A stretch of DNA of 35,137 nucleotides from an uncultured archaeon. Lineage in GTDB: Archaea; Asgardarchaeota; Lokiarchaeia; Sigyniarchaeales; SOKP01. How positions within the stretch are numbered: the first letter of the stretch is position 1; every line of letters starts with the position of its first letter. The notes beneath the pieces were generated by a model that saw only the letters and a list, made by a program, of their open reading frames with translations, ran no database searches and was not told the origin of the DNA. The position numbers and the translations under genes were made by a program. Shown here piece after piece: positions 1 through 35,137 of the stretch. The DNA lies in NCBI GenBank assembly GCA_964583985.1, contig CAZOYD010000038.1, positions 1 through 35,137 of the forward strand, written 5' to 3'.

Positions 1-3000
1 GGAAGCTCAAGAATGCGTTTTGCCTCCTCTTCTAAATCTACATTGAATATATCAGTGATCCCGGATTGTTGCATAGATACACCATAGATGCGATCTGCAT
101 TGACTATATTTTCTTCTCTATGACTGATGACCATGAATTGAGCTTGACGTGCAAACTCTTTTATGACTGTCGAAACCCTGTGAACATTAGGACCATCAAG
201 AGCTGCATCAATCTCATCTAAAACGTAAAAAGGTGCGGGGTAAAACTCCTGGACCGCGAAAATGAACGCAAGAGCAACAAGTGTTTTTTCACCTCCACTG
301 AGAATTTCAAGGCTACTGATTTTTTTACCTCGTGGTCGTGCTTCGATGGAGACTCCCCCCTCAAAAGGTTTATCCGGGCGATCTAATATCATTTTGGATG
401 ATCCACCAGGACTAAGTTGTTGGAATATGCGACTGAATTCCCTGTTGATCTCATGATATGCTTTCATAAAGGTCCGAGTCTTTTCAAGTTCAATTTTGTC
501 GATCGCATCTAGAATTGCTTTGCGTTCGCGTTGAATTGTTTGTCTTCGCATATCTATTTCATCAAACCGTTCTTTAACTGCATCAAATTGTTCAATAGCT
601 TTTAAATTAACGGGTTCGAGCGCAAGTTTTTTCTTTTCAGTTTCCATAATATCTGATTGGAGTCCTGCTTCTGAGAGCTCATCAGTAACCGAAGGTAAAG
701 CACCATAATCTTTAGATCTATGATATAGGGTTTCAATCTGATCAGTAGTCATAATTTTTTTTGATTCAAAATTATTTAATTTGGATTTCTCCATTGATAG
801 ATCAGATTTGAGTTCATTCAATGCTTTTTGGTATCCTTTTTGTTTTTTCCAAGATTCATCTTTTTCTTTAATTTGTGTGTCTAAATCTTGTTGTTTAAGG
901 ATTTTCTTCTCATTTTCGCTTTCGAGATCTTTGTTGATTCCTTCAATCTCAATTAAAGTTTTTTGAATTTGTATTTCAGTATCCTCGATATCCTTGTTAA
1001 TATTGAATATCTGTTGTTCGCGTTCTTTATTTTTATAGAGTTCATTTAATTTTTTTTGGATTTTTTGAAGATCTTTGTTAAATTTGTTAAGTGATAGCTG
1101 AGCTTCTTTTTGCACCTCAAGCTCTTTAGTTTTTTCTTCTCTAAAAGCATTTATTTCTTGTTGTATCTTATTAACGTTTTTTTGAATAACTTCGATTTCA
1201 GTATTGGCATTTTCTATTGCTCCCAAGCAAGTTTTAATATTAATCTCAGATTCTTCATTCTCTTTGGTCAATTCTTCAATAGAATTAATGATCATCATAA
1301 TATTTTCTAGAGATCTTAACCTATCGATTGTTTCTTCGAGTTTTTTATTTTCTTCATCAATTTTGGCATTAAGTTCTTCAGTGTTTTCCCAAAACTTATC
1401 TTTAGATTTTGTTAATTGCTCCATGTTAGAATCGAAAGCGTGTTGTTCTTCTTGTTTACTAATAATTCCTTTTTCAGTATTTATTATTACCTCTTTCTTT
1501 TCTGCATTAATTGTATTTATTTCCAATATGTTTTTATCGATTTCTATAATCGAACCAATCAAATTTTCGATTCCCTTAAGTTCTTGCAATTTGTTCTGAA
1601 GATCATCCATTTCTTTTTGCTTTTCTTCGATCTGAGATTGTAAAATCGAATTTTTTTCCCAATAACTTTCACGAGATGCTTTTAAAGCATTAATTTCATC
1701 TATAAAGGTTTTTTCTTGTTTTTTATTAATCTGTTCAGTTCTTTGCCCAATTTCCTCGTTATATAGATTTAAATTATCATTTAATTCTTGTATACGTTTA
1801 TTAACAACATCTAATCGTTGACAAGATACTGCATTTGATTCTGAATCATGCTTGTTTTGAATGGTTAACTCGGTTACTTTCATTTCAATCTCGTTTAAAT
1901 CTTCTGTCTGAGTATTAATATTTTCAGAAATTTCTTCTAATTGTTTATATAATTCTTGACTCTTTGACATTGTGAGTTTTCGTAAAGATAAATGAACGTT
2001 TTCGAGAATTTCCATTAAATCTTGGATAAGAGTATCAATAGTTGAGGTTGATTGCTGAATTTCAATATCTGCGGATTCTTTTACCTTACTAATTAATTGC
2101 TCAATAGTTAGATCAACATTATTAGTGAATAAATTAAGTGTTTGAAGAATTGAATGAAGTGTTGTGGATGTAGGTTTAGGTTCTTTATCTCCCTCTTCTT
2201 CAAGATAATCCATAGTTTTTATGATATCAATGATATCCAAGACGAATTTTCTAAAGTCTTCTGCTGATGTATCAATAGCTTCTGCATTTGATTGTTGTAT
2301 ATTGCTTTTTATTGATTCCACTGATATATTAATATTTTGGGTTAACATACTTAAAATTTGAAGAATTCCTGAGATATCTTCAGTGTTGCTTTCATACTCT
2401 TTTTCTGTGATCTCTATCTTTTTTAGAAGAGAATCTTTTTCTTTGACTAATTCTCCAATCCGTCTTTGAATATTTTCTTTTTTTAAATTATAATTCTCAA
2501 GCTCTTTATCAATTTTTGTAAGACTACTTCCAAGGGAAGAAATTTTCAACTCAATATCACGTTTTTCACGCTCTAAGCTAGTAAGTTCTTTATTATTGAT
2601 TTTTAATTTTGTATTTAAATTTTCAATCTTTGCCTTATTATCCAAAATTGTGGTTTCAATAGAGCTTTGTTTCATGACCATCAATTCTAAATCTTGCTCA
2701 TTCTTTCTAAAATTAGATTCTTGCTCTTTTGCTTTCTCTTTTAATCCACTTAAATCTTTTAATATCGTATCTTTTTGTTTTAATAATTCTTTTAGAGCTT
2801 CTTCAGAATCCTTCCCCTTACTTAATTCTTTTATCTTATTTTCAATAGAACTTTTTTGTGAGTTTAATTTTTCAATTCTATTCGCATTCATTTTAATTTC
2901 AGTGTTCACGGAGGAGAGGAAAGATTGCATCTCTGCGAGTTTTGTATTTAATATGTTTTTCTCTTCTTGAATCTGAGCGATTTGATTCTCTAATTCTTTT

Positions 3001-4421
3001 TGCTTTTTCTTTTCCTCATTTATATTAGCTTTCATTCTATTAATATTATCTCTTATCTCTGTTTCCTGTTTTTTAATCAATTTCATCGCATCATCTATAT
3101 TTTCAGCATCTCCTTTAATGCGATTTAATTCTGATATCAATTTTTCCTTTTTGTCTTTGTTTTTTTGTATGGTTTCCTTAAGAAGAGTTATTTGTGTGTT
3201 GTTTGAAGAGGTTTTTTGTTTAATTTTTGAAATTTCAGCTTCGTGAGTGGATTTTTCCTCATTTTTATCTTTAATTTTTACATCAAATTCTGCTTGGTTT
3301 TGTTGTTTTTCTTCGATCTCTTTTTTTAAATCTTCTATATTATTTTCTTTATCTAAAATTTCACTAGTCATTTCTTCGATTAATGAGTCAAAAGTTTGGT
3401 TTTCTTGCAACTCCATTTGGTTACTTTCTAATGTTTTAATTTCCTGGCTCAATTTCTCTATAGATTTTTGGGCGATATTTAAAGTTGTTTGATTTGAAGA
3501 TAAATCCGTTTTTAATTTAGTTATCGCTTCATTTATTGTTTCTTTTTCTTTTTCCTTCTCAACAATGGTCTTCTGAATATTATCCATCACAAGTGATTCT
3601 TGTTTTAGAGCATCTTCTTGTAAATTAATTTTTTCATTGATTTCTTCAATCACTTTATTAGTGTCTTCAATTTTTATTTCCAATTGTGATTCTTCTTCAC
3701 GTAATTTTGATATTTTTAAAGCAATCAACTGCGCATTAAATAACTTGATTTTTTCATCAAATTCCTTCCAGGTAAGGGCATCATTCTTTTCTTTTTCTAC
3801 TTTTTTCAATTGTGCAGAGACTTCTTTAAATATTGCTTCAAATTGACCCAAATCTCTTTCAGCCTTTTCTAATTCTTTCATTGTAGAATCTTTCATTTCA
3901 TCATATTTTTGTAATCCAATGAGTTCTTCTATAAATAACCGGCGATCTTCAGCATTCATATGGGTTAATTCTACTATCTTACCTTGGAGTACAAACTGGT
4001 TGCTTCCATCTGGATCAATATTAGCCGCTGCGAGAGCGTTTAGTATCTGTTGACGCGTTGCTTTCTTTTCATTCATTTTATAGCCTCCTCCGCCACCCTT
4101 TTTAATAACTCGTGTTATATCAAAAGTCTCTCCACCACCCGGAAAAATATTCTCGGAATTATCAAAATGTAAGGTAACAGAAGCTCTTTGTGAAGGATTT
4201 TTCCCTCTAGATCCCGCAAAAATTAAATCTTCTAAACTTTTTGCTCTCATTGTCTTCTTACTTAATCTTCCAAGAGCAAAACATAATGCATCGATAATAT
4301 TAGATTTACCCGCACCATTTGGACCTACAATACAAGTGAATCCGCTCGAAAGTCTTATAGTTACTGTTCTTTCACCAAAAGATTTAAAACCCGTCATTGA
4401 AATTTTTTTAATATATGTCAA
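1..4421 (-). CDS. smc: SMC-family chromosome segregation ATPase (>=1473 aa, 3' end runs off the window; non-canonical apex)
   Basis: Absent from the ORF track, presumably because no stop lies in the window. Manual translation from TTG at 4421 (GGAGA upstream): MTYIKKISMTGFKSFG...IVGPNGAGKSNIIDA (Walker A). C-terminal head: LSGGEKTLVALAFIFA..PAPFYVLDEIDAALD..FMVISH (signature, Walker B, D-loop, H-switch). Start, middle and end are in the same frame, with a long E/K-rich coiled coil between. Not every codon was checked for stops. Confidence 0.93.
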   Translation of the reverse strand, partial: MTYIKKISMTGFKSFGERTVTIRLSSGFTCIVGPNGAGKSNIIDALCFALGRLSKKTMRAKSLEDLIFAGSRGKNPSQRASVTLHFDNSENIFPGGGETFDITRVIKKGGGGGYKMNEKKATRQQILNALAAANIDPDGSNQFVLQGKIVELTHMNAEDRRLFIEELIGLQKYDEMKDSTMKELEKAERDLGQFEAIFKEVSAQLKKVEKEKNDALTWKEFDEKIKLFNAQLIALKISKLREEESQLEIKIEDTNKVIEEINEKINLQEDALKQESLVMDNIQKTIVEKEKEKETINEAITKLKTDLSSNQTTLNIAQKSIEKLSQEIKTLESNQMELQENQTFDSLIEEMTSEILDKENNIEDLKKEIEEKQQNQAEFDVKIKDKNEEKSTHEAEISKIKQKTSSNNTQITLLKETIQKNKDKKEKLISELNRIKGDAENIDDAMKLIKKQETEIRDNINRMKANINEEKKKQKELENQIAQIQEEKNILNTKLAEMQSFLSSVNTEIKMNANRIEKLNSQKSSIENKIKELSKGKDSEEALKELLKQKDTILKDLSGLKEKAKEQESNFRKNEQDLELMVMKQSSIETTILDNKAKIENLNTKLKINNKELTSLEREKRDIELKISSLGSSLTKIDKELENYNLKKENIQRRIGELVKEKDSLLKKIEITEKEYESNTEDISGILQILSMLTQNINISVESIKSNIQQSNAEAIDTSAEDFRKFVLDIIDIIKTMDYLEEEGDKEPKPTSTTLHSILQTLNLFTNNVDLTIEQLISKVKESADIEIQQSTSTIDTLIQDLMEILENVHLSLRKLTMSKSQELYKQLEEISENINTQTEDLNEIEMKVTELTIQNKHDSESNAVSCQRLDVVNKRIQELNDNLNLYNEEIGQRTEQINKKQEKTFIDEINALKASRESYWEKNSILQSQIEEKQKEMDDLQNKLQELKGIENLIGSIIEIDKNILEINTINAEKKEVIINTEKGIISKQEEQHAFDSNMEQLTKSKDKFWENTEELNAKIDEENKKLEETIDRLRSLENIMMIINSIEELTKENEESEINIKTCLGAIENANTEIEVIQKNVNKIQQEINAFREEKTKELEVQKEAQLSLNKFNKDLQKIQKKLNELYKNKEREQQIFNINKDIEDTEIQIQKTLIEIEGINKDLESENEKKILKQQDLDTQIKEKDESWKKQKGYQKALNELKSDLSMEKSKLNNFESKKIMTTDQIETLYHRSKDYGALPSVTDELSEAGLQSDIMETEKKKLALEPVNLKAIEQFDAVKERFDEIDMRRQTIQRERKAILDAIDKIELEKTRTFMKAYHEINREFSRIFQQLSPGGSSKMILDRPDKPFEGGVSIEARPRGKKISSLEILSGGEKTLVALAFIFAVQEFYPAPFYVLDEIDAALDGPNVHRVSTVIKEFARQAQFMVISHREENIVNADRIYGVSMQQSGITDIFNVDLEEEAKRILEL

Positions 4422-4543
4422 AGAAAAATCTCCTTATAAATCAATTCTTTCTTAAAATAATGAGTAATTCCATCTATATATATACACAGCAATCAAAAAA
4501 TAAAATTGTGCTCTGTATAAATGTTAACAAGATGAAAAAAAAT

Positions 4544-5704
4544 TTAAATTTTAGTAAATATAGCATCTACGATTGCTTTTAGCTGTTTTGGAGGAATTAT
4601 TATAAAATAACGATTGTTTTCGAATACAATCTTCTTAGAAATACTTAAAATTCCGACATTTTGAAACATATTTATTAAACTTTCAAATTCTTCTATGGAA
4701 AGCTCATATTCAAGAGATTCACATGATAATTGATATAATTCTTTTAATTCTTGAAGATTTATATAATATCTCGTGTTTTTTAAAAAGAAATTTGATAAAT
4801 TATCTAAAAAGATTATGCTGAGCAAATCTTCTTCAGAAATATAAGTGATTAAGCTATATTCATCAGAAATTTGTAATGGATCAAATTGGTTTTGAATTAT
4901 CTCATACAATCCATAATCTTTATAATCCCTATTTGAATTTAATAAGAGATACAGTTCTCTTAAGATATCAATTCCTTTTCCAGGCACTGGTACATAATGT
5001 TCGAAAATTAAATCAGTTATGAATTCTACTAAATCTGTTTCTAAACTTACTATATATGCCAATGCAATCCTTTGATGAAGAATTTCACATAATTGAGTAT
5101 AAGAAAAATAATTCAAGCGTATTTTCAAGTCAAAACAACTGAACAAATCATAATTTGTAGGTTTTAGAACTTTATTAATAGTAGAGAGAAAAATCATATT
5201 TTTTTCCTTCCCAAAATGAAGAAATTTCTGAAAAATTTCAGGATTTAAATGTTCAACGTTATTGAATGATATAATAAGATTGTAGTTTATTTTATGACAA
5301 GCAAGCTTGAAAAGATTCCATAACTCTTTTAAATTAGAATTTAAAACTTGTTGAAAATCCATTTTAAAATCATACACTCTATTGATTTCACTTAATAATG
5401 AAATAAGAAGCCCTTCGAGTTTAACGTCTTTACAATCGACCTTAATTTTATAAACTTGTGAATTTGAATAATCTTTATTATGTAAATCATTAAGAACTTT
5501 GTTGACAATTACTTTTTTTCCTATCCCTTCTACTCCTTGATATAATATATTAATGCCGAAATTATCAACCAACGCATCATTCATTACTGATAAAAGTGAA
5601 TACTCTTCTTTTTGGCGGTGTAAAATTTTAGGAGGAATAAAGTTTTGATCGAAGATTGCCCTTGGACCAACATAATTTTCGCAAGAGTTTGCTTTAGTCA
5701 TCAT
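4544..5704 (-). CDS. Cdc6/Orc1-family AAA+ protein, divergent (degenerate Walker A/B)
   Basis: N-terminal FDQNFIPPKILHRQKE resembles the Cdc6 F.P.Y.P..L.HRE motif; P-loop LYQGVEGIGKK; 'YFSYTQLCEILHQRI' resembles the Cdc6 'PY...QL..IL..R' motif; C-terminal winged helix. Confidence 0.75.
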   Translation of the reverse strand: MMTKANSCENYVGPRAIFDQNFIPPKILHRQKEEYSLLSVMNDALVDNFGINILYQGVEGIGKKVIVNKVLNDLHNKDYSNSQVYKIKVDCKDVKLEGLLISLLSEINRVYDFKMDFQQVLNSNLKELWNLFKLACHKINYNLIISFNNVEHLNPEIFQKFLHFGKEKNMIFLSTINKVLKPTNYDLFSCFDLKIRLNYFSYTQLCEILHQRIALAYIVSLETDLVEFITDLIFEHYVPVPGKGIDILRELYLLLNSNRDYKDYGLYEIIQNQFDPLQISDEYSLITYISEEDLLSIIFLDNLSNFFLKNTRYYINLQELKELYQLSCESLEYELSIEEFESLINMFQNVGILSISKKIVFENNRYFIIIPPKQLKAIVDAIFTKI

Positions 5705-5807
5705 TTTTATTCAATTTTTTTTAATTTATATTTAATTTTGATCAAGGTATTTAAACCCCCATGCAGAGTGAGAGAGGTTATTGAAAGTAAAAATAAAAAA
5801 TATAAAA

Positions 5808-6626
5808 TTAGTTAATTAAGTGCTTGACTTTAATCTCGTTCTTCTTAATTACTTGATTAAATCTTAACTTTCGGAGCTTCTCTGTGAATGGTAGATTTAT
5901 TTCATCATAGGCATATCCATGAGAGTTAAATGGGCCCTCAATCACTTTAAGCCGAGAAGGACTTATATAACCCTCCTTAAAAGAGATAATTTTACTCTTA
6001 CCCACAAACTTATGATTAAATATTTTTCCAAGAGTATTACATGCTGCAATAGGAATTCGATTTTCTAAGGCCCTTGCTTTTAAGTAAATTTCCCAGTTAT
6101 CCATTCCTCCTTCTCTAATTTGAGTCGGGGAAAAAAGAATTTGCGCTCCATTTTCAGCAGCTAATCGGGGTGTTTCAAAAAATGCAATGTCAAAACAAAT
6201 ACAAATGGCAAATGAAAAGTTTTTCTCTTGAAAAATAACTAGCTCATTACCTTTCTCAAACATTTCTTTCTCATAAGCATATAAATGAATTTTATCTTGC
6301 CTACCAACTTCTTCTCCTTGATTATTTAAGTAATAACTAGTTATGAAAGCTTTTTGTAAAGGAGTTCTTTTTTCCCAGATAGCTCCAGCAATTATATTTA
6401 AACCGTAATCTTTAGCCAAATTTTTTATAAAATGATAAGCTTCTCCTCTTTCAGGGTGTATCATTTTCGCAATATCTTGAGAAAATGGAAGCCATCTCTC
6501 AGGTAAACAAATTATATCGCAATCATTATAATTATTGAGTAATGATTTTAAGAGATTTTCAATTTCTTTATAACAACTAGTTTGGGTTTGAAGAACTTCA
6601 GGTTGGAGACAACAAATTTTCAACAT
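5808..6626 (-). CDS. carbon-nitrogen hydrolase (nitrilase superfamily)
   Basis: E-K-C triad motifs: ICLPERW, QDKIHLY, ICICFDIAF; also 'ARALEN'. Confidence 0.92.
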   Translation of the reverse strand: MLKICCLQPEVLQTQTSCYKEIENLLKSLLNNYNDCDIICLPERWLPFSQDIAKMIHPERGEAYHFIKNLAKDYGLNIIAGAIWEKRTPLQKAFITSYYLNNQGEEVGRQDKIHLYAYEKEMFEKGNELVIFQEKNFSFAICICFDIAFFETPRLAAENGAQILFSPTQIREGGMDNWEIYLKARALENRIPIAACNTLGKIFNHKFVGKSKIISFKEGYISPSRLKVIEGPFNSHGYAYDEINLPFTEKLRKLRFNQVIKKNEIKVKHLIN

Positions 6627-7375
6627 TTTTTATTTGAAATATTACTATTTATTTTTTCAATTATTGGAAAAATTTCATTCAAATTTTTAATTTCATAATC
6701 TGGTTTCAAATCAGCAGAAATATTAGGTTCAATATTTTTTATATCATATTTTCCTCCGCGATGGATGAAAACACTATGAATATTATTTTGATTAGCAGGA
6801 AAGATATCCTTATAAATATTATCACCAACATAAATTGTTTCCACGCCTATTACACCAAATTTTTTTAAATAGTAAGAGAAAAGCTTTGGATTAGGTTTTC
6901 TAATTCCAATCTCATCAGAAATAACAATTGCGTCAACAAGTTTGTTAATTTTTAATCTTAAAATTTTTTCATATTGCTTTATTGGTATTCCATCGCTAAT
7001 TATTACAGATTTAATTCCAATTTTTTTTAATTTTTTTAAACACGGTTCCACATCATTATAAAGAGCAATTGAATCAATTTTTTCTTTATGATATGCCATT
7101 ACTGCTGCAGCAATATACATAAATTGTTTATTCAAAGATATTGGAAGAATTTTTAGCTCATTTAACCTTCTAATAAAATAATTATAATGTTGTGATGAAT
7201 TTGAGCCATATTCATTAACGATTTCATGGATGAGAGTTATTGCCATATCCCGATCAATATTTAATCCCAAATTAATCATTGCATCTATCCCTTTAATTCT
7301 AGCCGCCTCTGACAATCCTGTTGAATCAAAAAGGCAATCATCAAGGTCGAATCCAATTAATTTTATCGAAGTCAT
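6620..7375 (-). CDS. HAD-superfamily hydrolase (subfamily IA)
   Basis: Motif I FDLDDCL, motif II IISDG, motif III KPNP, motif IV YVGDNIYKDI. Overlaps the nitrilase start by 7 nt. Confidence 0.92.
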   Translation of the reverse strand: MTSIKLIGFDLDDCLFDSTGLSEAARIKGIDAMINLGLNIDRDMAITLIHEIVNEYGSNSSQHYNYFIRRLNELKILPISLNKQFMYIAAAVMAYHKEKIDSIALYNDVEPCLKKLKKIGIKSVIISDGIPIKQYEKILRLKINKLVDAIVISDEIGIRKPNPKLFSYYLKKFGVIGVETIYVGDNIYKDIFPANQNNIHSVFIHRGGKYDIKNIEPNISADLKPDYEIKNLNEIFPIIEKINSNISNKKC

Positions 7376-7537
7376 AATTTTTTCAATAATTTAATTAGCC
7401 ATTTACTTAAGATAGAAGATTTCTTAGGTTAAATTTATTTATCTTTAACTATATATAATTTTTAATGTAACATTACATCGTAACCGTCAAAAAATCACAT
7501 ACTCCCTTATTTTGAGTATTCCTAGGAGAGAGCATTC

Positions 7538-8953
7538 TTGAAGACTATTGTAGCTTTATCATACTTTCATCGAAAAATAGGACCATTAGTTTTCTATTCG
7601 TATCCAGAGCATGAACTAGATGAACAATTATCTACTCGAATCGCAAACATAATGGATCAAACAGTTAGTGAAGGATTTTTCACTCATTCGTTTGAAAATA
7701 AAATTTCAATGAATTATTACTTTGAAGTTCATTCTGATTGGGCAAGAGGTAATAAAGAAATGTTAATGGTCTCAAGTGTTTTTTACCGACAGTTAACTCC
7801 TGAAATAGAACAAAATGTTATAAATTTATGCACAGAATTCTCTGAAAAACTCCAATCAAATGAAGAAATATATACCGCGTTTTATATCAATGATATCAAC
7901 AATATGGAAGACCAAGAACGAGAAATTATATATAAGAATAATTCACTTGTTAGATTGTGGGTAAAGGAGCTATATTGGGCAACTATTGAAGATACACGTG
8001 AGAAGAGTGAAGAAGAGAAAATTGCTACCTTGCTTAATAAGAAACATATTTTTTTAACGTTAAAGAAGTTATCTAAAGGGCCTATCTCTCTTGAAGAATT
8101 GAATGAATGGTTTAATGGACAATTCTCAAAAATAAGTTTTGCTCAATTACTAGATCTTCTAGGAGAAAGACAATTAATCTTTATTAACCAAATTGGATTT
8201 GTAGAAAAGTATGTTCTTTTATTAAAAGAAGTTAATGCTGAAAGAATACCCCCAGACAGCGTTATTGAGTATTTGGAAGAATCTCCTGAAGATGTTGAGA
8301 GCGATATTATTGATATTTTGCTTCCAAAAGTCCAAGATTATTTCAGTAAATATGAAAACAAGACAGAAGAAGAATTAGAGGAGGATTCGTTCATTTTATT
8401 TCAAATTGTATCCGATTCGAAAAAATATAACGTATTATCCGAATTGAGAAATGGGTTGATACCTAAAGACAAATTACCGAGATTAGTATCAAAACGTACA
8501 TTAGAATATTTAACCACTTCCTTGGATTTTTTAAAAAAACACGATGTTATAGAAGAAATAAAATACAAAAATGAGAGATATACCGCATTAAAGACTAATA
8601 TACAAATAACAACCGCATTTCCCGAATACCTAAGAAAATTATTGCCAAAAGAATCAAAGCCAGTTGTTGCAGAAAAGTATGAACCAAAACAAATAAATAC
8701 TGTTGATGAAAATAATTCCTTTGATCACTTGAAATATCTTATTGGTAATATGGGGATAGATGTTTTACTGGCAGTTGAAAAGGGAGCAAGTAATTTTGAA
8801 ACAATTGAAATAATATCTGGAGTTCCAATTGCTTGCATAAAAGGGAGGCTTCCAGTGCTAATTGATTTTAATCTCGTGAAAAAGGATACTTCCGGTTATA
8901 TCATAACCCAATTTGGTATAAATTTCATTAAAAGTTTAGAAAAAAAATCATAA
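7538..8953 (+). CDS. longin/uDENN-like N-terminal domain plus tandem winged-helix domains
   Basis: N-terminus IVALSYFHRKIGPLVFYSYP matches the uDENN/NPRL2-type 'F.....GP.....P' pattern; three wHTH-like segments follow. TTG start preceded by AGGAG. Confidence 0.6.
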   Translation: MKTIVALSYFHRKIGPLVFYSYPEHELDEQLSTRIANIMDQTVSEGFFTHSFENKISMNYYFEVHSDWARGNKEMLMVSSVFYRQLTPEIEQNVINLCTEFSEKLQSNEEIYTAFYINDINNMEDQEREIIYKNNSLVRLWVKELYWATIEDTREKSEEEKIATLLNKKHIFLTLKKLSKGPISLEELNEWFNGQFSKISFAQLLDLLGERQLIFINQIGFVEKYVLLLKEVNAERIPPDSVIEYLEESPEDVESDIIDILLPKVQDYFSKYENKTEEELEEDSFILFQIVSDSKKYNVLSELRNGLIPKDKLPRLVSKRTLEYLTTSLDFLKKHDVIEEIKYKNERYTALKTNIQITTAFPEYLRKLLPKESKPVVAEKYEPKQINTVDENNSFDHLKYLIGNMGIDVLLAVEKGASNFETIEIISGVPIACIKGRLPVLIDFNLVKKDTSGYIITQFGINFIKSLEKKS

Positions 8954-8955
8954 AC

Positions 8956-9042
8956 TTAATTTAAATTTCAGATTGGGGCGACATAATCATCGCTATGAGC
9001 AATAGCTCTAATTGTCATAAGATCATCATTAATTTAAATTAA
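8956..9042 (-). ncRNA. box C/D guide sRNA (predicted 23S rRNA Gm2251 guide)
   Basis: Minus strand: 12-bp terminal stem UUAAUUUAAAUU/AAUUUAAAUUAA, box C AUGAUGA (9029-9023), C'-like CGAUGA, D guide UUAUGUCGCCCCAAU, box D CUGA (8971-8968). Confidence 0.8.
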
Positions 9043-9045
9043 AGT

Positions 9046-9516
9046 CTAAACTTTATCAAACATTTTATAAAATTTGTCAATATAATAGCCTTTCTTTTTT
9101 GGGCCGCCGCATTCATCAATTAATTTAATTAATTCCCCCTTTTGAGAAACTCTTTCTTTTAAATAAACGAATAATTCTTCTGGTAGTTCATGTCTTGCAT
9201 TTAAATATTCCAAAATTTCTAAAGCTTCTTCAATAGTAGAACATCTGCGTAGAAAATCTAAAACACCGGGATTTGATAGATTCTCTTCATATTGTATTAC
9301 AACATCATAATCTTTACTTTTAGCTAATTCTGCGCCTTTTTCTTCTTTCTCAATAGATAAAATTTTCATCGTTTTTTTTTCTTCAATTATTTCAGACGTT
9401 AGATTGGGAAAAAATTCCTTCAATTCCGTCTTAGCATAGAAAATATTTAACTTATCATTCTCAGCGACTTGTAGTTCTATGAGTTTTTCCTTTTCTTCGG
9501 ATTCTTTTTGGACCAT
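9046..9516 (-). CDS. DUF2095-family archaeal protein
   Basis: FPNL..EI, NPGVLDFLRRCSTIEEALEILEYL and C-terminal GPKKKGYY are motifs typical of this conserved archaeal family. Confidence 0.75.
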   Translation of the reverse strand: MVQKESEEKEKLIELQVAENDKLNIFYAKTELKEFFPNLTSEIIEEKKTMKILSIEKEEKGAELAKSKDYDVVIQYEENLSNPGVLDFLRRCSTIEEALEILEYLNARHELPEELFVYLKERVSQKGELIKLIDECGGPKKKGYYIDKFYKMFDKV

Positions 9517-9691
9517 AAATAAAAAATCTGCAAATTTTATTCTTAATTAAATTAATTTAAGTTTATTTATAAATTAAATCTTGAAGAACTAAAATCTGGA
9601 ATCTTAAAGTGAAATAATTTATTCAAAAATGAAAAAATTAATTAATTTTACACAATTTCGATCTCTATAATATTATGGAAGTAACAATAAA

Positions 9692-10276
9692 ATGAAGTCT
9701 GGATATAGTTATGTAAAAGAAACCTTTGAGACCCATGAAACAGGATATCAAACACCTCATTGGGAAAGAGGAATCGAATATAGAAAAGGAAAGTCAATAC
9801 AACGCGTCGATAAACCTACAAAATTATATCGAGCACGAACTTTAGGATATAAGGCTAAACAAGGCTATATTATTGTAAGAGCACGCATCAGAAAAGGTGG
9901 TGCTCATAAAATACGTCCAAAACGCGGAAGAAAACCGCGAGCTATGGGAGTTACCAAATATACGCCTGGAAAGAACTTACAGTGGGTAGCCGAAGAACGA
10001 GTTCAAAGAAAATATCCTAATTTAGAAGTATTAAATAGTTATAAAATTTATGCTGATGGAAGGAGCTGGTACTATGAAGTAATCCTCGTAGACCCAAATC
10101 ATCCAGTAATAAAAAATGATCAAAAAATTAATTGGGTCTGTGAAGCGCCACATCATAAGAGAGTCACTAGGGGTTTAACTTCAGCTGGCAAAAGAGCCCG
10201 CGGTTTACGTAAGAAAGGATGGGGTTCAGAAAAAACAAGACCGAGTTTAGGAGCAAATCAAGGTCGTGGAAAATAA
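9692..10276 (+). CDS. rpl15e: 50S ribosomal protein L15e
   Basis: ARTLGYKAKQGYIIVRARIRKGG, VAEERVQRKYPNLEVLNSY, YEVILVDPNHP, RGLTSAGKRARGL. Confidence 0.98.
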   Translation: MKSGYSYVKETFETHETGYQTPHWERGIEYRKGKSIQRVDKPTKLYRARTLGYKAKQGYIIVRARIRKGGAHKIRPKRGRKPRAMGVTKYTPGKNLQWVAEERVQRKYPNLEVLNSYKIYADGRSWYYEVILVDPNHPVIKNDQKINWVCEAPHHKRVTRGLTSAGKRARGLRKKGWGSEKTRPSLGANQGRGK

Positions 10277-10319
10277 ATTTTAATTGACTTATTATCTCTT
10301 TATAAAATTTTGGATAAAT

Positions 10320-11126
10320 TTATAATTTATTTACACTAATCGTCATTCCACCATCGAGGATTATATTTTGTCCTGTAATATAATTCGCCGCTGGAGAAGC
10401 TAAAAACAAAGCGACATCTGCAACCCATTTTGGTTCACCAATATTATCAATAGGGATTTTTACACCTCTAGTTTTTAAAAAATCTCTGATAAGCTTTGGA
10501 TCATTATTATAAATGGGTGTTAGGAATACTCCTGGAGAAATAGCGTTAACTGTAATGTTGTTTGAGCCTAATTCAAGAGCCCATAATCTAGTAAATGCTA
10601 ATAAACCAGCTTTACTTACACTATAAATCCCTATTAGGGGATTAGCACCATTTTCTGTTCCTGCGCAAGAAGCAATATTGATTATTTTTCCAGATACTGG
10701 TGTAAAATGCTTTTGTCTCCTCATTTGTTTATAAAATGCTTTTGTAACATTCCAAGCACCTTTTAAATTAATCGCCATAATTTTATCATAATTCGCTTCT
10801 TTTGCTTTTAAAGTGGGATATAATCCACCATCAATTCCAGCATTATTAACTAATAAAAAAAGGTTGTCGATTTTCTCAAGTACACTCTTCGCCATTTCTA
10901 TAACTTGTCCAGAATCCGAAATATCGGCTTTTGCAATAAGGATCTCAACATCATAATCTTTAAGAACGATTTCACGCGTTTGTTCTAAACCTTCTTCATT
11001 AATATCATTTATAACTAGATCTGCTCCTTTACTAGCAAAAACTTTTGCCATCTCTCTTCCAAATCCACTTCCACCAGCTCCAGTAATGAGAGCTACTTTA
11101 CCATCTAAAAATTTATTTTCATCCAA
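10320..11126 (-). CDS. short-chain dehydrogenase/reductase (classical SDR)
   Basis: TGAGGSGFG, NNAG, catalytic S...YSVSK, VNAISPG, YITGQNIILDGG. Confidence 0.95.
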   Translation of the reverse strand: MDENKFLDGKVALITGAGGSGFGREMAKVFASKGADLVINDINEEGLEQTREIVLKDYDVEILIAKADISDSGQVIEMAKSVLEKIDNLFLLVNNAGIDGGLYPTLKAKEANYDKIMAINLKGAWNVTKAFYKQMRRQKHFTPVSGKIINIASCAGTENGANPLIGIYSVSKAGLLAFTRLWALELGSNNITVNAISPGVFLTPIYNNDPKLIRDFLKTRGVKIPIDNIGEPKWVADVALFLASPAANYITGQNIILDGGMTISVNKL

Positions 11127-11175
11127 ATTTTATTTCACTTCCATTTTATTTAGAAAATTACAAAAAAAATTATGG

Positions 11176-12918
11176 TTAATACCCAGCTCCAAATAAGCCT
11201 TTACTCGCTTTATATGTACCGAGGAACTTTCCTGCTGGTGGTGATTCAAAAGCTATTGAAATATCAAGAACACTTGGCTTTCCCGAATCGATTGCTCGTT
11301 GTAACGCGGGTTTTATGTCTTCAGGTTTTTCAATTTTTTCTCCATAACATCCAAATGCTTTTGCGATTTGGGAATAATCGATTGTAGGTAGGTCAACATC
11401 ACAATATCTTCGTTTCATAGCATTTTTTTGATAAGTCTTTAACATTCCCCATGCACAATTATTTGCAATGCAGATTATGATTGGTAAGTTTAACCTGACT
11501 GCTGTTTCAAGTTCTTGAACGTTAAACATGAACGATCCATCACCATTAATGCATACAACAAGTTTATCTTTTTTAGCAAGCTTTGCAGCAATAGCAAAAC
11601 TTGAACCGACACCTAAATGTCCCATTCCTATCGAAGAATAAGTGCTTCTTGGATTTCTGTGAAAGTTTGATATTAAACCATATGTAAATATCGCAATATC
11701 TCCTCCATCTACCGATATAAGTGCGTCAGGAGGAACAAAATCTAATATTTCAATAATCATTCGTTCGGGTTTCATTGGAATTTTATCAGATTCCAAAATT
11801 TTATCAATAATCGTTTTATCGATTTCACGTGCTTCTTGGAGATAATCATTCCACTGAGACCATATAGCGATCATATCTTTTGGCAGATTTATTTCCATAT
11901 CATTTAACAATTGGCTGATTACTGCTTTAATATCCCCAATAATCGCAATTTCAGAAGGTCTATTTTTCCCAATTTCATTAGGATCGATGTCTACTTGAAT
12001 GATTTTTTGATCTTGATTCCATAAAGGACCCATACCATATAATGTGGTATAATCCCAACGACAACCAAGTGAAAGAACTATATCTGCTTCAGAAGCAGCC
12101 CTTCGGAAGGTACTCGACAATGGATATGACCCTGCATATGTTTTCTCATCAATAGAAATAGCACCTAATCCATTAAGAGTTGTCAATGTAGGAATTTTGT
12201 ATGTTCTTGACAGTTTTTTTAATTCATTTGAAGCTTCAGAAGCAATTGTACCTCCTCCTGAAATAATGATGGGTTTTTTAGCTGTTTTTAAAAGCATAAC
12301 AGCTTCTTTTATTACTTCAAGATTCCCACTCGGTCGATAAATTGGTCGATATCTTTCAGGGGGGATAATCTTTTTAAAATCTTTATCAGTAGCCTCCCTA
12401 ACTAATGCAGTCTCTCTTAATTCGAGGAAAACTGGACCCCGCCTCCCAGATAAAGCTGCTTTGACACATCTTTGAACCGCAAAAGGTATCTCATAAGGAT
12501 CTTCTACTGAGATAGCTAATTTGGTGATAGGTCGCATTAATTCCATCTGGTTTAAACCACCCTGCAAAATTCCAGTATCATCAAACATTCTGGCGATTTG
12601 AGCCCCAATTGCTAATAACGGGATGGAATCTGCTTGTGCAACAGCAATAGCGGGAATAAGATGAGTTACACCCGGTCCAGCTGTACCGAGACATACTCCT
12701 ATTTCTCCAGTGGCCCGCGCCCATGCGTCTGCCATATGACCCCCCGCTTGTTCGTGACGTACCATCACTGTATCAATACCTTCTTCGCGACCAAATCTTT
12801 CAACAGCATCATAAATTCTAGTTAATTCTCCTCCAATGATTCCAAACATTTTAGTTATTCCTTCATTTAGAAGACATTTAACTAGTAAATCTCCACCATT
12901 CGATACTTGTTTAGACAT
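11176..12918 (-). CDS. thiamine-diphosphate-dependent enzyme (acetolactate synthase / 2-hydroxyacyl-CoA lyase superfamily)
   Basis: RHEQAGGHMADAWARATG..GPG; ThDP motif GDGSFMF...NNCAWGM; VDGGD and GHLGVG. Confidence 0.92.
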   Translation of the reverse strand: MSKQVSNGGDLLVKCLLNEGITKMFGIIGGELTRIYDAVERFGREEGIDTVMVRHEQAGGHMADAWARATGEIGVCLGTAGPGVTHLIPAIAVAQADSIPLLAIGAQIARMFDDTGILQGGLNQMELMRPITKLAISVEDPYEIPFAVQRCVKAALSGRRGPVFLELRETALVREATDKDFKKIIPPERYRPIYRPSGNLEVIKEAVMLLKTAKKPIIISGGGTIASEASNELKKLSRTYKIPTLTTLNGLGAISIDEKTYAGSYPLSSTFRRAASEADIVLSLGCRWDYTTLYGMGPLWNQDQKIIQVDIDPNEIGKNRPSEIAIIGDIKAVISQLLNDMEINLPKDMIAIWSQWNDYLQEAREIDKTIIDKILESDKIPMKPERMIIEILDFVPPDALISVDGGDIAIFTYGLISNFHRNPRSTYSSIGMGHLGVGSSFAIAAKLAKKDKLVVCINGDGSFMFNVQELETAVRLNLPIIICIANNCAWGMLKTYQKNAMKRRYCDVDLPTIDYSQIAKAFGCYGEKIEKPEDIKPALQRAIDSGKPSVLDISIAFESPPAGKFLGTYKASKGLFGAGY

Positions 12919-12986
12919 ATATACAACTTATTTAAATTAAAAATTAAAGTTTCTTAAAATCATATCTAAATTGAAAATGATATATT

Positions 12987-13430
12987 TTAAAAAGAAATCA
13001 ATTCGAGATAAAAACCTATTAATTTTTTGGTATCTAAATAAAAGAAATTGACTTTTCCAGCTTTTCCGGTTTGAATAATTTCTATATTATAATTAATTTT
13101 AAAATCATTTATGATCTCGTCAGCATTTTTACTGTATATTCCTAAATGATGCAAACCTTCATTTCCTTCTCTAATAAAATCTAAATATAAATGATCACCA
13201 CTAGATTCTACCACTTCTACTATTTCAAATTGCTTTCCTGCGAAGTTTTGCATTATTTTTTTCATTTTAAATACGACTTCTTTTCCTTTATAAACTACAG
13301 TAGAATTTTGTTCAACTATTTTTAATTTTGATTGAAAGTTTAGGAGACATCCAAAATACGGCATGGCTTTTTCAATATCATTTACAACAATTCCGATTTG
13401 ATCAAATTTTTCTATTTTTAATACACTCAA
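12987..13430 (-). CDS. VOC/glyoxalase-family protein (methylmalonyl-CoA epimerase-like)
   Basis: DQIGIVVNDIEKA, FEIVE, EGLHHLG and FYLDT..G..LELI pattern. Confidence 0.85.
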   Translation of the reverse strand: MSVLKIEKFDQIGIVVNDIEKAMPYFGCLLNFQSKLKIVEQNSTVVYKGKEVVFKMKKIMQNFAGKQFEIVEVVESSGDHLYLDFIREGNEGLHHLGIYSKNADEIINDFKINYNIEIIQTGKAGKVNFFYLDTKKLIGFYLELISF

Positions 13431-13446
13431 TAAAAAGGCTCCTCTT

Positions 13447-14754
13447 CTATTTTACCTTATCTGCGAAATCTAAACTACCTGTAGGATTTCTTAACGGAAA
13501 TTCTTTATTTAAAATCATTCTTTTTAAATCTTTTGCTAATAAAATTGCCCCATTCCTGTCAGATTGTCTAAGAACTACGGGTACATTTTCGCCCTCAAAT
13601 TTAATAGTTTTAAGATCTAATTTGAAAGCATCGGGGCATAACATTGAACATGCCCCGCAGTTAAAACATCGAGATCTATCAATTCCTATAATTACTCCTT
13701 TTTTCATTATGAATGCGTTAGTTGGACAAGTTTCTGCGATATGACATTCCTTACAAGTTTTACATGCTGAAGAATCAAAGATCATAAGATAATTTTTATC
13801 CCATACATCCCCATAAGTAATTTCCGCTACTTTCTCACGACCAACTAGACTTAAGATATTCAATTTTACGTCTTTATCAGAGTGAACTATATTATTTAAA
13901 ATTCTCTCATTTAGAATGGGAATTGGAACAGCAATGCTACATATTGGTTCAAGACCGTAAGATGTTCTGAATGCTCCCATATATTCTGGTTTCATAGAAT
14001 TGAACGGAGCAATTGTCATCATATTTGGTTTTTCGATATAATTACGTGTTCCAGGACCTATGAGGTATCCCATACTTCCATTTACTAATAAAGGGGATCC
14101 AACACCAAAGGATTCAAACTCAGGATCATTTTGAAATGGATTTAGTGCCCCACATCCGGAAAAAGTGATTTGTGATTTGTTTGGTTTAAATGGTAAGCTC
14201 GAAAAAATTGTATTGACTTCATAAGACTCACAATTGATCATGGCGTTATAATTTTTGATCGACTGTCTCGTACCCATTAATTTAGCAAACTGCATATCGT
14301 CTAATCGCATCACTTTTTCTATTGTCTCACCTTCACTACTCTTAGCGATCACTGTAAAATTTTTTCCTTCGACCAATTCTCTAAATAAAGATCCTCCACA
14401 ATAATTTGATATGGTCTGACTTTGACTAGTTCCATAAATTATTAAATCAACTATTCCTAAATATTCATTCGGACAAGGTCCTGGAAAAGCTGGAATTCCA
14501 TTTATGGATATTTCAGTAAATTTCCTTAAAGTTTTAGGAGGCGTGATTCTAAAAGATAATATGCCTAATATTCCACTCATTAAACCTTTCGTGGCCGTTG
14601 TTATTACATCAACGTCATCAAACCTTATTTCTTCACCATCTTCTATACGTTCAATAAATTCTTGAACTGTAATTATATTGCTCTTGCCAAGTTCAATTTT
14701 TTGTATAATTTCTGATAAAGATCGATTTTTCACTCCATTAACCACTACTTTCAT
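13447..14754 (-). CDS. DUF39-domain protein with C-terminal 2x[4Fe-4S] ferredoxin (methanogenesis marker 16-like; aspartate-semialdehyde sulfurtransferase family)
   Basis: DDVDVITTATKGLMSG, GPCPNEYLG, FSGCGALNPFQNDP, SIAVPIPIL; CKTCKEC..CP and CFNCGACSMLCP; LRQSDR. Confidence 0.8.
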   Translation of the reverse strand: MKVVVNGVKNRSLSEIIQKIELGKSNIITVQEFIERIEDGEEIRFDDVDVITTATKGLMSGILGILSFRITPPKTLRKFTEISINGIPAFPGPCPNEYLGIVDLIIYGTSQSQTISNYCGGSLFRELVEGKNFTVIAKSSEGETIEKVMRLDDMQFAKLMGTRQSIKNYNAMINCESYEVNTIFSSLPFKPNKSQITFSGCGALNPFQNDPEFESFGVGSPLLVNGSMGYLIGPGTRNYIEKPNMMTIAPFNSMKPEYMGAFRTSYGLEPICSIAVPIPILNERILNNIVHSDKDVKLNILSLVGREKVAEITYGDVWDKNYLMIFDSSACKTCKECHIAETCPTNAFIMKKGVIIGIDRSRCFNCGACSMLCPDAFKLDLKTIKFEGENVPVVLRQSDRNGAILLAKDLKRMILNKEFPLRNPTGSLDFADKVK

Positions 14755-14869
14755 TAATACCTATACTTTCTAAAATATTAAGTCATAATAAAATTTTTTT
14801 ATTAAAATATTAATTTCAAATCTTATAGAATTAAAAAGAATTTATTGAATTTTAAGAGGTCCTTCAAGA

Positions 14870-15592
14870 TTGTCTTACTTTGAATCAAGATTAAGATTAA
14901 ATGTGGAAAATTTTGAGGAAATTAAAAACAAATTCACAATTTGTGAAAAACTAGGAATTAAAAACGTAATTATAGAACCTATTGGAAAATTAAAAAATCT
15001 TGGAATTGATTTAAGAGAAAAATTAGAATCTTTGACGAAGATGCATCTCTTTTATCGGACGTGTTTTCGACCTAAAAATGTAGATGAATTAAAAAATAAG
15101 TTAAGTTCAAATAGGAAATTACCAACCATTTTTTCAATTGAAACTCCAAATAAAGAAGTTCAAATTCAAGCGGCTAAAGATTCCCGGGTTGATGTAATTT
15201 CATTTACAGATCCTATAACAATGAAAACATTGACTTCTGGAATAATTTCCTTATCAAAACAAAATAATTCCTTTATTGAAATCTCCCTAACATCAATGAT
15301 GGTAACTAATAAAGCTCAACAATCAAAAAATTTTAGAGAATTATATCGAATAGCTCACTCAGTTAGTTCATTAACGAATAATTTCATTATTAGTGGAAAT
15401 TTTGAAGATCCATATCATTTAAAACATCCAAGAGCTCTTATTAGTATTTGTCATACACTACTGGGACTCTCAATTATAGATGCAAAAAAAGCATTTAAGG
15501 AAAATGTTAAAAGATTAATTAAGAGAGTACAAGATCGATATGATACGAATTTTATAGAAAATGGAGTAAAATTCATTAAAGAAGGTGAGTGA
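14870..15592 (+). CDS. rnp3: ribonuclease P protein subunit Rpp30
   Basis: AAKDSRVDVIS, 'SKQNNSFIEISL', 'FIISGNFEDPYHLKHPRAL' (PHP-like barrel); adjacent to Pop5. Confidence 0.85.
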   Translation: MSYFESRLRLNVENFEEIKNKFTICEKLGIKNVIIEPIGKLKNLGIDLREKLESLTKMHLFYRTCFRPKNVDELKNKLSSNRKLPTIFSIETPNKEVQIQAAKDSRVDVISFTDPITMKTLTSGIISLSKQNNSFIEISLTSMMVTNKAQQSKNFRELYRIAHSVSSLTNNFIISGNFEDPYHLKHPRALISICHTLLGLSIIDAKKAFKENVKRLIKRVQDRYDTNFIENGVKFIKEGE

Positions 15593-15930
15593 ATATAGTG
15601 AGAAACGAACGTAATAGGTATATTCTTTTTAAGATAATTCATAATGGAATTCTTTCATTAGATCATTCAGATATATTAAAATCAATTTGGAAATCAATAT
15701 GGTATTTTTTTGGTATTAAGGAAGCGACTAAAATTGGATTATGGGTAATTGAAATAGATTTAGAAAAGGAGTTTGGAATAATTAGATGTGCTCACCAGAC
15801 CAAAGAGGTTCTAATTACTGCCTTATCTCTTATTACTGAAATAAATGGATTTAAAGTAATTTTATCCCCTGTTAAAACTTCGGGGACGATAAAATCAATG
15901 AAGAGAGAATCTTATCTGAAAAAACCTTAA
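15589..15930 (+). CDS. rnp2: ribonuclease P protein subunit Pop5/Rpp14
   Basis: RNERNRYILFKI, GIIRCAH, KTSGTIKS; 4-nt GTGA overlap with rnp3. Confidence 0.9.
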   Translation: MNIVRNERNRYILFKIIHNGILSLDHSDILKSIWKSIWYFFGIKEATKIGLWVIEIDLEKEFGIIRCAHQTKEVLITALSLITEINGFKVILSPVKTSGTIKSMKRESYLKKP

Positions 15931-15933
15931 ATA

Positions 15934-16371
15934 ATGGTGTTATCAATAAATAAAATGGCTGAAAAAAGATTAACCATTGGATATATTGAGAAAAATGATA
16001 AACGTCTAAGATTAAATATTACAAACAATCAATTTCTTCAAAAAGGTCAATTTTTACTCGTAATTCAAGCAAATAATAAAGATTTTAGTAGGATTATGAT
16101 TTATCCAATTAACGTAAACAAGATTATGAAAATTACCATATCAAGTTTAAAAGAAATTACAGAAGATCTTAAGTTATTCTCATCCATATTAAAAAAGTTT
16201 AACATAATTCATAACTCTGGTCTTACAATAAGAAGAGATCTCTTTATTATTGAGATATATCTTAACCTAAGATTTTCAGATTCAAAATATAAAGTTTTAA
16301 AAATTTCTTTAGATAAGATTAAAAATGAGTACATAGATATAGATATTGAAGAGATTAGCTTAAATAATTGA
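15934..16371 (+). CDS. hypothetical protein, possible C-terminal ACT-like fold
   Basis: Intact ORF 3 nt after rnp2; beta-alpha-beta-beta-alpha-beta hydrophobic pattern in the C-terminal half, judged by eye only. Confidence 0.55.
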   Translation: MVLSINKMAEKRLTIGYIEKNDKRLRLNITNNQFLQKGQFLLVIQANNKDFSRIMIYPINVNKIMKITISSLKEITEDLKLFSSILKKFNIIHNSGLTIRRDLFIIEIYLNLRFSDSKYKVLKISLDKIKNEYIDIDIEEISLNN

Positions 16372-16386
16372 GTATTACAGATAGAA

Positions 16387-16839
16387 ATGAATACATGGAA
16401 AATAACATTAGGATTAGAAAATGGGAAACATGAAGAGATTGAATTATATGATGCAAAAGTGTACTTTGATGGTTATTTAAAAATTAAAAGGAGTTACTTT
16501 AATCGTTTAATTAAAGCAATCAAAATCACCAAAAATTATGCAATGAAACACGCAATACAAGAAGTTTTAAGCCCTGATAAGGAAGATTGGGTTTTAAACC
16601 CTTGGCTATTGATGATTGTAAAAGATATTGAAAAAGAAATGCCATTTTGGTTTCTTATCAGAAGAGAAATAGATTTATCGGGATTATTAGTAGCGATTGG
16701 TCCTAAATCCTTTGCTGAGTTTAATAGTCAAAATTTTAGTGATGCTAAACGAGATATAAAAAGAATAATTAATTTCATAGTCTCGTACTTAAACAAGTTT
16801 AATTGTATAATATTCATTCCAAAATTCTTATCTTCATAA
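16387..16839 (+). CDS. hypothetical protein
   Basis: 150-aa ORF with normal composition, 15 nt after the previous gene; no motif recognised. Confidence 0.65.
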   Translation: MNTWKITLGLENGKHEEIELYDAKVYFDGYLKIKRSYFNRLIKAIKITKNYAMKHAIQEVLSPDKEDWVLNPWLLMIVKDIEKEMPFWFLIRREIDLSGLLVAIGPKSFAEFNSQNFSDAKRDIKRIINFIVSYLNKFNCIIFIPKFLSS

Positions 16840-17118
16840 AAAGATCATTTACTCAACCAAATGATACTTTTTATAACGCTTATCCAATATATAAAGGAAT
16901 TTTCAATATTTTTCAGTCTGTTGGACATCTAGGTTCCAGTAATCATCAGAATAAATTTCTAATGCTAATGCGTGGTCCATTTTCTAAATTGAATATTTTT
17001 TAAAATCAAGTAAGATAAGAATAATATTCAAAAATTTAAAATTGGACTATTTTTTATTTTATTTATCATTTCTTAAAATGTTTAACAGCATAATATTTAT
17101 AAAAGTGGATTTAAAAAC

Positions 17119-17928
17119 GTGAAACGTCCAGCCAATAAATTATTGATATTAACGATGATAATCCTGATTTCTTTAAGTTCAATCACATCAATTCAAAATG
17201 CTAAATGTTCAACAACATTAATACCAAAAATTGGAAATACACCTATCATCGATGGAGTTATTGATCTGCAAAATGATGAATGGGCTGATTCTAGCAAGTA
17301 TAGTCTCTTTTTGTATCATAATCTTTCAGCACCTGAAAATGGGCTACCTATTGATTTATGGACCTTGCAGGATCAGACCTCTCTTTTTATAGCAATTCAG
17401 TTTGAATTCGATCACCATGATTCGAGTGTATATGATGATGAATTTTTAGGCATTCTAATTTCTGATGATGAATTAGGTGATTATAGTGATGCAAAATTGA
17501 TTCAATTTTCAAATATGACTGCGCAAGAATTCCAATATTTAGATTATTACATCGACAATTCCGTGTTTATTCTAGATAATGAGTCTAATGGAGAAGGAGC
17601 AGCTGCTTTAGATGGCAACAAAATAACTTATGAATTTGGGATACCAGTTGAAATAAATGATAAGAGTGGTCAGGATGTATGGCTTCAACACCAATTTACA
17701 TATAATATTAGTATTGTTTATGGAAAAACAGCATCATATCCTGAAGGGATCTTGTTGGAGAACAATTTTTTAATTGAAATTCAATTTTCAAGATATATCC
17801 CGCCCACGCATTCAATTGAAAAGATCCTTTTTAATACGATCATCTTTGGGATTGTTGGAGCAATTTTTATTTATTATATTAATTCATTTAGAAATGTTAA
17901 AGATAAAGTCAAACGATTAAGGAGCTAA
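17119..17928 (+). CDS. secreted, C-terminally membrane-anchored protein with CBM9/DOMON-like domain
   Basis: Signal peptide (MKR...LLILTMIILISL); TPIIDGVID...EW motif; YEFGIP; acidic beta-rich body; C-terminal TM helix plus basic tail. Confidence 0.6.
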   Translation: MKRPANKLLILTMIILISLSSITSIQNAKCSTTLIPKIGNTPIIDGVIDLQNDEWADSSKYSLFLYHNLSAPENGLPIDLWTLQDQTSLFIAIQFEFDHHDSSVYDDEFLGILISDDELGDYSDAKLIQFSNMTAQEFQYLDYYIDNSVFILDNESNGEGAAALDGNKITYEFGIPVEINDKSGQDVWLQHQFTYNISIVYGKTASYPEGILLENNFLIEIQFSRYIPPTHSIEKILFNTIIFGIVGAIFIYYINSFRNVKDKVKRLRS

Positions 17929-17929
17929 A

Positions 17930-18334
17930 ATGTCAAAAATTAAAAAAGAGAATCAATTAAAGCAAAATAATATCACCGATGATAGCTTTGCATTCAAATC
18001 TGTTACTCGTTCCATAATACTCAGTGGAATTTTTTTCATTGCTTCAATATTTTTTAATGGAGAAATTATAGAGCCCTTTGATACAAGTATACTTCTTTGG
18101 AATATTATTGACTCAATTATAAAAGTTGTTTTTATCTTATTATTCTTCATTTTTATGATAATAAATGTGGGAAATTACAAAGAATTAACGGGTAAGCCTT
18201 TAAACTTCAAGGATATAATATTAATATCATTTCTATCAATAATTCAGGCTTACAGAAATCCTGTTGTCTTTACTTTTACACTTTTAGGTCTGCTAATTTT
18301 ATTAGTTTACTTGTATTTTTTACAAGATATTTAA
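17930..18334 (+). CDS. small integral membrane protein (about 4 TM)
   Basis: Hydrophobic segments; starts 1 nt after the upstream stop. Confidence 0.7.
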   Translation: MSKIKKENQLKQNNITDDSFAFKSVTRSIILSGIFFIASIFFNGEIIEPFDTSILLWNIIDSIIKVVFILLFFIFMIINVGNYKELTGKPLNFKDIILISFLSIIQAYRNPVVFTFTLLGLLILLVYLYFLQDI

Positions 18335-18369
18335 TCATCCAATTTTTATATAAAATTGTGTTCTATTAT

Positions 18370-20421
18370 TTAAGAGATTATAATTGATTTTCCAGAAGGA
18401 AGAGAAAGGATAATATCATCTTCCTTTAGCAATTTGATCCATTTTTTAAATGCGTCATCACTTTGATTGATTAGAATTGATTTAATTTCTCTCGCTAGCT
18501 TTCCTTTAGATAAACCCTCTTTTGATGGTTTTATTTTAATAACCTCAATTGCTTGAGTTTTAATTGCACTCAAAGGACCACAGAGAATCTTGAGGAATAT
18601 AACCCTTTCGTCTCCAGCAATATCAGTTTTTGATTCTTCTATTTCTAATCCGATTCCTAACTCTGTTTTTGCATTTTTTATAACATTCTTCTTACCAGTA
18701 ATCATGAAAGATCCTTTAGGTAAGTATTCACCAGTAGGAGGTGTTTTTGATACTTGATTTGGATACACATAAAAGACGTCTACATAACCCCAATCCTCTT
18801 TCCAAGCATTAGAATAACTCCCCGTAAAAATGGCGGCCTCATTTATAGTAAGCTCAGGAAATTCTTTGTTATCTGGATTTTTAACGATTACTAAAGGGGA
18901 CCCAGAAATATTTGTATGAAAAACAAGATCCTCCGGTTGTAAGTGTGTTTTAAATAACATTTCGTTTGAAGTAGCATCTCTCCCCCCAATTATTAAAAAT
19001 CCATTTGAAGAATGAAACCATCTAAACTTCTCATACCACATTTGTTTTCTTCTTTTTACTAGCCCTTCTACCTCTACTTCAAGAGATTCTTTCTCTGTAA
19101 TAAATTTTGCCACCTTTTTTTTTTGAAACTCAATAGCTTCTATCGTTCCCTTTATTTTCTGTTCTGCTTTTTTTCCTTTGGAATAAATTAAATTCGCATT
19201 TTCACCAATTGTTTTCCTTATATCTAAATTCACTTCTTGATTTGAAATTTTAATTACCAATTTTCGAATCTCAGGGATTATTTTCACAAATAATTCAGTA
19301 CCTTCTACACCATTCATTTTTGCATCTAATAACCTTTTATTTATATCATACCAATTGTATCCTTTATCTTTTGCTTCAGAAATGACATTAAAAAGTTTTT
19401 CTAATTCACTAAAATGGGCATAAATGAAATCTCCATATTCATAGTATCTTTCTTTCTTTGTATATAATTCCTGAAGGTATTCTTCTTGGTTTTTTAGAAT
19501 TCGATTATGAGCATCTATCATCTCATTAATCTTTTGATTTTGATGAGGTTTAATTGCTGAAAGATCTAATTTAGAATAATAAGCATCCACCGCGTGATTA
19601 AATGATTTGTAAAATTCCTTTTTATAATCACGAAAAATCTCTAGTTCAAATGGTAGAACTGCGAATTGGTTTTCATTTTCATCAAAGACAATATGAGCAT
19701 TTATCTCCCCGAACAAAAGTTGATTTCTGAGATTTTTAAATTCATTAAAAAAATCTTTAAGCTGTATATCGTTTAGTGATCGTGTATTTATGGTTTTATC
19801 TACTTTCGCCCTGTAACATAATTCTTCACTAATTATACCCGAAATTCCAATATTTCTTGCTAGAATTCTTACAATCTCGTCATTCGAATCTTTAATTACA
19901 TCAATAAACTCTGTCTCATTAACAGTCAAAAATCCAATGCTTCGTTGACTTGGAAATTCATATTCTCGGTTTGCTAAAACATCTCTGTCCTTGAACTTTT
20001 TATATGACTTTGCAATTTTGATAATATTGTTTTCATCTAAAAATAGATAATTTCCCTTGTTAAATAATTCAATTATGAATTTTGAATCTCCTTCTTCATA
20101 AGAATATATTTCGATAACTATTATTCTATCAAATTCATGTTGAAAAACAGATTTAATCTTTCTATTCTTCAATAATTTTCTTAATGAAGTAATATATTGG
20201 CTTGGATATTTGGGAATTGGGTAATCATAATCCGTTAAGTTTATTCTTGAATCATTTTTTACAATTAAATTGACTTTTTCTCTCGTTTTTGTTGAGATTT
20301 TCAAAATTAATAAATCTTCCAATTCATAAACATTTACAATTGTTCCTTCTGAAAGAATTAGATCTAATTCTTTTGAGATTATATGTACATCAAAATTTGA
20401 AAAATTAGTTTGAATTTTCAT
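18370..20421 (-). CDS. rqcH: ribosome rescue factor Rqc2/RqcH (NFACT family)
   Basis: FSNFDV, QHEFDRII, IIELFNKGNYLF, WYEKFRWFHSSNGFLIIGGRDATSNE, QVSKTPPTGEYLPKGSFMITGKKN. Confidence 0.93.
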   Translation of the reverse strand: MKIQTNFSNFDVHIISKELDLILSEGTIVNVYELEDLLILKISTKTREKVNLIVKNDSRINLTDYDYPIPKYPSQYITSLRKLLKNRKIKSVFQHEFDRIIVIEIYSYEEGDSKFIIELFNKGNYLFLDENNIIKIAKSYKKFKDRDVLANREYEFPSQRSIGFLTVNETEFIDVIKDSNDEIVRILARNIGISGIISEELCYRAKVDKTINTRSLNDIQLKDFFNEFKNLRNQLLFGEINAHIVFDENENQFAVLPFELEIFRDYKKEFYKSFNHAVDAYYSKLDLSAIKPHQNQKINEMIDAHNRILKNQEEYLQELYTKKERYYEYGDFIYAHFSELEKLFNVISEAKDKGYNWYDINKRLLDAKMNGVEGTELFVKIIPEIRKLVIKISNQEVNLDIRKTIGENANLIYSKGKKAEQKIKGTIEAIEFQKKKVAKFITEKESLEVEVEGLVKRRKQMWYEKFRWFHSSNGFLIIGGRDATSNEMLFKTHLQPEDLVFHTNISGSPLVIVKNPDNKEFPELTINEAAIFTGSYSNAWKEDWGYVDVFYVYPNQVSKTPPTGEYLPKGSFMITGKKNVIKNAKTELGIGLEIEESKTDIAGDERVIFLKILCGPLSAIKTQAIEVIKIKPSKEGLSKGKLAREIKSILINQSDDAFKKWIKLLKEDDIILSLPSGKSIIIS

Positions 20422-20500
20422 TTTTAATTATTTCATTAGAGTAATATAGTTATAATCCTATAATTTAAAATCATTTTTATAATAATCAATATTAATAGTA

Positions 20501-20923
20501 GTGAATATGCCAAAAAAAGATTCTCGTTCAAAGAAAGTCAATATTAAGAAGGAAAGACAGAAGCTAATTAAAGAAAAATTGAAACAAATCGATAAAAAAG
20601 AATATCAGAAAGAAAAAAAAGGCACATCCAAATTAGATAAGCGCTTGGAAAAAGAAACAAATCTTTATTGGTATCGAGCATTAACTGGAGCACTATCTGG
20701 TATAATAGGAAGATTAATCGGTCTCATAGGATGGTCATTATTAATTTGGATGCTCTGTTTTTGGTTTCTTATGCCTTTTGTTACCAATTTCGTGATTTTG
20801 AAATATGAATACGATAAAGAAACATGGAATTGGAAGAAAATTATCAAACCCGGTCTTGGAATCTTCTTCTTATTATTTATGATAACCTCTGTAATCATTC
20901 ATACTTTGTTAGCTTTTTTCTAA
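20501..20923 (+). CDS. EMC6/RAB5IF(OPTI)-like 3-TM membrane protein
   Basis: Basic N-terminus, then LYWYRALTGALSGIIGRLIGLIGW...KPGLGIFFLLFMITSVIIHT, matching the Rab5ip/EMC6 pattern as recalled. Confidence 0.65.
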   Translation: MNMPKKDSRSKKVNIKKERQKLIKEKLKQIDKKEYQKEKKGTSKLDKRLEKETNLYWYRALTGALSGIIGRLIGLIGWSLLIWMLCFWFLMPFVTNFVILKYEYDKETWNWKKIIKPGLGIFFLLFMITSVIIHTLLAFF

Positions 20924-20925
20924 TG

Positions 20926-21459
20926 CTACAGGATTATTCGTTGCTTTACTCTTTTTTCCGTTTTACCCTTTGAACTGAAAGTTATTTCATCTAATTTATA
21001 AATTCGATTACAATATACGCATTGGATTTTTAAGGGTTTTTCCTCCAATACGGTGAATTCCGAATCAACTGGTTCATCTGAATTAGAAATACATGTTGTA
21101 TTAGCACATAAAACTAATGTTTTGATAACTTTTGGAATTGTAACTTTTTTCTTTTCAATAACCTTATAATTCTCTATTAAAGATATAGAATTGTTTGGAG
21201 AAAGTATGGATATTTGCTGCATTTGCGTCTCATTTAGAAAAACCCCCTCAATTTTAATGATATCTTTCTTTTGGAATTTATTTGAAGAGACATTAATACC
21301 AATTGTCATGAGGTTCGGAGATTCATCTAATCCTGTAAGATTTAGTATTGTTAGAGCGTATCCCCCCGTGATATGATCAATTACAGTTCCTTTCTTTATT
21401 TTATCAATCCTTAGTTTATCTTCTGACATGGTCCTTTTTATTAAATTACCCTTACTCAT
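20926..21459 (-). CDS. pyrI: aspartate carbamoyltransferase regulatory subunit (true start may be the ATG at 21429)
   Basis: IKKGTVIDHITGG, KKDIIKIEG, Zn ligands CANTTC...CVYC. Confidence 0.95.
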   Translation of the reverse strand: MSKGNLIKRTMSEDKLRIDKIKKGTVIDHITGGYALTILNLTGLDESPNLMTIGINVSSNKFQKKDIIKIEGVFLNETQMQQISILSPNNSISLIENYKVIEKKKVTIPKVIKTLVLCANTTCISNSDEPVDSEFTVLEEKPLKIQCVYCNRIYKLDEITFSSKGKTEKRVKQRIIL

Positions 21460-21485
21460 AAAATTTTTGTTATTAATTCTGAAAA

Positions 21486-22568
21486 TTACATAAAAATAGT
21501 TGAAAGAAAGAACAATATGGGTGTTAAAATTACATTATATGATAAATTATCATCAATTTCTAAATTAAGAAAATCTAACACGCCGATAATAACAGCTCCA
21601 ACCGAAGAAAGAATAAGTAAACCAAAGTATGATAAATTGTATATTCCATTCAATAAAACTAGGCAGATAAATCCTGAAACAAAACCACTTATCATTCCAG
21701 CAATCAAACCTTCATATGTTTTATTTGTCTTCCTTATGGTTCTATGACCAAATACTCTACCAAATAAATTAGAAGCCATATCTCCAAATATTGATATTGT
21801 CATAGAAGTACATATCACTAATGGTCCAATTGGTTGGATTATTCCATATAAAATTATAATTGAAAAACAACCTACACCCATTGAAATATGAGGTCCAATT
21901 CTTGTTTGGATCTCTTTTTCTCGGAGTATTAAATTTACAGGCTTTAAAGGGTAGTAATCCGGTCTAATAATTCGTATTAAATCTACCGAAATTAAACCTA
22001 TGAGAGAAATTCCAACTAAAAAAATGACCAAATATTGCGTGAAAATCATTTTGTTTCCTTCTAAATTGTAGAGAGAAAAAAACAAATCAGAGATTATCGG
22101 GGGTAATAGATTAAGAATATATATAAATACATTCTGAACTAAAAAACCTAATGTAAAATAAAAAAAAATAATAGCTAAAACAACTAAATGGGTTAATTTA
22201 CGATAAATATCATATTTTAAAGGTAATTGTTGAGAATATACAATATAATATCGCTTCCATGAATCATCTTGACCCTTAATTCTTCTTTTTTCCCTGTGAA
22301 TAAAGTAATATAATATGGGAAAATAACCTATTATAAAAAAAATGATAAAAGTATCAAATGGGAAAACAATAAAATCAGTTGTAGATAATTTTAAGATTAC
22401 AGTAAGAATTAAACTTATTGTTATACTCAACATCAAAACTATTGAATTACTAAGATTGTTAATAAATGCATTAGTTTCTCGCTTTCTTCTTGATAATATT
22501 GCGATATAAAATAAAATGCCTGAATAAAAATAAAAAATACAAACAGTAACCAAAGATAATATATTCAA
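21486..22568 (-). CDS. CTP-dependent polyprenol/diacylglycerol kinase family membrane protein (dolichol/phytol kinase-like)
   Basis: RKLTHL, GDMASNLFGRVFG....KTYEG, IDDNL; many TM helices. Confidence 0.85.
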   Translation of the reverse strand: MNILSLVTVCIFYFYSGILFYIAILSRRKRETNAFINNLSNSIVLMLSITISLILTVILKLSTTDFIVFPFDTFIIFFIIGYFPILYYFIHREKRRIKGQDDSWKRYYIVYSQQLPLKYDIYRKLTHLVVLAIIFFYFTLGFLVQNVFIYILNLLPPIISDLFFSLYNLEGNKMIFTQYLVIFLVGISLIGLISVDLIRIIRPDYYPLKPVNLILREKEIQTRIGPHISMGVGCFSIIILYGIIQPIGPLVICTSMTISIFGDMASNLFGRVFGHRTIRKTNKTYEGLIAGMISGFVSGFICLVLLNGIYNLSYFGLLILSSVGAVIIGVLDFLNLEIDDNLSYNVILTPILFFLSTIFM

Positions 22569-22640
22569 AGAAAAGCAAACTCACAAAATTATATAAATAG
22601 AATTTATAATTTCAGCTTTAAGATTTTTACTGATTAAGCT

Positions 22641-22657
22641 AAAAAAAAGAAAAAAAG
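22641..22657 (-). terminator. oligo-U tract directly after the trpB2 stop (archaeal-type terminator)
   Basis: Minus strand reads CTTTTTTTCTTTTTTTT just after the TAA. Confidence 0.5.
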
Positions 22658-22658
22658 A

Positions 22659-24065
22659 TTAAAATTTTGATTCATCAACGATTGGCATATCTGAAGACTT
22701 CAAAGCCTCAGAAATTTCTTCAGAGGGTAATTCGAAGTCTATTAAATTCCCCTCCATAAATTCCTTATAAGCTAAAAGATCAAAATATCCATGTCCACTG
22801 AAATTAAATACAATTACTTTTTTTTCATTATTTTCATTCGCTAATACAGCTTGATTTATAGCTTCTTTAATAGCGTGACAGGTTTCAGGAGCAGGCAGAA
22901 TCCCCTCAGTTCTTGCGAATTGAAGTCCTGCTGCAATAACTTCCGTTTGAAAGTGCATCGAAGATGTCATAAGTTTGTTATTTATTAGGTTTGAAATAAT
23001 CGGAGCAATTCCATGATATCTTAGTCCTCCAGCATGTATTGGGTGTGGAATGAAACTATGCCCTAAAGTATGCATTTTAAGAATAGGAGCCTTTTTTGCG
23101 GTATCGCCATAATCCCATCTATATTCTCCTTTAGTCACACTCGGACAAGCTCTAGGTTCAACTCCTATAAATTGAGTATTTGGGAGTTTCCCTTCCAATT
23201 TATCTCTCATAAATGGTAACGCAAGTCCACTGAAATTTGAACCCCCACCCATACACCCGATTATTATATCGGGCTCTGAAATTCCAACTTTACTAAGTTG
23301 CATTTTTGTCTCTTGACCTATTATGGTTTGATGCAAACATACAAAATTAAGCACACTACCTAAGGAGTATCTTGCATCATCTCTAGTTAAACTATGTTCT
23401 ACAGCCTCAGAGATTGCAATTCCTAAACTTCCTGGATGTTCTGGATTTTTATCATAAAATATTCTGCCAGACATCGTATGTTTTGAGGGACTTGCATGTA
23501 CTTCGCCATTATAAGCTTTCATTAGTATTTTCCTCCCTGGTTTCTGAATGTAACTCGCTCTTACCATATAAACAACACATTTCAAACCAAATAAATTGCA
23601 ACCATAAGAGAGTGCTGAACCCCATTGCCCTGCTCCTGTTTCAGTAACCAATTCCTTTAAGCCCTCTTTTTTTGCATAAAATGCTTGAGCTAAAGCAGTA
23701 TTAGGTTTATGGGATCCTGTTGTTGAAACTGATTCATTTTTGTAAAAAATCTTGATATCATCGCCTTCTATTCCCAAATCCTTTTCTAATCCATAAGCAC
23801 GATGGAGAGGTGTTGGTCGATATGTCTGTGCATATATTTCCCTTAATTCTTTCGGAATGGGAATCGTTCTTTCTTGTGATACTTCTTGCATCACACATTC
23901 CTTCGGAAATATAGCAAAAGCTAATTCTGGAGGTGCTGGCATTCCATCCATTGGATTTATTAATGGAGTTATGGGTAAAGGTAAATCAGGTAAAATATTC
24001 ACCCATTCTTTTGGGACTTTATTTGGTTCTAATAAAATTCTTGCATTAAATTTACTCATTTTCAC
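22659..24065 (-). CDS. trpB2: tryptophan synthase beta chain type 2 (TrpB2)
   Basis: GSHKPNTA (PLP lysine), TETGAGQWGSAL, GSLGIAISEA, GCMGGGSNF, IHAGGLRYHG, FNFSGHG; long N-terminal extension typical of TrpB2; no trpA nearby. Confidence 0.96.
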   Translation of the reverse strand: MKMSKFNARILLEPNKVPKEWVNILPDLPLPITPLINPMDGMPAPPELAFAIFPKECVMQEVSQERTIPIPKELREIYAQTYRPTPLHRAYGLEKDLGIEGDDIKIFYKNESVSTTGSHKPNTALAQAFYAKKEGLKELVTETGAGQWGSALSYGCNLFGLKCVVYMVRASYIQKPGRKILMKAYNGEVHASPSKHTMSGRIFYDKNPEHPGSLGIAISEAVEHSLTRDDARYSLGSVLNFVCLHQTIIGQETKMQLSKVGISEPDIIIGCMGGGSNFSGLALPFMRDKLEGKLPNTQFIGVEPRACPSVTKGEYRWDYGDTAKKAPILKMHTLGHSFIPHPIHAGGLRYHGIAPIISNLINNKLMTSSMHFQTEVIAAGLQFARTEGILPAPETCHAIKEAINQAVLANENNEKKVIVFNFSGHGYFDLLAYKEFMEGNLIDFELPSEEISEALKSSDMPIVDESKF

Positions 24066-24215
24066 ATATCCTTCAAATTTTAATTATAAGTTTATGTCTC
24101 CTTATATTAATGGAATTCAAAAATATAATGCATAATAGTCAAGGCAATTATTAAATAACTTGAAAGAAAAATAAGCGGGATTATTAATATGATTTAAACC
24201 AATGAAAGAGCGTTA

Positions 24216-24269
24216 TCAAGAACGCCACTGCCACTGCCAACGCCAAAAAGCCATTTTTTCAGTGAACAT
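24216..24269 (-). CDS. putative Trp-rich leader peptide (TrpL-like), MFTEKMAFWRWQWQWRS
   Basis: ATG TTC ACT GAA AAA ATG GCT TTT TGG CGT TGG CAG TGG CAG TGG CGT TCT TGA TAA; four TGG in seven codons; same strand as trpB2 and 150 nt upstream of it. Confidence 0.8.
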   Translation of the reverse strand: MFTEKMAFWRWQWQWRS

Positions 24270-24418
24270 AATTTAAACCCATATTAAAGATATTTAATTT
24301 AAAACTCAAATTAACTTATAAATTTAATGTTTTGATAATTATATTTTCAATAATATCTGAAAAGTGAATAATTATATATTATTAATAATGAGAATGAAAT
24401 GAGAATATGAAGCTATAT

Positions 24419-24823
24419 TTAGCGACCTTCGAAAATCTTATTCAAATTTTTTGCTGCTATTCGCATGACTTTGACGGTCTTCATCAGTGTTTCAATTACG
24501 GTTCCTGCACAAACAATTACTAAACGTCCTGCATTACTCACAATAATATACCCGTTTTCTGCTCTTACTATTATTTCACTTAAATCTTCTTGAAATAAAG
24601 TTTGAATCGTTGAGCTCCCTGTCATTAATAAGGCAGAAGCCAATCCGCAGAATTGGTCTCCATCAACTTTATATTGTGGTAAGGCAGAGAAAGCTATCTG
24701 ATATCCCTCCTTTGAGACGAGTGCAATAGCCTCTATATCTGCATTTGAAGTAATAAATGTTATTTGAGGGCTAATTCTCTCAATATCATTACTAGTAATT
24801 CCTAGATCCGAGCCGAATTCCAC
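24419..24823 (-). CDS. roadblock/LC7 (MglB-like) domain protein
   Basis: DIEAIALVSKEGYQIA, helix 'FCGLASALLMTG', LSEIIVRAENGYIIVSNAG, C-terminal helix. Confidence 0.9.
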   Translation of the reverse strand: MEFGSDLGITSNDIERISPQITFITSNADIEAIALVSKEGYQIAFSALPQYKVDGDQFCGLASALLMTGSSTIQTLFQEDLSEIIVRAENGYIIVSNAGRLVIVCAGTVIETLMKTVKVMRIAAKNLNKIFEGR

Positions 24824-25084
24824 TTATAACACCATTTGGCAATTAATTTTATTTTTAAAATATACGAAAATTAGTTATTATAATTTATTATAAAAATTAT
24901 ATCTTTTATGTTTTTATTTTTATACATTGAAAAATCTAATCTTGATTAGATACTAATAAAAAAAATATAATCTGTTATGTCTCTACTTAAATTTTAATAC
25001 TTTATCAACTATAAGATATTTAAATTTTTAATTGGTTGAAGCTTAAAACCTTCAAACTAAATTCGCAAGAAGAAGGCTCTAATT

Positions 25085-27388
25085 ATGATCACCACTCGAG
25101 AATCAATTAATTATCAATTTTCTCTAATTTTTGGTTATTCTTCTCCCAATGAAATTGTAGTTGGAGATGTTATTGGTCCAGGTAAATTAACTACAGGGAA
25201 AATGAATCAATTATCAAAAGATGTTATCACATATTTAAGGATGTATAATGCTATTTTAAGAGATTATACGGGTTCTGAACTATTTAGTATTGAATTTGAA
25301 CTCTATAATTATGATGAAAAAGAAGCATCATTAAAAATCTTCCCAAAATCAATGTTATTAATCCCTGGAAAATTTAAAGATTGTGAAAGCTTACTTCTTG
25401 CATTAAAACCAGAAACTGGATACTTGGATACACATAAATCAAGAGAATCAGTTAATAATGTAAGCAAATTATTCTTCGAAGTAGAAGAATTCATGGACCA
25501 TCCAGATTTAAATAAAGATCAAAAACAAATGGTGCTTCGAAACTTTGCATCTAGATTTAGCAAAAAATTATTTGGAGACTTACTCGAAGATAAATGGAAT
25601 AAAAAGCTTATTGGAGTCAGTTCATCTTTACCTACAGAAAAAGAAATGTTAGACACGTTTGCATCAATTAAATCAGATGTTAAATATTATTGGAATAAAA
25701 GACCAATTGAAATTAGTTTTTCAAACCCTTCTTTTCAAAAATTTAGAGATCCCCTTGATGAAAATTCTTCCAAAGAACATTTAAAATATGCAATTTCCGA
25801 GCCTAGTGCAAATTATATTGTTGAAAAAACACTTCAGTTAGGTTCGAATTTATTAAATTTGGCTAATGCAGGAACGATTGATGAATCAAAAGAAAGTGTA
25901 ATTTCATTTATAATCGATCGAATTAATGCTAAGATTGAACAAATTAACGATTTTCATATTGTACAGTGGGTGATTGATGAATTTGAAAAGGATATGAAGA
26001 TTTTAGATGCAAATTTCAGCCACTTTTTAGAAAAATCTAAAAATTTTCTAGTTTCTGGAGAATCAGGTAACTTAAAAGAATTATTAAAAATATATGGGGA
26101 TTATATCCATCAAGAACTTGGAAATAGTGATAAAATTTATGATGAAATCTTCACTTTAGCTGATCAATCAATATCACAATCAATTCGTAATTCAGATAAA
26201 CTTCGAGCTAATGATTTAAATTCTTCTATAAATATTTTTTCTGAAATTGTAAAAGCAAGCTTTGATATAATTAGAGAGAGTTTACCTCAATATTTAGCTC
26301 GAAGAAGATTAAAGACTTTTATATTGAATCTAATTAATCAATTAAAGAGTAAATTTACTCATGAACAAGAACCTGCTAAAACAATTGGAATTGATCTTGT
26401 AATTAAATTTCAAGAGTTTTTGTTTAATCAAATTGAACTAAGTACCATCCATTCTACTAAGGGATCTTATTATGAGGAGGAAATTTTAACTAAAGAATTT
26501 AAAAAAATAGTAAAACAGAGTATTTCATTATTCTTTGAAAAATCTCAGTTGGAGATAAGTGATATTATCTCTTTCGCAGAAATTCAAACGCAGGCATCAA
26601 ATACAATAAAGAAACATATTGACAATTTTAAAACATATTCAACAGAATTGGAATACTTGATAAGTTATATTTTGCGTTACAGTACCATTAACCGATTTTT
26701 AAAAGAAGAATCTAAAAATAATATCAATGATCCAGTTACATTTTCTAATAAATTCCATCGATTTTTAGAAAAACGTATTGGGGGAATTAATTTAGCATGG
26801 AAATATTATGTTTTAGAATGGATAACGGATTATGCGAAGCAATTTTTTAAAGTTGAGGAACCGCGAAATTGGACCTTAAATGAAGTTGTATCAAATTTTA
26901 TTAACTATTTAGAAGAAAGAGAATTACAGGAACAAAAAATTGATTACTTTTATAAATTCTTAGATCAATATATTGCAAAGGTTTCCAATGAGTCAGAACA
27001 AAATTCATTACTAGAATTTTATAAGCAATTTGAGTACTGTAGAGGAATTGCTACTGAATTCCCATTATATATTCGAAAAAGAATAGAAACCGAAATTAGC
27101 ATATTGGATATGAAACAAGAAGAATTATTACCAACTAAGTTTCTTAAGTTAAATGAACAAGATACTTTTTATAATTACATTGAAGAAGTGAATTTAAAAT
27201 ACTTCTCTAAATTGATTCCTCGTCCAGTTTCTATAATTTTAAATCATACATTTACGGATAATGAAAGAGAGTTGTTTAAAAGAGAATTGTTTTATGTTTT
27301 AAATTTCAAGTATTGGGCAAATAAGTCATTATTCGAAATTTCAGATAATTTTAAAGAGGTTTATAGAGCATGGTTGATAGAAGAATAA
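25085..27388 (+). CDS. large hypothetical protein (767 aa; alpha/beta N-terminus, long helical body)
   Basis: Long intact ORF; no catalytic motif recognised. Confidence 0.8.
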   Translation: MITTRESINYQFSLIFGYSSPNEIVVGDVIGPGKLTTGKMNQLSKDVITYLRMYNAILRDYTGSELFSIEFELYNYDEKEASLKIFPKSMLLIPGKFKDCESLLLALKPETGYLDTHKSRESVNNVSKLFFEVEEFMDHPDLNKDQKQMVLRNFASRFSKKLFGDLLEDKWNKKLIGVSSSLPTEKEMLDTFASIKSDVKYYWNKRPIEISFSNPSFQKFRDPLDENSSKEHLKYAISEPSANYIVEKTLQLGSNLLNLANAGTIDESKESVISFIIDRINAKIEQINDFHIVQWVIDEFEKDMKILDANFSHFLEKSKNFLVSGESGNLKELLKIYGDYIHQELGNSDKIYDEIFTLADQSISQSIRNSDKLRANDLNSSINIFSEIVKASFDIIRESLPQYLARRRLKTFILNLINQLKSKFTHEQEPAKTIGIDLVIKFQEFLFNQIELSTIHSTKGSYYEEEILTKEFKKIVKQSISLFFEKSQLEISDIISFAEIQTQASNTIKKHIDNFKTYSTELEYLISYILRYSTINRFLKEESKNNINDPVTFSNKFHRFLEKRIGGINLAWKYYVLEWITDYAKQFFKVEEPRNWTLNEVVSNFINYLEERELQEQKIDYFYKFLDQYIAKVSNESEQNSLLEFYKQFEYCRGIATEFPLYIRKRIETEISILDMKQEELLPTKFLKLNEQDTFYNYIEEVNLKYFSKLIPRPVSIILNHTFTDNERELFKRELFYVLNFKYWANKSLFEISDNFKEVYRAWLIEE

Positions 27389-29772
27389 GTGGGATAAAGA
27401 GAAAAACCACTGCGATAGAGAGCACATACAGACATTTTCAGACGATAAATAAAATACTTACACATTTTAAACGTGAACAAGATATGAATTTAATTATGAA
27501 ATTAGTACCAAAAGACGGCACTCTTAAATCTTTATTATTAGCTACTGCCTCTATTCATCTTTATCATAATATGGGTATTCGATTGCTTGAAACACAACAA
27601 TATAATAAATTTGCTTTTGAAACTGCGGACCATTTTGAGGAACAACAGAAGAAATTATTATTTGAAGAATTCGATTTGCTATTGAAAAATTCTTTTGATC
27701 TTGAGATTGACCTGATTCATAAGATTACAAAATTGGAAAATTCTTTTTTGAATTTGTTATTAAATGAAAGAATCGTAGAATTATCAGATAATGAAAAAGA
27801 ACAAGAAAGAAAAAGGCTTGATGAAGAGATTGAACAAGAGTTATTAGAAATTGTTACTAAATATCCCCCATTCTATTTTTATGACTTTATCGGAGATTTA
27901 ATAGGATTAGTTGAAGAAATTAAAATCGAAATATTAGAAGAGAGTGCTGCATTTAAAGATATTTCAAATGATTTAGAAAAACAATTAGAAAAAGAAGAAA
28001 AAGAAGACAATTTCATCGAATTATCTACATTAGATAGATTAATCTTAAGAATCAAAAAGAATTTTGAATTTAGATCATACAAAGAACTGCAAGTTCAGGC
28101 AATGCCAGTAAGAATGATTAAACGCAAAATAGTAGAATATGAATCAGAAAAATTTCCCGTGTCTATCAATGCTTTAAGAATATTTATTGAAGGAAATGAG
28201 ATTAAAGAAAATTTAGTGAATATAATTGATCAAAGTTTAACAGAAAAAATAGATTATGCAAGTTTTGAAAAAAAAGTCCTTTCATTCTTAAAATCAAAAT
28301 TATATAAGCAATTAAAGAACAATCCTAATGATTTTATATATCTCCTTCAAAGTTTAAAAGAATCTGGCTTTGATGAGATTATTTTCTTACTGAATATGAG
28401 AGGCGTTGATGATATCCTAAAAGTAGTTAACATTGATGAAGAAATCATCGAAAAAGTAAAAATGAATATGGTTCGCTATAATATTCAAGAACAAGATTTA
28501 CTTCTTTTAAATGATCCAGAAAAGAATTTGCTTTATCAGACAAATAAACTTCTTTGTGATTTAAAATATCCATTTCTTCAAAATCTTGTGGAATCAATAG
28601 GTAGTTCATCAGATATTGAAGTTATTAATCTAATTTATCGAGATGAGGAAATTCTTCAAAAGTTTTGGAAGCTCTTAGAGGATAGATATGGTTTTACGAT
28701 TAATGATCTAAGAGAATTCGTAAGAAAAAAACAGATTATTGAAAAAGTGTTTTTTCATGATCTTCACCTTTCCAATTATTCACAAATCATCTTAATTCTT
28801 AACTTTGAAGAGTATTTTAATAATATCGTCAAGGATATTTATTTATACATCTTATCTAAAATTTTAAGACAATATAGCCGCATTATTGAATTATATAACA
28901 AGATTAGCAATGACAAGGGGTTATATCTTTTAGCAATAACAAAAATTAAAGGCACTTTGGACTCAGAGGAATGGGTTAATATTAAATTCGAAGAATTGAT
29001 CATATCTCGAATGATGAAACGACAAGAAGAGTTGGTAGTTGTATTCAACGCACAAAATCAAGTTTTTCTCGTTAATGGATTTATCTTATCACGATTAGAA
29101 GACAAATCTTTAAAACAAAGCATATCAGAGCTAAAAACTCAGCCGAGTTATATTTTTAGTGATGTTACCCCGTTATCATTGAAAGCTGACATCATTTCTC
29201 CGGTTTCATATTGCATAGCTTATGATTTAGTCAAAAGATTCGAAAATTTTAACGAAAAAGGCAAATCGAAGGTTATAGAAGGCATTGAAAAGGTAGAAAA
29301 AGAAAAAGTAGAGAAGATGAGGATAGTTCGTGAAAAACAAGAAGAAAATACATTTAATTGGATTGAACGTCGCATTACATCGGCTCTAATGGGTATTGGT
29401 CGCCCTGGAATCAACCCGAATCAATTTTATTGGCAAGATAAAGATACAAAAATATTAGCAGAAAGTATTAAAATTCATAATGAGTCTGGCACAAATCCAA
29501 TGATTACTTTTTTTGAATTTTACAAGGAGTCAATAGATTTAATCAAAAAACTAGAACCAAAATTTAAACTTCCCAACGAAGATAAAATGCATGACGATAT
29601 ATCTCAAATGATAGCAGATGTTTTAATTGAAAGAGTAAAACACGCTCCTTCTCTTGATGAAATAAAAACTATGGTTGACGGAGAAAGATTTGAGATCTCT
29701 AAAAGGATGTCAATTAAAATTGGAAAGGTTCTAGATAAAGTTCTCTATTTTAAATTCAAGAAAAAACCGTAA
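27370..29772 (+). CDS. large hypothetical, mostly alpha-helical protein (800 aa)
   Basis: Long intact ORF overlapping the upstream gene by 19 nt; E/K/L-rich; no motif recognised. Confidence 0.8.
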   Translation: MVDRRISGIKRKTTAIESTYRHFQTINKILTHFKREQDMNLIMKLVPKDGTLKSLLLATASIHLYHNMGIRLLETQQYNKFAFETADHFEEQQKKLLFEEFDLLLKNSFDLEIDLIHKITKLENSFLNLLLNERIVELSDNEKEQERKRLDEEIEQELLEIVTKYPPFYFYDFIGDLIGLVEEIKIEILEESAAFKDISNDLEKQLEKEEKEDNFIELSTLDRLILRIKKNFEFRSYKELQVQAMPVRMIKRKIVEYESEKFPVSINALRIFIEGNEIKENLVNIIDQSLTEKIDYASFEKKVLSFLKSKLYKQLKNNPNDFIYLLQSLKESGFDEIIFLLNMRGVDDILKVVNIDEEIIEKVKMNMVRYNIQEQDLLLLNDPEKNLLYQTNKLLCDLKYPFLQNLVESIGSSSDIEVINLIYRDEEILQKFWKLLEDRYGFTINDLREFVRKKQIIEKVFFHDLHLSNYSQIILILNFEEYFNNIVKDIYLYILSKILRQYSRIIELYNKISNDKGLYLLAITKIKGTLDSEEWVNIKFEELIISRMMKRQEELVVVFNAQNQVFLVNGFILSRLEDKSLKQSISELKTQPSYIFSDVTPLSLKADIISPVSYCIAYDLVKRFENFNEKGKSKVIEGIEKVEKEKVEKMRIVREKQEENTFNWIERRITSALMGIGRPGINPNQFYWQDKDTKILAESIKIHNESGTNPMITFFEFYKESIDLIKKLEPKFKLPNEDKMHDDISQMIADVLIERVKHAPSLDEIKTMVDGERFEISKRMSIKIGKVLDKVLYFKFKKKP

Positions 29773-29849
29773 TAATCGTCAAAATAAAAAAAATATTATA
29801 ATTACCATCATTTATTAAAATAGAGTATAATAAATAAAATGATTTTATT

Positions 29850-30113
29850 ATGTCTTGGTTAAAAAAAGAATTCGGTTATATCAAAGATTCAATGGGTCAA
29901 ATTCTTAAAGCTTTCCTAGTAGTACTTTTATTATCATCCGGTTTAGCGCTAGCTATATTTTTAAGGTTTTTAGGAATGAATGGTACAATTATTACTTTTT
30001 TAAGTCTCGTTGTTGAATGTGTGGCTTTAATCCTATGTCATTTTTTACTTCGTAAATATATCAAATCAACTGAGAAAAAAGAACCAAATCAGATTACAAA
30101 AAAAAAGCTATAA
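29850..30113 (+). CDS. small 2-TM membrane protein
   Basis: Two hydrophobic helices and a basic C-terminal tail. Confidence 0.65.
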   Translation: MSWLKKEFGYIKDSMGQILKAFLVVLLLSSGLALAIFLRFLGMNGTIITFLSLVVECVALILCHFLLRKYIKSTEKKEPNQITKKKL

Positions 30114-30114
30114 T

Positions 30115-30840
30115 CTAAAAAAAACGCTCCCATTCTCTTTCTTTTAAATTATTTGAATCCAAGAATGCTTTTATATCCGTTAATAATATCAGTGGATCAT
30201 ATTCCCAAGCTTTTTCTTTATTGAACGAGATGCATTTAATATTAGATATCTCTAATACATTCTTTACAAGTAAACCATACATTGCAACTTGAGGTAGGGA
30301 AATCATGAATTTACCTTCAGGTTTGTAATCTATCACTTTTAATGTATTTCCTTCGATTTGGATTAGATCTATGTGTCCGGTAAGACGCGTGTCATTATCT
30401 TCCTTCCAAATTGGAACTTCTATGGCAATTGAATCTGGATCTTTAATTAAAATATTTTTTAATATTGGATTATGACCTGGTTTCTTGTTTCGTCCAATAA
30501 ACGTATCGAATACTTTCTGAGCCCTCATGGGTAGTTTTGATTGAGAATTTAATTCTATTATTTTTCCGGTTCTTATGAGCTTTTTTTTAAAAAATTCAAG
30601 GTATGTAGTTTTGATTCCTCTTAATTTGAACTGAGAAATTCTTGGAATGTTTCTTGAATTAAATAGATCATTTGGAATTTTTCCTTCGTAAACTTCTTCG
30701 AAATGTCCTTTTAATCTTTCAAAGTCCTCTTTATTTGAATTTATTTGATTGATTTTCTGAAAGTAATGTTCTTTATTCCAATTGAAAGAATAAGGAATAT
30801 TTTGATGGACGAATGTCTTTTTTATTAAATCATACTTCAT
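30115..30840 (-). CDS. PD-(D/E)XK nuclease family protein (RecB-like)
   Basis: AIEVPIW...LTGHIDLI....KVIDYKP....PQVAMYG (E, D, DxK and QxxxY motifs). Confidence 0.85.
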   Translation of the reverse strand: MKYDLIKKTFVHQNIPYSFNWNKEHYFQKINQINSNKEDFERLKGHFEEVYEGKIPNDLFNSRNIPRISQFKLRGIKTTYLEFFKKKLIRTGKIIELNSQSKLPMRAQKVFDTFIGRNKKPGHNPILKNILIKDPDSIAIEVPIWKEDNDTRLTGHIDLIQIEGNTLKVIDYKPEGKFMISLPQVAMYGLLVKNVLEISNIKCISFNKEKAWEYDPLILLTDIKAFLDSNNLKEREWERFF

Positions 30841-30960
30841 ATTGACAGAAGAAATTTACGTTTTATCTTTAGAGATTATTATATAATAATAACAGTTTAA
30901 ATTTTTAAAAAAAATGTATTAATGATTTATTAATTTATCACCGAGAAATAAACTATTTTA

Positions 30961-30973
30961 AAAAAGTTTATAG
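30961..30973 (+). promoter_or_regulatory. BRE/TATA box of tRNA-Arg
   Basis: AAAAAG TTTATA ending about 26 nt upstream of the mature tRNA 5' end. Confidence 0.55.
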
Positions 30974-30998
30974 ACAATCCAAGATTCTTTTCGTGTGA

Positions 30999-31073
30999 GG
31001 ATCTGTAGCCAAGCATGGATATGGCGTCGGACTTCTAATCCGAAGATCGCAGGTTCGAATCCTGCCAGGTCCA
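30999..31073 (+). tRNA. tRNA-Arg (anticodon TCT), intronless, CCA not encoded
   Basis: Acceptor GGATCTG/CAGGTCC; anticodon arm TCGGA-CTTCTAA-TCCGA; T arm GCAGG-TTCGAAT-CCTGC. Confidence 0.97.
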
Positions 31074-31105
31074 TTCTTCTTATAATAAATCGCGCTTGGT
31101 CTGAG

Positions 31106-32254
31106 TTAATTTTTCCACTTTTTTAATCTTAAATATAAATCCAATGATAAAAGATCAATTTTAGGCGAATATCCTTTAACCTTTCTTGAAGATAAGATTT
31201 TTACGATATGATAATTTTGCTCGTCAAAAATCTTTTCTAAAGTTTGAACTGGACGTTCGATGGGAGAGGATTTGTCATTAAAAAGATAGTAATGAAGAAT
31301 ACCTCCTGATTCTTTGAGAAGAAAACAAGCAACATCAAGATAATTAAAAGCCGTTTCGGGCAAATTCATTATTACGCGGTCCACGCGGTTTTTTAAACGT
31401 TTTCCTAATATATTTCTCTTATCTAATAAATTTTTAACGTCTAAATTATATGCAGTTATTTTGTCATTAACTTTATTGAGAGTAATATTACACTCTAAAT
31501 ACTTATAAGCTGATGGATTTATGTCAAAAGAATGGATATTTACTTGGTGATTTTTAGCGATTTGAATTGAGAAGGGTCCAACTCCGGCAAACATATCAAT
31601 AATGTTCTCGTTTTCTTTAAATTGACTCGTAGCTATTCTATTTCTTTCATAAACCAAACGAGGAGAGAAGTAAGCCGTTTTTATGTCAAGTTTAAACATG
31701 CATTTATTTTCTTTATGGATTGTCTCAGGATTGTCTGGACCTTTTAAAATTGAGAAATCTCTTAACCGGTATAACCCTTTAATTTCACTTTTTTTTTCAT
31801 AAACCGACTTTAATCCCTTATTAAGTTGTAAGATAGAACTTGCTACTTGATCCTTGTATTTAGCGCTCTCTTTTTGACTTAATTCTGAAAAACGATCAAA
31901 CTCAACAATCGCAACTTCACCAATAACATCGTAAGATCTTGGAATTATATTTATCACATCATCTGGTAATTTTTCACGTAATAAATCTACCAGAGAGGTT
32001 CGTTTGTTTTTTCCTTTAGGCGTGCCTTTTTTGCATATGATCTCAATCAAAAGGTGATCTTCAAGAATGTTAATCAATTCACTGTACTGTTCATCATTAA
32101 GCGACTTTATTGGAAATAGAATATAATCTCCATCGTATTCAATCTTATAATCTTGATTAATAACTCTAACTCCCTTAAATTGCTTACTTAGCACCTTTTT
32201 TAGTGTTTCTCCACCCTCTTTTTTAACTTTAATAAATTGGATTTTATTTTTCAT
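31106..32254 (-). CDS. trm5: tRNA (guanine-37) methyltransferase, Trm5/Met-10+ family
   Basis: RSYDVIGEVAI, TIHKENKC.F.LD...YFSPRL..ER, DMFAGVGPFSI, DINP, RVIMNLP. Confidence 0.9.
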   Translation of the reverse strand: MKNKIQFIKVKKEGGETLKKVLSKQFKGVRVINQDYKIEYDGDYILFPIKSLNDEQYSELINILEDHLLIEIICKKGTPKGKNKRTSLVDLLREKLPDDVINIIPRSYDVIGEVAIVEFDRFSELSQKESAKYKDQVASSILQLNKGLKSVYEKKSEIKGLYRLRDFSILKGPDNPETIHKENKCMFKLDIKTAYFSPRLVYERNRIATSQFKENENIIDMFAGVGPFSIQIAKNHQVNIHSFDINPSAYKYLECNITLNKVNDKITAYNLDVKNLLDKRNILGKRLKNRVDRVIMNLPETAFNYLDVACFLLKESGGILHYYLFNDKSSPIERPVQTLEKIFDEQNYHIVKILSSRKVKGYSPKIDLLSLDLYLRLKKWKN

Positions 32255-32676
32255 TTTATCATAGTTTTAAAGGTTAATTTCATTTCTTTGTTGGAAGAAT
32301 TGAGGTTTTTAACTAAATCTCTATTCAACTCGTTAGCTGATTTAGAGCAATTAATTAACACGGTTCGATCACAGATAAAATCACTTTTACGGAATACCAT
32401 ATCAAACTCATGGGAAAGTGGTAACAAATTGCTTCCAAAACCATAAAAATTGTCTTGATATTCTCCTACTTGAATTTCCACTTCAATTTTTGCCCCATCC
32501 CAGATCTTGTGTTTTAATTTTAAGTCTAAATCAGAACATGCTTTTGATGAATTGATCCCTAAAACACATGTTCCTCTAGACGTTAACTCATTTTCCTTTG
32601 TAATTTCAATGGTCGATTTATGAATACAAGAGACATTTACGTGTCCAAAAGCGATTATGCTCTCTAAAATAGTCAT
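32251..32676 (-). CDS. DUF371-family protein
   Basis: AFGHVNV...HKSTIEITKENELTSRGTCVLGI, DMVFRKSDFICDRT, SKSA. Confidence 0.85.
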   Translation of the reverse strand: MTILESIIAFGHVNVSCIHKSTIEITKENELTSRGTCVLGINSSKACSDLDLKLKHKIWDGAKIEVEIQVGEYQDNFYGFGSNLLPLSHEFDMVFRKSDFICDRTVLINCSKSANELNRDLVKNLNSSNKEMKLTFKTMIK

Positions 32677-32678
32677 TA

Positions 32679-34319
32679 TTATAAACCATCATTAAAATAT
32701 GCTAATATGGACTCAATATTAAGAAATATAGAGACTTTATCTTTAAATTTACTCATTAAATAATCCTCTATCATGAAAATTACATTATTTTTTGATATTT
32801 CTGCTTTTTTATTCAACTCATTTACATATTCGTTTGGAATTAATATCGCTATCTTATCATATTTAGCCTGATTTTTCTCAAAAAAGAATTTTGTATTCTT
32901 TAATGCATTATTGCATTGGTCATTTTGCATTATCTCCATTCTTCCCTCGTGTTGACCAAACGGAAAAGACTCCATTAGCTCATACGGTATTATTCCATAG
33001 AATGATGAAGCAAATATAACGTGAATTTCCTCTCGCATTACTTCTTTATTAATGAGTTCTAACCATTTTTGAACCTCAAGGGAATAAGTCCCTTTCACAT
33101 CCAGTTCGGGTATAATTATTAAATATTTAATTTCTTTCGGGACTCGATAATTAGACTCCAATTTATTAAAATAACGGCGGAACAACGGTCTGTTTACGCT
33201 TTCAACCGATGAATAAAGCCTCCCATGATTCTTATAGACCTTCTCGTATTGTTCAAAAAAATCCTCGTGGATTTTAATCATCCTATAGGCATTAACCAAA
33301 TTTGGATGGTTCCTTATTCTCATTTCTACAAGCTCCCATAAATCACCATCCCTTATTGCTTGTCTTATTGTCCTCAATTCTGAAAATGAAAGATAGAGAT
33401 TGTGCTTTGCTAACAACTCAACTCTCAATTCAGGTTCAAAATTTCTAACTTCAGCAGGAGTATATTTCGTGCAAATCGGACAATGGCATGGAAATTCGAT
33501 CAACTCATCCAACCTTTTTGTGCCCGTAGAAAGGGTAAAGTAACGATTTTCTCTGGCAAATAAGATATACGCTGCCGAATCCATCAAATCACATCCACAA
33601 GCAACTGCTAATGAGAAGAATTGCGGCAAACCTAAACCGAACATGTGGAGGGGTTTATTCGGAATGATATTTTTTTTCACTGTTATAAGCATGTTCAGAG
33701 TCAATTCAAACTGGTATTGTAGAAATGCTTTTACTAACCCTCCAATAGCATAAATACCAAAATCTAATTTACTCATTTCAATACTACTTTTTTTTAGTAA
33801 ATCGGGAAACTTTCCTCCATGGATCGGACCAATCCAATAACAATTTGGATTTTTTCTTCTTGAGATATTTTCTTTCGCTCTCTCTAAAGTCTTTGAAACT
33901 TTCGCTTCGGCCACTTCAAAAGTATCTTCCAACTGAACTGGGATATCTAAAATCACGGGAAAATCTGATTCAATTTTTTCTTGGAAACTTTCAATCTCTT
34001 CTGGACTGATCTCAATCTTGTTGTCATTATACATGTATTGCTGAAAAGCTCCGCTGTCTGTTGCAATAACCCCATCAAAATCCAGAAAATCATGGATTCC
34101 TTTTTTTAACACTTCTTCTCTTTTATCTGTATTCTTATAGAGGATGTACGCATTCGTAAACACACACTGAGCACCCAAATCCTTTAACCCCGATGCCCCG
34201 ATTACATTATCAAAAGGATGAATTACTGGAAATAGGTTTGGCGTGATCATTTTCTTATTATTTATTTCAATAGTTCCTATACGTCCCAGTGCATCTACAT
34301 CCTGAATTTCAAATTTCAT
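32679..34319 (-). CDS. tgtA: archaeosine tRNA-guanine(15) transglycosylase
   Basis: DALGRIG, TDSGAFQ, HMFGLG, GCDLMDSAAY, Zn site CHCPIC...HNL, IRQAIRDGDLWELVE.R...HP. Confidence 0.95.
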   Translation of the reverse strand: MKFEIQDVDALGRIGTIEINNKKMITPNLFPVIHPFDNVIGASGLKDLGAQCVFTNAYILYKNTDKREEVLKKGIHDFLDFDGVIATDSGAFQQYMYNDNKIEISPEEIESFQEKIESDFPVILDIPVQLEDTFEVAEAKVSKTLERAKENISRRKNPNCYWIGPIHGGKFPDLLKKSSIEMSKLDFGIYAIGGLVKAFLQYQFELTLNMLITVKKNIIPNKPLHMFGLGLPQFFSLAVACGCDLMDSAAYILFARENRYFTLSTGTKRLDELIEFPCHCPICTKYTPAEVRNFEPELRVELLAKHNLYLSFSELRTIRQAIRDGDLWELVEMRIRNHPNLVNAYRMIKIHEDFFEQYEKVYKNHGRLYSSVESVNRPLFRRYFNKLESNYRVPKEIKYLIIIPELDVKGTYSLEVQKWLELINKEVMREEIHVIFASSFYGIIPYELMESFPFGQHEGRMEIMQNDQCNNALKNTKFFFEKNQAKYDKIAILIPNEYVNELNKKAEISKNNVIFMIEDYLMSKFKDKVSIFLNIESILAYFNDGL

Positions 34320-34356
34320 CTATTCTCACATCACGAGATCCTAACATATCACATTA

Positions 34357-34962
34357 TCACATATCAAAATATTTTTCCAGGCGATTTTCGTTGGAAAGTT
34401 TTTCCAGCCAATCAATCTTGCCTAATGCATAATTTTTAATATTTTTTTCGCGCAAAATTAATTCGGCTATTTTAGTAACTAACCTATCGTCACCTGAAGA
34501 TGTATCTATTTCTAAGAGCGGTTTTTTCATGTCTTTTTCAACAAAGAAGTTCGCACAATTACCTAAAATTTCTGATTGAACATTTTCCCTCACTTTCTGC
34601 TCGGAATACCCCCTCGATTTTAATCTCTTAAATAAAATATCCGGCTCACACCTAAGTACAATAACTAAATCAACATATTCCTCAGGTATGATATCCGTGA
34701 GGTGCCCTTCGATAATAAGAATTGACATTCCCTGACTTTTACTCTTTTCAATTAAATTTATGATTTCCGGAACGATTTTAACCTCATCAATCACGTACGT
34801 ATCCCTTTCAGAATCAAATTCTAAAATGAGATCCTTTTTAACGGCAAATTCACTCAATGAAATCACTTTGGCACTCACTTTTTCCGTGAATTTTTCAACC
34901 ACTTTTTTCGTGATTAAGGTCTTTCCCGTACCGGGTGTCCCCGTAAATAATACAACTTTCAT
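34357..34962 (-). CDS. adenylate kinase 6 / Fap7-like NTPase
   Basis: FTGTPGTGKT, IIEGH, VLRCEP..L..RL..RGYSEQKVRENVQSE. Confidence 0.9.
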   Translation of the reverse strand: MKVVLFTGTPGTGKTLITKKVVEKFTEKVSAKVISLSEFAVKKDLILEFDSERDTYVIDEVKIVPEIINLIEKSKSQGMSILIIEGHLTDIIPEEYVDLVIVLRCEPDILFKRLKSRGYSEQKVRENVQSEILGNCANFFVEKDMKKPLLEIDTSSGDDRLVTKIAELILREKNIKNYALGKIDWLEKLSNENRLEKYFDM

Positions 34963-35082
34963 TTTTTCTCATTTTATCTGCATAGCTATTGACATTTCAA
35001 TAAGTGTTGATAGAAATTTAAAACTTTTAATTATGGATTAACGGGATTTATTTTTTTATCACCAAAAACCAGATAAAGAAAG

Positions 35083-35137
35083 TGGGAAAGGGGGGCTTCG
35101 AACCCCCGACCTCACGGTTATCAGCCGTGCGCTATAC
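35083..35137 (-). tRNA. tRNA-Ile (anticodon GAT), 5' part outside the window
   Basis: Minus strand: CACGG-CTGATAA-CCGTG anticodon arm; GGGGG-TTCGAAG-CCCCC T arm; acceptor 3' strand CTTTCCC-A. Confidence 0.93.

Follow-up and report, generated by a model that had tools for sequence, protein, structure and literature searches.

The Trp-codon ORF upstream of trpB2 in this Asgard archaeon is a real, conserved and tryptophan-linked element and not a chance occurrence. We observe the leader ORF itself, its Trp codons and the geometry of a hairpin at its end; all three are conserved and linked to Trp genes. The leader is very probably a tryptophan sensor read by the ribosome; its translation, the stalling and the response to Trp are inferred. 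The explanation that we favour, with a probability of about 0.5, is that the 17-codon ORF is translated and senses Trp in cis: a ribosome stalled at the UGG codons would block a hairpin and thereby raise trpB2 expression by read-through. All coordinates below refer to the window, i.e. the whole stretch of DNA analysed (35,137 nt).

The leader ORF and the trpB2 locus

The features of the locus are as follows.

24216..24269, minus strand: leader ORF of 17 codons plus TGA, with a second stop codon, TAA, adjoining; read off the sequence
24225..24245, minus strand: four Trp codons in the order W-x-W-x-W-x-W, the proposed sensing codons; TGG is retained and the intervening codons vary
22659..24059, minus strand: trpB2, a stand-alone TrpB-like PLP enzyme of 466 aa and the proposed regulated gene; Pfam PALP, NCBIfam NF009057, TIGR01415
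24069..24074, minus strand: Shine-Dalgarno-like GAAGGA, 9 nt before the trpB2 ATG; an AAGGA-type motif stands at the same place in relatives

The leader ORF ends 156 nt before the start of trpB2 on the same strand, and the gene upstream encodes a Roadblock/LC7 protein. It starts with an ATG at 24269 and is closed by TGA (24218-24216) and TAA (24215-24213). Its four TGG codons (24245-43, 24239-37, 24233-31 and 24227-25) are all in frame and make up 4 of the 17 codons, and the leaders of relatives have two to five Trp codons. An in-frame TAA (24275-73) lies two codons 5' of the ATG, and no canonical or clear Shine-Dalgarno motif was found 5' of the leader start. When the sequence was re-read, the first-pass annotation, which had reported the ORF at 24269-24216 with four TGG codons and a preceding in-frame TAA, proved correct in every detail. 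The GC-rich patch that it had described in an AT-rich spacer is also there, with a G+C content of 0.43 over 24190-24279 versus 0.12-0.25 in the flanks on both sides, and the host, which it had called Asgard-like, indeed has Promethearchaeota MAGs as its nearest named relatives.

TrpB2 is the only Trp-forming enzyme that we could find in this genome. The earlier call of the downstream gene as trpB2 is borne out by a score of 638 bits against NF009057 (cut-off 366); the product also scores 591 bits against TIGR01415. The genome is 100% complete by marker genes, and searches of it found no TrpA, no indole-3-glycerol-phosphate synthase (IGPS, TrpC) and no chorismate-binding TrpE, three families that were each found in 14 of 14 control genomes. 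TrpB1 was not found in the genome either, and TrpB2 hence remains as the only step forming Trp here. The enzyme is thus an orphan; it probably serves indole salvage, forming tryptophan from indole and serine or phosphoserine. Given that it is the sole Trp-forming enzyme, a starvation-induced switch on trpB2 makes physiological sense.

The trpB2 leader is the only Trp-rich ORF credible as a leader among the 14,739 short intergenic ORFs of this genome, which we scanned for runs of any one amino acid and in which Trp accounts for 0.9% of the residues. The first-pass annotation had raised the possibility of leaders for other amino acids; none was found in this genome by the same scan. The other Trp-, Thr-, Arg-, Val-, Cys- and His-rich ORFs were rejected, as they are either out-of-frame starts of real genes (a GTPase P-loop, an FAD motif, the antisense of a glycosyltransferase) or precede unrelated genes, i.e. 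those for NTP_transferase, NosD, Band_7, altronate dehydratase, an Arf-like GTPase, glutamine synthetase and ferredoxin. A frameshift at a Trp codon into a hidden frame reaching trpB2 is unsupported in this window: the stretch from the leader to trpB2 has no minus-strand ORF of at least 60 aa, the frame of trpB2 is open for only 8 codons ahead of its ATG, and the alternative frame from the Trp codons closes at 24183.

Conservation within the order

Every order-level locus with enough upstream DNA carries the leader. Among the genomes with a leader are two closed ones, G037 and G031. We surveyed 40 related genomes and found TrpB2 in 36, giving 30 loci, 29 of them with enough upstream DNA. A short sense-strand ORF ending in W-x-W or W-x-W-x-W, followed by one to four residues and a stop codon, is present in 29/29. 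These ORFs start with ATG (few with GTG or TTG) and are 12-46 codons long, their sequences and lengths being otherwise unrelated; peptides from different families of the order, of which there are four, have only the Trp codons and their position near the stop in common. The codons between the Trp codons vary across relatives (R, Q, P, A, S, H) while TGG stays, and the residues after the last Trp differ by lineage (RS, RF, RL, WQ, H, RP, REL). The leader can be aligned within the genus (alignment A1, 21 species).

The reading frame of the leader has been maintained as well. Of 12 lineage representatives, 10 have an ATG upstream in frame with the Trp codons and no stop between, versus 0.09-0.18 per lineage in shuffles. 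A binomial estimate puts the probability of this at ~1e-7, a conservative Fisher combination at 0.018.

RNA structure around the leader

We identified the following structural features, the termination function of the last one being a prediction.

24209..24226, minus strand: hairpin whose 5' arm starts inside the last Trp codon, with the stop codon in its loop; RNAalifold, covariation
24201..24208, minus strand: U-rich run directly 3' of the hairpin; T-rich in the genus alignment, from CTTTC to TTTTTC
24270..24288, minus strand: box 1, 5' strand of a long-range helix, lying immediately ahead of the leader ATG in the predicted 5'UTR; MFE fold
24181..24202, minus strand: box 2, a near-palindrome, 3' strand of the long-range helix; MFE fold, alignment A1
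24162..24174, minus strand: oligo-T tract, candidate archaeal termination site; T-rich position throughout the genus alignment

The hairpin at 24226-24209 is the only helix that RNAalifold found across the 21 species. It is weak, with 6 pairs and about -5.6 kcal/mol; 91% of its alignment cells are paired, and three pairs change on both sides. Together with the T-run it forms the sole terminator-like site in 23900-24500, where shuffles give 0.2 expected sites, although this site (the hairpin plus CTTTC) is also weak and overlaps the end of the ORF. The stop codon lies in the hairpin loop in this genus, in the family f5 and in L181. Other lineages have different stems at the same place, some with clear compensatory changes, and the stems covary both within the genus and in the family f9. 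Overall, judged by a strict stem criterion, 27 of 50 leaders carry a compact GC hairpin whose start lies within 0-3 nt of the last Trp codon; among control TGG or TGGC sites the share is 5-13%. We discarded the hairpin offset in MFE folds as a statistic, because it was met by 88% of the leaders but also by 35-63% of the controls and is thus uninformative.

A long-range helix (24288-24270 with 24202-24181) encloses the leader ORF in this genus, according to the MFE fold. Its positions are paired in 86% of the A1 cells, and one pair occurs as G-C in 13, A-U in 3 and G-U in 3 cases. Box 2 could alternatively fold on itself into a hairpin, which is weaker with 73% of the cells paired, and the support for the two structures as alternatives is weak. 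Mutually exclusive antiterminator and terminator pairings (1:2, 2:3, 3:4) were not found, the RNAalifold run on 21 species having given the one hairpin. The whole leader folds no better than shuffles (z = -0.28), and cmscan with E up to 10 detected no Rfam family in 23500-25200 except for a chance snoRNA match.

Archaeal polymerases terminate at oligo-T and do not need a hairpin, and the termination signals of archaea differ from those of bacteria. Candidate termination sites are seen in other families too: in f6 a hairpin with a long U run comes after the leader and immediately precedes the ribosome-binding site of trpB2, and in f5 the gap between leader and trpB2 is only ~90 nt and contains a T6 run.

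The covariation of the hairpin and the helix shows selection on RNA structure, and it could be asked whether the leader is translated at all. It might instead be a DNA operator, a structured RNA or a set of UGG repeats recognised by a TRAP-like protein, with the ORF being a by-product of a GC-rich stem. Conservation is indeed partly at the nucleotide level: the second and third leader codons are nearly constant within the genus (alignment A1), and one clade has lost the loop stop and the middle Trp but still has two Trp codons in frame and most of the nucleotides. However, an ATG-started open frame with TGG triplets is kept in the 10 of 12 lineages despite their unrelated sequences, and TGG is invariant where the neighbouring triplets change. 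There are only two to five repeats, the stem sequence differs by lineage, which argues against a fixed-sequence protein-binding site, and no Rfam family matches. We consider an untranslated element unlikely.

Candidate promoters and the output of the proposed sensor

Two promoter candidates are conserved upstream of trpB2.

24316..24322, minus strand: distal TATA box TTTATAA, from which the leader is likely transcribed; near-invariant in the 21-species genus alignment
24102..24120, minus strand: conserved proximal block with a TATA-like element, a possible second trpB2 promoter; alignment A1

The TATA-like strings that the first-pass annotation had placed at 24322-15 and 24304-24297 are both present. 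The distal TATA box lies ~53 nt upstream of the leader ATG, and the relative L112 has kept it despite the loss of the leader ORF, as would be expected if this box drives trpB2. The TATA-like block at 24110-24102 stands 45-50 nt before trpB2 and is retained in the leader-less relatives L112 and L114, suggesting that trpB2 may have a promoter of its own, and the caveat of a second start site near trpB2, which had been raised at the outset, therefore stands. A genome-wide positional TATA profile, meant to judge both candidates, had no distinct peak. The leader promoter of f9 has three TGTACA repeats, the TRP-box motif bound by TrpY, and these repeats would tie that promoter to Trp control. No TGTACA boxes are present in 24270-24420 of this window.

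The same stalling sensor could have a different output, with trpB2 transcribed mainly from the proximal promoter. The sensor would then act post-transcriptionally or in trans, i.e. through RNA stability or processing, through the long-range helix shutting off leader translation, or through a terminated leader RNA or peptide acting elsewhere. The proximal block is conserved and kept in relatives without a leader, the sequence immediately 5' of the leader ATG is tied up in the covarying long-range helix, and no antiterminator was found. Bacteria also offer precedents, namely a trans-acting trp leader RNA and peptide (PMC7968998, PMC7298713) and a translational output from leaderless Cys-rich short ORFs (bioRxiv 10.1101/834739). 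Nevertheless, the leader always shares the strand of a Trp gene and directly precedes it, the spacing in f5 is too short for a separate promoter, and the retention of the distal TATA box in L112 fits transcription of trpB2 from that box. We regard this alternative as possible but rather doubtful.

Distribution, losses and origin

Leaders of this type are found beyond the order and before other Trp genes. In a phylum-level sample of 150 genomes, Trp-ending leader ORFs of unrelated sequence precede trpB2 in the families f5, f6, f9 and f18 too, while many other families of the sample have no such leader before trpB2. Three relatives from different families, all with the full Trp pathway, have a W-ending leader ORF directly before trpD, the first gene of a trpD-C(F)-B-A cluster as identified by Pfam. 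Such leaders indicate that the element is tied to tryptophan and not to trpB2 as such. The test that the first-pass annotation had suggested, for a conserved short ORF with Trp codons before orthologous trpB2 genes, is thus positive across the order and in four other families, and the finding extends to the trpD-led operons.

An independent small gene for a Trp-rich micropeptide, with trpB2 as a mere neighbour that the ORF does not regulate, would not be expected to lie always upstream of Trp genes, the trpD operons included. Against this reading it also speaks that only the Trp residues of the peptide are conserved, its length (12-46 residues) and sequence being free to vary. Such a gene would have its own promoter and terminator, and the ORF does have a TATA box of its own and a hairpin with a T-run right after its stop; we still think this reading very unlikely.

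The leader ORF has been lost in 5 of ~35 genomes of its own family, which belong to two genera and keep the Roadblock-trpB2 synteny. The ORF is hence dispensable. These genomes nest inside leader-bearing relatives in the TrpB2 tree, and the absence is thus due to two secondary losses.

A recent transfer from bacteria can be rejected, since the TrpB2 proteins of the order form one well-supported clade apart from bacterial TrpB2, the bacterial ones with Trp leaders included. We collected ~77 TrpB2 loci from bacteria and other archaea, among which a few bacteria have Trp-rich leaders, as expected, and the nine non-Asgard archaeal loci have no convincing one. The similar peptide start in one Bacteroidota leader is probably due to chance, given the separate clade.

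Proposed mechanism

We propose the following course of events for the favoured reading, stalling in cis with termination as the output. The transcript would begin ~25 nt past the TATA box at 24322-24316. With an ample supply of charged tRNA-Trp, the ribosome would read the four UGG codons and terminate at the stop codon in the hairpin loop; the hairpin at 24226-24209 and the enclosing long-range helix could then form, with most transcripts ending in the U-rich run or the oligo-T tract (24208-24162). Under Trp scarcity the ribosome would stall on UGG, and its footprint would extend over the hairpin's 5' arm, which has its start in the last Trp codon. No hairpin would form, the polymerase would read on and trpB2 would be made. 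There are no expression, start-site or ribosome data for this organism, and leader translation, stalling as the signal and termination as the output step are all inferences.

The mechanism has several weak points: the hairpin is short and weak, archaeal polymerases can terminate without one, no antiterminator was found, the leader lacks a clear Shine-Dalgarno motif and a proximal promoter is possible. The hairpin would also be masked by a ribosome that has reached the stop codon, and the attenuation model consequently depends on fast release.

Comparison with known systems

Attenuation by a leader peptide is a textbook mechanism of bacteria and depends on the coupling of transcription to translation. 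We suggest by analogy that the element would work like the bacterial trpL attenuator, yet it is not a member of the trpL family. Like enterobacterial trpL (Rfam RF00513), it is a same-strand short ORF upstream of a Trp biosynthesis gene, with clustered Trp codons 2-3 codons before the stop and a U-rich run downstream. Hairpin 1:2 of trpL has its Trp codons in the 5' arm and the stop in the loop, an arrangement also seen here. The element differs from trpL in several respects: its host is archaeal and has a eukaryote-like polymerase, RF00513 is matched neither in sequence nor by its covariance model, and no antiterminator/terminator pair was detected. Furthermore, the Trp codons alternate (W-x-W) where those of trpL are adjacent, a long-range helix encloses the ORF, and the regulated gene is an orphan trpB2.

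In the E. coli tryptophanase operon, the leader TnaC responds to free Trp by way of a conserved peptide, and the operon that it induces is catabolic. TnaC is also a short leader peptide with Trp, in which a critical Trp residue and a ribosome held near the stop control downstream transcription. An arrest peptide of this type would have free Trp and the nascent peptide block release at the stop, so that Trp and not starvation would be the inducer. The position of the Trp residues, 2-4 residues from the stop, and the stop inside a structure might suggest such a peptide. However, the element does not resemble TnaC, because only its Trp codons are conserved and its genes are biosynthetic: the residues after the last Trp vary, the W/D/P spacing of TnaC is missing, and trpB2 and trpD-C-B-A make tryptophan and do not degrade it. 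Of the explanations considered here we find this one the hardest to support.

The upstream ORFs (uORFs) of the GCN4/ATF4 type act by scanning and re-initiation and not by codon-specific stalling. Like the leader in the reading proposed here, they are short upstream ORFs that couple amino-acid supply to a downstream gene, and the comparison is worth making since no closer relatives of eukaryotes than the Asgard archaea are known. Unlike in those systems, 156 nt with structures and T-tracts separate the two ORFs here and trpB2 has its own Shine-Dalgarno motif.

In mycobacteria, leaderless polycysteine short ORFs are Cys-responsive attenuators (bioRxiv 10.1101/834739). These share with our element a tiny ORF rich in cognate codons at or near the transcript 5' end and control by ribosome stalling, which for our element is a proposal; they differ in being bacterial, in the amino acid and in a reported output on operonic gene expression, and no homology is implied. 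The archaeal regulators of Trp genes described so far are the TrpY repressor with its TRP boxes in Methanothermobacter and the Tar activator in Thermococcus; the 2019 paper that identified Tar noted that little was known of archaeal Trp regulation apart from the DNA-binding TrpY (PMC6737238). The element would share with them the control of archaeal Trp genes, and a TrpY-type layer and the leader may coexist in f9, where the TGTACA repeats lie upstream of the leader promoter. TrpY and Tar are DNA-binding proteins at promoters, whereas the element is a proposed translated ORF with an RNA structure.

Full-text literature searches found no report of leader-peptide attenuation in archaea, Asgard archaea included; the reports that we found are all on bacteria. 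We see an even chance that the element is the first ribosome-mediated leader-peptide attenuation for an amino acid in Archaea, ancestral to this Loki-type Asgard order, present also in several other Asgard families and of a design of its own.

Implications

If the favoured reading is true, that design consists of alternating Trp codons running into a hairpin that holds the stop, inside a long-range helix, and the closest prokaryotic relatives of eukaryotes derive a metabolic signal from where a ribosome stands on the nascent transcript. Gene control in archaea would gain a new regulatory layer through such a conserved Trp-codon leader of the Asgard group, and the leader would offer a natural means to follow how transcription is coupled to translation and how a eukaryote-like polymerase terminates. 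It would also bear on the origin of uORF-type control. For annotation, the leader flags Trp-regulated genes, and it flags an orphan trpB2 as a genuine Trp-supply enzyme where Trp is otherwise not made.

Loss and alteration of the leader in relatives

The leader ORF can be missing from loci where the gene order is kept. Five trpB2 loci from two other genera of the window organism's family (L112, L114, L116, L117 and L119) have no leader ORF, with the synteny between the Roadblock gene and trpB2 intact, and one of them, L112, retains the hairpin's 3' arm, the near-palindrome that follows the hairpin (box 2) and the distal TATA box. The TrpB2 tree implies that the leader was lost twice, independently, among these five loci.

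An altered form is found at L185, in the closed genome G031, and at L186, where the leaders lie ~430-470 nt 5' of trpB2. Both show an apparent 1-nt deletion relative to the congeneric locus L030, which puts one TGG out of frame. Despite this, an ORF that begins with ATG and keeps two Trp codons in frame is still present, as is the same long hairpin as in L030.

Trp-rich short ORFs elsewhere

Several bacterial trpB2 genes (L099, L075, L085 and L091) are also preceded by Trp-rich leader ORFs, one of which has four consecutive Trp codons. The first four residues of one Bacteroidota leader are identical to those of certain leaders in Asgard archaea. Nothing in the TrpB2 tree points to a recent transfer.

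Another short ORF, 15 codons long and containing four Trp codons (contig C6 of genome G000, 78101-78053, minus strand), was observed at a gene's 3' end. It has no gene downstream on the same strand and is probably a chance occurrence.

Repeats near TATA-like sequences and the ORF adjoining trpB2

Two further features flank trpB2 in the window:

24120-24111, minus strand: near-palindrome TTGAATTCCA, within 24102-24140 and just 5' of the proximal TATA-like element
21489-22568, minus strand: 360-aa ORF adjoining trpB2 on the downstream side, with no match in Pfam or NCBIfam

The stretch corresponding to 24102-24140 (minus strand) carries two ATTG..CAAT inverted repeats in relatives; these may serve as a binding site for a transcription factor or fold into small hairpins in the RNA.

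At four loci of another Asgard family, f9 (L154, L156, L157 and L158), three closely spaced copies of TGTACA lie immediately 5' of the TATA box preceding the leader, ~60-110 nt 5' of the leader ORFs. TGTACA is the TRP-box motif bound by TrpY. This arrangement suggests that a single promoter is subject to both the repressor and the leader.
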